This document shows, piece after piece, positions 1 to 64,000 of a stretch of 64,000 nucleotides of DNA (position 1 is the first letter of the stretch; each line of letters opens with the position of its first letter). The notes below the pieces were generated by a model. It saw only the letters and a program-made list of their open reading frames with translations, made no database searches and was not told the DNA's origin. This DNA comes from Candidatus Nitricoxidireducens bremensis (lineage in GTDB: Bacteria; Pseudomonadota; Gammaproteobacteria; Burkholderiales; Rhodocyclaceae). The stretch spans positions 161,233-225,232 of the forward strand of contig JAOTRT010000005.1 of NCBI GenBank assembly GCA_030247725.1. Reading direction: 5' to 3'. The position numbers and the translations under genes were made by a program.

Positions 1-1
1 C

Positions 2-1039
2 ATCCATGCTTCCAGCGGCACCACCGGCAAGCCGACGGTCGTCGGCTACACGGCGAAGGACATCGACACCTGGGCCGGCATCATGGCGCGCTCCATCCGC
101 GCCACCGGCGGCAGCCGCCACGACATCATCCACGTCACCCACGGCTATGGCCTGTTCACCGGCGGCCTCGGCGTCCATTACGGCGCCGAGCGCGTCGGCT
201 GCGCGGTGGTACCGATTTCCGGCGGCCAGACCGAGCGGCAAGTGCAGCTGATCCGCGACTTCAAGGCCACCATGATCGTCGGCACGCCCTCCTACGTGCT
301 CAACATCGTGGATGAATTCGAGCGCCAGGGCCTCAACCCGGCCGACTCCACCCTCAAGCGCGGCATCTTCGGCGCCGAGCCCTGGGGCGAGAGCATGCGC
401 CGCGAACTGGAGACGCGGCTGGGCATCGACGCCATGGACCTCTACGGCCTTTCGGAAGTCATCGGCCCCGGCGTCGCCGTCGAGTGCATCGAGTCCAAGG
501 ACGGCCCGACGATCTGGGAAGACCACTTCTACCCCGAGATCATCGATCCGGCCACCGGCGAGGTGCTGCCCGACGGGGCCCACGGCGAACTGGTGTTCAC
601 CTCGCTGACCAAGGAGGCCCTGCCGGTCATCCGCTACCGCACCAAGGACCTCACCACCCTGCTGCCGCCCACGGCGCGCGCCTTCCGCCGCATGGGCAAG
701 ATCACCGGCCGTTCCGACGACATGCTCATCATCCGCGGCGTGAACGTCTTCCCGAGCCAGATCGAGGAGCTGATCCTCAAGACCCCCAAGCTGTCGCCCC
801 ACTATGTGCTGGAAGTCTCGCGCAAGGGCCACATGGACAACCTGGGCGTGAAGGTGGAACTCAAGCCCGAGTTCGCCGACTCCCCCGACGCCGTGCGCCA
901 GGCCGCCGCCTGGGAGTTGCAGCACCACATCAAGTCCCTGATCGGCATCAATACCCGCATCGACGTGGTGGATACCGGCGGCATCGAACGTTCGGCCGGC
1001 AAGGCCAAGCGCATCATCGACCTGCGACCGAAGGACTGA
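2..1039 (+). CDS. paaK: phenylacetate-CoA ligase, 5' end outside window
   Basis: Frame is open from nt 2. Translation begins IHASSGTTGKPTVVGYT (acyl-adenylate P-loop) and runs into ORF 83..1039, which has YRTKD and GRSDDMLIIRGVNVFPSQIE motifs typical of PaaK. Confidence 0.85.
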   Translation: MHASSGTTGKPTVVGYTAKDIDTWAGIMARSIRATGGSRHDIIHVTHGYGLFTGGLGVHYGAERVGCAVVPISGGQTERQVQLIRDFKATMIVGTPSYVLNIVDEFERQGLNPADSTLKRGIFGAEPWGESMRRELETRLGIDAMDLYGLSEVIGPGVAVECIESKDGPTIWEDHFYPEIIDPATGEVLPDGAHGELVFTSLTKEALPVIRYRTKDLTTLLPPTARAFRRMGKITGRSDDMLIIRGVNVFPSQIEELILKTPKLSPHYVLEVSRKGHMDNLGVKVELKPEFADSPDAVRQAAAWELQHHIKSLIGINTRIDVVDTGGIERSAGKAKRIIDLRPKD

Positions 1040-1045
1040 GGCCCC

Positions 1046-1270
1046 ATGAAGCCCCATCACTGGCCCTGGACCTTCGTCTTCTTCAGCCTGCTGGGGGCCG
1101 CCTGCCTGCTGATCGGCATCGCCGCCCTGGCCGGATTGATGAAGGGCGTCCATCCGCTGTTCAACGACGACCTGGCCGGCTGGGCCCTGATCGTCTCGGC
1201 CGTCGCCTGCGTCCTCACCGGCGCCTTCCCCCTGGTGCTGCGCCGCCTCGCCGAGCGCGAGGGCGCCTAG
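1046..1270 (+). CDS. small hypothetical membrane protein (two hydrophobic helices)
   Basis: 74-aa ORF starting 7 nt after the paaK stop. It has two long hydrophobic stretches (WTFVFFSLLGAACLLIGIAAL and ALIVSAVACVLTGAFPLVL). No recognisable family. Confidence 0.45.
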   Translation: MKPHHWPWTFVFFSLLGAACLLIGIAALAGLMKGVHPLFNDDLAGWALIVSAVACVLTGAFPLVLRRLAEREGA

Positions 1271-1276
1271 AACGCC

Positions 1277-1903
1277 GTGCTGACCCCGGTCGCCGTCGCC
1301 ACCTGGATCGCCTTCTGCATTCCCTGGGCGGACCCGGTGGCCACCGCCGCCCTGGTGGACGCCGGCTCCGGCGGCGAACCCTATCTCGTCACGGATGCCG
1401 CCGGCCAACGCTTCGTCGGCAAGACCCTGATCGAGGCCGCCGCCTACGTGAAGAAGCAGCCGCCCAACGCGGAACTCTATCTGGGCCTCGCCCAGGTGCC
1501 CCTGTCGGCCCTGCGCCAGCGCGGCTATCTGGCCGACGACGCCCTCGACAAGTGCGGCAGCCTGGAAACCGGCTACGAAGTCCTGCTGTCCGCCTACGAG
1601 CAGGCGCGCAACGTCGAGAAGACGCCCTGGAAAATCCTCGCCGCGGCCTTCTCCTACTATCGCGCCCGCAGCTTCGCCATCGACACGCCCTTCGCCAAGA
1701 CAGCCACCGACTTCGTGCTGCAGAACAAGGCCGTGGCGCCCGCCCCCATCAGCCACGAGCAATACCGCGACATGGTGCGCGAATGGTCCGCCGCCTTCGC
1801 CCAGCGCCTGAGCCACCGGGCCACGGCCCTGCACGCCAACGCGCGCCAGTACGCCGCAACGCCCGCGGGCAGCCAGCCGACCGGCGGCACCGCCGTCCGA
1901 TGA
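1277..1903 (+). CDS. hypothetical protein, weak lytic-transglycosylase (SLT)-like motif
   Basis: 208-aa ORF with a GTG start. The segment YLGLAQVPLSALRQRGYLADDALDKCGSLETGYEVLL resembles the GLMQI...DPC...G core of small SLT/TrbN-like proteins. Its stop overlaps the next gene's ATG. Confidence 0.4.
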   Translation: MLTPVAVATWIAFCIPWADPVATAALVDAGSGGEPYLVTDAAGQRFVGKTLIEAAAYVKKQPPNAELYLGLAQVPLSALRQRGYLADDALDKCGSLETGYEVLLSAYEQARNVEKTPWKILAAAFSYYRARSFAIDTPFAKTATDFVLQNKAVAPAPISHEQYRDMVREWSAAFAQRLSHRATALHANARQYAATPAGSQPTGGTAVR

Positions 1904-2634
1904 GCGCCGACCACTTCTCCGGCCACGCGGCCGACTACGCGAAATTCCGCCCCGGCTATCCGGCGGCCCTGTTCGACTGGATCGCGTCCCAGACCGCGGG
2001 CCACGACCTGGCCTGGGACTGCGGCTGCGGCAACGGCCAGGCCTCCGTGCCCCTGGCGGAACGCTACGCCCGCGTCGTCGGTACCGACCTCTCGGCGCGC
2101 CAGGTGGCCGAGGCGGCGCCCCACCCGCGCATCGAATACCGGGCCGCACCGGCCGAAGCCAGCGGCCTGCCCGACGCCAGCTGCGATCTCGTCGCCGTCG
2201 CCCAGGCCCTGCACTGGTTCGACTTCGAACGCTTCCACGCCGAGGTCAAGCGCGTCCTCAAGCCCGGCGGCGTGCTCGCCGCCTGGACCTACCGGTTGCT
2301 GCGGGCCGAACCGGAGATCGACGCCGTCTTCGCCGACTACTACGGCCGCGTGCTGGCCCCCTGGTGGCCGCCGGAGCGCAAGTGGGTGGACGACGGCTAC
2401 CGGACCCTGCCCTTCCCCTACACCGAGATTCCCGCGCCGGCCTTCGAGATCCGCCTGCAATGGACCCTGGAAGACCTGCTGGCCTACCTGCGCACCTGGA
2501 CGGCGACCCGCTACCTCGCCCAGGCCGAGGGCCGCGACCCGACCCTGCCCCTGGGCGAGGCCCTGCGCCCGATCTGGGGCGACGGGCTGCGGGAGATCGT
2601 CTGGCCCATCGCCCTGCGGGCCGGCCGCAACTGA
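1900..2634 (+). CDS. class I SAM-dependent methyltransferase
   Basis: The ATG at 1900 lies in the frame of the long ORF 484..2634. Motif I is LAWDCGCGNGQ, followed by VVGTDLS and LKPGGVLAAW, typical of Methyltransf_11 proteins. Confidence 0.8.
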   Translation: MSADHFSGHAADYAKFRPGYPAALFDWIASQTAGHDLAWDCGCGNGQASVPLAERYARVVGTDLSARQVAEAAPHPRIEYRAAPAEASGLPDASCDLVAVAQALHWFDFERFHAEVKRVLKPGGVLAAWTYRLLRAEPEIDAVFADYYGRVLAPWWPPERKWVDDGYRTLPFPYTEIPAPAFEIRLQWTLEDLLAYLRTWTATRYLAQAEGRDPTLPLGEALRPIWGDGLREIVWPIALRAGRN

Positions 2635-2638
2635 GGCC

Positions 2639-3622
2639 ATGGACACGGAAGCCCCCTACGCCGGCCTGACGCCGGACCGGGTCCTCGACGCCGTCGAGAG
2701 CGTCGGCCTGCCCTGCGACGGCCGCCTGCTGGCCCTCAACAGCTTCGAGAACCGCGTCTATCAGCTCGGCCTGGCCGACGGCCGCCAGGTGATCGCCAAG
2801 TTCTACCGCCCCGGCCGCTGGTCCGACGCGGCCATTCTCGAAGAACACGAATTCACCCGCGAACTGGCGGCGCGCGAAATTCCCGTCGTCGCCCCCCTGG
2901 TCATCGGCGGCCTTACCCTCCATGCCCACGGCGGCCACCGCTTCGCCGTCTTCCCGCGCCAGGGCGGCCGGGCCCCCGAGTTCGACCGGGCCGACACCCT
3001 CGAATGGATGGGGCGCTTCCTCGGCCGCATCCACGCCGTCGGCGCCCTGCAGGACTTCGCGGTGCGCCCGTCCCTGGACATCGAGACCTTCGGCGTCGAA
3101 CCCCGGGACTTCGTCCTCGACGGCGGCTTCGTGCCGCCCGAACTGGAGGAAACCTGGCTGGGCGTCGTGGACCAGGCCCTGGAAGGCGTGGAACGGTCCT
3201 TCGACCGGGCCGGCGACGTAGCCATCCTGCGGCTCCACGGCGACTGCCACCAGGGCAACGTGCTGTGGACCGACGACGGCCCCCATTTCGTGGACTTCGA
3301 CGACAGCCGCAGCGGCCCGGCGGTGCAGGACCTGTGGATGCTGCTCTCCGGCGACGAGACCGAGCGGGGCGTCCAGCTCGGCAATATCCTGCGCGGCTAC
3401 GAGCAGTTCGCCGAGTTCGACGACCGGGAGCTGTATCTCGTCGAGGCCCTGCGCACCCTGCGCCTGATCCACTACAGCGCCTGGATCGCCCGGCGCTGGA
3501 ACGACCCGGCCTTCCCCGCCGCCTTTCCCTGGTTCGACACGCCGCGCTACTGGCAGGACCGCATCCTGGAGCTGCGGGAACAGATCCCCCTTATGGACGA
3601 ATCGCCAATCCGTCCCGCCTGA
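2639..3622 (+). CDS. srkA: stress response serine/threonine kinase SrkA (YihE/RdoA family)
   Basis: 327-aa ORF. LNSFENRVYQL, AKFYRPGRWS, LHGDCHQGNVLW and FVDFDD are characteristic of YihE-type kinases. Confidence 0.85.
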   Translation: MDTEAPYAGLTPDRVLDAVESVGLPCDGRLLALNSFENRVYQLGLADGRQVIAKFYRPGRWSDAAILEEHEFTRELAAREIPVVAPLVIGGLTLHAHGGHRFAVFPRQGGRAPEFDRADTLEWMGRFLGRIHAVGALQDFAVRPSLDIETFGVEPRDFVLDGGFVPPELEETWLGVVDQALEGVERSFDRAGDVAILRLHGDCHQGNVLWTDDGPHFVDFDDSRSGPAVQDLWMLLSGDETERGVQLGNILRGYEQFAEFDDRELYLVEALRTLRLIHYSAWIARRWNDPAFPAAFPWFDTPRYWQDRILELREQIPLMDESPIRPA

Positions 3623-3660
3623 CGCATAATGGAACAGACGTTTTCAAACTCGCGAGGAGA

Positions 3661-4158
3661 ATGATCATGTCCGATTCACTGCAACGCCTCACCGACAGCG
3701 TCGAACGGGCCTGGCACCAGCTGGCCGAAGGATGGCGCGAACTCATCGCCCGCTCCAAGGACGCCCTCACCCGCTACACCCGCAGCCACGACAGCCTGCA
3801 GGACGCCGGCGCCGAATGGCTGCGCCACACGCCCACCTGGGGCATCGTCGCCGCCGAGATCGAACAGGACGAGGCCAGCGTCCACGTGCGCATCGAGCTG
3901 CCCGGCATGGACAAGAAGGACCTGGAACTGGACGTGCATGGCGACGTCCTCGCCGTGCGCGGCGAAAAGCGCTTCGCGCGCAAGTCCAGCCACGGCAGCT
4001 TCACCCTCATGGAGCGCAGCTACGGCCGCTTCGAGCGCGTCTTCGCCCTGCCCTGCCCCGTGGACGGGGACCGGGCGACGGCGAAATACACCGACGGCGT
4101 GCTCGCCGTCACCCTGCCCAAGCTCAGGCCCGGCAACGGCCGGCTGAAGATTTCGTGA
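3661..4158 (+). CDS. Hsp20/alpha-crystallin family small heat shock protein
   Basis: The C-terminal part of ORF frame 3004..4158 carries an alpha-crystallin core (VRIELPGMDKKDLELDVHGDVLAVRGEK ... SYGRFERVFALP ... YTDGVLAVTLPK). A GAGGAGA Shine-Dalgarno sits just upstream. The start may be the ATG at 3661 or at 3667. Confidence 0.85.
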   Translation: MIMSDSLQRLTDSVERAWHQLAEGWRELIARSKDALTRYTRSHDSLQDAGAEWLRHTPTWGIVAAEIEQDEASVHVRIELPGMDKKDLELDVHGDVLAVRGEKRFARKSSHGSFTLMERSYGRFERVFALPCPVDGDRATAKYTDGVLAVTLPKLRPGNGRLKIS

Positions 4159-4697
4159 CCGCGACCGCCACCCTCGGCGGCGGCTGCTTCTGGTGCCTGG
4201 AGGCGGCCCTGCGCCAGCTCGACGGCGTCGCCTCCGTGGTTTCGGGCTATGCCGGCGGCCACGTGGAGAAGCCCGACTATCGCAGCGTCTGCGACGGCGA
4301 CACCGGTCACGCCGAGGTGGTGGAAATCCGTTTCGATCCGGCGGTCATCGATTACCGCACCCTGCTGGAAGCCTTCTTCGCCATCCACGACCCGACCACG
4401 CCCAACCGCCAGGGCAACGACGTGGGCACCCAGTACCGTTCGGTCATCTTCACCCACGACGCCGAGCAGGAGCGCACCGCCCGCGCCCTGATCGCGGAAC
4501 TCGACGCCGCCCGCGTCTGGCCCGCGCCCATCGTCACCGAAGTCCTGCCGGCGCCGCGCTTCTGGCCCGCCGAGGAGTATCACCAGGACTATCTGGCCCG
4601 CAATCCGGCCCAAGCCTACTGCCAGGCCGTCGTCGCCCCCAAGGCGGCAAAGCTGCGGCAGAAGTTCGCTTCCCGCCTCAAACGCGGACCGCCATGA
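4155..4697 (+). CDS. msrA: peptide-methionine (S)-S-oxide reductase
   Basis: The GTG at 4155 overlaps the hsp20 stop (GTGA). GGGCFWC active-site motif and DPTTPNRQGNDVGTQYRS are present. Confidence 0.9.
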   Translation: MTATATLGGGCFWCLEAALRQLDGVASVVSGYAGGHVEKPDYRSVCDGDTGHAEVVEIRFDPAVIDYRTLLEAFFAIHDPTTPNRQGNDVGTQYRSVIFTHDAEQERTARALIAELDAARVWPAPIVTEVLPAPRFWPAEEYHQDYLARNPAQAYCQAVVAPKAAKLRQKFASRLKRGPP

Positions 4698-6070
4698 AAC
4701 TGCCCAAGCCGGACGTCCCAGCCCTCGTCGCCGCCGGCATCTACCTCATCTTCGGCGGTCTGTGGATCGTGCTCAGCGACCGCATGCTGGCCCTGCTGGT
4801 GAGCGATCCCGCCACCCTCACCACCTACCAGACCTACAAGGGCGGCGCCTTTGTCGCCGTCATGGCCGTCCTCGCCTACGTGCTGGTGGGCCGTCTCTCG
4901 CGCCAGCTCAAGGCCCTGCAGGAATCGGAGGCGCGGCTCGCCGAAAGCGAGATGCGCTTCCGCGAGATGGCCGAGCACATCGACCAGATCTTCTATCTCG
5001 CCGCCCCCGACTACAGCCGCTTCTTCTACGTCAGTCCCGCCTACGCCTGCATCTGGGGCCGCAGCGCGGAAAGCCTGCTGGCCGACCCGGCCTCATGGCT
5101 CGCCGGCGTCGTCGAGGAGGACCGCCCCCGCGTGCTGGACGTCGTCGCCCGGGGACGCGACAAGGGCTTCTACGAAGACACTTTCCGCGTGCGCCGGCCC
5201 GACGGCACCCAGCGCTGGGTCCATGCCCGCGCCTACGAACTGCGGGACGCCGACGGCCGCGCCTACCGCGTCGCCGGCATCCTGGAGGACATCACCGGAC
5301 GGCATCTCGCCGAAGACCAGATACGCACCCTGGCCCGCGACCTGGAAAGCCGCGTCCAGGAGCGCACGGCGGAACTGGAACAGGCCAACCACGAACTCGA
5401 AGCCTTCTCCTACTCGGTCTCCCACGACCTGCGGGCGCCCCTGCGGGCCCTCAACGGCTTCGCCCACCTGGTGGCCGACGATCCCGGCAGCCACCTGGGT
5501 CCCGAAGCCAAGACCATGCTCGGCCGCATCCGCGTGAATGCCGAGAAGATGGCCACCCTCATCGACGACATCCTCGCCTTTTCCCGTATCGGCCGCAGCG
5601 AGATGAACCATGTCGCCGTGGACATGGCCGCCCTGGCGCGGGAAGTGGCCGAGGAACTGGCGCCCGAGTACCCGGCCGCCCGCGTCGCGATTGGCGAGAT
5701 GCCGACAATCCGCGGCGACGCCAGCATGCTGCGCCTCGTGTGGACCAACCTGATCGGCAACGCCCTCAAGTTCTCCTCCAAGCGCGAAGCGCCGGTGGTG
5801 GAAGCGGGCTGGGAAATGGGCGGCGACGGCCGCACCGTATTCTTCGTGCGCGACAACGGCGCCGGCTTCGACATGGCCTACGCCCAGCGGCTGTTCGGCG
5901 TCTTCCAGCGCCTGCACCGCAGCGAGGACTTCCCCGGCACCGGCGCCGGACTCGCCATCGTCAACCGCATCATCGGCCGCCACGGCGGGCGCATCTGGGC
6001 CGAGGCGGTGCCCGACCACGGCGCCACCTTCCGCTTCACCGTGGCCGCGGCCGGCGACGCGCCGACCTGA
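4694..6070 (+). CDS. membrane-anchored PAS sensor histidine kinase (orphan)
   Basis: The ATG at 4694 overlaps the msrA stop (ATGA). Two N-terminal TM helices, a PAS region (FRVRRPDGTQRWVHARA), an H-box FSYSVSHDLRAPLR, and N/G boxes (GNALKF, DNGAGFD, GTGAGLAIV). Confidence 0.85.
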   Translation: MKLPKPDVPALVAAGIYLIFGGLWIVLSDRMLALLVSDPATLTTYQTYKGGAFVAVMAVLAYVLVGRLSRQLKALQESEARLAESEMRFREMAEHIDQIFYLAAPDYSRFFYVSPAYACIWGRSAESLLADPASWLAGVVEEDRPRVLDVVARGRDKGFYEDTFRVRRPDGTQRWVHARAYELRDADGRAYRVAGILEDITGRHLAEDQIRTLARDLESRVQERTAELEQANHELEAFSYSVSHDLRAPLRALNGFAHLVADDPGSHLGPEAKTMLGRIRVNAEKMATLIDDILAFSRIGRSEMNHVAVDMAALAREVAEELAPEYPAARVAIGEMPTIRGDASMLRLVWTNLIGNALKFSSKREAPVVEAGWEMGGDGRTVFFVRDNGAGFDMAYAQRLFGVFQRLHRSEDFPGTGAGLAIVNRIIGRHGGRIWAEAVPDHGATFRFTVAAAGDAPT

Positions 6071-6087
6071 TCGATCCGTGCCGCCGG

Positions 6088-6741
6088 TCAGCCGGCTGGC
6101 CGGCCGCAAAGCCTCCGCAAGCCGCCGGGCGTGGCAATCCGCGCCGCAAGATAGGGCACTTCGTCAGCAGGTAACGCATGCACGACCGCCGGCCCCGCGA
6201 AGCTTATGGAAGCCAGCAGACGTTCCACCCGCAGCGGATCGGGATGGAATATCTCCAGCATCTCCAGCGCCAGACCGCAGTCAGGCAGCCGCGCCGCCGG
6301 ATGCCCGCCGGCGCGCCACTCGATCAGGGCCGGCGCCACGCCCCCGAGGGGTTGCAGGCCGTCGGACGGGATCGTGATGAGCCATTCGAAAGCGCCCCGG
6401 GACATGGGCTCCACCACCCCCAGCGCCTCGGTCGCCGCCGCCGTCGCGGCGCCGATGTCATCCGTGCGCAGCACCCAGGACCCCAGCCGCGGCAGCGCAT
6501 CTGCCGCCAGCGCATCGAGCCCGAACCAGCGCGGCCGTCCCGGCGCAGGTGCCGCCGGATTCGGCGCGATCACCTCCAGGTAAAGGGCATCCCCGAGCCG
6601 CAGCAACCGGTTGTGGGTCCCCATGCGCAGATGCTCGCCGCCCGGCCCCGGCTCCACGCCGAGAACGTCGCGGACATAGGCGACACCGACCTCAAGGGTT
6701 GGCGCGGTGATGGCGAGGTGATCGATATGGGAGGCGGGCAT
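6088..6741 (-). CDS. VOC (glyoxalase-like domain) family protein
   Basis: 217-aa ORF. The N-terminus HIDHLAITAPTLEVGVAYV...LGV and LYLEVIAPNP are typical of Glyoxalase_3-like proteins. Confidence 0.65.
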   Translation of the reverse strand: MPASHIDHLAITAPTLEVGVAYVRDVLGVEPGPGGEHLRMGTHNRLLRLGDALYLEVIAPNPAAPAPGRPRWFGLDALAADALPRLGSWVLRTDDIGAATAAATEALGVVEPMSRGAFEWLITIPSDGLQPLGGVAPALIEWRAGGHPAARLPDCGLALEMLEIFHPDPLRVERLLASISFAGPAVVHALPADEVPYLAARIATPGGLRRLCGRPAG

Positions 6742-6881
6742 GGGTGCGATCGATTGCGTTCACCGCCTGCACCGATTGACTTCCGGTGGAACGGCGGGTT
6801 GGATACCAGCGCTACGGCTGCCGCTTTCACCAATAGCCAGGACGGCAGCTCTGATGGGCAACGGCCAGAACCGGTGAGCCC

Positions 6882-7214
6882 TCAACTACCAGACGTAGCG
6901 CGACGCTTGGTTGCGGGGCGACTTGGTCGCTTGGCAGCGCGCGGCTCCGCCAGACGACCCGTAACATACTTGTGAAGAACGCTGGCGATGAGCGTTTGGT
7001 ACGGCACACCTTCTTCAAGCGCCCTGACTTGAATGTCGCTCAAATCGCCGGAGGACAAGCGGATGTTGACCCGGCGGTCCTTAATGGCCGTAGCGCGTGC
7101 GGCTGCCTTGAATTTCGCCAGCTCGGCCTTGGTGGCAACGGATTTCAACCGGCCATTATCAAAGGCGGCGAGGACTTCACTTTCGTAGGCATCAATCTTC
7201 GGCATCTGCTTCAC
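6882..7214 (-). CDS. brnA: BrnA-like / CopG-RHH type II antitoxin
   Basis: 110-aa ORF overlapping the upstream toxin ORF by 23 nt. VNIRLSSGDLSDIQVRALEEGVPYQTLIASVLHKYVTG matches the ribbon-helix-helix antitoxins paired with DUF497 toxins. Confidence 0.6.
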   Translation of the reverse strand: MKQMPKIDAYESEVLAAFDNGRLKSVATKAELAKFKAAARATAIKDRRVNIRLSSGDLSDIQVRALEEGVPYQTLIASVLHKYVTGRLAEPRAAKRPSRPATKRRATSGS

Positions 7215-7485
7215 CTTGATTCAAATAGTCCCGCGTTGCCTTGCGGCTCGGGATTACAGTCTTGAGGAAGAAATAGTCATCCTCTTCGACAAACGGCACC
7301 AAGTAGGCGTAGTTGTCGCACGAGACGACAAGAACGCGTTGCCTGGGGTACTTCGCCTGGTTTGGATGAGCCAGGATGTCCAGCAAACCACCGGCCTCGA
7401 TTGAGACAACAATGCTCTCAAACGAAATCCCCCGCTCTGCTTTGACGGTCTCGTTCTTCTCCGGGCTCCAGCGAAACGGCTTCAT
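7192..7485 (-). CDS. brnT: BrnT-like (DUF497-type) type II toxin
   Basis: 97-aa ORF. FRWSPEKNETVKAERGISFESIV ... VIPSRKATRDY parallels the F.WD..KN....RGISFE ... IISARKAT..E pattern of BrnT ribonuclease toxins. Confidence 0.6.
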   Translation of the reverse strand: MKPFRWSPEKNETVKAERGISFESIVVSIEAGGLLDILAHPNQAKYPRQRVLVVSCDNYAYLVPFVEEDDYFFLKTVIPSRKATRDYLNQGEADAED

Positions 7486-7550
7486 GGGGGCAGTCTACGC
7501 GGCTGTGTGCCTTTTGTCACCACCCATGAAGTATCGACGGAAATGAAAAT

Positions 7551-7577
7551 GGCGCGGAGGAATTCGCGCCTTTTTTT
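7551..7577. terminator. hairpin plus T7 run (possibly a bidirectional terminator)
   Basis: GGCGCG-gaggaatt-CGCGCC followed by TTTTTTT on the plus strand. On the minus strand the same hairpin is followed by ATTTTCATTT. It lies between the attC at 7614 and the brnT start. Confidence 0.45.
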
Positions 7578-7613
7578 GTGCCAGAGACGGGCGGAAAAGA
7601 GGTTTTTCTACAG

Positions 7614-7701
7614 CTTCAACGTGGAGGTCACCGGACGCTGTGCGGCTTTATCGCGCAGCGTCCAGCGACCGAAGGGAGCGAGGTCGAGCGCAGGGTTAGA
7701 G
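7614..7701 (-). repeat. attC-like recombination site 1 (88 bp)
   Basis: CTTCAAC ... GTCACCGGACGCTGTGCGGCTTTATCGCGCAGCGTCC ... GTTAGAG. Imperfect palindrome bounded by RYYYAAC-like and GTTRRRY-like heptamers. It starts 26 nt after the stop of ORF 7728..8138. Confidence 0.7.
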
Positions 7702-7727
7702 GACTTCATAATCGAGCACAGAGATTC

Positions 7728-8138
7728 TTAGTTACCTAGCCTTAATTGACCGCTGAGCTCATCTGTTACCTTCCCTATGTTCTGGCTGAGATCTCGGCAC
7801 ACACCTTCCTGCTTATCTGGAGAACCGCTCATAAAGCCGTTGATCGCAACCTTCTTCGATTCTTCCACTAACTGTGGAACATCTCTTCTCTGTTCTTTGG
7901 GAACCAAGAATCGAAAGAGCCTTTCATGGTCAACAGCGGAGAAGATTGAGTCCTTATAGGCGATGTCATTTGCCGCTGCGTATTGCGGAAAGCGGTCTCT
8001 ACACAGAGTGAGAACTGTGCTGATGGAGTGGGCGTTCAAGGCCAAGGAGTACCAGCCGGGAATCACAGGCGCAGCAGCAGATGTGGGCAACGCGGTTGCA
8101 CAGAGTAGAAGCAACCAGCCAAAGTGGATGAGTTTCAT
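7728..8138 (-). CDS. cassette ORF, hypothetical secreted protein
   Basis: 136-aa ORF with a signal-peptide-like N-terminus (LLLLCATALPTSAAAP). AGAGGA Shine-Dalgarno 7 nt upstream of the ATG. No recognisable family. Confidence 0.55.
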   Translation of the reverse strand: MKLIHFGWLLLLCATALPTSAAAPVIPGWYSLALNAHSISTVLTLCRDRFPQYAAANDIAYKDSIFSAVDHERLFRFLVPKEQRRDVPQLVEESKKVAINGFMSGSPDKQEGVCRDLSQNIGKVTDELSGQLRLGN

Positions 8139-8306
8139 TGAGTCCTCTAACGAAGCTGTAGAAAAACTCGGTGAGGGATCAGACGGAGCAAATTCCCGGG
8201 GTCGCTTGACCCTTCCCGGAACTGCGATCGCTCAACCTGATCGATTCTGGCGCGAATATTTTCCTTGTCGTTGATCGGCAGTTTGCGAATTTGAGTTTTC
8301 CTACAG

Positions 8307-8373
8307 CTTCAACGTTTGAATTGAGCGGCCTGCGCGGCTTTTCGCGCAGGTCCGGTGCAATGATGGGTTGGGC
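8307..8373 (-). repeat. attC-like recombination site 2 (67 bp, shorter variant)
   Basis: CTTCAAC gtttgaattgaGCGGCCTGCGCGGCTTTTCGCGCAGGTCCGgtgcaatgatgg GTTGGGC. On the minus strand it begins with a perfect GCCCAAC, 2 nt after the stop of ORF 8376..8675. Confidence 0.7.
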
Positions 8374-8375
8374 CG

Positions 8376-8675
8376 CTACTCGAAATCAACGTAGGTGTTT
8401 CCCTTGTGTTGGCTGACAGACAGCACGGGCTTTGCGTCGCAGCCTTCGCACCAGAAGAAAACCTTCAGTCCGTGGCGACGAGCGCTAGGGTTGCCCTCAA
8501 GCGAGGTATCAAAGGTAGCCTTGCCGTCTGCAACGGCGACGTGCACTCCGTGGGTTGCATCTTCTCCGCACTCGAAGACTTCCACCCGGTCGTGGTGAAG
8601 GTAATTGAAGCCACAAGACGGACACTGGAGTTCTGCGCCATAGCCTTCGTGGTATTCGCCAAATTTCGGGATCAT
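8376..8675 (-). CDS. cassette ORF, hypothetical Cys4 (CxxC...CxxC) protein
   Basis: Track ORF 8376..8708 trimmed to the ATG at 8675, which is preceded by GGAGGAAAC. 99 aa with CPSC and CEGC pairs, suggesting a zinc ribbon. No family recognised. Confidence 0.55.
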   Translation of the reverse strand: MIPKFGEYHEGYGAELQCPSCGFNYLHHDRVEVFECGEDATHGVHVAVADGKATFDTSLEGNPSARRHGLKVFFWCEGCDAKPVLSVSQHKGNTYVDFE

Positions 8676-8748
8676 GTTTCCTCCAGGATGAGTTCGGTAC
8701 TGCTGCACTTAGTAGAAATGCGGGTCGGCATGCTCAGTGGATGAAGCG

Positions 8749-8818
8749 GCCCAACGTAGAAGTCACCGGCGCTGCGCGGCTTTATCGCGCAGCGTCCGTG
8801 TGGACTGCCGGGTTGGGG
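8749..8818 (-). repeat. attC-like recombination site 3 (70 bp)
   Basis: GCCCAAC gtagaaGTCACCGGCGCTGCGCGGCTTTATCGCGCAGCGTCCgtgtggactgccgg GTTGGGG. It ends 2 nt from the stop of ORF 8821..9198. Confidence 0.75.
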
Positions 8819-8820
8819 GC

Positions 8821-9198
8821 CTATTCATCGCTACTGTTGAATGGATGATGCTCAAGCAACCCCCACATGTCATCGTCTATTTCAGAGCCACGTGCGCCAA
8901 CTTCGAACAACAGCCTTTTGGTTGTTTCGTCATCAGCTCCAATAACCCTGCTGAGCGTGGACAGCTTTCTCCAGCGCTGTGGAAAGCGGGAGTCGTTGAG
9001 CATTGCCTTTAGTAGTACTTTGCGACTATCGTCTAGCTTCTGTCGTGGCCCATCTTGGATTTTGTGGAGAGCGATATTGCCAACGACGGTAACGACAGCA
9101 CCAATTGCAACCCCTGCAAGCCCCACCACAGCCACCCAAAATGAAGTGTCGGCCACAACCTTCTTTGCAATCTCGGCAGCGAGAACTGTTGTTTCCAT
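8821..9198 (-). CDS. cassette ORF, hypothetical membrane-anchored protein
   Basis: 125-aa ORF with one N-terminal TM helix (FWVAVVGLAGVAIGAVVTVVGNIAL) and a charged C-terminal domain. It lies 43 nt downstream of ORF 9242..9652 with no attC between them. Confidence 0.55.
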   Translation of the reverse strand: METTVLAAEIAKKVVADTSFWVAVVGLAGVAIGAVVTVVGNIALHKIQDGPRQKLDDSRKVLLKAMLNDSRFPQRWRKLSTLSRVIGADDETTKRLLFEVGARGSEIDDDMWGLLEHHPFNSSDE

Positions 9199-9241
9199 AA
9201 ATTGACACTCCGTCCCTTACTGGATGCCCATTAGTTGTGTT

Positions 9242-9652
9242 TTATTTCTTTGAGCCATTAGTCGATGAGCTGCATTGATAAGAGACTGCTAGGGCAAGAT
9301 AGGTAACCATCGCGCCTCTGTCGCCTGCGCTACGACGTGCCAATTCAATGAGTTCAGGTTTTGCCCGGAGGACGGATAGCACTTGTCGAGCAACTTCGCT
9401 CGGCATAATTGACTCCTTATCGAAACACGGGTAAGGCAACGGCACTGGCTTCTGGCGCTGAAATGTTGCGGTCATTATCCCGTCAAGAACACCAAGGCAA
9501 TATGCTGCGTGAACCGCATCCTCGCCCAATGTACTTTTGCGTTCCTCGGCAATTGCTGTACAGCCCCTAATCAAATCTGGCGTAAACGCCCATGAGCATG
9601 GCGATACAAAAGTGCTAAGAAAAAGGACAGTAACAAAAAAGGCTTTCATCAT
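9242..9652 (-). CDS. cassette ORF, periplasmic Cys-containing protein (possibly Rap1a/Tai4-like immunity fold)
   Basis: Track ORF 9242..9679 trimmed to ATGATG at 9652, preceded by GGTGAGGAA. Signal peptide MMKAFFVTVLFLSTFVSPCSWA. The pattern AAYCLGVLDGI ... PYPCF ... MPSEVARQVLSVLRAKPEL ... ALAVSYQC recalls Rap1a-type T6SS immunity proteins, from memory and unverified. Confidence 0.5.
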   Translation of the reverse strand: MMKAFFVTVLFLSTFVSPCSWAFTPDLIRGCTAIAEERKSTLGEDAVHAAYCLGVLDGIMTATFQRQKPVPLPYPCFDKESIMPSEVARQVLSVLRAKPELIELARRSAGDRGAMVTYLALAVSYQCSSSTNGSKK

Positions 9653-9705
9653 TTCCTCACCTTGTAGTGGATAGCCCAACGAATTGAGGATTCCATATTG
9701 AAGGC

Positions 9706-9775
9706 CCCCAACGTGGAGGTAACCGGCGCTGCGCGGCTTTATCGCGCAGCGTCCGTGTTGACCGAAAGGTTATGC
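9706..9775 (-). repeat. attC-like recombination site 4 (70 bp)
   Basis: CCCCAAC gtggagGTAACCGGCGCTGCGCGGCTTTATCGCGCAGCGTCCgtgttgaccgaaag GTTATGC. Nearly identical core to sites 1 and 3. It lies 21 nt after the mgtC stop. Confidence 0.75.
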
Positions 9776-9796
9776 ATCGATGCCACCGCTGCTCTA

Positions 9797-10489
9797 TCAA
9801 TCACCCGTTGGCGAAATGCGGAAGGCACGAACGGTCTCCAGTTGGCGCAGAGAAACAGCAAGCGCCGAGAGGTTTTCCGGGTTGATGGTGCGAATGACCA
9901 TTCGGTACTCAAACGAAAGTCGATCATCTGAAACCCGGTAGCTCATGTTGGCAACCGTGAAGCCGTTTTGCTCCAAGAACGCTCTTAGCTCGGGTTCTGG
10001 CATGACGTTACTTCGATCAAAGCGAACGAAGTGATGGGCATAGTAATGGGATGGTAGTTTCGCTTCGATCCAGCGGAAGAACGAAAGAGTTCCGATGGTA
10101 AAAGCTGTAGCAAGGACGGCTGGTGCATAGAACCCAATGCCAAGCAAAATTCCGATGGCTGCGGTAATCCAAATCGAGGCAGCCGTTGTTAAGCCGCGAA
10201 CCGAAAGCCCTTCCTTGAAAATCACGCCCGCGCCCAGAAAGCCGATACCGGTCATGATCCCCTGGGCCATGCGCGTTGGGTCCGTTCGTACAGTGTCGAG
10301 TGGAACGCCCGGCAGCCACTGCCACTGATAGAGCGTGACCAGCATTAGCAGGCTGGAAGCAAGACACACAAGCGTATGAGTGCGAAAACCTGCCGGCCGA
10401 CCGTGAAAGCTTCTCTCAAGCCCAATAATTCCTCCAGCCAGGAGTGCTGCTGTGAGGTGGACAAAGATTTTGAGAAAGTCGGTATCCAT
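9797..10489 (-). CDS. mgtC: MgtC/SapB family membrane protein
   Basis: 230-aa ORF. LLAGGIIGLERSFHGRPAGFRTHTLVCLASS and GIGFLGAGVIF are hallmark MgtC motifs. An ACT-like C-terminal domain is present. Confidence 0.85.
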   Translation of the reverse strand: MDTDFLKIFVHLTAALLAGGIIGLERSFHGRPAGFRTHTLVCLASSLLMLVTLYQWQWLPGVPLDTVRTDPTRMAQGIMTGIGFLGAGVIFKEGLSVRGLTTAASIWITAAIGILLGIGFYAPAVLATAFTIGTLSFFRWIEAKLPSHYYAHHFVRFDRSNVMPEPELRAFLEQNGFTVANMSYRVSDDRLSFEYRMVIRTINPENLSALAVSLRQLETVRAFRISPTGD

Positions 10490-10795
10490 CGCTTGCCTCC
10501 GAGTTTAGCTGAGCACCGTCTTCGATGCATAACGTAAAGTCTGCCGCCTAAAATTTGACGGAAAGCTTCCCGTCATTCGAGACGAATAAAACGGCGGCGC
10601 GGGAATGGATTCGATGTCGATCAACACGTTGCGAAATTTTAGTGGCACCTAAAAGTCGCCGCCACAGGCGGCGTCCGATCCGTTCGCTACAACTATGAAT
10701 CCGGGATAGTCCGCATCCTGCCATCACTCCCACAGAATGACAACGGCGAGCACCACGACCCGGGGGTTTAGCCCACCCACGCACCCATGCCCAAA

Positions 10796-10876
10796 GCGAT
10801 GGGGCGGGGTGGTCCCGGGCGAGGCATTCGACGCTTCTCAGTCGCTAACGAGTCCGGGACCACCCCGCCCCATCGC
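10796..10876. repeat. perfect 23-bp inverted repeat with 35-nt spacer
   Basis: GCGATGGGGCGGGGTGGTCCCGG (10796-10818) and its exact reverse complement (10854-10876). It lies 20 nt downstream of the dctM stop and at the right edge of the low-GC island. Confidence 0.8.
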
Positions 10877-10896
10877 GCTCCGCAGCGAAATCCAAC

Positions 10897-12213
10897 CTAC
10901 CCCATCCACCGCACCAGAAACAGGCTGACGGAAGGAAACATCAGCAGCAGCAGAATCCGGAAGGCATCCGAGACAAGAAACGGCATCACGCCACGATAGG
11001 TCTCCGCCATCGGCACATCCCGCGCCAGGCCGTGGATGACGTAGACGTTCAGCCCCACCGGCGGCGCGATGAGGCCCACCTCGACGACCATCAGCACCAG
11101 GATGCCGAACCAGATCGCTTTGTCGGCGGCGGCCAGGCCCCAGAGGTCCAGTCCCATAACGGCGGGGAAGAGCACCGGGATGGTCAGTACGATCATCGCC
11201 AGCTCGTCCATCACGGCGCCGAGCAGGATGTAGAAGACGAGGATCGCCGCCACCACCAGCAGGGGCGGCACGTCCAGCGTCGCCACCGCCTGGGCCACCT
11301 GGGCCGGCACCTGGGAAAGGGCGAGGGTCGCGTTGAGCATGTCGGCGCCGATGAAGATCAGGAACACCATGGCCGTGGTTTCGGCGGTGCCGAGGAAGCA
11401 GCGGCCCAGGGTCGCGACGCCCAGTTCCCCCCGCGCCAGGGCCATGACCAGGGTCGCGGCAGCGCCGACGGCCGCGCCCTCGGTGGGGGTGAACAGCCCG
11501 CCGTAGATGCCGCCGAAGACGACGACGAAGATCGCCAGCACGGGCCACACGGCGGCCAGCTCTCGCCAGTGGCTGCCGGGCTCGGGGGCCGGCGGCGGCG
11601 CCAGCTCGGGATGCCGGCGCACCTGCACGGCAATGGCGACGACGTAGCCGACGGCCGCAATGAAGCCCGGCACCAGCGCGGCGGCGAAAAGCTTGCCGAC
11701 GCTCTGCTCGGCCAGGATCGCGTAGATCACCAGCACCACCGAGGGCGGGATCAGGATGCCCAGGGTGCCGCCGGCCGCCAGCGTCGCCGTGGCGAGCCGG
11801 CCCGAATAGCCGGCGCGGCGCATCTCCGGCAGAGCCACCTGGCCGATGGTGGCGGCGGTGGCCACCGAGGAGCCGCAAATGGCGCCGAAGGCCGCGCAGG
11901 CCAGCACGGCGGCCATGGCCATGCCGCCGCGCAGGCGGCCCACCACAGCGTTGGCGGCGCGGAACAGGTCCCGCGACAGGCCGCCCTGGCTGGCGAACTG
12001 GCCCATGAGCAGAAACAGGGGAATCACCGTCAGGTCGTAATTGGAGAAGCGCGCCCACACGGCGCCCTTGAGATGGGCCAGCAGGGGCGCCTCCCCGGCC
12101 AGCAGCCAGTAGCCGACGGCGCCGGGCACGAACATGGCGGCGGCGATGGGCACCCGCAGGGCCATCAGCGCCAGCATGGCGCCGAACACCGAGAGGGCGA
12201 CGGTCACGGCCAC
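10897..12213 (-). CDS. dctM: TRAP transporter large permease
   Basis: Track ORF 10897..12501 trimmed to the GTG at 12213, which overlaps the dctQ stop. Polytopic DctM-like sequence (IPLFLLMGQFASQGG, CGSSVATAATIG, PPVGLNVYV). Confidence 0.9.
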   Translation of the reverse strand: MAVTVALSVFGAMLALMALRVPIAAAMFVPGAVGYWLLAGEAPLLAHLKGAVWARFSNYDLTVIPLFLLMGQFASQGGLSRDLFRAANAVVGRLRGGMAMAAVLACAAFGAICGSSVATAATIGQVALPEMRRAGYSGRLATATLAAGGTLGILIPPSVVLVIYAILAEQSVGKLFAAALVPGFIAAVGYVVAIAVQVRRHPELAPPPAPEPGSHWRELAAVWPVLAIFVVVFGGIYGGLFTPTEGAAVGAAATLVMALARGELGVATLGRCFLGTAETTAMVFLIFIGADMLNATLALSQVPAQVAQAVATLDVPPLLVVAAILVFYILLGAVMDELAMIVLTIPVLFPAVMGLDLWGLAAADKAIWFGILVLMVVEVGLIAPPVGLNVYVIHGLARDVPMAETYRGVMPFLVSDAFRILLLLMFPSVSLFLVRWMG

Positions 12214-12716
12214 CGGTAACTCCGGCGCCAGTCGTGGGCGGCCCCGTACAGGGCGGCGACGCCGGCCAGCGCCAGTCCCGGCACCGCCGCCGCGTAGCCG
12301 AGCCAGAGGGGAAAGCCGAGGATCATGGTGGTCTCGCCGGCGGCGAACATGTCCGCCGCGCCGACGCCGGTGCGCCAGGCCAGCAGCCCGCACACCAGGG
12401 CGAGGATCAGCGCGCCGAGGGCATCGAGGCGGATCTGCCGGCGCGGCGCCAGCCGGGTGGTGAAGAAGTCCACGGCGATGTGGCCGCGATGGAGCTGGCA
12501 CCAGGGCAGGCAGAGGGACACGGCGACGGCGACGGCGATCTGGGCCAGCTCGTAGTCGCCGGGTACGGGCGCGTCGCAGCAGGCGCGGCCGGCGATGCTG
12601 CCGACCACCGCGAGGGCGAGGCCCGCCAGCAGCAGGCCGCCGAGGACGGCGCAGGCGCGGCAGGCCAGGTCCAGCGCGCGGCCGACGGCGCCGCCGGCGG
12701 CGGCAGGCCCGTTCAT
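12204..12716 (-). CDS. dctQ: TRAP transporter small permease
   Basis: The ATG at 12716 overlaps the dctP stop (ATGA). 170 aa with four hydrophobic helices and a HIAVDFF motif. Confidence 0.8.
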   Translation of the reverse strand: MNGPAAAGGAVGRALDLACRACAVLGGLLLAGLALAVVGSIAGRACCDAPVPGDYELAQIAVAVAVSLCLPWCQLHRGHIAVDFFTTRLAPRRQIRLDALGALILALVCGLLAWRTGVGAADMFAAGETTMILGFPLWLGYAAAVPGLALAGVAALYGAAHDWRRSYRWP

Positions 12717-13735
12717 TTGCGGGCGTGCTTGGCGATCAGGCCCTTCGCCGCGGCCAGCAGCTTCGCGCCGTCGTGGCCCTTCTTGCCGACTTCGACGACC
12801 CATTGGTCGTCGATGCGGTCCGTCGCCTTCTTCCAGCGCTCCAGTTCGGCGGCGGGGATCACGTTGATGGCGTTGCCGTGGTCGGCCACGGCCTTGCGGC
12901 CGGCGGCCTTCGCCTCGTCGTAGATGCGTCCGCCCCAGGCCGAGAGTTCGATGCCGCTGTTGGCGTCCACGACCTTCTTCAGGTCCGGCGGCAGGGACTC
13001 GTACTTGGCCTTGTTCATGGCGATCATGAACACCGAGGTGTAGAGGGCCGGCATGGCGGCATCGGTTTCGGAAGCGTAGCGGGTCGCTTCCTGGATCTTC
13101 AGGGCCGGCACCACTTCGTAGGGCAGCAGGGCGCCGTCGATGACGCCCTTGGCGAGGGATTCCGCCACCTGGGGCACGGGCATGCCCAGGGGCGTGGCGC
13201 CGAGGGCGGCCAGGGTCTTGTTGGCGATGCGCGTAGGCGCCCGGACCTTGAGGCCCCGCAGGTCGGCCATCCGCACTACCGGCCGCTTGTTGAGGAAGAA
13301 GTAGCCCGGCTCGTGGGTATGGAAGGCCAGGGGCTTCACGTCCTTGAACTCGGCCTGGGCGTGGGCCTGGGCGTAGTCCCAGACGGCGCGGCTCGCGCTT
13401 TCCGCGTCGCGGATCATGAAGGGCAGCTCGAAGACCTCGATCATCGGGAAGCGGCCGGCCGAGTAGCCCAGCAGGGTCCAGCTGATGTCGGCGACGCCGT
13501 CCTTGGCCTGGTCGAAGAGCTGGGGCGGCGCGCCGCCGAGCTGCATGGCCGGGAAGATCTGGCACTTGAGGCGGCCGGCCGATTCCTTCGCCAGACGCTC
13601 GCACCAGGGCACCAGCAGCTTGGCCTGGATGGTGGAGCCGGGCGGCAGGAAGTGGTGCACCTTGAGGACGACTTCCTCGGCGCGGGCGGCGCAGGAAAAG
13701 GCGGCGAGGAGCAGGAGGAGAAGGCTGCGTTTCAT
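12713..13735 (-). CDS. dctP: TRAP transporter substrate-binding protein
   Basis: 340-aa ORF with a signal peptide. DctP-family sequence (LKVHHFLPP..., GLKVRAPT, LYTSVF). Confidence 0.9.
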   Translation of the reverse strand: MKRSLLLLLLAAFSCAARAEEVVLKVHHFLPPGSTIQAKLLVPWCERLAKESAGRLKCQIFPAMQLGGAPPQLFDQAKDGVADISWTLLGYSAGRFPMIEVFELPFMIRDAESASRAVWDYAQAHAQAEFKDVKPLAFHTHEPGYFFLNKRPVVRMADLRGLKVRAPTRIANKTLAALGATPLGMPVPQVAESLAKGVIDGALLPYEVVPALKIQEATRYASETDAAMPALYTSVFMIAMNKAKYESLPPDLKKVVDANSGIELSAWGGRIYDEAKAAGRKAVADHGNAINVIPAAELERWKKATDRIDDQWVVEVGKKGHDGAKLLAAAKGLIAKHARK

Positions 13736-14352
13736 GGCGAATGCTCGAACCGGGCCAGCTGGCGGTCGTGCATTCTACCCAACAGGATCAGGGCGCCGCA
13801 AGCGCCGACGCCCGCCAGCGCCATGTCCCACTGGGTGTCCCAGGGGTCGCCCTGGGTGGCGAGGAAGGCGTCGGCATCGGCGCCGATGGCGAGCGCCGTC
13901 CACCATTCGAGGAATTCGTAGCAGGCCGAGATGGCGAGGCAGACGCAGACGATGAGGAAGGCGCGCCAGCGCGGACCGTTCACCACGCGGTGACGCAGGA
14001 GGATTTCCCGCGCCGCCATGGCCGGCACGAAGCCCTGCATGAAGTGGCCGAGGCGGTCGTAGGGGTTGCGCGTCAGGGCGAAGGTCTCCCGCAGCCAGTC
14101 GCCGAAGGGCGTGAGGGCATAGGTGTAGGCGCCGCCGTAGATCAGCACCAGGGCGTGCAGGGCAATCAGGACATAGAGCAGCGGCGTCAGCGGAAAGCGG
14201 CGGAAGGTGGCGGCCAGCACCGCCAGGACGATCATGGCCGGCAGGGTTTCCAGCAGCCAGGTGGGGCGGTCGTGGGGATGGAGGCCGGAGACGACCAGGG
14301 CGGCGGCGACGACGGCACCGAGGAGCGCCGGCAGCCGCGCCTCATTCGGCAT
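13732..14352 (-). CDS. DUF2238 (YjdF-like) inner membrane protein
   Basis: 206-aa polytopic ORF. NPYDRLGHFMQGFVPA and CYEFLEWW motifs are typical of the YjdF family. Start and stop overlap the neighbouring genes. Confidence 0.7.
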   Translation of the reverse strand: MPNEARLPALLGAVVAAALVVSGLHPHDRPTWLLETLPAMIVLAVLAATFRRFPLTPLLYVLIALHALVLIYGGAYTYALTPFGDWLRETFALTRNPYDRLGHFMQGFVPAMAAREILLRHRVVNGPRWRAFLIVCVCLAISACYEFLEWWTALAIGADADAFLATQGDPWDTQWDMALAGVGACGALILLGRMHDRQLARFEHSP

Positions 14353-14989
14353 CGGGCTGGCGGCTCGGTGCCGCGGCGGCGAAGGCGGGCAGGTTGAGGC
14401 AGGCTTCGTTGATGCGCATCACGGTCGGCAGCTGGTCGAGATGGCAGTCGAAGCGACGGGCGTTGAACACCTGGGGCACCAGGCAGAGGTCGGCCATGGT
14501 CGGGCTGTCGCCGTGGCAGAAGGTGCCCGTGCGCAGGTCGGCGGCCAGCAGGGCCTCGACGGCGGCGAGCCCCTGCTCCGTCCAGTAGCGGTACCAGGCG
14601 GTCTTGGCGGCTTCGTCCACATGCAGGTTCCGGCTCAGGTACTGGAGCACCCGCAGGTTGTTGAGGGGGTGGATGTCGCAGGCGATGCTCTGGGCGATGG
14701 CGCGCACGCGGGCGCGGCCGGCGGCGTCCCGGGGCAGCAGGGGCGGCTCGGGGTGGGTTTCCTCCAGGTACTCGACGATGGCGAGGGACTGGGTGAACAC
14801 CTGGCCGTGGTCGTCGAGCACGGGCACCTGGCCGGCCGGATTGAGGGCGCGGAATTCCGGCCCATGCTGACGGCCGCCGTCCCGCACCAGATGGACGGGC
14901 ACCGTCTCGTACGCCAGGCCCTTGAGGTTCAGGGCGATGCGCACCCGGTAGCTGGCCGAGCTGCGGAAGTAGCTGTAGAGCCGGAGCAC
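14342..14989 (-). CDS. maiA: maleylacetoacetate/maleylpyruvate isomerase (GST zeta class)
   Basis: 215-aa ORF. LYSYFRSSASYRVRIALNLKG, NPAGQVPVL and SLAIVEYLEE are zeta-GST signature regions. Confidence 0.85.
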   Translation of the reverse strand: MLRLYSYFRSSASYRVRIALNLKGLAYETVPVHLVRDGGRQHGPEFRALNPAGQVPVLDDHGQVFTQSLAIVEYLEETHPEPPLLPRDAAGRARVRAIAQSIACDIHPLNNLRVLQYLSRNLHVDEAAKTAWYRYWTEQGLAAVEALLAADLRTGTFCHGDSPTMADLCLVPQVFNARRFDCHLDQLPTVMRINEACLNLPAFAAAAPSRQPDAE

Positions 14990-15001
14990 GGCGGCGACCT
15001 C

Positions 15002-15694
15002 CTAGACGATGCGGACGGACAGTTGGCCGATGCCGTCCACGCTGCCGACCAGGCGGTCGCCGCGCTGGACGGGGCCGACGCCGGCCGGCGTGCCGGTGAA
15101 CAGCAGGTCGCCGGCCTGGAGTTCGAAGTACTCGGAGAGGATGGCGACGATCTCGGGCACGGACCAGATCATGTCGGCCAGGTCGCCGCGCTGGCGCTCG
15201 ACGCCGTTCACTTCGAGGCGGATGGCGCCCCGCTCCAGGGGGCCGACGGCGGTGGCCCGGTGGATGGGGCCGATGGGGGCGGACTGGTCGAAGCCCTTGG
15301 CCACGTCCCAGGGGCGGCCCAGCTTCTTGAGCTCGGCCTGGAGGTCGCGCCGCGTCATGTCCAGGCCGACGGCGTAACCGTAGATGTGGCGGCCCGCGTC
15401 CTCCGCCGCGATGTTGCGCCCGCCGAGACCGAGGGCGACGACGAGTTCGATCTCGTGGTGCAGGTCGGCCGTCTTGGGCGGATAGCTCATGGCGCCTTCG
15501 CCGCCGATGGGTGCCGGCAACACGGCGTCGGCGGGCTTGGTGAAGAAGAAGGGCGCCTCGCGGCCGGTGCCGCCCATCTCCTTGGCGTGCTCGGCGTAGT
15601 TGCGGGCGACGCAGAAGATGCGGCGCACGGGAAAGCCCTGGTCGCTGCCGGCGATGGGGACGAGGGTCTTGACGATGGAAAACGCGGGCTGCAT
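15002..15694 (-). CDS. fumarylacetoacetate hydrolase (FAH) family protein, short type
   Basis: The ATG at 15694 lies within track ORF 15002..16006. 230 aa with RIFCVARNYAEHAKE, HHEIELVVALG and GDLLFTGTPAGVG. Confidence 0.85.
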   Translation of the reverse strand: MQPAFSIVKTLVPIAGSDQGFPVRRIFCVARNYAEHAKEMGGTGREAPFFFTKPADAVLPAPIGGEGAMSYPPKTADLHHEIELVVALGLGGRNIAAEDAGRHIYGYAVGLDMTRRDLQAELKKLGRPWDVAKGFDQSAPIGPIHRATAVGPLERGAIRLEVNGVERQRGDLADMIWSVPEIVAILSEYFELQAGDLLFTGTPAGVGPVQRGDRLVGSVDGIGQLSVRIV

Positions 15695-15749
15695 GCAAAC
15701 TCCAGGAACACGGCCGGGGAAGCCCGGCGGCAGGATAGGAGCGCCGAGT

Positions 15750-16748
15750 TTAACCGGGAACGCCGCCGCCCGCGGCGGCCACCGCCTGGTCGATGGCGCC
15801 GAAGATGCTGTTGCCGGCGGCGTCGAACATTTCGATGCGCACCCGGTCGCCGAAGCCCATGAAGGGCGTGGCCGGCTGGCCATCGGCGAGGGTTTCCAGG
15901 CAGCGCTTTTCGGCGATGCAGCCGGAGCCGGTGCTGCGGTCCGTGTTGGACACGGTGCCGGAACCGATGATGGAGCCGGCCTCCAGTTCCCGCGTCTTCG
16001 CCGCATGGGCCATGAGTTGCGGGAAGCTGAAGGTCATGTCGATGCCCGCATTGGGCCGGCCGAACAGGGCGCCGTTGTGGTGCACGACGATGGGCAGGTG
16101 CAGCTTGCCGTCGCGCCAGGCGGCCCCCAGCTCGTCGGGCGTCACGGCCACGGGCGAGAAGGCCGTGGCCGGCTTGGACTGGAAGAAGCCGAAGCCCTTG
16201 GCCAGCTCGGCGGGAATCAGGTTGCGCAGGCTCACGTCGTTCACCAGCATCAGCAGGCGGATGTGCTGTTCGCAGGCCGCCGGCGCGGCACCCATGGGGA
16301 CGTCTCCGGTGACCACCGCCACCTCGGCCTCGAAGTCGATGCCCCAGTCCTCGCTGGCGGCGAGGATGGGGTCGCAGGGGCCGATGAAGGAATCGGAGCC
16401 CCCCTGGTACATGAGGGGATCGGTCCAGAACTCGGGCGGCATGGCGGCGCCGCGGGCCTGGCGCACCAGTTCCACATGGTTCACGTAGGCGGAGCCGTCG
16501 GCCCACTGGTAGGCGCGGGGCAGGGGCGAGTGGCAGTGCTTCGGCTCGAAGGGGATGGCGTGGCGGGCGTGGCCGTGGTTGAGCATGTCGTACACCAGCT
16601 CCAGTTCGGGGGCCACCGTGTCCCAGGCGTCGAGGGCCTGCTGCAGCGTGGGCGCCACGCCGCCGACGGTCTGGCAGCGGCTCAGGTCGCGGCTGACGAC
16701 GACCAGCGTGCCGTCGCGTCCGCCGTGTTTGAGGCTGGCGAGTTTCAC
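15750..16748 (-). CDS. FAH family hydrolase, long type (fumarylpyruvate/fumarylacetoacetate hydrolase-like)
   Basis: The GTG at 16748 overlaps the upstream stop (GTGA). 332 aa with IDFEAEVAVVTG, NDVSLRNL and GSIIGSGTVSN motifs. Confidence 0.8.
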   Translation of the reverse strand: MKLASLKHGGRDGTLVVVSRDLSRCQTVGGVAPTLQQALDAWDTVAPELELVYDMLNHGHARHAIPFEPKHCHSPLPRAYQWADGSAYVNHVELVRQARGAAMPPEFWTDPLMYQGGSDSFIGPCDPILAASEDWGIDFEAEVAVVTGDVPMGAAPAACEQHIRLLMLVNDVSLRNLIPAELAKGFGFFQSKPATAFSPVAVTPDELGAAWRDGKLHLPIVVHHNGALFGRPNAGIDMTFSFPQLMAHAAKTRELEAGSIIGSGTVSNTDRSTGSGCIAEKRCLETLADGQPATPFMGFGDRVRIEMFDAAGNSIFGAIDQAVAAAGGGVPG

Positions 16749-17293
16749 GCTTGCTTCTCCTTGGCGTAGCTGCCGTCGTGCATCCAGCGGGCGTGGGTGG
16801 GTGCCCGCTTGGTGCGGGCCCAGTCGTCGAGCATGTCCCACTTCACGGTGTCGAGCTTGTCCATCATGTCCGGGGTTCCCGTGTTGACCGCCAGTTCCAG
16901 GCGATGGCCGTTGGGGTCGAAGAAGTATATCGACTGGAAGATGGCGTGGTCGGTGGGACCGACCACCTCGATGCCGTCGGCCTCCAGGCGCGCCTTCACG
17001 GCCAGCAGCTCCTCCAGGGTCGCCAGCTCCAGGGCCAGGTGCTGGACCCAGGCCGGCGTGTTGGGGTCGCGCCCCAGGGGCGGCCGGGTCGGCAGTTCGA
17101 AGAAGGCGAGGATGTTGCCCTGGCCGGCGTCGAGGAACACGTGCATGTAGGGGTCGGGCTCTTTGGTGGAGGGCACCCGGTCCTCGGCGATGGCGAGGAC
17201 GAAGTTCATGCCCAGGTATTTGCCGTACCACTCGACGGTCTGCTTGGCGTCGATGCAGCGGTAGGCGACGTGGTGGATGCGCTGGACGGCCAT
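16745..17293 (-). CDS. VOC family protein (candidate ring-cleavage dioxygenase/isomerase)
   Basis: 182-aa ORF. IHHVAYRCIDAKQTVEWY, HVFLD and FFDPNGHRLEL are glyoxalase/extradiol-dioxygenase fold motifs. Confidence 0.75.
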   Translation of the reverse strand: MAVQRIHHVAYRCIDAKQTVEWYGKYLGMNFVLAIAEDRVPSTKEPDPYMHVFLDAGQGNILAFFELPTRPPLGRDPNTPAWVQHLALELATLEELLAVKARLEADGIEVVGPTDHAIFQSIYFFDPNGHRLELAVNTGTPDMMDKLDTVKWDMLDDWARTKRAPTHARWMHDGSYAKEKQA

Positions 17294-17308
17294 GGTTCTC
17301 TCCTTGTC

Positions 17309-17533
17309 TCAGACGTCCTCGCGGGCGGCGGCGAGGGCTTCCCGCAGCACGTCCAGGTCGCCGATGTGGTTGGCGAGCAGCAGGATCAGGCGGGCGTTCA
17401 TGAGTTCGCTCTGCTCGTCGGAGAGGTCCCGATGGGCGTCGAGGAGCATTTCGTAGAAGTCGTCGCCCGGCGAGTAGGCGTTGAGGTAGCGCTTGCCGGC
17501 GGCGTGGAAGTTGGGGGCGAGGTTGAGGGGCAT
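17309..17533 (-). CDS. DUF2783-like small protein
   Basis: Track ORF 17309..17602 trimmed to the ATG at 17533, preceded by GAGGAGA. 74 aa, with DDFYEMLLDAHRDLSDEQSELMNARLILLLANHIGD typical of DUF2783. Confidence 0.6.
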   Translation of the reverse strand: MPLNLAPNFHAAGKRYLNAYSPGDDFYEMLLDAHRDLSDEQSELMNARLILLLANHIGDLDVLREALAAAREDV

Positions 17534-17543
17534 GGCGGTCTCC

Positions 17544-19163
17544 TCAGGCATTGCACGTGGCGCGGGCAACGGCGGCGCGCACGGCGGCGACCGTGGGCGC
17601 ACGCCAGCGGGCGGCCACGTGCTGGTCGGGACGGATCAGGTAGGCGGTGCCGGGACGGGCGTCGTAGCGGTGGGCGGCGACGCCCTTGGGGTCGGCGGCG
17701 GGCGTCAGGGTCAGGGTGCGCACGGGGATGGGGTCGTCGGCGAGTTCCGCGTAGGTGTCGCCGGCTGCGTCGTCGGCGAAGCGCAGCAGGGTGAATTGGC
17801 CGCCCACCCGGTCCAGCAGCCAGCCGGGACGGCCGCCGATGCTGATGGGGGCGTCGTCCATGGGCATGCCGGGCGCCATGCGGCCGGCGAACGCTTCGGC
17901 GTCCGGCGTATTCAGCGGCGACTCGGCCAGGCAGGCCGGTACCGACAGGCGGCCCGAATTCACCAGCACGCGGGCGAAGGCGTGCTTGCCGGCCATGCCC
18001 AGCACGGCGTTGCGGAAGGTCCGGCTGGCGCGGCTCTTGGGCGTGATGAAGTCGGTAGAGCGCGTGGAGTTGAGGAGGTTCTCGTCGGCGGCGCAGGTAC
18101 GTTCGGCGGAGTAGCTGTCCAGCAGGCTTTCCGGAGCGCGGCCGTCCATGACCAGCTTGAGCTTCCAGGCCAGGTTGTCCGTGTCCTGGATGCCGGAGTT
18201 GGCGCCGCGGGCGCCGAAGGGCGAGACCTGGTGGGCGGCGTCGCCGACGAAGAGCACGCGGCCGTGGCGGAAGGCGGCCATGCGCCGGCATTGGAAGGTG
18301 TAGACGCTGACCCATTCCAGCTCGAATTCCCGTTCGTCGCCGAGCATGGCCTGGATGCGCGGGATCACCTTCTCGGGCTTCTTCTCCTCTTCCGGGTCCG
18401 CGGTCCAGCCGAGCTGGAAGTCGATGCGCCAGACGTTGTCGGCCTGCTTGTGCAGCAGGGCCGACTGGTTGGGGTGGAAGGGCGGGTCGAACCAGAACCA
18501 GCGCTCGGCGGGGAAATCCGCCTTCATGACCACGTCGGCGATGAGGAAGCGGTCCATGAAGATCTTGCCGTCGATCTCCAGGTTGAGCATCTTGCGGATC
18601 GGGCTCTTCGCCCCGTCGGCCACCACGAGCCAGTCGGCCGCCGCCACGTAGTAGCCGTCGGGCGTCTCCACCTTGAGGCGCACGTCCTCGTCGCCGGGGT
18701 TCACCGAGATCACCCGGTTCTTCCAGCGCATCTCGATGTTGGGCAGCTCGCGGCAGCGCGCGACGAGGAATTCCTCCAGGTAGTACTGCTGGAGGTTCAC
18801 CATGCCGGGCCGCTTCTGGTCGGCCTCGGGCACCAGGTTGAAGTTGTACACCTCGCGGTCGCGGAAGAAGCTGCGGCCCACGTTCCAGGACACGCCCTTG
18901 TCCACCACCGCGTCGCCGACGCCGAGACGGTCGAGGATTTCCAGGGCCCGCTTGGCGTAGCAGACGCCGCGGGAGCCGATGCTGACGGTGTCGTCATCGT
19001 CCAGCAGCAACACCGGCACGCCCTGCTGCGCCAGGTCGATGGCCGCCGCCATGCCCACGGGGCCGGCGCCCACCACCACGGCGCGGGCGTGCTTGAGCCT
19101 GTTGGTGCCGGCCTCTGCGGGCCTCTCGTACTTGAACTTCGGGTAGTGGTAGGTTTTCAGCAT
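17544..19163 (-). CDS. FAD-dependent aromatic monooxygenase (MhpA/PheA-TfdB-like)
   Basis: 539-aa ORF. Rossmann motif VVVGAGPVGMAAAIDLAQQG, then VVADGAKSPIR and FVGDAAHQVSPFGARG. Confidence 0.85.
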   Translation of the reverse strand: MLKTYHYPKFKYERPAEAGTNRLKHARAVVVGAGPVGMAAAIDLAQQGVPVLLLDDDDTVSIGSRGVCYAKRALEILDRLGVGDAVVDKGVSWNVGRSFFRDREVYNFNLVPEADQKRPGMVNLQQYYLEEFLVARCRELPNIEMRWKNRVISVNPGDEDVRLKVETPDGYYVAAADWLVVADGAKSPIRKMLNLEIDGKIFMDRFLIADVVMKADFPAERWFWFDPPFHPNQSALLHKQADNVWRIDFQLGWTADPEEEKKPEKVIPRIQAMLGDEREFELEWVSVYTFQCRRMAAFRHGRVLFVGDAAHQVSPFGARGANSGIQDTDNLAWKLKLVMDGRAPESLLDSYSAERTCAADENLLNSTRSTDFITPKSRASRTFRNAVLGMAGKHAFARVLVNSGRLSVPACLAESPLNTPDAEAFAGRMAPGMPMDDAPISIGGRPGWLLDRVGGQFTLLRFADDAAGDTYAELADDPIPVRTLTLTPAADPKGVAAHRYDARPGTAYLIRPDQHVAARWRAPTVAAVRAAVARATCNA

Positions 19164-19227
19164 CCCGATGTCTCCTCCGTGGCCGCCCTCTGCGGGGCGT
19201 GTCTCTCTGTTGGGGCTGGGGGTTCCG

Positions 19228-20181
19228 CTAGCCTTCCAGCGCCTCCCACATCTCCCGGTCGCGCTGGTCGGTCCAGATGCGCGGGTCCGGGTAGTGCGTC
19301 GCTTCGTCGTAGGCGCGGCTCACGTCGAAGGGCAGGCAGTGGTCGAAGATGACCCAGTGGCCGAACTTCGGCTTCAAGGCGGCGTAGGTTTCTTTATAGA
19401 CCGCCCGCAGGTCGCGGCCGGCCTGGGCGCCCTGCTTGACGGCGCCGAACATCGACGTGACGAAGTCGCGGGTGCCGGCGAGTCCCGCCTGTACCTGGGC
19501 CGGCGTCTTGAGGGCCGCGCCGCGGCCGGGCACCAGCTGCTCGGGCTTGAGGGCGGCGATGTTGTCGAGGGTTTGCGGCCAGTCGGTCAGGTAGGCGTCG
19601 CCCGTGTAGGGCGTGGCGTCGTACTCCACCAGGTCGCCGGAGAACAGGATTTTCTGTTGGGGCAGCCAGACCACGGTGTCGCCCTTGGTGTGGCCGCGGC
19701 CGAGCTGGAGGATCTTCACTTCCAGCTTGCCGAGCCAGAGGGTCATTTCGCCCTTGAAGGTGAGGGTCGGCCAGGTGAGGCCGGGGATGCTCTCGACGGC
19801 GCGGAACAGGCGCGGGAAGCGGCCGATCTCGCTCTTCATGTCGGCCTCGCCGCGCTCGACGATGAGGTCGTAGCTGTCCTGGCTGGCGATGATGTGGTCG
19901 GCGCCGTAGGCCGAGGCGCCGAGGACGCGCACCGCGTGGTAGTGGGACATCACCACGTACTTGATGGGCTTGTCGGTCACCTCGCGGATGCGGCGGATCA
20001 CGTCCCGGGCCATGACCGGCGTCGCCTGGGCGTCGATGACCATGACGGCGTCGTCGCCGATCACCACGCCGGTGTTGGGATCGCCCTCGGCGGTGTAGGC
20101 CCAGGCGTTGTCCGAGAGGCGTTCGAAGGTGACCTTCTTCTCCTCCAGGTCCGCCTGGGAGGCAAATCTCTTTTCGCTCAT
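19228..20181 (-). CDS. MBL-fold metallo-hydrolase
   Basis: 317-aa ORF. VVMSHYHAVRVLG (a variant of HxHxDH), GRGHTKGD and LFSGDLVE. Confidence 0.8.
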   Translation of the reverse strand: MSEKRFASQADLEEKKVTFERLSDNAWAYTAEGDPNTGVVIGDDAVMVIDAQATPVMARDVIRRIREVTDKPIKYVVMSHYHAVRVLGASAYGADHIIASQDSYDLIVERGEADMKSEIGRFPRLFRAVESIPGLTWPTLTFKGEMTLWLGKLEVKILQLGRGHTKGDTVVWLPQQKILFSGDLVEYDATPYTGDAYLTDWPQTLDNIAALKPEQLVPGRGAALKTPAQVQAGLAGTRDFVTSMFGAVKQGAQAGRDLRAVYKETYAALKPKFGHWVIFDHCLPFDVSRAYDEATHYPDPRIWTDQRDREMWEALEG

Positions 20182-20193
20182 GGCGCCTCCGGA

Positions 20194-20229
20194 ATTACGA
20201 TTTGGTTAAATAGTTTCACCCATCGTAAT
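20194..20229. promoter_or_regulatory. 8-bp perfect inverted repeat in an AT-rich leader (candidate operator/promoter of the catabolic operon)
   Basis: ATTACGAT-N20-ATCGTAAT, 13-48 nt upstream of the MBL gene ATG (20181). The spacer contains TTAAATAG. Confidence 0.3.
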
Positions 20230-20274
20230 TTCGCCGCAGTGCTTTGTCAAACGCCGCGGCGGCGCCGGCGCCGG

Positions 20275-21249
20275 CTATTCGAGCTTCTTGCGCAGTTCGG
20301 CGAGGCCCTTCTCGTCGATGGTCGGGGCGCCGCCGGCCTGGAGGTTGGACAGCCACTTCTGGCGGTTCTCCTCGGCCTTCTTGCGCCGCAGGGCGTTGGC
20401 CAGGGCCTGGGAGACCTCGGCGAGAGGGCGCACGCTCTCCTCCTCGCGCTCCAGCACCTTGACGATCTGCCAGCCGTAGCGGGTCTTGACCGGTTTGGAA
20501 ACGCCGCCGACGGGCAGGCCGGCGATGGCGGCGCGCACGTCGTCCATCAGGCCCGGCATGTCGAGCCAGCCCACTTCGCCGCCGTTCTGGTTGCTCGGCG
20601 TGTCTTCGGAATAGATCTTGGCGAGGGCGGCGAAGTCGGCGCCCGCGGCGGCGGCCTTGGCCGCGGCTTCCTTCGCGCGGGCTTCGGCCTTGTCGGCCTC
20701 GGCCTTGGGTGCATCGGCGGCGACGCGCACCAGGATCTGGGCCAGGCGCGCCCGCGCCGGCTTGAGGAAGCTCGCCCGGTTGGCCTGGTAGGCCGCCTCG
20801 ATTTCGGCGGTGCCCGGATAGCCGGGCTCGGGAGCCGCCTTCTGGTCCAGGTAGCGCTCCAGCAGGGCCTGCTCGGCGATGCGCTCCATCATGTACTTGA
20901 TCTCGGGCTTGCCGTCGAAGCCCTCCTTGCGGGCGCTGGCGAGGGTGGCCTTGCGCAAGGCCTCGTTGCGCAGCAGGTTCTGCAGGGCCTCTGGCTTCTC
21001 CTTGAGCTGGCGCCGCGACTCCTCGTTCTGGGCCTGGATCAGCTGCAGCATGGCGCCGCTGCGCACTTCCTGGCCGTTGAAGCGGACGACCACCCGGTCC
21101 CGGGAGGACTGCTGTCCCTTGGCGGCCGGCTGCGCCTGGACCGCCTGTTGCGCCTGCTGTGCCTTGGGCGCCTGCGGGCCCTGGGCCGCCACCGGGCCGG
21201 CCGCTGTCAGGGCGAGTCCGACGGCCATTGCTGCTGTTGCTTTTCGCAT
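20275..21249 (-). CDS. parvulin-type peptidyl-prolyl cis-trans isomerase (periplasmic)
   Basis: The ATG at 21249 lies within track ORF 20275..22002. Signal peptide present. Parvulin core FAALAKIYSEDTPSNQNGGEVGWL ... SKPVKTRYGWQIVKV. Confidence 0.8.
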   Translation of the reverse strand: MRKATAAMAVGLALTAAGPVAAQGPQAPKAQQAQQAVQAQPAAKGQQSSRDRVVVRFNGQEVRSGAMLQLIQAQNEESRRQLKEKPEALQNLLRNEALRKATLASARKEGFDGKPEIKYMMERIAEQALLERYLDQKAAPEPGYPGTAEIEAAYQANRASFLKPARARLAQILVRVAADAPKAEADKAEARAKEAAAKAAAAGADFAALAKIYSEDTPSNQNGGEVGWLDMPGLMDDVRAAIAGLPVGGVSKPVKTRYGWQIVKVLEREEESVRPLAEVSQALANALRRKKAEENRQKWLSNLQAGGAPTIDEKGLAELRKKLE

Positions 21250-21286
21250 TGCTGCCACTCCTGTCGATTGAATGGGGGATGATCGG

Positions 21287-22033
21287 TCAGACGGGATTGT
21301 CCACCTCGATGTATTCGCAGTCCAGGCCGAAACGCTCCTTGAGGTGGGCGCCCAGGGCCATGACGCCGTAGCGTTCGGTGGCATGGTGGCCGGCGGCGAT
21401 GTAGGGCACGCCGGTCTCCCGCGCCAGGTGCACGGTGTTTTCGGAAATCTCGCCGCTGACGAAGACGTCGGCGCCGGCCGCCAGGGCCTGCTCGAAGTAG
21501 CCCTGGGCGCCGCCGCTGCACCAGGCGACGCGCGCCACCGGGCGTCCGGCGTCGCCCACCAGCAGCGGCTTGCGGCCGAGGGTGGTCTCGATACCGGCCG
21601 CCAGCGCGCCCGCCGTGATGGCTGCCGCCGGTGTACCGAGGAAGCCGATGTCCTGCTCGGCGAAGCGGCCGGTGACCGTCCAGCCCAGGCGCTGCGCCAG
21701 CTGGGCGTTGTTGCCGAATTCCGCATGGGCGTCGAGGGGCAGGTGGTAGGCGAACAGGTTGATGTCATGGGCCAGCAGCGCCGCCATGCGGCGGCGGCGG
21801 TGGCCGGTGACGCGGCCGTCCTCGGATTTCCAGAACCAGCCGTGGTGCACGAGGATGGCGTCGGCGCCGGACGCCGCCGCCGCATCGATGAGGGCCTGGC
21901 TGGCGCTGACGCCGCAGACGATGCGACGAATCTCGGCGCGGCCTTCCACTTGCAGGCCGTTTGGGCAATAATCCCGGAAGCGCGCAGCGTCCAGCAGCGC
22001 ATCGAGATAGGCGCGCAGTTCGTTTCCTTCCAT
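21287..22033 (-). CDS. Nif3-like dinuclear metal centre protein (YbgI family)
   Basis: The ATG at 22033 lies within ORF 21287..22120. [25 protein letters not shown] and AAGHHATE are present. Confidence 0.85.
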
Positions 22034-22100
22034 CGAGCAATCCTCCAGTCCGAAACCTAGCGCGGGTCGGGCATCACGCCCCGGAATCCGCAGACGAATT

Positions 22101-23264
<1,164 letters not shown>

Positions 23265-23631
23265 CGGTCGGCTGACTGTAGGGTGCTTCACATGGCGGAG
23301 CGCCAAGGGCGACGGGTAGCCGCCGCTGCTCGTGTCCCCCGAGTCGAGCTGCGCCCGCCTCTCCTCCTTTACCTCGCTGCGGCGCCTACCCGCCACCCTT
23401 GGCTCGATCTGCGTGCATGCTGGACGCAAAAACCGGCACGGCGCTTCACGACGGGGTGGTGGGGTGCTCTGCGCAGCGAAGTAGAGGAGGAGACCTTGGC
23501 CGCAGGCCAAGGGTGGGGGACATGAGCGGAGCAGAGCACCCCGCCGCCCCGTTCGCGCTCCAAACGTTGATATATCGCAGGGCTGTCGGCGGAACAAGTG
23601 GAAACCACTGCCCAGCCAAATACAACAGCCG

Positions 23632-24456
23632 CTACTGCCCGGACTTGCCCGAATCCGCCTCGGCCTTGTCGAGTTCCCGCTCCATCTCGGCCTCGCTGGG
23701 CGGCGCATAGTCGCTGACGCCGTCCCTGGCTTCTTCCTGCGCCGGACGCGCAGCGAAGCGTGCCAGCACCAGGCCCAGTTCGTAGAGCAGGCACATGGGA
23801 ATCGCCAGCAGCAGCTGGGAGAGCACGTCCGGCGGCGTCACCACGGCGGCGATGACGAAGGCGCCGACGATGACGTAGGGCCGCGCCTCCTTGAGCTTCT
23901 CGATGCTGACGACGCCGAAGCGAACCAGCAGAACCACGGCCACCGGCACCTCGAAGGTGATGCCGAAGGCGAGGAACATGGTCATGACGAAGGCCAGGTA
24001 TTGCTCGATGTCCGGCGCCGGCGTGATGGACTGGGGGGCAAACTCGGCGATGAACCGGAACACCGTGTTGAAGACGAAGAAGTAGCAGAAGGCGATGCCG
24101 GCGAGGAACAGCAGCGTGGAACCCACCACCAGGGGCAGGGCGAACTTCTTCTCGTGGGCGTAGAGGCCCGGAGCGACGAAGGCCCAGACCTGGAACAGCA
24201 CCACCGGCAGGGCGACGATGAAGGCCGCCAGCAACGTCACCTTGATGGGCACCATGAAGGGCGTGATGACGCCGGTGGCGATCATCTTGGTACCGGCCGG
24301 CAGGGTGGCGATCATCGGCTGGGCCAGCAGGTCGTAAACGGAGCCGGCCCAGGGCACCAGGCAGAGGAAGACCAGCAGCACGGCGCCGAGCGACTTCAGC
24401 AGCCGGTCGCGCAGCTCGATCAGGTGGGAGATGAAGGTTTCGTGGGCTTCGGACAT
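23632..24456 (-). CDS. tatC: twin-arginine translocase subunit TatC
   Basis: 274-aa ORF. HLIELRDRLL, PGLYAHEK and TPPD motifs, with six TM helices. Confidence 0.95.
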   Translation of the reverse strand: MSEAHETFISHLIELRDRLLKSLGAVLLVFLCLVPWAGSVYDLLAQPMIATLPAGTKMIATGVITPFMVPIKVTLLAAFIVALPVVLFQVWAFVAPGLYAHEKKFALPLVVGSTLLFLAGIAFCYFFVFNTVFRFIAEFAPQSITPAPDIEQYLAFVMTMFLAFGITFEVPVAVVLLVRFGVVSIEKLKEARPYVIVGAFVIAAVVTPPDVLSQLLLAIPMCLLYELGLVLARFAARPAQEEARDGVSDYAPPSEAEMERELDKAEADSGKSGQ

Positions 24457-24845
24457 CAGGCTTGCGGCTTGTCGGCGGGCGCGGCGGCCAAGGCCGGCGG
24501 CGCTTCGGCGGCGGCGGGAGCGGCGCCTTCCGTGCTTGCGGCGGCGGACTTTTCGCCGATGCCGGCGGCGATGGATTCGTTGAGGGAGGTTTCCACGGAA
24601 CCGAGCTGGGCATTCACCGACTGTTCCATGTCCTTCATCTGGGACACCACGTCGGACTGCATCTTCTTCAGTTCCTCGATCTGGATTTCCCGGTTGATGT
24701 CGGACTTGACGTCGTTCACGTAGCGCTGCAGGCGGCCGAGCAGGTGGCCGACGGTACGGGCGACGCCCGGCAGGCGTTCGGGGCCGATGACGATCAGCGC
24801 CACGACGGCGATGACGATCAGTTCCGAGAAGCCGATATCGAACAC
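24456..24845 (-). CDS. tatB: twin-arginine translocase subunit TatB
   Basis: [26 protein letters not shown] at the N-terminus. Position between tatA and tatC. Confidence 0.9.
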
Positions 24846-24908
24846 GGGGGACCTTTCAGACGAAACGAGCGGGGGATGCCCGCTCGTTCATGGTGCGACG
24901 GCGCTGCG

Positions 24909-25136
24909 TCAGTTGGAAGACTTTTCCTTGACCTCGCCCTCGATGGTGTGACCCACCTGCTGCGCCGGCTGGGCATCGACGGGCTTGCCGTCGGCGGTGC
25001 CTTCCTTGATGCCGTCCTTGAAGCCCTTGACCGCACCGCCCAGGTCCTGGCCGATGTTGCGCAGCTTCTTGGTGCCGAACACCAGCATGACGATGACCAG
25101 AACGATCAACCAGTGCCAGATGCTGAAACTACCCAT
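24909..25136 (-). CDS. tatA: twin-arginine translocase subunit TatA
   Basis: 75-aa ORF with [22 protein letters not shown]. Confidence 0.9.
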
Positions 25137-25145
25137 GCCTGTCTC

Positions 25146-25496
25146 CTATTTCCTCTTCAGCATGGAGCCGAGGGGTTCCGGCCCGCCGAGGATATGAACG
25201 TGAAGATGATACACCTCCTGATGGCCGATCCGCCCCGTGTTGATGATGGTGCGGAAGCCGTCGGCGAGGCCCTGGCCGCGAGCCAGTTCGCCAGCCTTGG
25301 CGAGAATTTTGCCGAGTACCGCCTGGTGGTCCGGGCCGGCGTCGTAGAGGGAGGCCACATGCACCTTGGGCACGATCATGAAGTGCACCGGCGCGATGGG
25401 GTTGATGTCGTGGAAGGCGAAGATGTCCTCGTCTTCATAGACCTTCTTCGAGGGAATCTCGCCGCGGACGATCTTGCAGAAGATGCAGTCGCTCAT
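25146..25496 (-). CDS. HIT family (histidine triad) nucleotide-binding protein
   Basis: CIFCKI at the N-terminus and the HLHVHILGG histidine triad. Confidence 0.9.
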   Translation of the reverse strand: MSDCIFCKIVRGEIPSKKVYEDEDIFAFHDINPIAPVHFMIVPKVHVASLYDAGPDHQAVLGKILAKAGELARGQGLADGFRTIINTGRIGHQEVYHLHVHILGGPEPLGSMLKRK

Positions 25497-25499
25497 GGC

Positions 25500-25826
25500 T
25501 CAGCCCTGGGTGCGCGAGCGCTTCTCGTCGATGCCGGAGATGCCTTCCCGGCGCCGGAACTCGCACATGATGTCGTCCACGCCGATGTCGAAGTGGGTCA
25601 TCAGCACCAGGCTGTGGAACCAGAGGTCGCAGACCTCGCGCACCAGGTGCAGGCGGTCGCCGTCCTTGGCGGCCATGATCGTCTCGGCGGCCTCCTCGGC
25701 CACCTTCTTGCAGATGGCGTCGGTGCCCTTGGCGTAGAGGCTGGCGACATAGGAAGAGTCCGGCGCGGCCCCCTTGCGGTCCACCAGGGTCTGCTGCACG
25801 CGATGGATGACTTCGAGATCGATCAT
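25500..25826 (-). CDS. hisE: phosphoribosyl-ATP pyrophosphatase
   Basis: 108-aa [22 protein letters not shown] and DLWFH motifs. Confidence 0.9.
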
Positions 25827-26218
25827 TTATATATCTCCTTGGGGTCCTTCAGGACCGGCTCCACATCCTGCCAGCCGTTCTTTTCAAGCTTGTTGAAGAA
25901 GCAGCTGCGGCGCCCGGTGTGGCAGGCGATGCCGCCCACCTGCTCGATCTTCAGCAGCACGACGTCATTGTCGCAGTCGGTGCGGATTTCCAGCACCTTC
26001 TGGAAATGGCCGGACTCCTCGCCCTTGTGCCAGAGCTTGCGGCGCGAACGCGACCAGTAGATGGCCTGGCCCGTCGCGGCGGTCTTTTCGAGGGCTTCCC
26101 GGTTCATCCAGGCGAACATCAGCACTTCGCCGGTCACGGCATCCTGGGCGATGACGGGCACCAGGCCCTGCTCGTCCCATTTCACTTCGTTGAGCCACTT
26201 GGCCTTGCCCGTTACCAT
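25823..26218 (-). CDS. hisI: phosphoribosyl-AMP cyclohydrolase
   Basis: The ATG at 26218 overlaps the hisF stop. [15 protein letters not shown] and [22 protein letters not shown]. Confidence 0.9.
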
Positions 26219-26976
26219 TAGAGTCGGACCTCGATGCCGCGACCCTTCATGTATTCCTTGGCCTGGCGCACGGTGTATTCGCCGTAGTGGAAGATGCTGG
26301 CGGCGAGCACCGCATCCGCCTTGCCCTCGGTGACGCCGTCGGCCAGGTGCTGCAGGTTGCCGACACCGCCGCTGGCGATGACGGGGATCGATACCGCCTC
26401 GGAAACCGCCCGCGTCAGGGCCAGGTCGAAACCATTCTTGGTACCGTCCCGGTCCATGCTGGTGAGCAGAATTTCGCCGGCGCCCAGTGCGGCCACCTTG
26501 CGGGCCCACTCGATGGCGTCGAGACCCACGTTCTTGCGTCCGCCGTGGGTGAACACCTCCCACTTGCCGGGGGAGGTCTGCTTGGCGTCGATGGCGACGA
26601 CGATGCATTGCGAGCCGACCTTGCCGGAGGCCTCGGCCACCAGGTCCGGGTTGTTCACCGCCGCCGTGTTCATGCTGACCTTGTCGGCGCCGGCGTTGAG
26701 CAGGCGGCGCACGTCCTCCACCTTGCGCACGCCGCCGCCGACGGTGAGGGGGATGAAGACCTGTTCGGCGCAGGCGGAAACGATGTCGAGGATGATGTCC
26801 CGGTCGTCGGAGCTGGCGGTGATGTCGAGGAAGGTGATCTCGTCGGCGCCCTGCTCGTCGTAGCGGCGGGCGATTTCCACCGGGTCGCCGGCATCGCGCA
26901 GGGAGACGAAGTTCACGCCCTTGACGACGCGGCCGGCGCTCACGTCCAGGCAGGGGATGATGCGCTTGGCGAGCAT
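26218..26976 (-). CDS. hisF: imidazole glycerol phosphate synthase cyclase subunit
   Basis: [20 protein letters not shown] and ASGGVG within track ORF 26218..27192. ATG at 26976. Confidence 0.95.
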
Positions 26977-26986
26977 AGGTTGCCTG

Positions 26987-27730
26987 TCAGCGGCCGGAGA
27001 GCTTGTCGGCTTCGGCCTGGGCCTTCTGGAAGTCGAGTTTGCCTTCGTAGATGGCGCGACCGGTGATGGCGCCCATGATGCCTTCGTCCTGCACCGCGCA
27101 GAGGTCCTTGACGTCCTTGATGCTGGCGATGCCGCCGCTGGCGATGACGGGGATGCGCAGGGCCTGGGCCAGCTTGACGGTGGCGTCCACATTGACGCCG
27201 CTCATCATGCCGTCGCGGCCGATGTCGGTGTAGATGATGGCTTCGACGCCGTAGTCCTCGAACTTCTTGGCCAGGTCGATGACGTCGTGGCCGGTCATCT
27301 TCGACCAGCCGTCCACGGCGACCTTGCCCTCCTTGGCGTCGAGGCCGACGATGATGTGGCCGGGGAAGGCGCCGCAGGCGTCGTGGAGGAAGCCGGGGTT
27401 CTTCACCGCCGCCGTGCCGATGATGACGTAGCTGATGCCGTCGTCGAGGCAGCGCTCGATGGTGTCGAGGTCGCGGATGCCGCCGCCCAGCTGGACGGGG
27501 ATCTCGTCGCCGACTTCCTTGAGGATGGCCTTGATGGCGGGTTCGTTCTTCGGCTTGCCGGCGAAGGCGCCGTTGAGGTCCACCAGATGCAGGCGGCGTG
27601 CGCCCTGGGCGATCCAGTGGCGGGCCATGGCGGCCGGTTCTTCGGAGAACACGGTGGCATCGTCCATGGCGCCCTGTTTCAGGCGCACGCAATGCCCATC
27701 CTTGAGGTCGATTGCAGGAATCAGCAGCAT
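26987..27730 (-). CDS. hisA: ProFAR isomerase
   Basis: [24 protein letters not shown] and IASGGI. Confidence 0.95.
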
Positions 27731-27775
27731 AGGAAGAGGATGTCGAGAGTCAGCCGAAGGCCGGGGAATCTTGGG

Positions 27776-28405
27776 TCAGGAAGGTTTCCATTCCATGAAG
27801 TTCGCCAGCAGGCGCAAGCCTGCCTGGGCGCTCTTCTCGGGGTGGAATTGAACGGCGAAGATGTTAGCGCGGGCCACCGCACTGGTAAAGGGCATGCCAT
27901 AGACCGTGGAGCCGGCGATGGCCTCGGGGCTCGCGGGCTCCACATAGTAGCTGTGCACGAAGTAGAAACGGGTGCCGTCGGCGATGCCGTTCCAGAGCGG
28001 ATGGGGCATCGCCTGGGCGACTTCGTTCCAGCCCATGTGGGGCACCTTGAGGCCTTGGGCGGCCACCTCGGGCGGGAAGCGCCGCACGCGGCCGGGCAGC
28101 ACGCCGAGGCCGGGCACGTCGCCCTCCTCGCTGTGTTCGAAGAGCATCTGCAGGCCGATGCAGATGCCGAGGAAAGGCTTTTCCGCCGCGGCGGCGATCA
28201 CCGCCGGCCGCAGGCCGCGGGCGTCGAGTTCGGCCATGCAGTCGGGCATGGCGCCCTGACCGGGCACGACGACGCGGTCCGCCCGCGCGACTTCGGCGGG
28301 ATCGGCGGTGACGAGGATGCGGGCGGCGGGGGCGACGTGCTCGATGGCTTTCGCCACGGAGCGCAGGTTGCCCATGCCATAGTCGACGACGGCGACGGTG
28401 GTCAT
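27776..28405 (-). CDS. hisH: imidazole glycerol phosphate synthase glutaminase subunit
   Basis: VAVVDYGMGNLRSV, GICIGLQML and QFHPEKS. ATG at 28405. Confidence 0.95.
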   Translation of the reverse strand: MTTVAVVDYGMGNLRSVAKAIEHVAPAARILVTADPAEVARADRVVVPGQGAMPDCMAELDARGLRPAVIAAAAEKPFLGICIGLQMLFEHSEEGDVPGLGVLPGRVRRFPPEVAAQGLKVPHMGWNEVAQAMPHPLWNGIADGTRFYFVHSYYVEPASPEAIAGSTVYGMPFTSAVARANIFAVQFHPEKSAQAGLRLLANFMEWKPS

Positions 28406-28412
28406 GACGGGC

Positions 28413-28997
28413 CTACAGGGTTCCCTTCGTGGATGGCACGCCGCTGGCGCGCGGATCGGTCTCCAGCGCCATGCGCAGGGCGCGGGCGAAGGCCTTGAAC
28501 ACCGTCTCCGCCTGGTGGTGGCTGTTGTCGCCGCGCAGGCCGTCGATGTGCACCGTGATGGCGGCGTGATTGACGAGGCCCTGGAAGAACTCGCGCACCA
28601 GGTCCACGTCGAACTCGCCGACGGTGGCGCGGGTGAAGGGCACTTCGAACACCAGACCGGGACGGCCGGAGAGATCCACCACCACACGCGACAGGGCTTC
28701 GTCGAGGGGCACGTAGGCATGGCCGTAGCGGCGCAGACCCTTCTTGTCGCCGAGGGCCTTGGCCAGGGCCTGGCCGAAGGCGATGCCGACGTCCTCGACC
28801 GTGTGGTGCGCATCGATATGGAGGTCGCCCTTCGCCTCGATGTCGAGGTCGATCAGCCCGTGGCGGGCGATCTGGTCGAGCATGTGGTCGAAGAAGCCGA
28901 CGCCCGTGGCAAGCGAGGACTTGCCGGAACCGTCGAGATCGAGCCGGACGCGGATCTGCGTCTCCAGCGTGTCGCGTTGTACTTCGGCGCTGCGCAT
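28413..28997 (-). CDS. hisB: imidazoleglycerol-phosphate dehydratase
   Basis: [23 protein letters not shown] and NSHHQAE. The start may instead be the upstream ATG at 29030. Confidence 0.9.
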
Positions 28998-29125
28998 CGT
29001 TGTGGAGCGGCTGGTGGATGGAGCGGCCATGATACCATTTTGGCCTCGGCATAACGCCCGCCGCGCTGGCGTTGGCCCACCGCGAAAGCCCACCTGTTCC
29101 GCATCCTCACCCGCCAGGCATGCCC

Positions 29126-30184
29126 ATGAGCCGATACTGGAGCGCCGTCGTCCACGGCCTTACCCCCTATGTCCCCGGCGAGCAGCCCAAGCTCGCGAAT
29201 CTCGTCAAGCTCAACACCAACGAGAACCCCTACGGTCCTTCGCCACGGGCCCTGGAGGCCATGCGCGCCGAAGTGGGCGACGGCCTGCGGCTCTACCCCG
29301 ACCCCAATGCCGACCGCCTCAAGGAAGCCGTCGCGAAACGCTGCGGCGTGACGGCGCAGGAGGTCTTCGTCGGCAACGGCTCCGACGAGGTGCTCGCCCA
29401 CGTCTTCCTGGCCCTGCTCAAGCACGAGCGGCCTATCCTGTTCCCCGACATCAGCTACAGCTTCTACCCGGTGTATTGCGGGCTCTACGGCATCGGCTAC
29501 GAAACCGTGCCCCTCGACGGCGACTTCGCCATCCGTGTGGATGACTACCTGAAGCCCAACGGCGGCATCATCTTCCCGAATCCGAACGCCCCCACGGGCC
29601 GTGCCCTGCCCCGGGCCGAGATCGAGCGCTTGCTGCAGGCCAATCCGGATTCGGTGGTGGTGGTGGACGAGGCCTATGTGGATTTCGGCGCCGAGTCGGC
29701 CGTGCCGCTGATGGCGAAATATCCGAACCTGCTGGTGGTGCAGACCCTCTCCAAGTCCCGCTCCCTGGCCGGCCTGCGCGTCGGCTTTGCCGTCGGCCAC
29801 CGTAGCCTGGTGGAGGCCCTCACCCGCGTCAAGGACAGCTTCAATTCCTATCCCCTCGACCGCTGCGCCATCGCCGGCGCGGCGGCGGCCATCGAGGACG
29901 AGGAACATTTCGAGCGGACCCGCCGGGCCGTCATGGCGAGCCGGGAGAAGCTCGCCGCCGACCTGGCCGGTCTCGGCTTCGATGTGCTGCCCTCCGCCGC
30001 CAACTTCATCTTCGCCCGCCACCCGCAACGGGACGCCGGCGGACTGGCGCAGGCCCTGCGGGAACGCAGCATCATCGTGCGCCATTTCCGCCAGCCCCGC
30101 ATCGAGCAGTTCCTGCGCATCACCATCGGCACCGACGAGCAATGCGCGGCGCTGGTGGCGGCATTGCAGGAAATCCTCGCCTGA
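29126..30184 (+). CDS. hisC: histidinol-phosphate aminotransferase (inverted relative to the rest of the his operon)
   Basis: [12 protein letters not shown] and [16 protein letters not shown] (PLP lysine). The start was chosen at MSRYW, with in-frame ATGs also at 29072 and 29120. Confidence 0.85.
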
Positions 30185-30190
30185 CCCTGG

Positions 30191-30212
30191 CGCCGGGCCG
30201 GCAGGCCCGGCG
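30191..30212. terminator. 9-bp GC hairpin between convergent hisC and the tusA-like gene
   Basis: CGCCGGGCC-ggca-GGCCCGGCG. There is no clear U tract. Confidence 0.35.
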
Positions 30213-30215
30213 GGG

Positions 30216-30698
30216 CTACCGCTTCCGCAGATAGAACTCCTGCACGCCGCTGGCCATTTCCAGGGCGAGCAGGAATTCCACGTCGGTCATCCGGCTCCAG
30301 GAATAGACCTCGTCGATGGCGGCCGTGCAGTCGGTGGTGAGCAACAGCACCTCCCCGCCCTTCATTCCCTGCAGCAGCTTCTTGGCCCCCAGAACCGGCC
30401 CGGGGCAGGAGACGCCGCGCATGTCCAGGGTGACGTGGGGAATCGGCGTCGTACGTTCCGCGCCGGCCTTGCAGAGCAGGTAGGCCGTCTTGCCGCCGGC
30501 GCGCTGGGTTGCCGACATCAGCACATTGCCCGTGAACTGGCACCAGGCCGACAGGTCGTCATGGATACCGGAACAATCGGAAACCAGGCGCAGGGTCTGG
30601 CCCGGCAGCAGGTCGTCGAGAACCCGCTTGGCGCCGAGCAGGGGTGCCGGGCAAGGCAGCCCGGAAAGGTCGATGGTGACGGACGCGGCTTTTGCCAT
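30216..30698 (-). CDS. tandem TusA/SirA-like sulfurtransferase domain protein
   Basis: The ATG at 30698 is preceded by AAGGAGGA. Two repeats each carry a CPxP active-site motif (DLSGLPCPAPLL and DMRGVSCPGPVL). Confidence 0.75.
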   Translation of the reverse strand: MAKAASVTIDLSGLPCPAPLLGAKRVLDDLLPGQTLRLVSDCSGIHDDLSAWCQFTGNVLMSATQRAGGKTAYLLCKAGAERTTPIPHVTLDMRGVSCPGPVLGAKKLLQGMKGGEVLLLTTDCTAAIDEVYSWSRMTDVEFLLALEMASGVQEFYLRKR

Positions 30699-30857
30699 GA
30701 CATCCTCCTTGGTGGGCTGGCCTATCGGCTCTGCTACATGCATCGGCAATCGCCCTTCCTTTGTATGCCATCCGGCAGGCGGAGGACAACCATGAGATGG
30801 ACATGGCCATTGCCGCACGGGAAACCTTCCGGCGCATGGGCGGCTTGCGCGGGGGGC

Positions 30858-31973
30858 TCAGCCGCCTTCCGCTGCCTTCTTGCGGGGACGGCGGCTGGCG
30901 GGCTTGCGTGCCGCCTTGGGCGTCGCTTCCTCGGCGGCTGCGGGCTCCGCCGCCGCCGGCGGCGCGTCGGAGGCCGGGGCCTCGGCGGTCGCCGCCTTTC
31001 GCTCGGGCGCCTTGCGCGTGCTGCGTCCCCGCCGGCGCGGTGCGCCCTCGCTGTCGGTCTTCACTCCCTCGGCGGGTACCGCATCGGCCGCGACGGCCGG
31101 GGTGACGGCCGGCGGCTCGACCGCGGCCGGTACCGGCATGGACACGGGCCGACTGGTACCGCGATAGACGTAGGTTCCCGACTTCTCGTCGCGCCCGAAT
31201 TCCAGCAGACCCCGGGCTTGGGCTTCCTCCAGCAGGTTGCCGAAGGCGCGGAAGCCGTAATAGGACTCGCTGAAGTCCGGCTTGCGACGCTTGATGGCCT
31301 CCTTCAGCACGGAAGCCCAGATCTTGCCGCTGTCGCCCCGCTCCGATACAAGGGCGTCGAAGGTTTCCACCGCCATTTCGATGGCCTGGGCGCGGCGCCC
31401 GTCCATTTCTTCCCGGCGCCGTTTTTCCTCCTCGGGGGAGCGGCGCGGACCCGACGGGGCGCCCCGCGTGTCGCGGCGGGCGGCAGCCCGCTGGCTTTCG
31501 CGCACCAGATCGTCGTAGAAGATGAACTCGTCGCAGTTGGCGATCAGCAGGTCGGAGGTGGATTGCTTGACGCCGACGCCGATGACCTGCTTGGCGTTCT
31601 CCCGCAGCTTGGAGACGAGGGGCGAGAAGTCCGAGTCGCCGCTGATGATGACGAAGGTGTTGACGTGGGACTTGGTGTAGCAAAGGTCGAGGGCGTCCAC
31701 CACGAGACGGATGTCCGCCGAGTTCTTGCCCGACTGGCGCACATGGGGAATCTCGATCAGCTCGAAGTTGGCCTCGTGCATGCCGGCCTTGAAGCTCTTG
31801 TAGCGGTCCCAGTCGCAGTAGGCCTTCTTGACGACGATGCTGCCCTTGAGCAGCAGCCGTTCCAGCACCGGCTTGATGTCGAACTTCTCGTACTTCGCGT
31901 CGCGCACGCCGAGAGCGACGTTCTCGAAGTCGCAGAACAGGGCCATGCTGATGTCTTCATGGGATGAGGCCAT
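30858..31973 (-). CDS. NYN (LabA-like) domain protein with OST-HTH/LOTUS domain and basic Ala/Pro-rich tail
   Basis: 371-aa ORF. LFCDFENV, KNSADIRLVVDA and IISGDSDFSPLV give the NYN nuclease fold. A central FDALV...GKIWASVLKEAIKRRKPDFSESYYGFRAFGNLLEEA segment is LOTUS-like. Confidence 0.75.
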   Translation of the reverse strand: MASSHEDISMALFCDFENVALGVRDAKYEKFDIKPVLERLLLKGSIVVKKAYCDWDRYKSFKAGMHEANFELIEIPHVRQSGKNSADIRLVVDALDLCYTKSHVNTFVIISGDSDFSPLVSKLRENAKQVIGVGVKQSTSDLLIANCDEFIFYDDLVRESQRAAARRDTRGAPSGPRRSPEEEKRRREEMDGRRAQAIEMAVETFDALVSERGDSGKIWASVLKEAIKRRKPDFSESYYGFRAFGNLLEEAQARGLLEFGRDEKSGTYVYRGTSRPVSMPVPAAVEPPAVTPAVAADAVPAEGVKTDSEGAPRRRGRSTRKAPERKAATAEAPASDAPPAAAEPAAAEEATPKAARKPASRRPRKKAAEGG

Positions 31974-32054
31974 AGGATCGCTGCCTTGGTGGAGAGTGGG
32001 TTGGAACCGCCGACGGCGGCTTGGGCGCCATGATACCGGCGCCGCCGGCCGGCA

Positions 32055-32702
32055 TTATTTCTTCGGGGCCTTGCGCGCCTCGATCCAGTGCTTGATCTGG
32101 TCGCGAACCGCCTTGTGGCCGTTCAGGGAAGCCAGGGCGGCCGGGGTGTGGCCTTCATTGTCCTTGATCTGGGGACTGGCACCGTTGCCCAGCAGGAATT
32201 CGACCATCAACGGCTGGTTGGTGGCGGCAGCCAGGTGCAGGGGCGTACGGCCGCCGACGACGCGATCATTGACATCGGCACCCTTGGCGACGAGGGCAGC
32301 CACGGCCTCCCGGCTGCCGGCCGCGACGGCCGCATGGAGGGGGGCGAATCCGCTGAAGTCCTTGGCATTGACGTCGGCACCCCGCTCGGCGAGCAGGCGT
32401 ACCGTGCCGACCCGGTTGTAGAAGGCGGCGCCGAACAGGGGGGTGCGTTTGAGCTTGTCGACGGCATTGAGGTCGGCACCTTCTTCGATGGCTTCCTCCA
32501 CCGCATCGGTGTCGCCCTTGCCGGCCGCCTCGAACAGCTTGGCGTCGAGGGCGGATATCTCGCCCAGGGGACGGACGAAGGCCCCCTCCGTGGCGGGATT
32601 GGCCGGTGGCTCTCCTTCGTCGCCCTTGCCGCAGCCGGCCAACACCAGCACGGCGGCCGTCAACAGGCCGGCGAGGATGGCGGAGGAGCGCGACATGGCC
32701 AT
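32055..32702 (-). CDS. ankyrin-repeat lipoprotein
   Basis: Lipobox LVLAGCG. At least four ankyrin repeats (TPLFGAA..., APLHAAVAAG, TPLHLAAATN, GADVN x3). Confidence 0.8.
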   Translation of the reverse strand: MAMSRSSAILAGLLTAAVLVLAGCGKGDEGEPPANPATEGAFVRPLGEISALDAKLFEAAGKGDTDAVEEAIEEGADLNAVDKLKRTPLFGAAFYNRVGTVRLLAERGADVNAKDFSGFAPLHAAVAAGSREAVAALVAKGADVNDRVVGGRTPLHLAAATNQPLMVEFLLGNGASPQIKDNEGHTPAALASLNGHKAVRDQIKHWIEARKAPKK

Positions 32703-32716
32703 CCGGGCCCTCGCCG

Positions 32717-34024
32717 TCAGCCCTTGAGGCGCAGTTCCGCCGCCCGGGCGTGGGCCGTAAGGCCTTCGCCGTGGGCGAGGGTGGAGGCGACGGGGCCGAG
32801 GGTCTGGGCGCCGGCTTGCGACACCTCGATCAGGCTGGAGCGCTTCTGGAAATCGTAGACGCCCAGGGGCGAGGAGAAACGGGCGCTACGGGACGTGGGC
32901 AACACGTGGTTCGGGCCGGCGCAATAGTCGCCCAGGGACTCGGAGGTGTAATGGCCGATGAAGATGGCGCCGGCGTGGCGGATCTTGTCCACCAGCTTGC
33001 GCGGCTCGGCCACGGAAAGCTCCAGGTGCTCGGGGGCGATGCGGTTGGCGATGACGCAGGCTTCGTCCAGGTCTGTCACCTGAATCAGGGCGCCGCGGCC
33101 GGTGAGGGACGCATGGATCGTCTCCTTGCGCGGCATGGTGGGCAGCAGCCGGTCGATGGCTTCCTGCACGCGTTCGATGAAGGCGGCGCCCGGACAGAGC
33201 AGGATGGACTGGGCCAGTTCGTCGTGCTCGGCCTGGGCGAAGAGGTCGATGGCGACCCAGTCGGGGTTGCCGGAACCGTCGGAGATCACCAGCACTTCGG
33301 AGGGGCCGGCCACCATGTCGATGCCGACGGTGCCGAAGACGCGGCGCTTGGCGGAAGCCACGTAGGCGTTGCCGGGGCCGACGATCTTGTCCACCTGGGG
33401 AATGGTCTGGGTGCCGTAGGCCAGGGCCGCCACGGCCTGGGCGCCGCCGAGGGTAAACACCCGGTCCACGCCGGCCAGATGGGCGGCGGCCAGCACCAGG
33501 GCGTTCTTCTCGCCCCGCGGCGTGGGCACCACCATGATGAGTTCCTTGACGCCGGCGACCTTGGCCGGCATGGCGTTCATCAGCACCGAGGACGGATAGG
33601 CGGCCTTGCCGCCGGGGACATAGAGGCCGACGCGGTCCAGGGGCGTGACCTTCTGGCCCAGGCGCGTACCATCGGCCTCCGTGTATTCCCAGGACTCCAC
33701 CTTCTGGCGCTCGTGGTAGCTCTTCACGCGGGACGCTGCGGCCTCCAGGGCGGCCTTCTGGTCGGCCGGCAGGCCGTCGAAAGCGGCCTTGAGCTCGGCG
33801 GGAGGCAGTTCCAGCTGGGCCATGGTGGTGGCTTCCAGCTTGTCGAAGCGGCGCGTGTAGTCGAGAACGGCGGCGTCGCCCAGGGTGCGCACGTTGGCAA
33901 GCACCTCGGCGACGGTCTTCTCGATGGATTCGTCGGTGGAACTGTCGAAATGCAGCAGCGCATCGAGCTTCGAGAGGAACTCGGGCTCGCGGGTGCTCAG
34001 GCGCTTGATGGCGACGCGGCTCAT
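32717..34024 (-). CDS. hisD: histidinol dehydrogenase
   Basis: 435-aa [24 protein letters not shown] and [13 protein letters not shown]. Confidence 0.95.
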
Positions 34025-34662
34025 TTCACCGCTCCGGCGATGGCGTCGATGACGGGCTGGATCAGCTCGCGCTTGGTCTTGAGGGAAGCCTGGTTCACGA
34101 CCAGCCGCGAGGAGATGGGCATGATGTCCTCCACCTCGACCAGATTATTGGCCTTGAGGGTGCCGCCGCTGGACACCAGGTCCACGATGGCCTCGGCCAG
34201 GCCGGCCAGGGGCGCCAGTTCCATGGAGCCGTAGAGTTTGATGAGGTCCACATGGACGCCCTTGGCGGCGAAGTGCTCGCGGGCCGTATTGATGTACTTG
34301 GTAGCGACGCGCAGGCGGGCGCCGCGCTGCACGGCGGCGGCGTAGTCGAAGCCGGCGGGCACCGCAACGGACATGCGGCACTTGGCGATTTTCAGGTCGA
34401 GGGGCTGATAGAGGCCGGCGCCGCCGTGTTCCAGCAGCACATCCTTGCCGGCGATGCCGAGATCGGCGGCGCCGTACTGGACGTAGGTCGGCACATCGGA
34501 GGCGCGCACGATGACGACGCGCACATCCTCCCGGTTGGTACCGATGATGAGCTTGCGCGAGGACTCGGGGTTCTCGCTGGGCACGATGCCGGCCGCCGCC
34601 AGCAGGGGCAGGGTCTCTTCGAAGATGCGGCCCTTGGAGAGGGCGATGGTGATTCCGTTCAT
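34021..34662 (-). CDS. hisG: ATP phosphoribosyltransferase (short form)
   Basis: [16 protein letters not shown] and [12 protein letters not shown]. Confidence 0.95.
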
Positions 34663-34685
34663 GCCGGGATTATCTCACGCCTGCC

Positions 34686-36174
<1,489 letters not shown>

Positions 36175-36177
36175 GGT

Positions 36178-36930
36178 TCAGGTCCTCAGTTTGTAGCCGC
36201 GCTTCAGCAGGGCCAGCGTGAAGGCCGCCAGCATGCAGAAGCAGGCGCCGACCACCGCGACACTGGTCCAGGGCGACACGTCGGAGACGCCGAAGAAGCC
36301 GTAGCGGAAGCCGTCGATCATGTAGAACACGGGGTTGAAGTGGGAGACCTGCTGCCAGACGGGCGGCAGGGAATGGATGGAGTAGAACACGCCCGAAAGA
36401 AACGTCAGGGGCATGATGAGGAAGTTCTGGAAGGCCGCCAGCTGGTCGAATTTGTCGGCCCAGATACCGGCGATCACGCCCAGTGTCCCGAGGATGCCGC
36501 CGCCGAGCAGGGCAAAGACGAGTATCCAGAGGGGAGCCTCGAAGCGCAGGACGGCGAACCAGAAGGTGACGAACAGTACACCGGCGCCGACCACGAGGCC
36601 ACGCGCCGCGGCGGCCAGCACATAGGCGGCCCAAAAGGCCCGATAGGAGATGGGCGGCAGCAGCACGAAGACGATGCTGCCCGTGACCTTGGACTGGATC
36701 AGGGAGGACGACGAATTGGCGAAGGCGTTCTGCAGGATGGACATCATCACCAGGCCCGGTACCAGGAACGCAGTGTAGGGCACGTCGTGCACCTTCACAT
36801 GTTCCTCCAGCACATGGGAGAAGATCAGCAGGTAGAGCATGGCCGTGACGACAGGTGCCGCGACCGTCTGGAAACCCACCTTCCAGAAACGCAGCACCTC
36901 CTTCCACAGCAGGGTCAGGAAGCTGGTCAT
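36178..36930 (-). CDS. ABC-2 type transporter permease
   Basis: The ATG at 36930 overlaps the ATPase stop (ATGA). 250 aa with six TM helices, and FNPVFYMIDGFRYGF. Confidence 0.85.
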   Translation of the reverse strand: MTSFLTLLWKEVLRFWKVGFQTVAAPVVTAMLYLLIFSHVLEEHVKVHDVPYTAFLVPGLVMMSILQNAFANSSSSLIQSKVTGSIVFVLLPPISYRAFWAAYVLAAAARGLVVGAGVLFVTFWFAVLRFEAPLWILVFALLGGGILGTLGVIAGIWADKFDQLAAFQNFLIMPLTFLSGVFYSIHSLPPVWQQVSHFNPVFYMIDGFRYGFFGVSDVSPWTSVAVVGACFCMLAAFTLALLKRGYKLRT

Positions 36931-37868
36931 GCCGGCTGCCCCTGCATCACATGCACGAAGACGTCTTCCAGGTCGGGCTTGCCGATTTCCATGTCCTCGA
37001 CGGTGCAACCGGCCGCCGTCAGTGCCGCCAGAATGGGTGCGATCTCGTCGTAGCGTTCGAAGGCGAAATCCCAGGCGCCGCCGTGTTCCTGGCCTCGCTG
37101 GCGCAGGGCCGGCGGCATCTCGGCCCCGGTCGCCAGGCGCAGGCGCAGACTGTGGGCGGTGAAGCGCTTCAGCAGGTTGGGCGTGGTATCCAGGGCGACG
37201 ATGCGGCCCTGCTTGAGCATGGCGATACGCCCGCAGAGGCTCTCCGCCTCTTCGAGGTAATGGGTGGTGAGGACGATGGTATGTCCCTCGGCATTGAGCC
37301 GGCGGATGAAGCGCCACAGGGTCTGGCGCAGTCCCACGTCCACGCCGGCGGTGGGCTCGTCGAGGACGATCACCGGCGGCCGGTGCACCAGGGCCTGGGC
37401 CACCAGGACGCGCCGCTTCATGCCGCCCGAGAGCGTGCGCATGTTGGCACCCGCCTTGGCCGTCAGATCCAGGTTGTGGAGGATTTCGTCGATCCAGTCG
37501 TCGTTGCCGCGGATGCCGAAGTAGCCCGACTGGATGCGCAGGGTCTCGCGCACACTGAAAAAAGGGTCGAACACCAGTTCCTGGGGGACGACACCGAGCT
37601 GGCGACGCGCGGCCCGGTAGTCGGCCTGGACGTCCAGGCCCATGACTTCGAGCTTACCGGCATCCGGCCGCGCGAGGCCGGCCAGGGCCGAGATGAGGGT
37701 GGTCTTGCCGGCGCCGTTCGGGCCGAGGAGGCCGAAGAACTCGCCCGCCGCAACCTCCAGGTCCACGCCGTCGAGAGCGCGCACGCTGCCGAAAGACTTG
37801 GCAACGCCGGACACGCGGATGGCGGGATTATTCAAGGCAGGGCCGGCGCCGGAAGGCGCCGGATTCAA
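36927..37868 (-). CDS. ABC transporter ATP-binding protein
   Basis: Walker A GPNGAGKTT, signature LSGGMKRR and Walker B VIVLDEPTAG. Confidence 0.9.
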   Translation of the reverse strand: MNPAPSGAGPALNNPAIRVSGVAKSFGSVRALDGVDLEVAAGEFFGLLGPNGAGKTTLISALAGLARPDAGKLEVMGLDVQADYRAARRQLGVVPQELVFDPFFSVRETLRIQSGYFGIRGNDDWIDEILHNLDLTAKAGANMRTLSGGMKRRVLVAQALVHRPPVIVLDEPTAGVDVGLRQTLWRFIRRLNAEGHTIVLTTHYLEEAESLCGRIAMLKQGRIVALDTTPNLLKRFTAHSLRLRLATGAEMPPALRQRGQEHGGAWDFAFERYDEIAPILAALTAAGCTVEDMEIGKPDLEDVFVHVMQGQPA

Positions 37869-38143
37869 AGCGGCAGCAGTTCGCTGACACCGTAGACCTC
37901 GGCGAGGCTACGGAGGTTGGCCGGCGGATTGACGATGCGGACGTTGCGCCCCAGACCCTTGGCAGCGCGCTGCCAGCCGAAGACGACGGCGAGGCCCGAG
38001 GAGTCCACGTCCTCGACGCCGGCCAGGTCGAACACGGCATCGGCGCGGGTGATGTGGCCGCTGCCCTCGGCGAGCAGTGCCTTGGCCACCGGCAGCGTCA
38101 TGTGGCCGGTGACCTCGATGCGGTCGCCCAGATCGCGGATCAT
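37865..38143 (-). CDS. mlaB: STAS-domain lipid asymmetry maintenance protein MlaB
   Basis: 92 aa. The ATG at 38143 overlaps the mlaC stop. DLAGVEDVDSSGLAVV is a typical STAS motif. Confidence 0.75.
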   Translation of the reverse strand: MIRDLGDRIEVTGHMTLPVAKALLAEGSGHITRADAVFDLAGVEDVDSSGLAVVFGWQRAAKGLGRNVRIVNPPANLRSLAEVYGVSELLPL

Positions 38144-38769
38144 TTCTTGACCGATGTGGCCTCGCCGCTCTTGTTCTTGCTCTGGAGCGACTTGATGAGG
38201 CCGTCGATGCCGCCGTTGCGGACTTCCTGGGCAAAGGACTCGCGGTAGTTGGTGACGAGGCTGATGCCGCCGACTTCGATGTCGTAGACCTTCCAGCCGG
38301 GGTTCTGCTTCTCCAGGTAGTAGTCGAGCTGGATCGGCTTGCCACCGGGCTGCTTGATGTCGGTGCGCACCTTCACGTCGGTGTCGGTGGGCTGCATCTT
38401 GAAGGGCTTGTACTCGATGGTCTGGTTCTTGTATTCCGTCAGCGCCTTCGAGTAGGTGCGTACGAGCAGGGTGCGGAATTCGTCCACCAGGGTCTTCTGC
38501 TGGGCCGGCGTGGACTGGCGCCAGTCGCGGGCCATGGCCAGCTGGGTCATGCGCGTGAAGTTGAAGTGGGGCAGCACCTTGGCCTCGACGAGATCGATGG
38601 CCTTCTTGGTGTTGCCGGACTGGATGTCCTTGTCCTTGCGGACGATTTCCAGGACTTCCTCGGTCACGTTCTTGATCAGCGCATCGGGAGCCAGGCCTTC
38701 CGCCGGGGTATCGGCCCACGCACCGGCGGCGACGACCAGTCCCGCCAGCATGCCAAACAGCCACTTCAT
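38140..38769 (-). CDS. mlaC: phospholipid-binding periplasmic protein MlaC (Ttg2D)
   Basis: 209-aa ORF with a signal peptide. FNFTRMTQLAMARDWR and VYDIEVGGISLVTNYR. Confidence 0.85.
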   Translation of the reverse strand: MKWLFGMLAGLVVAAGAWADTPAEGLAPDALIKNVTEEVLEIVRKDKDIQSGNTKKAIDLVEAKVLPHFNFTRMTQLAMARDWRQSTPAQQKTLVDEFRTLLVRTYSKALTEYKNQTIEYKPFKMQPTDTDVKVRTDIKQPGGKPIQLDYYLEKQNPGWKVYDIEVGGISLVTNYRESFAQEVRNGGIDGLIKSLQSKNKSGEATSVKK

Positions 38770-38804
38770 GGATGATTCCTTTTGGTTCGAGAGGGTGATT
38801 CGGA

Positions 38805-39743
38805 TCAGAGACGGCCGTCCGCCATGGCCTGGGCCAGCGTCACGCCGGGTTCAAGCGCGGACTGCTGCTTGGGCTCTTCCGCCCGCGGGGCGGCGGCACT
38901 CTCGGCGGGCGCCGGCTCGGCGGCGACGGCGGGACGCTCGATGTCGTCGGCCTCGGCATCTTCCCGCTCGCGCGGGGCGTTGCCGTCGTGGATCAAGCTG
39001 CGGCGGCGCTGCAGATAGGCGTCGCGCATATAGGAATACTTGTCGAGGGCGGCCTCCTCGATGACCTTGTCGGCCGGCAGCAGGTTGGCGCGGTCACTGA
39101 CGATGCGCACGGCCAGCAGGGTGTTGCGCGTGGCGACGTGGTCCACATTGGCCACCGGGTCGGCCTTGACGTCGAGAATCAGGCCGACGGTATCGCGGGC
39201 GGTACGGGGACCGAAGAAGGGGATCACCACATAGGCGCCGTTGCCGACACCCCAGCGGCCGAAGGTCTGGCCGAAGTCCTCTTCGTGCTTCTCCAGTCCC
39301 ATCTCGGTGGCCACGTCGAAGACGCCGAGGATGCCGATGGTGGAATTCACCACGAAACGGCCGGCATCGCCGGCGGCCTCGGGCACCTTGCCCTGGAGCA
39401 GGTTGTTGACGGCGATGAAGACGTCGGCGATGTTGGCGAAGAAGTTGGTCACGCCGGTGCGGATCGGCGAAGGCAGCGCCGCCTCGTACCCCTGGGCAAC
39501 CGGCTTGATGATGACCTTGTCGAGGCCCTCGTTGAACGAGAACATGGCGCGGTTGAAGCCCTCGATCGGGTCCTTCGGGTTGCCTGAAGTGGCGCAGCCG
39601 CCCAGCAGGCCCACCAGGCCCGCGGCGACGGCCAGCGTCGAAATGCGCTTCGCAAACGAATTGCCCTTGGTCACGAGACTTCCTTTCGCTTCGTTGTTCT
39701 TCTTGCGGCCCGGGTTGCGGTTCTGGGCGCCCCGGTCCGTCAT
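38805..39743 (-). CDS. mlaA: outer-membrane lipoprotein MlaA (VacJ)
   Basis: Lipobox LLGGCAT. DPIEGFNRAMFSFN and FGQTFGRWGVG are VacJ motifs. The true start is uncertain: the ATG at 39743 overlaps the mlaD stop, and later GTG starts are possible. Confidence 0.85.
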   Translation of the reverse strand: MTDRGAQNRNPGRKKNNEAKGSLVTKGNSFAKRISTLAVAAGLVGLLGGCATSGNPKDPIEGFNRAMFSFNEGLDKVIIKPVAQGYEAALPSPIRTGVTNFFANIADVFIAVNNLLQGKVPEAAGDAGRFVVNSTIGILGVFDVATEMGLEKHEEDFGQTFGRWGVGNGAYVVIPFFGPRTARDTVGLILDVKADPVANVDHVATRNTLLAVRIVSDRANLLPADKVIEEAALDKYSYMRDAYLQRRRSLIHDGNAPREREDAEADDIERPAVAAEPAPAESAAAPRAEEPKQQSALEPGVTLAQAMADGRL

Positions 39744-40213
39744 CACTTCTTGCCGCTGTCGTCCTGCGCCTTGTTGAACATGAACTGGCTGATCAGCTTT
39801 TCCAGCACTACGGCCGACTGGGTCTTCTTGATCGTGGCGCCGTCCTTCAGCATTTCCGTGTCGCCGCCGACCTCGAAACCGATGTACTGCTCGCCGAGCA
39901 GGCCCGAGGTATTGATCGTCAGGATCGTGTCGCGCGGGAACTTGTAACGGTTGTCCACCTGCATGCCGACCACCGCCCGGTAGCTCTCCGGATCGAAACG
40001 GATTTCGGAAACCCGCCCGACCACGACCCCGGCGCTCTTGATCGGCGCACGGACCTTGAGGCCTCCGATGTTATCAAACTCGGCTTGCAGACGGTATGTT
40101 TCGCCCACCTGCGTCGACGCCAAGTTCCCGACTTTTAGGGCTAAAAACAACAGGGCGGCGAGGCCGATGGCAACGAAGAATCCAACCCAGAGATCGAGAG
40201 TAGCGCGGTTCAT
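39743..40213 (-). CDS. mlaD: MCE-domain protein MlaD
   Basis: 156-aa ORF with an N-terminal TM helix. MCE core LKVRAPIKSAGVVVGRV. Confidence 0.9.
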   Translation of the reverse strand: MNRATLDLWVGFFVAIGLAALLFLALKVGNLASTQVGETYRLQAEFDNIGGLKVRAPIKSAGVVVGRVSEIRFDPESYRAVVGMQVDNRYKFPRDTILTINTSGLLGEQYIGFEVGGDTEMLKDGATIKKTQSAVVLEKLISQFMFNKAQDDSGKK

Positions 40214-41010
40214 TAGACACCTCGGAACATGAAAGCGGTGAGGATGAAATCGGCGGCGAGAATCGCCAGGGAAGAGGTCACGACGGTCCGGGTGGTGGCC
40301 CCGGAGACGCCCTCGGCGGTCGGTTCGCAGTCGTAGCCTTCGAAAACCGCAATCCAGCTGACGATGAGGCCGAAGACGAAGCTCTTGATGACGCCGTTGA
40401 GGATGTCTTCGCGGAAATCGACGGAAGCCTGCATCTGGGACCAGAAGGAACCCTCGTCCACGCCGATGAGCTGGACGCCCACCAGGTAGCCGCCGAAGAT
40501 GCCGAGGGCGGAGAACAGGGCCGCCAGGATGGGCATGGAGATGACGCCGGCCCAGAACCGCGGCGCCACGACGCGGGCAATGGGGCTGATGGCCATCATT
40601 TCCATGGCGGACAGCTGCTCGGTGGCCTTCATGAGGCCGATTTCGGCCGTAATGGCGGAACCGGCGCGGCTGGCGAACAACAGGGCGGCGACCACCGGCC
40701 CCAGTTCTCGCACCAGGGACAGGGCCACCAGGATGCCGAGGGCCTCGGACGAGCCGTAGCGTTGCAGCGTATCGTAGCCCTGCAGCCCCAGCACCATGCC
40801 GACGAAGAGGCCGGACACCAGGATGATGACCAGGGACAGGACGCCGGTGAAGTAGATCTCCCGTATCGTCAGGCCGAAGCGGCGCAGGGCGGTGCCCGAG
40901 TAGAGCAGGATCGCCAGCAGGAAGCGGGAAGCGAAGCCGAGCCGCCAGATGCGGCTGGTGACACGGCGGCCGAGGCCCCGCAGGCCGCCGGAAAGATAGT
41001 TATCTTGCAC
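40213..41010 (-). CDS. mlaE: ABC permease MlaE
   Basis: Polytopic protein. GPVVAALLFASRAGSAITAEIG and MEMMAISP. The start is either the GTG at 41010 or the ATG at 41040. Confidence 0.9.
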   Translation of the reverse strand: MQDNYLSGGLRGLGRRVTSRIWRLGFASRFLLAILLYSGTALRRFGLTIREIYFTGVLSLVIILVSGLFVGMVLGLQGYDTLQRYGSSEALGILVALSLVRELGPVVAALLFASRAGSAITAEIGLMKATEQLSAMEMMAISPIARVVAPRFWAGVISMPILAALFSALGIFGGYLVGVQLIGVDEGSFWSQMQASVDFREDILNGVIKSFVFGLIVSWIAVFEGYDCEPTAEGVSGATTRTVVTSSLAILAADFILTAFMFRGV

Positions 41011-41848
41011 GGGCCGTCTCCCGGTAGATCTCCTCGCCATAGGGCCTGGCGGGATAGTGGAAGGAAACCGGGCCGTCGGGCTCGCCCCAAACGAACTGGT
41101 GCACGTAAGGCTCCTTGGAATGCTTGATGTCGTCCGGCGTGCCCTCGGCGACGATCTTGCCCTCGGACACGAAATAGACGTAATCGACTATTTTCAGGGA
41201 TTCCTGGATGTCGTGGGTGACGACAATTGAACTACATCCCAGGGCATGGTTCAGGGTGCGGATCAACTCGCCGATGATGGACAGGGAAATCGGGTCGAGG
41301 CCGGCAAAGGGCTCGTCGTACATGATGAGCAGCGGGTCCAGGGCGATGGCCCGGGCCAGGGCCACGCGACGGGCCATGCCGCCCGACAGTTCGGAAGGCA
41401 TCAGGTGGTGGGCGCCGCGCAGGCCGACGGCATGGAGCTTCATCATCACCATGTCGTGGATCAGGTCCTCCGGCAGGTCCGTATGCTCGCGCATCTGGAA
41501 GGCGACGTTGTCGTAGACCGACATATCGGTGAACAGGGCGCCGAACTGGAACAGCATGCCCATGCGCCGCCGCAGCTGGTAGAGACCGTCGTTGTCCAGA
41601 TCGTTGATGACCTGACCGGCCACTTTCACCTCGCCCGAAGTGGCCTTGAGCTGGCCGCCGATCAGGCGCAGCGTCGTGGTCTTGCCGCAACCCGAAAGGC
41701 CCATGATCGCCACCACCTTGCCGCGATGGATCTCCATATTGATACCCTGGAGAACCGGACGGCGGTCATAGGTGAAATTGACGTCGGTAAGCTTGACGAG
41801 GGGTTCGGAAGACACGAAACGGGGTCGCGGATGATTCGGGAGCGGCAT
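41000..41848 (-). CDS. mlaF: ABC ATPase MlaF
   Basis: Walker A GLSGCGKTT, signature LSGGMARRVALARA and Walker B LIMYDEPFAGLDP. The ATG at 41848 lies within track ORF 41000..42310. Confidence 0.9.
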   Translation of the reverse strand: MPLPNHPRPRFVSSEPLVKLTDVNFTYDRRPVLQGINMEIHRGKVVAIMGLSGCGKTTTLRLIGGQLKATSGEVKVAGQVINDLDNDGLYQLRRRMGMLFQFGALFTDMSVYDNVAFQMREHTDLPEDLIHDMVMMKLHAVGLRGAHHLMPSELSGGMARRVALARAIALDPLLIMYDEPFAGLDPISLSIIGELIRTLNHALGCSSIVVTHDIQESLKIVDYVYFVSEGKIVAEGTPDDIKHSKEPYVHQFVWGEPDGPVSFHYPARPYGEEIYRETARAR

Positions 41849-42209
41849 TCTATCAGACTGAATAGCCAACCAAATCATGGAAATTCCCGGCGCTCCAATA
41901 TGAAAAAACTGCACATCCGGCACCCCCGCAAGGCCCTTCGCCCGTGGAAATGACAAAAATCGGCGGAATAGGGAGAAAATGCCCGGGATTCCCACCGGGG
42001 TCAGCCGCTCCGGACAACCTGACAGCCATCCCGCCCTTGATAGAAGCCACCGCAAAAACCTCTCTGCCCCCCTTCGACGCCCGTTCGGACGCCGACACCC
42101 GGCGCTTTGCCGGGAGGAATAGCGGCCGGGCAGCATGGCGACCGGGCGTCGATCCAGATGGCCGCCGGAAGCACAAGGGCGACCGAGCGCGTACCGGGGA
42201 GGCGGACTG

Positions 42210-43619
42210 ATGGCGGCGATGTACCTCGAACATTTCGGCCTTACCGAACCGCCCTTCCGCATCACCCCCCACACGGATTTCTTCTTTTCCGGCGCCAACC
42301 GCGGCGCCACGCTGGAAGCCCTGGTCTATGCGGTGACGAGCGACGAGGGCATCGTCAAGGTTTCCGGCGAGGTCGGCACCGGCAAGACCATGCTGTGCCG
42401 GGCCCTCATGGAAAAGCTGCCCGACAACGTCAGCATCGTCTATCTGGCCAACCCCTCCCTCTCCCGGGAAGACATCCTCTATGCCATCGCCGCCGAGCTC
42501 GGCGTAACACTGCCCGAACCCGCCCGTACCAGTGCGGTCCAGCGCAAGCTCCAGGAATACCTGATCGAGATATACGGCAGCGGTCGCCAGGTGGTCGTGC
42601 TGATCGACGAAGCCCACGCCATGCCCGCCGAGACCCTGGAGGAGATCCGGCTGCTGTCCAACCTGGAATCCAACCGCCACAAACTGCTGCAGCTCGTCAT
42701 GTTCGGCCAGCCGGAGATCAACGAGGTGCTCGCACGTCCCGACCTGCGCCAATTGCGCGAACGCATCACCCACAACTTCGCCCTGGAGCCGCTGACCAAG
42801 GATGAGATCGCCCAGTACCTGGCCTTCCGCCTGCGGGCAGCCGGCCACCGGGGCCCCGAAATCTTCTCGCCGGCCGCCGTCAAGCTGCTGGCGTCGGCAT
42901 CCCTGGGCCTCACGCGCCGCATCAACATCCTGGCCGACAAGGCGCTCCTGGCCGCCTTCGCCGCCAACCGCCGCCAGATCACGCCCAGGGAAGTCCGGGT
43001 GGCGATCCGGGACTCGGAATTCGGCAGCGTGGCGAGGCAATCCCACCGCCAGTTCCTGACCGCAGGCGCCATCGGCGCCGGCATCGCCCTGGTACTCGTG
43101 GCAGCCGTTCTGATCGGATGGATCGGCGAACGGCAAGCCACCCCCATCGACACCCCCGCTGTCGCACCGGCCGCTCAGGCGGCTCCCGCAACCCGAATCG
43201 AGACTGCCCAGCAGGGAAGCGAACCGCCTGCTGCCGTCACGCCCCCCCCGGCCGAGCCGGCCGCCGTCCCGGCCACGCCCCTGCGCGACTGGCCGGAACT
43301 CGGCCCCCGGACGACGGCCAAGGTCCAGGCCAGCGCAGCGTGGCTGGCCCAGACCGACGGGGAACGCTGGTTCCTGCAACTCGCCCGGGCAGACGTCGCC
43401 CAGGCCGCCTACGTAGAGGGCCTGATCGGGAAGGCCGACGAACTCCTTGACCCTACCGACATCAGGGCCTATGCTATTCGAATAAAAGAAGGGAAGCGAC
43501 TCGGTGTCATATACGGCGACTTTCCCACCCAGGCAGCGGCCCAGGCCGCTGCCGCCGAACTTCCAAGCGAAATCAGACAACTGAACCCGTATCCGCGACA
43601 GGTACAGCGCCTGCGATGA
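42210..43619 (+). CDS. mshM: ExeA/MshM-like AAA ATPase with TM helix and C-terminal SPOR-like domain
   Basis: YLEHFGLTEPPFRITPHTDFFF, Walker A GEVGTGKT, VVLIDEAH and RRINILADKALLAAF. The ATG at 42210 follows GGGGAGG. Confidence 0.8.
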   Translation: MAAMYLEHFGLTEPPFRITPHTDFFFSGANRGATLEALVYAVTSDEGIVKVSGEVGTGKTMLCRALMEKLPDNVSIVYLANPSLSREDILYAIAAELGVTLPEPARTSAVQRKLQEYLIEIYGSGRQVVVLIDEAHAMPAETLEEIRLLSNLESNRHKLLQLVMFGQPEINEVLARPDLRQLRERITHNFALEPLTKDEIAQYLAFRLRAAGHRGPEIFSPAAVKLLASASLGLTRRINILADKALLAAFAANRRQITPREVRVAIRDSEFGSVARQSHRQFLTAGAIGAGIALVLVAAVLIGWIGERQATPIDTPAVAPAAQAAPATRIETAQQGSEPPAAVTPPPAEPAAVPATPLRDWPELGPRTTAKVQASAAWLAQTDGERWFLQLARADVAQAAYVEGLIGKADELLDPTDIRAYAIRIKEGKRLGVIYGDFPTQAAAQAAAAELPSEIRQLNPYPRQVQRLR

Positions 43620-43787
43620 GCATTGCATCCGGGCTGTCCAGTAGGAGATGCCCGGAGGTCTTGTCATGCAGGGAAGCACGATTGCGGCGCAAAAGCCCCT
43701 CCTGGCGCGGGATTGGCTTTGTCCCGGACGGATTCGCAGCCTTTCTCCGCCCAGACCCAGGGATGGAAGACCTGCCGGATTCCCGCC

Positions 43788-45617
43788 ATGAGCATCGGCA
43801 GGTATTGGCTGGCGACGGGTCTTTTGGCCTTGGCCGCCTGCGGCAACGCTCCGGTCGCCCCGACGGGGAGCGGCCACCTCACGGTGGAAGAGGCCCCAGC
43901 GCCGATCCGGAACATTCCTCCCCCCGTCCGGAACACCATCGCCTTGCCCAAACCCAAGGCCACCCCCCAGGTCGAAACCTACAGCGTCGTCGTCCATAAC
44001 GTCCGCGCGCAGGAACTCCTGTTCGCCCTGGCGCGGGATGCCAGGCTCAACGTCGACATCCATCCGGGTATCAACGGCGTCGTCACCCTCAACGCCATCG
44101 ACCAGACCCTGCAGCAGATCCTCACGCGCATCGCCAGGCAGATCGACATGCGCTGGGAACTCGATGGGCCGAACCTGGCAGTGATGGCCGACACCCCCTT
44201 CCTGCGCAGCTACGCCATCGACTACGTCAATATGTCCCGGGACGCCTCGGGCAGCGTCAGCATCAGCACCCAGATCGGTTCGACCACCTCGACGGCCACC
44301 GGCGCCGCCAGCGCGACCACCAGCACCGGCAGCAACATTTCCACGACGAAGGTGGACAACATCGCCAGGAACCGCTTCTGGGAATCCCTCGAACGGAACG
44401 TCAAGGACATCCTCCACGAAACCGACAAGATCCTGCCCGAAGGGTCGAGCGACACCCTCATCGAACACTCCGATGCCCAGACGACCACCGGCACCGGCGC
44501 CCAGGCCGGCGGGCGCAAAGGCCCCCAGGCAGGGATCGCCGGCAGCCCGAACCCGGCCGCCATGCAGCATCAGGGCACCACGGTCGTCAAGCGCGCCACC
44601 TTCCGCGAGGCCGCCTCCGTCATCGTGAACCCGGAGAGCGGCATCGTCGTCGTGCGCGCCACCTCGCGCCAGCACGAAAAGATCCAGGAGTTCCTCGACC
44701 TCGTGGTCGGCAGCGCCAAGCGCCAGGTGCTCATCGAGGCGACCATCGCCGAGGTCAGCCTCAGCGACCAGTTTCAGCAGGGGATCAACTGGCAGAGTCT
44801 GCGCAGCCTGCGCAGCAGCGGCTCCAACAGCGCCGGCTTCCAGGGCGGGCTCAAGCCGACGGGCACGCCGGTCCCGGACCCAATGGCGGCGACCAATGTC
44901 GGCAACGCCTTCCTGCTCAACTACGTGGCGCCGGGCCTGGGCATCTCCTCCACCATCTCGCTGCTGCGCACCTTCGGCAACGTGCGCGTCCTGTCGAGCC
45001 CCAAGATCAGCGTCCTCAACAACCAGACCGCCCTGCTCAAGGTAGTGAACAACGTCGTCTATTTCGAGATCAAGGCCGACACCACCACCTCCAGCACGGG
45101 CCTCGCCACCACCAACGTCACGACGACGCCGCGCTCGGTATCCGTCGGCCTGGTGATGACCGTGACGCCCCAGATCAGCGAGAGCGACATCGTCACCCTC
45201 AACGTGCGACCGAGCATTTCCCGCGTCAAGGGCACGAAGAAGGACCCGAACCCGAACATCCCCGCGGGCCTCACCAACGAGGTGCCGGAAATCGAGACGC
45301 GGGAAATGGAGTCCATCCTGCGCCTGAGCAATGGCGAGATCGCCGTCATGGGCGGCCTGATGCAGGACGGCATCGACAACACCACCCACGCGATCCCGGG
45401 CCTCGGCCAGATTCCCGTGATCGGCAACTTCTTCAAGCAGCGCAACGAAACGGCCACCAAGACCGAACTGGTGATCTTCCTGAGGCCCGTCGTCATCCGC
45501 GACCCGAGCGTGGCCGGCGACTTCGCCGCCTACCGGGACAAGCTGCCGGGCCGCGAGTTCTTCGCCGGCAATCCGCCCGATCCGGACCGCCCCATGGCAG
45601 GAGAGCCGGCCCGGTGA
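43788..45617 (+). CDS. mshL: MSHA-type pilus secretin lipoprotein
   Basis: The ATG at 43788 lies within ORF 43623..45617. Lipobox LLALAACG. Secretin core VLSSPKISVLNNQTA ... IPGLGQIPVIGNFFKQRNETATKTELVIFLRP. Confidence 0.85.
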   Translation: MSIGRYWLATGLLALAACGNAPVAPTGSGHLTVEEAPAPIRNIPPPVRNTIALPKPKATPQVETYSVVVHNVRAQELLFALARDARLNVDIHPGINGVVTLNAIDQTLQQILTRIARQIDMRWELDGPNLAVMADTPFLRSYAIDYVNMSRDASGSVSISTQIGSTTSTATGAASATTSTGSNISTTKVDNIARNRFWESLERNVKDILHETDKILPEGSSDTLIEHSDAQTTTGTGAQAGGRKGPQAGIAGSPNPAAMQHQGTTVVKRATFREAASVIVNPESGIVVVRATSRQHEKIQEFLDLVVGSAKRQVLIEATIAEVSLSDQFQQGINWQSLRSLRSSGSNSAGFQGGLKPTGTPVPDPMAATNVGNAFLLNYVAPGLGISSTISLLRTFGNVRVLSSPKISVLNNQTALLKVVNNVVYFEIKADTTTSSTGLATTNVTTTPRSVSVGLVMTVTPQISESDIVTLNVRPSISRVKGTKKDPNPNIPAGLTNEVPEIETREMESILRLSNGEIAVMGGLMQDGIDNTTHAIPGLGQIPVIGNFFKQRNETATKTELVIFLRPVVIRDPSVAGDFAAYRDKLPGREFFAGNPPDPDRPMAGEPAR

Positions 45618-46915
45618 GCCTGCTGCTGGAAGCGCTCAAGAAGGCCGAACGCGCCAAGCGCCGGATGCCGGGCCTGGCCGATGACGACAGGCCACCTCCG
45701 GGAGACTCCGCCCCGCGGTTTCCCGCGGAAAATCCGGCCGACGATCCGCCTTGCCAACGCGATTTGTCGCAACTTCCGCGGGAACTCGAAATCCTCGATG
45801 AAGAATTCCTCGCCGCAGCGAAGCGGGAAGCCGCGTCGATGCTGCCGCCCCGGCCCACCCCGGCCGCAGCCGCCGGTAGTCCCCCGGCGAGCGACGCCGA
45901 CGCCCCGAATACCGAAGACCCGCCGGAGACAGCTCCGGCCACCGAAGCGGAGCCGGCACGCCAGGCTGCCCGCCGGGTCTTCGCCGCCAAACATCCATCG
46001 GCCGCCAGATCCCAGGTATCTATCCTCACCGTAGGCATCCTCGTCCTGGCGGCCGTGGTCGCCATCGGCATCCATCTTTCGGTGCCGATGTCCATCGGGT
46101 CAACAGCAGCGTCCCCGGGCGCCGCCTTCGCCGCGCCGGCCCCGCCGCCGCCCCCCGCCGTCACCCCACCTCCCCCAGCGTCTGCGCCGATGGCGGCATC
46201 GCCCCCGCCTGCCGGCGAACGCACCATCTCCACGGTACACGTCAACCCGCCCCCTGCCGACCCCCCCCCGGCCGAACGGCGTGCAGCTCCCCCCAATACC
46301 GCCGACCCGATCCGCATCACCCGGTCCCGCGCCGTCGTCAATCCGGTGCTGCAGCGCGCCTTCGATGCCCTCGAAGCGGGAGAAACGGAGGCCGCCCGGA
46401 TGGACTACGCCGCGGTCCTCAAGACAGAGCCGCGGAATCCGGACGCCCTCCACGGCATGGCTGCCATCGCCCTGCGGCAGGGCCGCCACGACCTCGCCGA
46501 GGATTTCTACCAGCGGGCCGTCGAGGCCGACCCGAAGAACGCCATCGCCCAAGCCGGACTCGTCGGCCTGCGGGGCCAGGGGGACCCGGCGGCCTCCGAA
46601 AGCCGCCTCAAGAATCTCATCGCCGCCCAGCCGGACCAGGCCTTCCTCCAGTTCGCCCTCGGCAACCTCCACGCCGCCGCCGGCCGCTGGAACGAGGCCC
46701 AGCAGGCCTTCTTCAAGGCCCATACCGGGGACCCGGACCAGCCGGACTATCTGTTCAACCTGGCCGTCAGCCTCGACCACCTGCGCCATCCGCAACTGGC
46801 GGCCCGCTACTACGGCCAGGCGTTGGCGGCAGCCGGCACCCGAGCCGCCGGATTCGACAGGACCCAGGCGGGCGTGCGACTGCACGAACTCCAAACTGGG
46901 GACGGCATGCGCTAA
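45614..46915 (+). CDS. mshN: TPR-repeat pilus biogenesis protein (MshN-like)
   Basis: The GTG start overlaps the mshL stop. N-terminal SLLLEALKKAE box, a Pro-rich linker, one TM helix, and C-terminal TPR repeats. Confidence 0.6.
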   Translation: MSLLLEALKKAERAKRRMPGLADDDRPPPGDSAPRFPAENPADDPPCQRDLSQLPRELEILDEEFLAAAKREAASMLPPRPTPAAAAGSPPASDADAPNTEDPPETAPATEAEPARQAARRVFAAKHPSAARSQVSILTVGILVLAAVVAIGIHLSVPMSIGSTAASPGAAFAAPAPPPPPAVTPPPPASAPMAASPPPAGERTISTVHVNPPPADPPPAERRAAPPNTADPIRITRSRAVVNPVLQRAFDALEAGETEAARMDYAAVLKTEPRNPDALHGMAAIALRQGRHDLAEDFYQRAVEADPKNAIAQAGLVGLRGQGDPAASESRLKNLIAAQPDQAFLQFALGNLHAAAGRWNEAQQAFFKAHTGDPDQPDYLFNLAVSLDHLRHPQLAARYYGQALAAAGTRAAGFDRTQAGVRLHELQTGDGMR

Positions 46916-46922
46916 CGGCCCG

Positions 46923-48629
46923 ATGAACTCCCCCCATCCCCACCGCCGCCCCATCGGCCAGATCCTGCTGGCCCAGGGCATCATCAGCGAGGACCAGTTG
47001 CGCATCGCCCTGCTGGAGCAGGCGAAGTCCAGTCAGCCGGTGGGGCGCCTGCTGGTGACCCTGGGCTTCGTCTCCGAAGCGACCCTGCGCGACGCCCTCG
47101 GCGAGTCCATCGGCCAGAAGTCCGTGGACCTGGCCAACGCCATCGTGGACCCCGCCGCCCTGAAACTGGTGCCACGCAATCTGGCCAAGCGCCACCATCT
47201 GCTGCCGCTCGACTACCGGCCCGACCGCCGCAGCCTCACGGTCGCCATCGCCGACCCCAACGACATCGTCGCCCTCGACCGGCTGCGCGCCCTGGTGACC
47301 GGCGAACTGCTGATCGATCCCCTGCTGGCCGGCGAATCGGAGATCGCCCGCGCCATCGACCAGTACTACGGCCACGAACTCTCCATCGACGGCATCCTCC
47401 ACGAGATCGAGACCGGCGAGATCGACTACCGCTCCCTCGCCGCCAACATGGACGAGTACAGCCAGCCGGTGGTACGGCTGGTCGCGGCCCTGCTCACCGA
47501 CGCCGTCAAGCGCGAGGCCTCGGACATCCACTTCGAGCCGGAAGCCGGCTTCCTGCGCATCCGCTACCGCATCGACGGCACCCTGCGGCAGATCCGCGCC
47601 CTGCACAAATCCTACTGGGCCGCCATGGCGGTGCGCATCAAGGTGATGAGCGGCATGAACATCGCCGAGACGCGGGCCCCCCAGGACGGCCGCATCTCGC
47701 TGAACATCAGCGGCCGTGCCGTGGACTTCCGCGTCGCCGCCCAGCCGACCATCCACGGCGAGAACATCGTCCTGCGCATCCTTGACCGCCATAAGGGCAT
47801 CGTGCCCCTGGACCGGCTGGGCCTCGACGGCGACCAGCTCGACCTGCTCAAGCTGATGATCGCCCGCCCCGAGGGCATCCTCCTCGTCACCGGCCCCACC
47901 GGCAGCGGCAAGACCACCACCCTCTATTCGGTGCTGAACCATGCCAGCCACGAGGGCGTGAACATCATGACGCTGGAGGACCCGGTCGAGTACCCAATGG
48001 CCATGATCCGCCAGACCTCGGTAGCCGAAGCCGCCAAGCTGGACTTCGCCAACGGCATCCGCTCCATGATGCGGCAGGACCCGGACGTGATCCTGGTGGG
48101 CGAAATCCGCGACGCCGAGACCGCCGAAATGGCCTTCCGCGCCGCCATGACCGGCCACCAGGTGTATTCGACGCTGCACACCAACTCGGCCCTCGGCGCC
48201 ATCCCGCGCCTGCTCGACATCGGCGTGCTGCCGGACATCATGGCCGGCAACATCATCGGCATCATCGCCCAGCGCCTGGTGCGCCGCCTCTGCTCCCACT
48301 GCCGCAGCCCCTATGCCGCCGAAACCCGCGAGCAGAAGCTCCTCGGCCTGGCAGGCCCGGGGCCGGTGCCCATCCTCTATCGCGCCGCCGGCTGCGAGCA
48401 CTGCGAATTCCAGGGCTACCGCGGCCGTCTGGCGATCATGGAACTGCTGCGCCTGGACGGCGACCTGGACGAACTCATCGCCCGCCGCGCCACCCCCCGC
48501 GAGCTGCAAACCCTGGCCATTGCCAAGGGCCTGCGCACCCTGGCCGCCGACGGCCTGCGGCGCGTCCTCGACGGCTCCACCTCGATCGAAGAGGTAGGCC
48601 GCGTCATCGACCTCACCCGCCGGATGTAG
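46923..48629 (+). CDS. mshE: type IV pilus extension ATPase (MshE/GspE family) with tandem MshEN-like N-terminal motifs
   Basis: Walker A GPTGSGKTTT, Asp box MTLEDPVEY, Walker B ILVGEIRD, and a tetracysteine CSHC...CEHC. Confidence 0.9.
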   Translation: MNSPHPHRRPIGQILLAQGIISEDQLRIALLEQAKSSQPVGRLLVTLGFVSEATLRDALGESIGQKSVDLANAIVDPAALKLVPRNLAKRHHLLPLDYRPDRRSLTVAIADPNDIVALDRLRALVTGELLIDPLLAGESEIARAIDQYYGHELSIDGILHEIETGEIDYRSLAANMDEYSQPVVRLVAALLTDAVKREASDIHFEPEAGFLRIRYRIDGTLRQIRALHKSYWAAMAVRIKVMSGMNIAETRAPQDGRISLNISGRAVDFRVAAQPTIHGENIVLRILDRHKGIVPLDRLGLDGDQLDLLKLMIARPEGILLVTGPTGSGKTTTLYSVLNHASHEGVNIMTLEDPVEYPMAMIRQTSVAEAAKLDFANGIRSMMRQDPDVILVGEIRDAETAEMAFRAAMTGHQVYSTLHTNSALGAIPRLLDIGVLPDIMAGNIIGIIAQRLVRRLCSHCRSPYAAETREQKLLGLAGPGPVPILYRAAGCEHCEFQGYRGRLAIMELLRLDGDLDELIARRATPRELQTLAIAKGLRTLAADGLRRVLDGSTSIEEVGRVIDLTRRM

Positions 48630-48635
48630 GCTGCC

Positions 48636-49835
48636 GTGGCGCGCTATGCCTACAAGGCCATGAACCCCGCCGGCCGCCTGGTGCGGGGCCGCATGGACGC
48701 CGGCAACCTGGCGGACCTGGAAGTGCGCCTGAAGCGCATGGGCCTGGACTTCATCGACGGCAGGACAGTCGGGCGGCTCGCCCTCTTCGGCCACCGCATC
48801 CCGCGCCGCGAACTCATCAACTTCTGCTTCCACCTGGAACAGCTCGCCCGCGCCGGCGTGCCCGTCGTCGAAGGCCTGGCGGACCTGCGCGACAGCGTCG
48901 GCCACCCCCGCCTGCGCGAGGTGATCGCCGGCATGGTCGAAAGTATCGCGGGCGGCAAGACCCTGTCCCAGGCCATGGAAGGGAATCCGGACGTGTTCGA
49001 CGCCGTCGTCGTCCACCTGATCCGGGCCGGCGAGGACACCGGCCGCCTGCCCGAGGTGCTCGGCACCCTCGTCGAATCCCTCAAGTGGCAGGACGAACTG
49101 GCCGCCCACACGCGGAAACTTCTCATGTATCCGGCCTTCCTCGCCGCCGTCATGGCCGCGGTAGTGTTCTTCATGATGATCTACCTGGTGCCGAAGATGG
49201 TCGGCTTCATGAAGAACATGGGCCAGGCCTTGCCCCTGCATACCGAGGTCCTCATCGCGGTATCGAACTTCTTCGTGAACCATTGGTACGCGGTGGTGCT
49301 CGTACCGCTCGCCGCCGTCGCCGCCCTCAAGGCGGCGCTCCACCTCAACCCGCGGGCGCGCTACCGTTTCGACGGCCTCAAGCTCGCCATCCCCCTGGGC
49401 GGCGAAATCCTGCGCAAGATCATCCTCTCCCGCTTCGCCGGCACCTTCGCCATGATGTACGGCGCCGGCATCTCCGTCCTCGACTCCATCAAGGCCACCG
49501 AGAACGTGGTCGGCAACGCCGTCATCAAGGAAGGCCTGGCACGGGTCGGTCGATCCATCGCCGATGGCGAGAACATGACCCGCGCCTTCCAGCACGCGGG
49601 CATCTTCCCGCCCCTGGTGATCCGCATGCTGCGCGTCGGCGAGAACACCGGCGCCCTCGACACCGCCCTCATCAACGTCGGCTACTTCTACCACCGCGAC
49701 GTGCGCGAATCGGTGGAGCGCGTACAGACCATGATCGAACCGGCCATGACGGTCCTGATCGGCGCCGTCATGGGCTGGATCATGCTCTCCGTGCTCGGCC
49801 CGATCTACGACCTCATCGCCCGTTTGAAGATATAG
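48636..49835 (+). CDS. mshG: type IV pilus platform protein (GspF/MshG family)
   Basis: 399-aa ORF with a GTG start. Two GspF repeats (LARAGVPV..., FPPLVIRMLRVGENTGALD) and three TM helices. Confidence 0.9.
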   Translation: MARYAYKAMNPAGRLVRGRMDAGNLADLEVRLKRMGLDFIDGRTVGRLALFGHRIPRRELINFCFHLEQLARAGVPVVEGLADLRDSVGHPRLREVIAGMVESIAGGKTLSQAMEGNPDVFDAVVVHLIRAGEDTGRLPEVLGTLVESLKWQDELAAHTRKLLMYPAFLAAVMAAVVFFMMIYLVPKMVGFMKNMGQALPLHTEVLIAVSNFFVNHWYAVVLVPLAAVAALKAALHLNPRARYRFDGLKLAIPLGGEILRKIILSRFAGTFAMMYGAGISVLDSIKATENVVGNAVIKEGLARVGRSIADGENMTRAFQHAGIFPPLVIRMLRVGENTGALDTALINVGYFYHRDVRESVERVQTMIEPAMTVLIGAVMGWIMLSVLGPIYDLIARLKI

Positions 49836-49839
49836 CGCC

Positions 49840-51372
49840 ATGATGGCCCGCCGTGTCCTCTTCCTCGACAGCGAACGCCTGACGGCCTTCCTCTGCCGGA
49901 GAGGCAGCGTCGAACGGGAAGGCACGTTCGCTGCCGATGGGGCAGGTCTCGCCGCCTTCGCCGACTACGTCGCCGCCCGGCGCAACAGCCTGTTCCATAT
50001 CCTGGCCGAGGTGGCCGAGGAAGGCTTCGAGCACGAGGACATCCCCTGGGTCAGGGGCCGGGACCGCATCGCCGTCATCAAGCGCAAACTGGCCCAGTAC
50101 GACTACGGCACGCCGCTGGCGGTGGCCCTGTCGGCGGGGCGGCGCAAGACGGGGCGCCGCGACGAGGCCATGCTGTTCGCCGCCCTGACGCAGCCCCGGC
50201 ACTTCGAGCCCTGGCTGGAAATCCTCCGCCAGGGCGAAGCGCCCCTCGTCGGCGTCTTCTCCCTGCCCCAGCTCGCGCCGCTCCTGCTGACCGGGTCCCG
50301 GCCCCCGGCACCTTGCTGTCTGCTCATCACCCTCACCTGCGGCGGCCTGCGCCAGACCTACATCGAGCACGGGCAACTGCGCTTCTCGCGTCTGACGGTG
50401 CCGGCCACCGGTACCGCCGAGGAGACGGCCGCCGCCTGTGCCGCCGAGGCGGCGAAGATCCACCAGTATCTGGCAGGCAAACAACTGCTCGGCCACGACG
50501 GGCCGCTCCCCGTCCACCTCCTCGTCCATCCGGCCCAGGCCGGGGCCTTCCGCCTGCACTGCCGCGACACCCGGGACCTGCGTTTCGACACCCTGGACCT
50601 CCTCGCCGAAGCGGGCCGTCTGGGCCTCCGAACCCACCTGGCCGACAGCTGCAGCGAAGCCCTGTTCGCCCACCTGCTGGTGCACCGGCCGCCTGCCCGC
50701 CAGTTCGCACCGAGCCGGGAGCGGCATTTCCATCGCCTCGGGCAACTGCGCCAGGCCGTCCTCGGCACGGGCCTGGCGATCTGCGCCGGCGGCCTGCTGT
50801 TCGCCGTCCAACAGTCCGTCGCCCGCAACGACCTCGCCGAACGCAGCGAGATTCTCCGCCGGCAAGCCGCTGCGGACGAGCGCCGCTACCAGGCCGTGCT
50901 GCAATCCCTGCCGCCGATCCCCGGCACCATCGAGAACCTGCGCGCCCTCGTGAGCCGCTACGAGGAACTGCAAAAGCGCGCCGTGGGGCCGGAGCCCCTC
51001 TACCGCCGGATCGGCATCGCCCTCCAGGATTTCCCGTCCATCGAACTCGACCGCCTCAACTGGACGGTGGTCAATCGCGTCGAAGACGCCTTCGTCGGCG
51101 GCGACCGGGTGACAGCGGTCCCCAGCGCGGATGCCGGCCCCTATGCCGTGGCGGACATCCATGGCCAACTGCCCATGGCAATGGCCGCCGACCACCGGGG
51201 CCAGCTGGAAGCCCTCCACGGCTTCGCCGACCGCCTGCGGGGGTTGCCCGGCATGCAGGTGCGCATCCTCAGCCTGCCCTTCGACGCCGAATCGGGCAAG
51301 GCATTGAAGAGCGGCGGTTCCGCCGCCGCCGATGTCCCGCGCTTCGCCCTGCGCGTGGCGCAGAATCTCTGA
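49840..51372 (+). CDS. fused PilM-like/PilN-like assembly protein (MshI-like)
   Basis: 510-aa ORF. A cytoplasmic N-terminal half, a single TM helix (LGTGLAICAGGLLFAV), a coiled coil and a periplasmic C-terminal domain. Assigned by position after mshG and by architecture only. Confidence 0.5.
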   Translation: MMARRVLFLDSERLTAFLCRRGSVEREGTFAADGAGLAAFADYVAARRNSLFHILAEVAEEGFEHEDIPWVRGRDRIAVIKRKLAQYDYGTPLAVALSAGRRKTGRRDEAMLFAALTQPRHFEPWLEILRQGEAPLVGVFSLPQLAPLLLTGSRPPAPCCLLITLTCGGLRQTYIEHGQLRFSRLTVPATGTAEETAAACAAEAAKIHQYLAGKQLLGHDGPLPVHLLVHPAQAGAFRLHCRDTRDLRFDTLDLLAEAGRLGLRTHLADSCSEALFAHLLVHRPPARQFAPSRERHFHRLGQLRQAVLGTGLAICAGGLLFAVQQSVARNDLAERSEILRRQAAADERRYQAVLQSLPPIPGTIENLRALVSRYEELQKRAVGPEPLYRRIGIALQDFPSIELDRLNWTVVNRVEDAFVGGDRVTAVPSADAGPYAVADIHGQLPMAMAADHRGQLEALHGFADRLRGLPGMQVRILSLPFDAESGKALKSGGSAAADVPRFALRVAQNL

Positions 51373-51379
51373 GGCCGCC

Positions 51380-51985
51380 ATGGGATTCGCCGTCCTGGAT
51401 TTCCACCGCTTGCGCTGGAGCCTGCTGGCAGCCGGGCTGCTTGCGGCCGTCGGTGCCGGTGCCGTCGCCGCGTCCCTGCACATGGAACAGCAGGCGGAGC
51501 AGTCCTTCCGCCAGGCCCGGGCGCAGCAGCAGGACGTCCGCGCACGCCTCGCCCGGATCGGCGACGAGGAGGCCGTGATCCGCCGGCAGATCGGGCGCTA
51601 CCAAGAGATCGTCGCCCGCGGCCACCTGGGCAGGGAGCGTCGCCTCGAATGGATCGAGGCCATCGGCCGGATCGTGGCCCACCGCCGCCTCAGGGACCCG
51701 GACTACGAACTTTCGCCCCAGCACCCTCTGGCGGAAGGCCTGCTGCCCGGCGGCCCCGGCAGCCACGACTTCCTCGCCAGCACCATGAAGCTGCGCCTGG
51801 AACTGCTCCATGAGGAGGACCTGCTCGGCTTCCTCGGCGACCTGGCCGACAAGGTCCCGGCCGTCGTCCAGGTGCGCAGCTGCCACGTGGAACGCCTGCC
51901 GCCGGGCAGCGCCGAGCGCGGCAGCGGCGCCCGGCTGCGGGCCGACTGCGTCATCGACTGGATCACCCTGAGGGAGAGGACGTAA
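51380..51985 (+). CDS. PilO/MshJ-like bitopic assembly protein
   Basis: The ATG at 51380 is 8 nt after the previous stop. A TM helix (LLAAGLLAAVGAGAVAA) is followed by a coiled coil. Assigned by context. Confidence 0.45.
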   Translation: MGFAVLDFHRLRWSLLAAGLLAAVGAGAVAASLHMEQQAEQSFRQARAQQQDVRARLARIGDEEAVIRRQIGRYQEIVARGHLGRERRLEWIEAIGRIVAHRRLRDPDYELSPQHPLAEGLLPGGPGSHDFLASTMKLRLELLHEEDLLGFLGDLADKVPAVVQVRSCHVERLPPGSAERGSGARLRADCVIDWITLRERT

Positions 51986-52431
51986 TGGGCAGGGCTCTCG
52001 TCCTGCTCCTGCTGCTTGCGGCGAGCGCCGCCCCCCGGGCCGCCGAGCCCCTCGGCCGCCTGTTCTTCACGCCCGAGCGGCGCGCCATGCTGGAACGCCA
52101 GCGCCAGGCCGGCATCCTGGAAACCGAGACGCTGGAAGGAACCACCCTGCGCCTGGACGGCGTCGTCGTCCGCTCCGGCGGCCGGCGCACCGTCTGGATC
52201 AACGGCCGTCCCCAGCACGAGAATGAAACCGCCACCGGCGTCGGCGCGGCCGTGGCGCCCGGCCAGCCGGGCCGTGCCCGGATCGTGGCCGGCGACGAAG
52301 CCGCGGCCGACCTGGATGTCGGCGTATCCATCGATCGGACCACCCGCGAACGGGACGACGGCATCGCCGGGGGCCGCATCCAGGTCCATCGCCCGCCGGC
52401 AGACCGCGGCCGGTCCCGCCAGGCGCCATGA
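51985..52431 (+). CDS. small secreted protein (MshK/PilP-like by position)
   Basis: 148-aa ORF with signal peptide LVLLLLLAASAAPRAAEP. Its start overlaps the previous stop and its stop overlaps the next start. Confidence 0.4.
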   Translation: MGRALVLLLLLAASAAPRAAEPLGRLFFTPERRAMLERQRQAGILETETLEGTTLRLDGVVVRSGGRRTVWINGRPQHENETATGVGAAVAPGQPGRARIVAGDEAAADLDVGVSIDRTTRERDDGIAGGRIQVHRPPADRGRSRQAP

Positions 52432-55400
52432 GGTCCGCGGCGCCGCCCCTGCGCCGCCAGCGCGGCTACGCCCTGCTGCTGGCCATCCTCGCCGTGGCGA
52501 TGGGCACCCTGTACGCCGTGGTAAGCCAGCTCGAACACGTCACCCGCCGGTACGCCCGCGGCGAAGGCGGCATGCAGGCCCTCGCCCTGGCCCGGGAAGC
52601 CCTGCTGGGCTATGCCGCCACCTACCGGGACAGCCACGACACGGAAGTCTTCGGTTACCTGCCCTGCCCCGACCTGAGCGGCGACGGCAACGCCGCGGCG
52701 GCCTGCGGCGCCGGCGGCCAGGCCGCCGTCGGCCTGCTGCCCTACAAGTCCCTGGGACTGCCGGACCTGCGGGATGCCGACGGTGTCTGCCTCTGGTATG
52801 CGGTGTCCGGCGCCTACAAGAACAACCCCAAGAACGCCGCAACGCCCCTCAACTGGGACACCCACGGCCAGTTCGGCGTCGTGGATGCCGCCGGCACCGC
52901 CCTCGCCACCCCCGACCAGGGAGACGGCGGCGCCGCGGCCGTCGTCTTCGCCGCCAGCGCCCCCGTGGGCGGCCAGGGACGGGGCAGCACCACGACCGGC
53001 GCCTGCGGCATCGATCCCGCCGCCGTGGCCGACTACCTGGACGGCAACTACGTCTTCGCCACGACCGCCCCCATCCTCCTGACCCAGGGCACCCTGCGCG
53101 ACGCCGCCGGCAACGCGAGCCGCAACGACCGCCTGGCCTGGATCACGCCCAAGGAAATCTTCGACAAGGTGGTACGGCGGGCCGACTTCGCCAATCCCCG
53201 CACCGCCACGCCCCCCGGCCAGATCAACCGGCTGGCGGACCAGATCCGCAGCAAGCTGGAGAAGGCCATGCAGGACGACCTGGCAACCGGCGGCAGCGTC
53301 GCCGCCAGCAGGCCGGCGAACCTGGCCCTCTATCTCCAGCCGGCCGGCCGGCAGGTCGGCGACCTCGGCAACCTGACGCCCCTGGTGGATGCGGGCTACG
53401 ACGACTACTTCGCCCACTGGTCCGAACAATTCCGCCAGGTCGTCTGCTCGCCCCTCGTCGGCCCCTGCCTCGCCATCAACGGCACGCCCTGCCGCGGCGC
53501 CCTCCTGCTCGGCGGGCGCGGCGCCGGCGGCCGTCCGCGCAGCGCGGCCCAAAAGGTTCCGTCCACCGCCAACCTCGACCATTATTTCGAGGCCGGCAGC
53601 GGACGCGACCTCCTCGCCTCGGCGGCCACCAGCTTCAGCGGCAATACCGAGTTCAGCGCCGCCGCCCCCGCCGCCGACGCGGCAAGCTGCCTCTTCCCCG
53701 GCAGCTTCGTTTCCTTCGCCCAAGACAGCGGAAGCTTAGCCGCGGGCACCGTCGGCTCGGCGGGGGGCGGCAATCCCGTCGCCGCCGTCACCCCGGCCAG
53801 CAAGTCCGTCCGGCTGGGCAGTTCGGTCAGCGGCACGGGCACCGCGCGCTCCGGCTGCACCTGGTTCCCGACGCCGCTGCCCATGGGCGAATTGCTGCGG
53901 GTGTACTTCCGCTACCAGGTGGTGGCCCGGGGCCGCGGCTTCGCCCTCGTCCTCGCCGACGCCGGCACCAACGACCCCGCCGACACGGCCCCGGTCATGT
54001 GCGGCGCCACCGGCAACACCAGCCTCGGCTACGCCGGCGCGCCGCCCACCGGGCAGGCAAGCTTCGGCGGCAGCAGCGCCGCCATCGCGACCGTCGGCTG
54101 GTCGGCCGACGCCGGGGGCCTCGCCACCGTCACCACGGTCGCCGCCCACGGCTTCGTCACCGGCAACAACGTCGCCATCGGCGGCGTGCTGCCGGCCGGC
54201 TACAACGGCACCCATGCCGTCACGCGCCTCAACGCCACCCAGTTCCGCTACGCCCTGGCGAACGATCCGGGACCGCCGCCGGCCGGCATACGGCCACCCA
54301 AGCTGGCCGTCGAGTTCGACACCATGAGCAACGGAGCGCTCCTCGACCCCGGCGGCAACCACTTCGCCTTCGTCTACTGGGGAGGTGCCGACGACAGCGT
54401 TCCGGCCGGCAGCGGCGGCGACGACAACACCCACTACGGCGGCATCCTCGGCAGCGGTGCGGAACCCCTCAATCCGCGGGAGACCGGCAGCGCGACGCCG
54501 ACGGCGACGCCAATCGCCGACGTGACGGCCGCCGCCTGGTCCGGCGGCGTCGTGACAGCCACCACCGCCGGACCCCACGGTTTTGTCGTCGGGCACAACG
54601 TCCGTCTCGCCGGCTTGACCGCCACCGCCTACCGGGGCACCCACACGGTCACCGCCGTGCCCGACGCCACCCATTTCAGCTACACCCTGGCGGACAACCC
54701 CGGCGTCTACAGCCACGGCACCCACGCCGGCCGCACGGCAACGGTGGCGAACGTATCCGCCGGCCTGATCACCGCCGTCCAGGCCCATGGCTTCGCCGTC
54801 GGCGACACCCTGAACCTTTCCGGCTTCGGCACCGCCGTCGGCTGCAACGGCAGCTACCGCGTGGCGACCGTACCGGGCAGCACGCAGCTCACCCTGACCG
54901 CCTACTCGCCCACCTGCGGGACGGGCTTCGCCACCCTCACCCACCCCGTCGCCGCCGCCACCTGGGCGAACGGCATCGCCACCGTCACGACCACGGCCGC
55001 CCACAACCTCGCCACCGGGCAATACGTGAGCCTGTCCGACCTCCACCCCGGCGGCTACAACGGCAGCCACGCCGTCACGGTCATCAACGCCACCCGCTTC
55101 AGCATCGCGCTCGCCACGGACCCCGGCGGCAGCCATGGCGCCGGCGCAACACCGGGCATCGCCACCGTCGCCAGCCTGAGCCCCACCCATCTCTCCTCGG
55201 GACCCAACGTGCCGCTGACGACGGTGGCCGCCCCCTACAACAGCGACACGCCCCAGAACGGCGTCATCCACGTGCGCCTGGACATCGCCCGGCGCCACAG
55301 CGCCGGGGAGCGCCGGGCCACCCTGAGGATGAGGGCCTACGTGGCCGACAGCTTCGGCAACTACGATGCCGCCAACACCCTCTACAACACCTGCACGGTG

Positions 55401-55601
55401 GCCGAATTCAAGGACCTGAGCCGGGAACTGACAGATTTGTGCACCCAGGGGGCCGCCCTCAGCCAGGACGGCATCGTCGTCGGCGACGTGGGCGATCCCG
55501 CCCTGGCGAAGGTCTACCTGGGCTTCACCACCGCCCGCGGCACCGCCGCAGGCGACGACCAGAACATCGTCGTTTCCAATCTGCTGACACGCGCCCAATG
55601 A
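52428..55601 (+). CDS. giant GspK/PilX-like pseudopilin with split L-type-lectin-like domain and four ~60-aa repeats (MshQ-like adhesin candidate)
   Basis: 1057-aa ORF. Prepilin-like N-terminus RRQRG/YALLLAILAVAMGTLYAV lacking Glu5. Lectin_legB-like strands GRGFALVLADAG, KLAVEFDTMSNGALLDPGGNHFAF and KVYLGFTTARG. Repeats are built around HGF..G..V...G.....YNG.H.V. Confidence 0.6.
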   Translation: MRSAAPPLRRQRGYALLLAILAVAMGTLYAVVSQLEHVTRRYARGEGGMQALALAREALLGYAATYRDSHDTEVFGYLPCPDLSGDGNAAAACGAGGQAAVGLLPYKSLGLPDLRDADGVCLWYAVSGAYKNNPKNAATPLNWDTHGQFGVVDAAGTALATPDQGDGGAAAVVFAASAPVGGQGRGSTTTGACGIDPAAVADYLDGNYVFATTAPILLTQGTLRDAAGNASRNDRLAWITPKEIFDKVVRRADFANPRTATPPGQINRLADQIRSKLEKAMQDDLATGGSVAASRPANLALYLQPAGRQVGDLGNLTPLVDAGYDDYFAHWSEQFRQVVCSPLVGPCLAINGTPCRGALLLGGRGAGGRPRSAAQKVPSTANLDHYFEAGSGRDLLASAATSFSGNTEFSAAAPAADAASCLFPGSFVSFAQDSGSLAAGTVGSAGGGNPVAAVTPASKSVRLGSSVSGTGTARSGCTWFPTPLPMGELLRVYFRYQVVARGRGFALVLADAGTNDPADTAPVMCGATGNTSLGYAGAPPTGQASFGGSSAAIATVGWSADAGGLATVTTVAAHGFVTGNNVAIGGVLPAGYNGTHAVTRLNATQFRYALANDPGPPPAGIRPPKLAVEFDTMSNGALLDPGGNHFAFVYWGGADDSVPAGSGGDDNTHYGGILGSGAEPLNPRETGSATPTATPIADVTAAAWSGGVVTATTAGPHGFVVGHNVRLAGLTATAYRGTHTVTAVPDATHFSYTLADNPGVYSHGTHAGRTATVANVSAGLITAVQAHGFAVGDTLNLSGFGTAVGCNGSYRVATVPGSTQLTLTAYSPTCGTGFATLTHPVAAATWANGIATVTTTAAHNLATGQYVSLSDLHPGGYNGSHAVTVINATRFSIALATDPGGSHGAGATPGIATVASLSPTHLSSGPNVPLTTVAAPYNSDTPQNGVIHVRLDIARRHSAGERRATLRMRAYVADSFGNYDAANTLYNTCTVAEFKDLSRELTDLCTQGAALSQDGIVVGDVGDPALAKVYLGFTTARGTAAGDDQNIVVSNLLTRAQ

Positions 55602-56398
55602 CCTCCCGCGGCTTCACCCTCACCGAACTGGCGGTCGTCATGGCCATCGTGGCCCTGCTCCTGGGCGGACTCCTGGTGCCCCTGACGGCCCAGATGGACC
55701 TGCGCAACCGCCAGGAGACGGAGCGGGCCCTCGCCGCCATCCGGGAGGCACTGATCGGCTTTGCCGCCATCCACGGCCGGCTGCCCTGCCCGGCGCCGGC
55801 CGCCCTGGCCACCGGCAGCCTCGGCGCCGGCATCGAGGCGACGACGGCGGCCAGCGGCACCACCGCCACGGTCGGCCCCTGCGGCTGCACCGCCGCCGCC
55901 AGCGGTGTGCCGAGCGCCGGCGGCGTCGCCTGCGACGAGGCGAACCCCACCGCCGGCCTTTCAGGCGTACTGCCCTGGGCGACCCTGGGCCTGCCGGAAG
56001 CCGACGCCTGGGGCAACCGCTACAGCTATCGCGTCACCACGCGCTTCGCCCGCGTCGCCTCGGGCCAGACCGCCTTCGGCTGCACGCCGAGCGCCAATCC
56101 CGTGGCGGCGGCCTTCGCCCTCTGCTCGGGCGGCGACATCCTGGTGCTGTCGGCCGCCGCAGGCGGTTCCCCGCTCGCCAGCGGCCTGCCGGCCCTCGTC
56201 CTCTCCCACGGCAGAAACGGCCACGGCGCCTACAACGCCGCCGGTGCGCAGCAGGCGATGCCGACGAACGGGGACGAGGCCGCGAACGCCGACGGCGACG
56301 GCAGCTTCGTCGGCAATCCAGCCACGGACGACCAGCTGGTCTGGATTCCTCCCGGCGTGCTGATGAACCGCATGCTGGCGGCGGGACGGCTGCCCTGA
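55598..56398 (+). CDS. type IV minor pilin-like protein (266 aa)
   Basis: The ATG at 55598 overlaps the previous stop (ATGA). Class III signal MTSRG/FTLTELAVVMAIVALLLGG. It is the last 266 codons of the spurious long ORF 52016..56398. Confidence 0.8.
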   Translation: MTSRGFTLTELAVVMAIVALLLGGLLVPLTAQMDLRNRQETERALAAIREALIGFAAIHGRLPCPAPAALATGSLGAGIEATTAASGTTATVGPCGCTAAASGVPSAGGVACDEANPTAGLSGVLPWATLGLPEADAWGNRYSYRVTTRFARVASGQTAFGCTPSANPVAAAFALCSGGDILVLSAAAGGSPLASGLPALVLSHGRNGHGAYNAAGAQQAMPTNGDEAANADGDGSFVGNPATDDQLVWIPPGVLMNRMLAAGRLP

Positions 56399-56555
56399 AG
56401 CCATGGACGCCGCGCCTGTCGTCGAAATCCCCCCGGTATCGCCGGCGGATGCCATAAACTCTCCGCCGCACCCCCTTGTCATGGCCGCCCCGGACCCGCC
56501 ACGGCGCCCCGCCGCATCACCGATGTCCCCATCGCCCATCACGCAGGAGACGCAC

Positions 56556-57200
56556 ATGCGCAGCAAACACTCGGGCTTCACCCTCGTCGAGATCGCCATC
56601 GTCCTCATCATCATCGGCCTGTTGCTGGGGGGCGTGCTCAAGGGCCAGGAACTCATCAACAGCGCCAAGGTGAAGAACCTGGCCCAGGACTTCCGCCAGG
56701 TGCCCCTGTTCATCTACGGCTACCAGGACAAGTTCAAGCGCCTGCCCGGCGACGATCCGTCGCCCGACGGTTCCCGCTTCGCCGCCTACCGGCTGGCGAC
56801 CCGGAGCGGCCAGACTCCCGGCAACGGCATCATCGAAGGGCCATGGAACTCCACCGACGTCAGCAGCGAAAACGTCCTCTTCTGGCAGCACGTGCGCGGG
56901 GCCGGCCTCGCAGTCGGCTCCACCGACTTCACCAGCGCCGCCACCGCCAACCTGCCCGCCAATGCGGAAGGCGGCCCGGTGGGTCTCCAGATGACGCCGC
57001 CTATCATCGGCCTCGGCGGCAACTACTACCTCTGCTCCGCAGGCATCAATAACCGGCTGGCCCAGCAGCTCGACACCGCCCTGGACGACGGCTTCCCCGA
57101 CAAGGGCACGGTGCGCGCCCAGGCCGCCTGGAACACCGGCGCGGGCGGCGACGCGAGCTACGCCGACGGCGCTTCCTACACGGTGTGCATGGCCTTCTGA
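56556..57200 (+). CDS. type IV (MSHA-like) major pilin candidate
   Basis: The ATG at 56556 is preceded by CAGGAGA. Leader MRSKHSG/FTLVEIAIVLIIIGLLLGGVLKGQELINSAKVKN. 214 aa, with a C-terminal Cys pair. Confidence 0.8.
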   Translation: MRSKHSGFTLVEIAIVLIIIGLLLGGVLKGQELINSAKVKNLAQDFRQVPLFIYGYQDKFKRLPGDDPSPDGSRFAAYRLATRSGQTPGNGIIEGPWNSTDVSSENVLFWQHVRGAGLAVGSTDFTSAATANLPANAEGGPVGLQMTPPIIGLGGNYYLCSAGINNRLAQQLDTALDDGFPDKGTVRAQAAWNTGAGGDASYADGASYTVCMAF

Positions 57201-57203
57201 CGG

Positions 57204-57228
57204 TGCCGCCGGCCTTGCACCGGCGGCG
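57204..57228. terminator. GC hairpin between the convergent pilin and HD-GYP genes
   Basis: GCCGCCGG-ccttgca-CCGGCGGC, directly after the pilin stop. There is no U tract. Confidence 0.3.
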
Positions 57229-57234
57229 GCAGGT

Positions 57235-58530
57235 TCAGCCTTCCCGGGCGACGTAGAGGGTGATCGGCAGTTCGTCCGTCACTTCGATGCGCACGAGCTG
57301 GGCGATCTCGACGGCGGTCAGCACGTGGTCCTTCGCCAGCAGCAGGTAGCCGTCCCGGTGCAGCAGGTCGCGCGTCAGGCGCATGCCCGGCTGCAGGGAG
57401 CCCGGCCGCAGGGGCACCTCGATGAACTCGTCCGGATTGGCCTCGGCGAGCACGGTGCCGAAAGCATCCACCACGCTCGGGTCGTAGCGCTTGCCGCGAT
57501 TCTCGACGAGGAAGCGCAGGGCGTCGGCCGGGGCCAGGGTCTTGGCGACGAGGGTACCGAGCTGCAGGGCGTCGTAGTCGTTGACGGCGGCGAGGATGCG
57601 CGCCCCCAGGGGTATCTCCATGCCGGACAGGCCTTCCGGGTAGCCCTTGCCGTCGAACTGCTCGTGGTGGTGGCGCACCAGGCCGGCAACGCCGGCCAGC
57701 TGCTCGATGGGCATCAGCAATTGCTGGCCCTTGGCGGGATGCTTCATGACCTCGGCGCGGGTCTCCGGGCCGAGGGTGTTGAAGGGCCGCTCGATGGCCT
57801 CGTCCTTGAGGCCGAGCTTGCCGATGTCGTGCAGCAGCGCCGCCAGGAACACTTCCTGGGCCGCCGCCTCGTCGAGGCCCAGCTTGCGCGCCACCTTGAG
57901 GGCGTGGTCGGCGACGCGGCGCGAATGGCCGGCGAGGGGGCCGCCGCGCATTTCCATGATGGACGAAAAAACGTTGACCGTGCTGACGAAGCTGCGCCGC
58001 AGGTTCTTGAGGGCCTGCTGAAGCTGGCGCGTGCGTTCCTCGACGCGCTGCTCCAGGGTGGCGTTGAGGTTGCGCAGCGCCTCGTTCTGGTCCTGGGTCA
58101 GTTTCAGCAGGCGGGCGTTCTCCTGCATCAGGTGACGGTGGCCGAGGGCCTGCTGCACCGTCAGTACCAGATCCTCGTCCTCCCAGGGCTTGGCAATGTA
58201 GCGCCAGATCTTGCCGCGGTTCACCGCGGCGATAGTGGAGGCCACGTCGGCGAAGCCCGTCAGCAGGATGCGCTTGGTCTCCGGCCAGCGGGCGAAGACC
58301 TGTTCGAGAAGCTGGGCGCCGTCCATCTCCGGCATGCGCATGTCGGAGATGACCACGTCGACGCGCTCCCGCGCCAGCAGTTCGAGGGCCTCGCGGCCGG
58401 AGCCGGCGACGAAGACCTCCAGCCCGTGCTGGCGCAGCAGCCGCCGCAGGGACGAGAGGATCGACGGTTCGTCGTCCACCACCAGGACGCGGCCGGGATC
58501 GGCTTCCGTCCGTCCGTTTTCCGCAACCAT
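57235..58530 (-). CDS. response regulator with HD-GYP c-di-GMP phosphodiesterase domain (RpfG-like)
   Basis: The ATG at 58530 overlaps the upstream stop. REC domain (VLVVDDEPS ... VISDMRMPEMDG ... KPW). HD-GYP motifs LLHDIGK and HHHEQFDGKGYP. Confidence 0.9.
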   Translation of the reverse strand: MVAENGRTEADPGRVLVVDDEPSILSSLRRLLRQHGLEVFVAGSGREALELLARERVDVVISDMRMPEMDGAQLLEQVFARWPETKRILLTGFADVASTIAAVNRGKIWRYIAKPWEDEDLVLTVQQALGHRHLMQENARLLKLTQDQNEALRNLNATLEQRVEERTRQLQQALKNLRRSFVSTVNVFSSIMEMRGGPLAGHSRRVADHALKVARKLGLDEAAAQEVFLAALLHDIGKLGLKDEAIERPFNTLGPETRAEVMKHPAKGQQLLMPIEQLAGVAGLVRHHHEQFDGKGYPEGLSGMEIPLGARILAAVNDYDALQLGTLVAKTLAPADALRFLVENRGKRYDPSVVDAFGTVLAEANPDEFIEVPLRPGSLQPGMRLTRDLLHRDGYLLLAKDHVLTAVEIAQLVRIEVTDELPITLYVAREG

Positions 58531-59858
58531 CAAGGCGTCTCCTTGGCTTCGACACCCGCCGGCCTGACCGGCAGGGTGATGGTGAATTCCGTGCCCTTGC
58601 CGGGCGTGCTCGCCACCTCGATACGGCCCTGGTGGCGGTCGATGATGCTCCACGTGAGAGAGAGCCCGAGCCCGGTGCCCTTGCCGACCGGTTTGGTGGT
58701 GAAGAAGGGATCGAAGACCCGTTCCAGGTGTTCCGGCGGGATGCCGCAGCCGGTATCGGCGATGCGGATGCGCACCGCGCCGTCGCCCGGGGCGTCGGCG
58801 ACCCGTTCCGTGGCGATGGTGACCTCGCCGCGGCTCTCGATGGCCTGGGCGGCATTCACCAGCAGGTTGAGGAACACCTGGTTGAGCTGGGACGGCAGGC
58901 AATAGACCCGGGGCAGGTCGCCGTAGTGGCGGGTCACCGTGCACTTGTACTTGAGTTCGTTCCAGGCGATGTTGAGGGTGGAATCGAGGCCCTGATGCAG
59001 GTCCGCCCACTGCCAGGCGGTATCGCCGCTGCGGGAGAAGTCCTTGAGGTCCTGGACGATCCGGCGCACGCGGGCGACCCCCTCCTTCGATTCGGCCAGC
59101 AGGGCGGCGATGTCCTTCTTGAGGAATTCGTAGTCGCAGTCGCGCTTCAGACCTCGGGCGCGGTCGAAGGCCGGGTCTGCGGCATGGGCCGCTTCCGCTT
59201 CCTCGTAGGCGGCGACGACGGCGAAGATGTCCTGCAGGTATTTCTCCAGGGTGCCGAGGTTGGAGCCGACGAAGCCGACAGGATTGTTGATCTCGTGGGC
59301 CACGCCGGCGGCAAGCTGCCCCATGGCCGACAGCTTCTCGGCCTGCATCAGCTGGAGCTGGGCCTGTTCGAGGGCGTGGGTGCCCTCGTCCACCTGGTGC
59401 GTCAGCCGCTCGTTGTTCTTGCGCAGCATGTCGCGGGCCGCCTTGGCATCGAGCTGGGCCTGCACCCGCGAGAGGACGATGGCGCCGCGGATGGGCTTGT
59501 GGAGGTAATCGGCCGCGCCGGCCTCGAAGCCGTGCAGTTCGTCCTCCTCGTCCTGCATGGCGGTGACGAACATCACCGGAATGTCGCGGGTAAGGTCGTC
59601 TTCGCGCAGGTGGCGCAGTACTTCGAAGCCGTCCATTTCCGGCATCATGATGTCGAGCAGGATCAGGTCCGGCCGCGGGCTGCGCCGGGCGGCGCGCAAG
59701 GCCCGTTCGCCGGAATTGGCGACGCGCACGCGATAGCGGGGCTGCAGCAGACGGCCGAGCACCGTCAGGTTCATGGGCTCGTCGTCGACGATCAGGATGG
59801 CGGGCCTGCCGTCGTTGACGTCCTCGTCGGGAAAATCGGCTTCGTGGTCTTCCGTCAT
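58530..59858 (-). CDS. hybrid receiver-histidine kinase (REC-HisKA-HATPase, no sensor domain)
   Basis: 442-aa ORF. N-terminal REC (ILIVDDEP ... LLDIMMPEMDG), H-box GVAHEINNP, and N/G boxes NLLVNAAQA, DTGCGI, GTGLGL. Confidence 0.85.
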   Translation of the reverse strand: MTEDHEADFPDEDVNDGRPAILIVDDEPMNLTVLGRLLQPRYRVRVANSGERALRAARRSPRPDLILLDIMMPEMDGFEVLRHLREDDLTRDIPVMFVTAMQDEEDELHGFEAGAADYLHKPIRGAIVLSRVQAQLDAKAARDMLRKNNERLTHQVDEGTHALEQAQLQLMQAEKLSAMGQLAAGVAHEINNPVGFVGSNLGTLEKYLQDIFAVVAAYEEAEAAHAADPAFDRARGLKRDCDYEFLKKDIAALLAESKEGVARVRRIVQDLKDFSRSGDTAWQWADLHQGLDSTLNIAWNELKYKCTVTRHYGDLPRVYCLPSQLNQVFLNLLVNAAQAIESRGEVTIATERVADAPGDGAVRIRIADTGCGIPPEHLERVFDPFFTTKPVGKGTGLGLSLTWSIIDRHQGRIEVASTPGKGTEFTITLPVRPAGVEAKETP

Positions 59859-59892
59859 GGCGTCTTCCTCACGCGGGGCTGGGCGTGGCTCT

Positions 59893-60873
59893 CTAGTCCA
59901 CCGCTCCCAGATCGCGGGCGCGGCAGATCTGCGCCAGGATGCGGTTCTCCAGTTGCAGGCGGCGCCGCGTCAGGGCCTGGGCCACCGCGACGCGCAATTC
60001 GAAGTCCACCCAGGGCTTGGCGATGAAGGCATGGATGTGGGCCAGGTCCAGGGCAAGGACGATGGCTTCCATGTTGGCGGCGCCGGAAAGCAGGATGGCG
60101 GCGCAGTCCGGCTGCTTCTCGGCGAAGGCGGCGAGGAACTGGGCGCCGTCCATGCCCGGCATGCGGTAGTCGGCGAGGACGCAGGAGAAGACGATGTCGT
60201 CGGCCATCTTCAGGGCCTGCAGGGGCGTCGTCGCGACATGGACGTTGAGGCTGCCCGGGTTCAGGTCGGGCGCGTGGCCGTGGGCTTCCACCAGGGCCTC
60301 GTGGAAGACGTCGTCGAGACGGCTGCGCTGGGTCAGTACGCGGGCAATCGCATTGCCGACGTTGGCGTCGTCGTCCACCACAAGGATCTGGTCCACCGCA
60401 TTCACCGCACCGGGCGGCAGCTCGATGCCGTGTTCGCGCAGCGTCCTGGCCAGGCGGCGGTTTTCCAGGCTGGCCTGGCGGAACTGGGCGGCCTGGGCCA
60501 GGGTGCTCTTGAGGAAATAGGCGCTCCACGGCTTCGGTATGAAGCGATAGATATGGGTCTCGTTGATCATGCGGATCAGCGAGTCCAGGTCGGTCTGTCC
60601 CGAAAGCACGACGCGCATGCAGTCGGGCTGCTCCTTGGCCAGGGCCTTGAGGAAGTCGAGGCCGTTCATGCCGGGCATGCGGTAATCGGACAGCACGACA
60701 TCGAAAGCCTGCTCCTTGGCCCGTTCCAGGGCGGCCAGCGGATCGGTGAAGGTCTCGATCTCGTAGCTGTGGTGCCCCAGCGGCGGCGTCGTCAGTTCCC
60801 GGCGCACGGCATTGACGATGCCGGGCTCGTCATCGACAACCAGAAGGCGATGCTTCTGCGGGCTGCTATCCAT
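59893..60873 (-). CDS. response regulator with two tandem receiver domains, no output domain
   Basis: The ATG at 60873 lies within ORF 59893..60996. REC1 is LLVVDDEPG ... LSDYRMPGMNG ... PKPW. REC2 is ILVVDDDAN ... LADYRMPGMDG ... AKPW. Confidence 0.8.
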   Translation of the reverse strand: MDSSPQKHRLLVVDDEPGIVNAVRRELTTPPLGHHSYEIETFTDPLAALERAKEQAFDVVLSDYRMPGMNGLDFLKALAKEQPDCMRVVLSGQTDLDSLIRMINETHIYRFIPKPWSAYFLKSTLAQAAQFRQASLENRRLARTLREHGIELPPGAVNAVDQILVVDDDANVGNAIARVLTQRSRLDDVFHEALVEAHGHAPDLNPGSLNVHVATTPLQALKMADDIVFSCVLADYRMPGMDGAQFLAAFAEKQPDCAAILLSGAANMEAIVLALDLAHIHAFIAKPWVDFELRVAVAQALTRRRLQLENRILAQICRARDLGAVD

Positions 60874-61024
60874 ATCCACGACGGTCTCCTCGGTCGGGTT
60901 TCGCGCTAGGCCGCCTATTCTGCGGCAAGGCGGCCGAAATTGACGCTCAAGGCCTGAAAAAAGTGGCGTCGACGCAGCTCCCCGGATGGACGACATCGAA
61001 CCGCCGCCACCGATGACGCCTGCA

Positions 61025-61447
61025 TCAACGGCCGCAGCGAAAGCCCATCAGCAGTTCGAGCGCCAGGCCGGGTTTGGCGCCGATGGCGGCGGCGTCGAAG
61101 CCATGGGCGAAGAAGGGGGCGTAGCCGGGACTGGCGCCTGCCTCGGCGGCGCCGAGGCGGCGGAAACCCATGCTCCAGGTCTCGAAGCTGCGCGCCGCAA
61201 TCGGTTCCCGTTCGATGAGGATGATGCCGGTGTGGCGGTGATCCTGGCAGATGCGGGCGTAGGTCTCGTCCACGTCCGCCGCCTCCCCCTCCAGCACCTG
61301 CATGAAGGTGCCGCCGGCGTAGAGCAGCATGCCGGTGACCCGGCGTTGGCCGTTGCGGCGCACGGCGGTATCGAGAATGCGGTCGAGTTCCGGCGTGTCG
61401 AATTCCTCGCGCGCAGTGCTGACGTAGATCAGATGGATCAGGGCCAT
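61025..61447 (-). CDS. short BLUF-domain blue-light photoreceptor
   Basis: The ATG at 61447 is preceded by AGAGGAGGAG. LIYVSTA ... VTGMLLYAGGTFMQVLEG ... DHRH are classic BLUF motifs. 140 aa. Confidence 0.85.
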   Translation of the reverse strand: MALIHLIYVSTAREEFDTPELDRILDTAVRRNGQRRVTGMLLYAGGTFMQVLEGEAADVDETYARICQDHRHTGIILIEREPIAARSFETWSMGFRRLGAAEAGASPGYAPFFAHGFDAAAIGAKPGLALELLMGFRCGR

Positions 61448-61506
61448 GGTTGGCTCCTCCTCTGGATTTCCCTTGCCCGGCGCGCCCATGGCGATGGCGG
61501 CCGGCC

Positions 61507-63474
61507 TCAACCGCACAACAGCCGATTCTCGGCGTCGGCGAGGGCTTTCGGCGGTCCGAGGAGAACGACGATGTCCTCGGCCTCAACCTGCAGTTCCGCC
61601 GTCACGGCCAGGCCGCGCGCGCTGCGGCGGCGGACTGCCGACACCTGGGCGCCGAATTGCTCGACGCCGATCTCGCCCAGGCTGCGGCCCACGGCCCAGG
61701 CGCCGGCGCCGAGGGAGACGGCCCTGAGGCGCGGCATCTGACCTTCGTGCAGGTTGTCGCCCGCGTCGGTGGCGCCGTGGAAGAAGCCGCGCAGCAGTTC
61801 GTAGTGGTGCTCCCGCAGCTCGCGCAGGCGCTTGATGACCTTGTGCATGGGTACGCCCAGCAGGGCGAGGGCGTGGGTGGCGAGCATGACGCTGGACTCC
61901 AGGGCCTCGGGCACCACCTCGGCGGCGCCGGCGGCGAAGAGCCGCTCGGCGTCGTCCTGCTCGCGCGAGCGCGCCACCACCGGCACGTCGGTGCGCACCT
62001 CGCGGATGCGGTGCAGGACGCGCAGGCCGGCGTCGATCTCGGCGAAGGTGATGATGACCACGCTGGCCCGCGCCAGGCCCGCCGCCATGAGGATCTCCGT
62101 GCGCGTGCAGTCGCCGAACACCACCGGCTCGCCGGCGGCGGCGGCTTCGCGCACGCGCTCGGGGTCGTAGTCGAGGGCCACGTAGGAAATGCCCTCCCGT
62201 TCGAGGAAGCGGGCCAGGTGCTGGCCGGTGCGGCCGTAGCCGCAGAGGATGGCGTGCTTTTCGGCCGTCACGGTGCGGGCGGCGATCTGCGTGAGCTGCA
62301 TGGAGCGCAACAGCCATTCGGAGGCCACCAGGCGCATGACGATGCGGTCGGAGAAATGGACGATCAGGGGCGCCAGCAGCAGCGACAGCACCAGGGCCGC
62401 CAGCACCGGCTGGATCACCGCCGGCGCCAGGGCGCCGGTGCGGGACGCCTCGGCCAGCAGCACGAAGCCGAACTCGCCGCCGGCGCAAAGCCACAGGCCG
62501 GTGCGCAGGGCCGTGCCCGGTGCGGCGCCGAAGGCCCGCGAAAGTCCCCAGGCCACCGCCAGCTTGCCCGCCAGCAGCAGGGCCAGCACGCCGAGCACGG
62601 CGGGCCAGTTGCCGGCGATGGCGCCGAAGTCGAGCATCATGCCGATGGAGATGAAGAACAGGCCCAACAGCACGTCGCGGAAGGGCTTGATGTCCTCCTC
62701 CACCTGGTAGCGGTATTCCGTCTCCGAGATCAGCATGCCGGCGATGAAGGCGCCCAGGGCCAGGGACAGGCCCGCCAGTTCCGTGAGCCAGGCCAGGCCC
62801 AGGGTCACCAGCAGCACGTTGAGCATGAACAGTTCGCCCGACCTGCGGCGCGCCACCAGGTAGAACCAGCCGCTCATGAGCCGCTGGCCGACGAACAGCA
62901 CCAGGCCCAGCACCACCGCCGCCTTGAGACCGGCGGCGGCGAGCTCGCCGGCCAGTTCCGTGACGGATTCCGACAGGGCGGGAATCAGGATCAGCAGCGG
63001 CACCACGGCCAGGTCCTGGAACAGCAGCACGCCCATGACCTCGCGGCCGTGGGGCGAGTCGAGTTCGATGCGGTCCGCCAGCAGCTTGGAGAGGATGGCG
63101 GTGGACGACATGGCGAGGAGGCCGCCGAGGGCGATGCCGGCGAGCCAGGTCTGGCCGAGGGCCACCGCCGCCGCGACGGCGACCGCCATGGTGGCCGCCA
63201 CCTGGGCCATGCCGAGCCCGAAGACGATGCGCTTCATGGCGATGAGGCGCGGCAGGGAGAATTCCAGGCCGATGGTGAACATCAGGAAGACGACGCCGAA
63301 CTCGGCCAGGTGGCGCGCATCCTCGCTCGCGGGCAGCAGGCCGAAGGCGTGGGGCCCGACGGCGGCGCCCACCAGCAGATAGCCGAGGATGGGCGGCAGC
63401 GACATGGCGCGGAACACCGCCACCACCAGCACGGAAGCACCTAGCAGCAGGAGGACGAGTTGCAGGGCGTTCAT
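61507..63474 (-). CDS. CPA2 monovalent cation:proton antiporter with RCK (TrkA-N/TrkA-C) domains (YbaL/KefB-like)
   Basis: The ATG at 63474 lies within ORF 61507..63525. About 12 TM helices, with a LPPILGYLLVGAAVGPH start. The Rossmann motif ILCGYGRTGQ marks the RCK domain. Confidence 0.9.
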   Translation of the reverse strand: MNALQLVLLLLGASVLVVAVFRAMSLPPILGYLLVGAAVGPHAFGLLPASEDARHLAEFGVVFLMFTIGLEFSLPRLIAMKRIVFGLGMAQVAATMAVAVAAAVALGQTWLAGIALGGLLAMSSTAILSKLLADRIELDSPHGREVMGVLLFQDLAVVPLLILIPALSESVTELAGELAAAGLKAAVVLGLVLFVGQRLMSGWFYLVARRRSGELFMLNVLLVTLGLAWLTELAGLSLALGAFIAGMLISETEYRYQVEEDIKPFRDVLLGLFFISIGMMLDFGAIAGNWPAVLGVLALLLAGKLAVAWGLSRAFGAAPGTALRTGLWLCAGGEFGFVLLAEASRTGALAPAVIQPVLAALVLSLLLAPLIVHFSDRIVMRLVASEWLLRSMQLTQIAARTVTAEKHAILCGYGRTGQHLARFLEREGISYVALDYDPERVREAAAAGEPVVFGDCTRTEILMAAGLARASVVIITFAEIDAGLRVLHRIREVRTDVPVVARSREQDDAERLFAAGAAEVVPEALESSVMLATHALALLGVPMHKVIKRLRELREHHYELLRGFFHGATDAGDNLHEGQMPRLRAVSLGAGAWAVGRSLGEIGVEQFGAQVSAVRRRSARGLAVTAELQVEAEDIVVLLGPPKALADAENRLLCG

Positions 63475-63543
63475 CTGGGCGGGGAATGGGGCGGCGCAAG
63501 GCCCTGGGGCTATAATTTGGCCCAATCATAAACGATCCCCACC

Positions 63544-64000
63544 ATGACCCAAGCTCCCGATTCGTCCCGCGCAATCGCCATGGCCCGGCGTGTCCTGGTC
63601 ATCGAGGCGGAAGCGGTGACAGCGCTGGCCGACCGCCTCGGCGACGACTTCCGCCGGGCCGTCGACCTGATCCTCACCAGCCACGGCCGCGTCATCGTCA
63701 GCGGCATCGGCAAATCGGGCCACGTGGCGCGCAAGATCGCCGCCACCATGGCCAGCACCGGCACCCCGGCCTACTTCGTGCACGCCGCCGAGGCGGTGCA
63801 CGGCGACCTCGGCATGATCACCCATGAGGACGTGGTGATCGCCATCTCCAACTCCGGCGAGAACGACGAGCTGCTGACCATCGTGCCGCTGATCAAGCGC
63901 CAGGGCGGCCGGCTCATCGCCATCACCGGCAACGCCGCCTCGTCCCTGGCCCAGGAGGCCGACGTCCATCTCGACGCCCGCGTACGCGAGGAGGCCTGCC
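63544..64000 (+). CDS. kdsD: arabinose-5-phosphate isomerase (KdsD/GutQ), 3' end outside window
   Basis: Read manually from the ATG at 63544: MTQAPDSS...RVIVSGIGKSGHVARKIAATMASTGTPAYFVHAAEAVHGDLGMI...AISNSGE, the SIS-domain signature. The frame is open to the window end. Confidence 0.85.
   Translation, partial: MTQAPDSSRAIAMARRVLVIEAEAVTALADRLGDDFRRAVDLILTSHGRVIVSGIGKSGHVARKIAATMASTGTPAYFVHAAEAVHGDLGMITHEDVVIAISNSGENDELLTIVPLIKRQGGRLIAITGNAASSLAQEADVHLDARVREEAC

Follow-up and report, generated by a model that had tools for sequence, protein, structure and literature searches.

An integron array without an integrase gene in an uncultured, likely beta-proteobacterial host retains an attI-type site and seems still to exchange cassettes

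Clusters of attC sites lacking an integron integrase (CALINs) are more numerous in genomes than complete integrons, and for few of them can one tell a dead remnant from a working part of the cassette economy. In this study, we ask which of the two applies to one such locus, found in a 64-kb stretch of DNA (the window, to which all coordinates refer) from an uncultured wastewater/groundwater bacterium, likely a beta-proteobacterium, with a G+C content of about 70%. The locus offers a concrete, testable case: an attI-type site is kept, all strains seen have lost the integrase gene, the first cassette varies between them, and individual cassettes are identical to copies beside real integrases in other organisms.

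The array spans 6882-10712, has its cassettes on the minus strand, and consists of six cassette units bounded by four attC sites that all lie inside 2.2 kb (a CALIN has two or more sites clustered within 4 kb and no integron integrase gene inside that distance). As the initial annotation stated, it sits between a VOC/glyoxalase gene on the left and dctM, part of a TRAP dctPQM operon, on the right, and the drop in G+C that it described over about 6.8-10.5 kb is borne out, with values of 0.50-0.56 across 7000-10500 vs 0.66-0.75 in the flanks. Because cassette G+C is far below that of the host, the cassettes were not shaped in the host genome. All six junctions of the array read CGTT. The four palindromes reported earlier were confirmed at the same coordinates, and are listed here with their plus-strand heptamers and their scores against R1, a covariance model trained on five attC sites outside the window, that of blaOXA-2 included:

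7614-7701, minus strand: attC site 1, a longer variant of 88 nt; CTTCAAC 7614-7620, GTTAGAG 7695-7701; 38.8 bits, E 1e-9, local match covering 7620-7676
8307-8373, minus strand: attC site 2, a shorter variant; CTTCAAC 8307-8313, GTTGGGC 8367-8373; 43.1 bits, E 6e-11
8749-8818, minus strand: attC site 3; GCCCAAC 8749-8755, GTTGGGG 8812-8818; 91.1 bits, E 4e-26
9706-9775, minus strand: attC site 4; CCCCAAC 9706-9712, GTTATGC 9769-9775; 83.7 bits, E 9e-24 on the plus strand

A search with an attC covariance model was the check that the initial annotation had proposed, and over the 64 kb R1 returned exactly these four sites (91, 84, 43 and 39 bits), the next-best match scoring 12.7 bits (E 0.24). 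The core CGCGGCTTTATCGCGCAG, said to be common to sites 1, 3 and 4, has copies at 7641, 8775 and 9732 but at no other point of the 64 kb (chance expectation 0.17; three copies reached in 0/100 shuffles), with one mismatch in site 1. All sites have one orientation, their recombinogenic bottom strand being the plus strand of the window, where the model scores 91 vs 26 bits on the minus strand for site 3 and 84 vs 19 bits for site 4. As single-stranded DNA, sites 2-4 fold better than shuffled sequences (z -3.0 to -4.7); the bottom strand of site 3 adopts the canonical attC fold (-24.6 kcal/mol, z -4.7), in which the R box is paired, an internal loop is present and the L box bulges on the 3' arm. 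In the model alignment the 3' arm (plus strand) of both site 3 and site 4 has a bulged G and two bulged Ts, at the positions of the extrahelical bases in the blaOXA-2 attC. Among 24 members of this attC family, 95% of cells are paired, and compensatory changes occur in 13/23 pairs vs 5.2 +/- 1.4 in shuffled and 5-7 in slid controls. The full attC architecture is present, namely R''/R' heptamers, paired boxes, an unpaired spacer, extrahelical bases and a variable terminal loop; the folds and the alignment uphold the RYYYAAC- and GTTRRRY-like heptamers and bulged arms of the initial annotation, and its spacing of 2-26 nt between ORF stop codon and attC is matched by distances of 26, 2, 2 and 21 nt. 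Site 2 is 92.6% identical to an attC of integron L003, and sites 3 and 4 are 91-93% identical to the attC of blaOXA-2, from class 1 integrons, whose bottom strand is bound by IntI1 and recombined at 4e-1 and which has three extrahelical bases (PMC5027507). Judged by architecture and model score, the four are true attC sites.

Three of the cassettes that these sites delimit have close copies in other genomes:

9712-10532, minus strand: cassette A, an MgtC/SapB-family membrane protein (ORF 9797-10489; Pfam MgtC E 1e-40) with attC site 4
8755-9711, minus strand: cassette B, two genes with attC site 3; copies in L163-L166
8313-8754, minus strand: cassette C, a 99-aa zinc protein (ORF 8376-8675) with attC site 2; copies in L011/L012

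Unrelated contigs contain cassettes A, B and C at 95-100% identity, and in each case homology ends at the G/TT crossover. Cassette A is found at 99.8-100% identity in eight unrelated contigs (L001-L008), with homology beginning at 10532-10535 and stopping at 9706-9713, and three of these copies (L003, L004, L005) lie in arrays beside intI. The contigs L163-L166 match cassette B over 966 nt (window 9714-8749) at 98.2% identity, making five contexts in all, and carry it as the first cassette beside intI/attI. The exact cassette C protein occurs in the other arrays, with DNA 95% identical from the junction on (two contexts). Two of the three recurring cassettes, then, adjoin bona fide integron integrase genes, which score 376-488 bits against TIGR02249 (cut-off 265; 376 for the neighbour in L163/L164). 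The start of the cassette is complementary to its own R'' in four of five cassettes: GCATAAC of site 4 to the GTTATGC that opens cassette A (10533-10527), CCCCAAC of site 3 to GTTGGGG at 9712 in cassette B, and GCCCAAC of site 2 to GTTGGGC at 8755 in cassette C. The cassettes are discrete mobile units found in other integrons. As for their products, gene 1 of cassette B (9242-9652) encodes a 136-aa secreted protein that is weakly Rap1a-like (Pfam E 1.8e-4, below the family cut-off) and gene 2 (8821-9198) a 125-aa protein that has a membrane helix at its N terminus; the structure model for cassette B is poor (pLDDT 57). The cassette C protein, which has four cysteines and no assigned function, is all-beta; its AlphaFold model (pLDDT 95) has no neighbour in the PDB and matches two phage proteins in BFVD. 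The suggestion that the cassettes might carry anti-phage functions gained no support, PADLOC giving one weak match (E 7e-4).

The segment to the right of the first cassette explains why we regard the locus as more than a collection of stray cassettes:

10533-10660, minus strand: attI-type recombination site, by homology to attI in L163/L164

Its counterpart in L163/L164 adjoins a TIGR02249 integron integrase gene. The crossover would lie on the minus strand at G(10533)/TT(10532-10531), where the first junction reads G/TTATGC, and two conserved blocks, TTTTAGG..CCACTAAAA and TTTTAGGC.GC.GACTTTACGTT, are separated by about 100 nt in the window as well as in L163/L164. The alignment with L163 has 61% identity over 137 columns, with a local score of 34 vs 15.5 +/- 2.3 in shuffles (0/3000). 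The segment has a G+C of 0.49, and an 86% identical copy of 10530-10599 occurs in another context (metagenome contig X6, record 5). The array thus appears to keep an attI related to the one in a complete integron, the homology being moderate. As in a complete integron, attI lies upstream of the first cassette, by homology to L163/L164, and no intI is found adjacent to and divergent from it. The 364 nt from the first junction to the dctM stop codon are non-coding for IntI, and tblastn with four integron integrases found no intI in the whole 64 kb (best E 1.6), that is, over 53 kb on the attI side and 6.8 kb on the other; the absence of a tyrosine recombinase from both flanks, noted initially, is confirmed. 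A possible start-codon remnant of intI, ATGAATCC, lies on the plus strand at 10695-10702, where L163 has ATGAATTCC. Since the window contains no intI, the locus is by definition a CALIN, and the initial reading of a CALIN, or an array parted from its intI, is supported with the refinement that attI is still present; because it is retained, the locus is better called an integron minus intI than a set of stray cassettes.

Whether such a platform still works can be approached through related strains from other metagenomes, for which we compared assembled metagenome contigs together with 30-nt loose ends of alternative arrays. Four related strains (X4/X5, X6, X7 and X8) retain both flanks and the junction without intI, and match window 10530-10960 with 0-8 mismatches. 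Leftward of the crossover each strain differs, with the end pattern ...RRRC/(T)AAC, so that in five strains, the window included, five different sequences abut the attI crossover; X7 has the same 431 nt of flank as the window and another first cassette. The presence/absence polymorphism that the initial annotation had thought worth seeking among relatives is therefore real, with flanks kept and other cassettes carried in four strains. Copies of cassette A in unrelated genomes match it at 100% identity, while the host flanks of the strains are 1-2% different from one another, which argues that the cassette was acquired recently. The array seems still to exchange genes, and the occurrence of different first cassettes at an identical crossover argues for an integrase acting in trans.

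The distal part of the array is less regular and holds three further units:

8151-8312, minus strand: unit D, a cassette-like unit of 162 nt with no ORF; G/TT junctions at 8313 and 8151
7620-8150, minus strand: cassette E, a 136-aa secreted protein (ORF 7728-8138) with attC site 1; start complementary to R''
6882-7619, minus strand: terminal cassette F, brnT (7192-7485) and brnA (6882-7205), assigned on weak Pfam matches

Unit D has no ORF in any of the six frames; it has a terminal inverted repeat of 16-18 nt (GAAGCTGTAGRAAAAC), folds at -31.7 kcal/mol (z -3.2), falls outside the clean attC model, and ends at the fifth cassette junction, at 8151. The 9-nt start of cassette E, GTTAGAGGA (8151-8143), is the exact complement of its R'', TCCTCTAAC (7703-7695), and its product has a signal peptide and no known family. 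Cassette F is a predicted BrnT/BrnA type II toxin-antitoxin pair: its Pfam scores lie below the curated cut-offs (BrnT_toxin 23.7 bits, cut-off 34.5; CopG_antitoxin 25.6 bits, cut-off 28), and gene order, a 14-nt overlap and gene sizes fit the assignment, BrnA having more than 7000 homologues, all of about 107 aa. It has a promoter-like site of its own and a bidirectional terminator upstream at 7551-7570. Neither R1 nor comparison with other copies revealed an attC behind cassette F; homology to those copies does not extend past the brnA stop codon, and L156/L157 have a 48-bit attC, belonging to the family seen here, 16 nt downstream of brnA. Since the terminal cassette has no attC and unit D misfits the attC model, part of the array was probably rearranged non-canonically. 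X4/X5 lack D+E and A-B, and cassette E is present in X6; the terminal pair occupies a fixed position beside the VOC gene in each of the four related strains.

We consider it very probable that the locus is a chromosomal integron without its integrase gene, composed of attI and six units with attC sites of the blaOXA-2 family. The idea that the palindromes are REP/BIME elements, that is, host palindromes between ordinary genes with no role in recombination, is refuted. In its favor, they are G+C-rich, imperfect and intergenic. Against it, they are not scattered through the window and have no copy outside the array in 64 kb, lie inside a low-G+C island, match an experimentally recombined attC, and travel with cassettes to unrelated genomes and plasmids. 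Alternatively, there may never have been a platform, the DNA right of 10533 being host intergenic sequence beside cassettes inserted at an attG or other secondary site. IntI-mediated insertion outside att sites is documented (cited in PMC12444791; bioRxiv 10.1101/2022.09.11.507474), and no recognisable intI remnant is present, but 10533-10660 has 49% G+C in a 70% G+C genome, aligns in two blocks, spaced alike, to the L163/L164 attI that adjoins a genuine intI, and has its 86% identical partial copy elsewhere, making this account very improbable.

Two other accounts concern what happened after the platform was established. The array could have been frozen since intI was lost, strains differing only by differential loss, with near-identical attC sites recombining homologously, or by homologous replacement of the whole array from relatives' DNA. 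No intI is in reach within 64 kb, the attC sites share stretches of 28-73 nt at 85-96% identity that could support RecA-dependent deletions, the conserved array ends could serve as homology arms, and CALINs of fixed content are documented in Xanthomonas citri (PMC12444791). However, the five first cassettes of five strains are all joined at one G/TT nucleotide, and X7 pairs an identical 431-nt flank with another first cassette. Deletion between attC sites cannot make new attI junctions, because attI shares no homology with attC, and the nearest attI found with an intact neighbourhood, at only 61% identity, is too divergent for homologous exchange; we therefore regard a frozen array as unlikely. 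Somewhat less doubtful is that intI persists in the genome, parted from the array by rearrangement, the array then being one of two distant halves of a functional integron, given that half of CALINs are in IntI-encoding genomes, that rearrangement is a proposed origin (Cury et al., PMC4889954), and that a start-codon remnant may be present. Yet between attI and dctM there is no evident trace of an IS, a transposase or an inversion scar, the window yielded no intI fragment, and the sole candidate, a 23-nt perfect inverted repeat, is absent from X6, which also has no intI. Such a split is compatible with our main explanation, as one route to IntI in trans.

In our model, intI would have been deleted once, in the common ancestor of the related strains. 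An integrase encoded elsewhere would keep adding circular cassettes at G(10533)/TT, through attI x attC recombination, and the same enzyme would excise them by attC x attC recombination; its source could be another integron of the cell or a passing mobile integron, e.g. of class 1, whose IntI1 recombines the blaOXA-2 attC family efficiently. No second similar attI was found in two metagenomes containing the host. The brnTA cassette would anchor the distal end, since without its attC it cannot be excised. That the orphan attI and its array remain an active acquisition platform, the first cassette being replaced repeatedly by an integrase encoded elsewhere, strikes us as an even call. If true, such CALINs would be living, integrase-free cassette banks in exchange with the pool that supplied blaOXA-2.

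The locus resembles the CALINs described by Cury et al. (2016, PMC4889954) in having at least two attC within 4 kb with no intI nearby, in lacking any recognisable intI pseudogene (true of 95% of CALINs), and in having a small size (four attC; 83% of CALINs have <6), mostly cassettes of unknown function and a likely beta-proteobacterial host. It differs in that the array still has an attI, homologous to the one of a complete integron, a feature not normally assessed for CALINs outside classes 1-3 (PMC4889954), and in that population data show first-cassette turnover. The Xanthomonas ilvD integrons, with inactivated intI, and the Xanthomonas CALINs at conserved loci likewise occupy a fixed chromosomal locus where arrays persist after integrase loss, but there loss of intI goes with frozen content (e.g. 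pv. citri), whereas the content here varies (PMC12444791). Like the Vibrio cholerae superintegron, the array is chromosomal, has homogeneous attC sites and toxin-antitoxin cassettes, and would receive new cassettes at the attI end with older ones distal; unlike it, the array has six units rather than tens to hundreds, no adjacent intI, and cassette G+C (about 0.50-0.57) far below the host. The blaOXA-2 attC resembles sites 3 and 4 (~92% identity, equal length of 70 nt, matching R/L boxes, and three extrahelical bases that bulge from the corresponding arm; PMC5027507, PMC2727003), but the window holds no resistance gene and no class 1 platform (intI1, attI1, 3'-CS). The locus places this attC type in environmental Betaproteobacteria of wastewater, sediment and groundwater, on plasmids as well as in chromosomal arrays. 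This taxon lies outside published attC source-prediction models (PMC8352920), and the finding offers a clue to the place of assembly of the blaOXA-2 resistance cassette.

An annotation of this region should call it an integron array and treat the small ORFs within it as cassette genes. The cassettes would be transcribed from upstream, with dctPQM read-through or an attI-region promoter as the source. In metatranscriptome contigs, attI and the whole set of cassettes are covered without interruption, and the depth equals or exceeds that of the flanking genes.

The array at 6882-10712 is an element of a known kind: it fits the CALIN (cluster of attC sites lacking an integron integrase) in the sense of Cury et al. 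2016, which is how the initial annotation had read it. That work described 279 CALINs; an intI pseudogene was missing from 95% of them, and half lay in genomes with IntI encoded elsewhere (PMC4889954). The array is also similar to the intI-inactivated arrays of Xanthomonas (PMC12444791). Beyond what is routine for a CALIN are the apparent retention of attI, the strain-level turnover of cassettes at this site with no adjacent integrase, and the membership of its attC sites in the blaOXA-2 family.

The four imperfect palindromes lie exactly at the coordinates proposed for them, and each is bounded, on the window + strand, by an RYYYAAC-type and a GTTRRRY-type heptamer. Since Rfam holds no attC family (a scan of 6000-11500 returned only chance miRNA-like matches on a hairpin at 10796-10876), we built an independent covariance model from five attC sites, none from the window (blaOXA-2, the integron L003, and Thauera, Serpentinimonas and Delftia plasmids), with R box, L box and stem annotated by hand, and searched the whole window with filters off.

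attC sites as read on the window + strand, with their covariance-model matches
Site 1: CTTCAAC 7614-7620 to GTTAGAG 7695-7701; match 7620-7676, + strand, 38.8 bits, E 1e-9
Site 2: CTTCAAC 8307-8313 to GTTGGGC 8367-8373; match 8302-8378, + strand, 43.1 bits, E 6e-11
Site 3: GCCCAAC 8749-8755 to GTTGGGG 8812-8818; match 8744-8823, + strand, 91.1 bits, E 4e-26
Site 4: CCCCAAC 9706-9712 to GTTATGC 9769-9775; match 9701-9780, + strand, 83.7 bits, E 9e-24

All four sites were matched, and the next best hit anywhere in the window reached 12.7 bits (E 0.24). On the minus strand, sites 3 and 4 scored only 26 and 19 bits, indicating that the window + strand is the recombinogenic bottom strand. In an alignment of 24 attC family members drawn from the window and from fetched loci, and itself fitted to the model, 95% of pair cells hold standard pairs, and two-sided changes occur in 13 of 23 pairs, compared with 5.2 +/- 1.4 in shuffles and 5-7 with slid partners. 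The 18-nt core reported as shared between sites has three copies in the array and none elsewhere in the 64 kb (chance expectation 0.17), and the distance from stop codon to attC site is 2-26 nt in every case. The drop in G+C was likewise borne out (0.50-0.56 across 7000-10500, 0.66-0.75 outside), and the credible ORFs of this low-G+C island lie on the minus strand without exception. REP/BIME-type palindromes, the other identity considered for these sites, are refuted.

Units of the array
A: 9712-10532, minus strand, MgtC-family protein
B: 8755-9711, minus strand, 136-aa secreted, weakly Rap1a-like protein and 125-aa membrane-anchored protein
C: 8313-8754, minus strand, 99-aa four-cysteine protein
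D: 8151-8312, minus strand, no ORF, 162 nt
E: 7620-8150, minus strand, 136-aa secreted protein of no known family
F: 6882-7619, minus strand, brnT/brnA

All six junctions read ...CG/TT (the slash marks the crossover point), including one at 8151 that the initial annotation had not listed. The six bases that follow the G of a true cassette form the distal half of the cassette's R', so they should complement the R'' that opens the attC of that same cassette. This holds for cassettes A (start GTTATGC, R'' GCATAAC), B (GTTGGGG, CCCCAAC), C (GTTGGGC, GCCCAAC) and E (GTTAGAGGA, TCCTCTAAC; 9 of 9 positions). Unit D, between two G/TT junctions, begins with 18 nt (TTGAAGCTGTAGRAAAAC) identical to the start of the brnTA cassette at 7619 and ends with the same bases inverted; either a cassette that has no ORF and an atypical attC, or insertion of a small inverted-repeat element at GTT, could account for it. 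We rejected its identification as a copy of attI or of the brnT leader, as only the 16-18 nt terminal motif matches.

These cassettes are mobile units known from real integrons. The exact MgtC protein of cassette A is recorded in 39 blocks of the public collection, and in eight fetched contigs the cassette DNA is 99.8-100% identical, with homology starting at 10532-10535 and ending at 9706-9713 or at the contig end. In three of these loci (L003, L004 and L005) the arrays adjoin divergent genes scoring 478-488 bits on TIGR02249, the integron integrase family model (cut-off 265). Five wastewater contigs carry cassette B at 98.2% identity over 966 nt; in two loci, L163 and L164, it is the first cassette, adjoining attI and intI (376 bits). 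Cassette C is 95% identical in two other arrays, with homology beginning at the junction. Neither the 136-aa protein of cassette E nor BrnT was on record in exact-protein look-ups. Low-G+C cassettes in high-G+C hosts are also seen in L001-L004. In L001 (GCA_048499735.1), a carrier of the MgtC cassette, intI is reduced to 181 aa (7507-8052) by internal deletion, an independent case of integrase decay adjoining the same cassette pool. In L163 (91-5073), the 3' end of intI is truncated by three consecutive tyrosine-recombinase genes, a layout that resembles a recombinase-in-trio element.

The right end of the array is, from its sequence, an attI. Upstream of the first junction, a 128-nt stretch (10533-10660, G+C 0.49) aligns with the attI of L163 and L164 at 61% identity over 137 columns, the local alignment score of 34 being reached by 0 of 3000 shuffles (15.5 +/- 2.3). 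Two blocks stand out, one at the crossover (TTTTAGGCGGCAGACTTTACGTT in the window, TTTTAGGCAGCCGACTTTACGTT in L163) and one about 100 nt upstream (TTTTAGGTGCCACTAAAATTTCGCAAC and TTTTAGGCTCCACTAAAAATGTCCAAC), and the attI of L003 and L005 has the ACTTTACGTT end and the AAATTTTAG block in common with that of the window. Of the loci compared, L163 is the best match. A reading of 10534-10640 as a further attC was set aside, its arms being very asymmetric and the segment aligning to a real attI. When metagenome contigs were scanned with the gapped pattern AAATTTTAG N5-20 ACTTTACGTT, no window-type attI was found among the matches listed, which were dominated by ribosomal protein L2 genes and AT-rich chance matches.

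As the initial annotation had stated, no integrase is in reach: tblastn with four integrases gave no match in the whole 64 kb, and only 364 nt separate the end of dctM from the first junction. In L163 the intI start codon lies directly against the upstream attI block; opposite ATGAATTCC of L163 the window reads ATGAATCC (10695-10702), followed directly by a stop, and this may, suggestively, be all that is left of intI. A perfect 23-nt inverted repeat with a 35-nt loop occupies 10796-10876, between the attI remnant and the stop codon of dctM. It is missing in strain X6, which has 29 other nt there, and the X4 assembly has a diverged copy at another position. It has the look of a host element, small, palindromic and dispersed, and not of an integron component.

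No close relative genome is present in the species collection, the best relative from a search of genome contigs with the VOC protein for an empty site was an Azonexus MAG at just 64% identity, lacking synteny to dctM and the kinase, and an exact look-up of DctP found it recorded in the same study only. The host is recognisable in public sequencing runs; it dominates wastewater run X2 (depth ~550-640), and aquatic (X4/X5), sediment (X6 and X7) and groundwater (X8) metagenomes contain relatives whose flanks diverge by 0-2%. All relatives match 10530/10531-10960 colinearly, and therefore none has intI there. Leftward of this point the sequence differs in each strain; a comparison of relatives for cassette polymorphism had been proposed as a check in the initial annotation.

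Sequence abutting the junction, + strand, and its reading on the other strand
Window: ...GATGCA/TAAC
X4: ...TTGTGGGC/TAAC; GTTAGCC
X6: ...AAAGGGGC/TAAC; GTTAGCC
X7: ...GAAGTGCCC/TAAC; GTTAGGG
X8: ...CTGACGCCC/AAC; GTTGGGC

The other-strand ends of X4, X6, X7 and X8 are proper cassette R' ends, and the flank of X7 is identical to that of the window over 431 nt, yet its first cassette differs. At the left, VOC and brnTA are contiguous in four of four relatives. Between them, X4/X5 lack D and E, with an attC2-like site joined directly to the brnTA unit, and X6 has both; thus both ends are fixed and the middle is variable. The simplest explanation of an identical intI-less junction in all strains would be one ancestral deletion that removed intI, after which attI x attC recombination would have placed different first cassettes at one nucleotide position. 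Since this would require an integrase acting in trans, we infer such activity after the ancestral deletion. No second copy of the window attI, at 80% likeness or more, was found in the samples where the host occurs. In related strains (L154 and X4 contig 11), ~2.5 kb with a 783-aa TPR/CHAT-domain gene lies between the VOC and histidine-kinase genes; the corresponding window interval, 6071-6182, has no such insert.

The brnTA unit is a cassette elsewhere, given that an attC of the window family (48 bits) lies 16 nt after the same brnA in L156 and L157. Homology to all other copies ends at the window brnA stop codon (6882), and the 140 nt from there to the VOC gene (G+C 0.64) look like host DNA. 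The very many BrnA homologues are all ~107 aa, showing that the brnA ORF is intact. Shuffled sequences fold as well as 6878-6980 does (z -0.3) and the covariance model has no match there, and we conclude that attC is absent after the window brnA. It follows that the attC of the terminal cassette has been lost and that the cassette is not excisable by the normal route.

The array is probably transcribed. Contigs of metatranscriptome X3, from the same study, span 10800-10480 and all cassettes with no gap, at ~2-4 times the depth of dctM and VOC, although the depth of contigs measures expression poorly and some DNA may have been carried over. The array runs in the same direction as dctPQM, making read-through a plausible source. 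A promoter-like site of its own is predicted for brnTA. Just upstream of brnT, 7551-7570 forms a strong bidirectional terminator-like hairpin (GGCGCGGAGGAATTCGCGCC) with T runs on both strands, which would shield the toxin-antitoxin pair from transcription of the array.

In a blastn search of the array against plasmids (106 records, mostly clinical plasmids), sites 3 and 4 matched the attC of the class 1 integron cassette blaOXA-2 at 91-93% identity. Thauera, Serpentinimonas and Delftia plasmids carry this attC type too, a hint that assembly of the blaOXA-2 cassette took place in an integron pool of beta-proteobacteria. Betaproteobacteria are outside the range of published attC source models (PMC8352920). 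IntI1 binds only the bottom strand of attCoxa2, which recombines at ~4e-1 and has three extrahelical bases (PMC5027507). In the model alignment, G, T and T bulge from the 3' arm of sites 3 and 4 at the positions of G16, A20 and T24 in attCoxa2. One clinical blaOXA-2 attC (L033, 2495-2574) is ~92% identical to the type found at 8749-8818 and 9706-9775 and on the plasmids.

Among the encoded proteins, the MgtC assignment is clear (E 1e-40), and the Pfam matches for BrnT/BrnA and Rap1a lie below threshold; the AlphaFold model of the Rap1a-like protein (pLDDT 57) is too poor for a fold search. The anti-phage role that had been raised for such cassettes found nothing convincing in its favour, PADLOC and PHROGs giving only marginal matches, for the 99-aa protein (8376-8675, minus strand). 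This protein is modelled with confidence (pLDDT 95) as an all-beta fold that carries a CxxC...CxxC site; PDB contains no neighbour (best E 0.43), and in BFVD it matches two uncharacterised phage proteins (TM 0.84 and 0.77). Its family, which is unannotated, comprises at least 132 clusters and has members in Shewanella, Aeromonas and Desulfosarcina.
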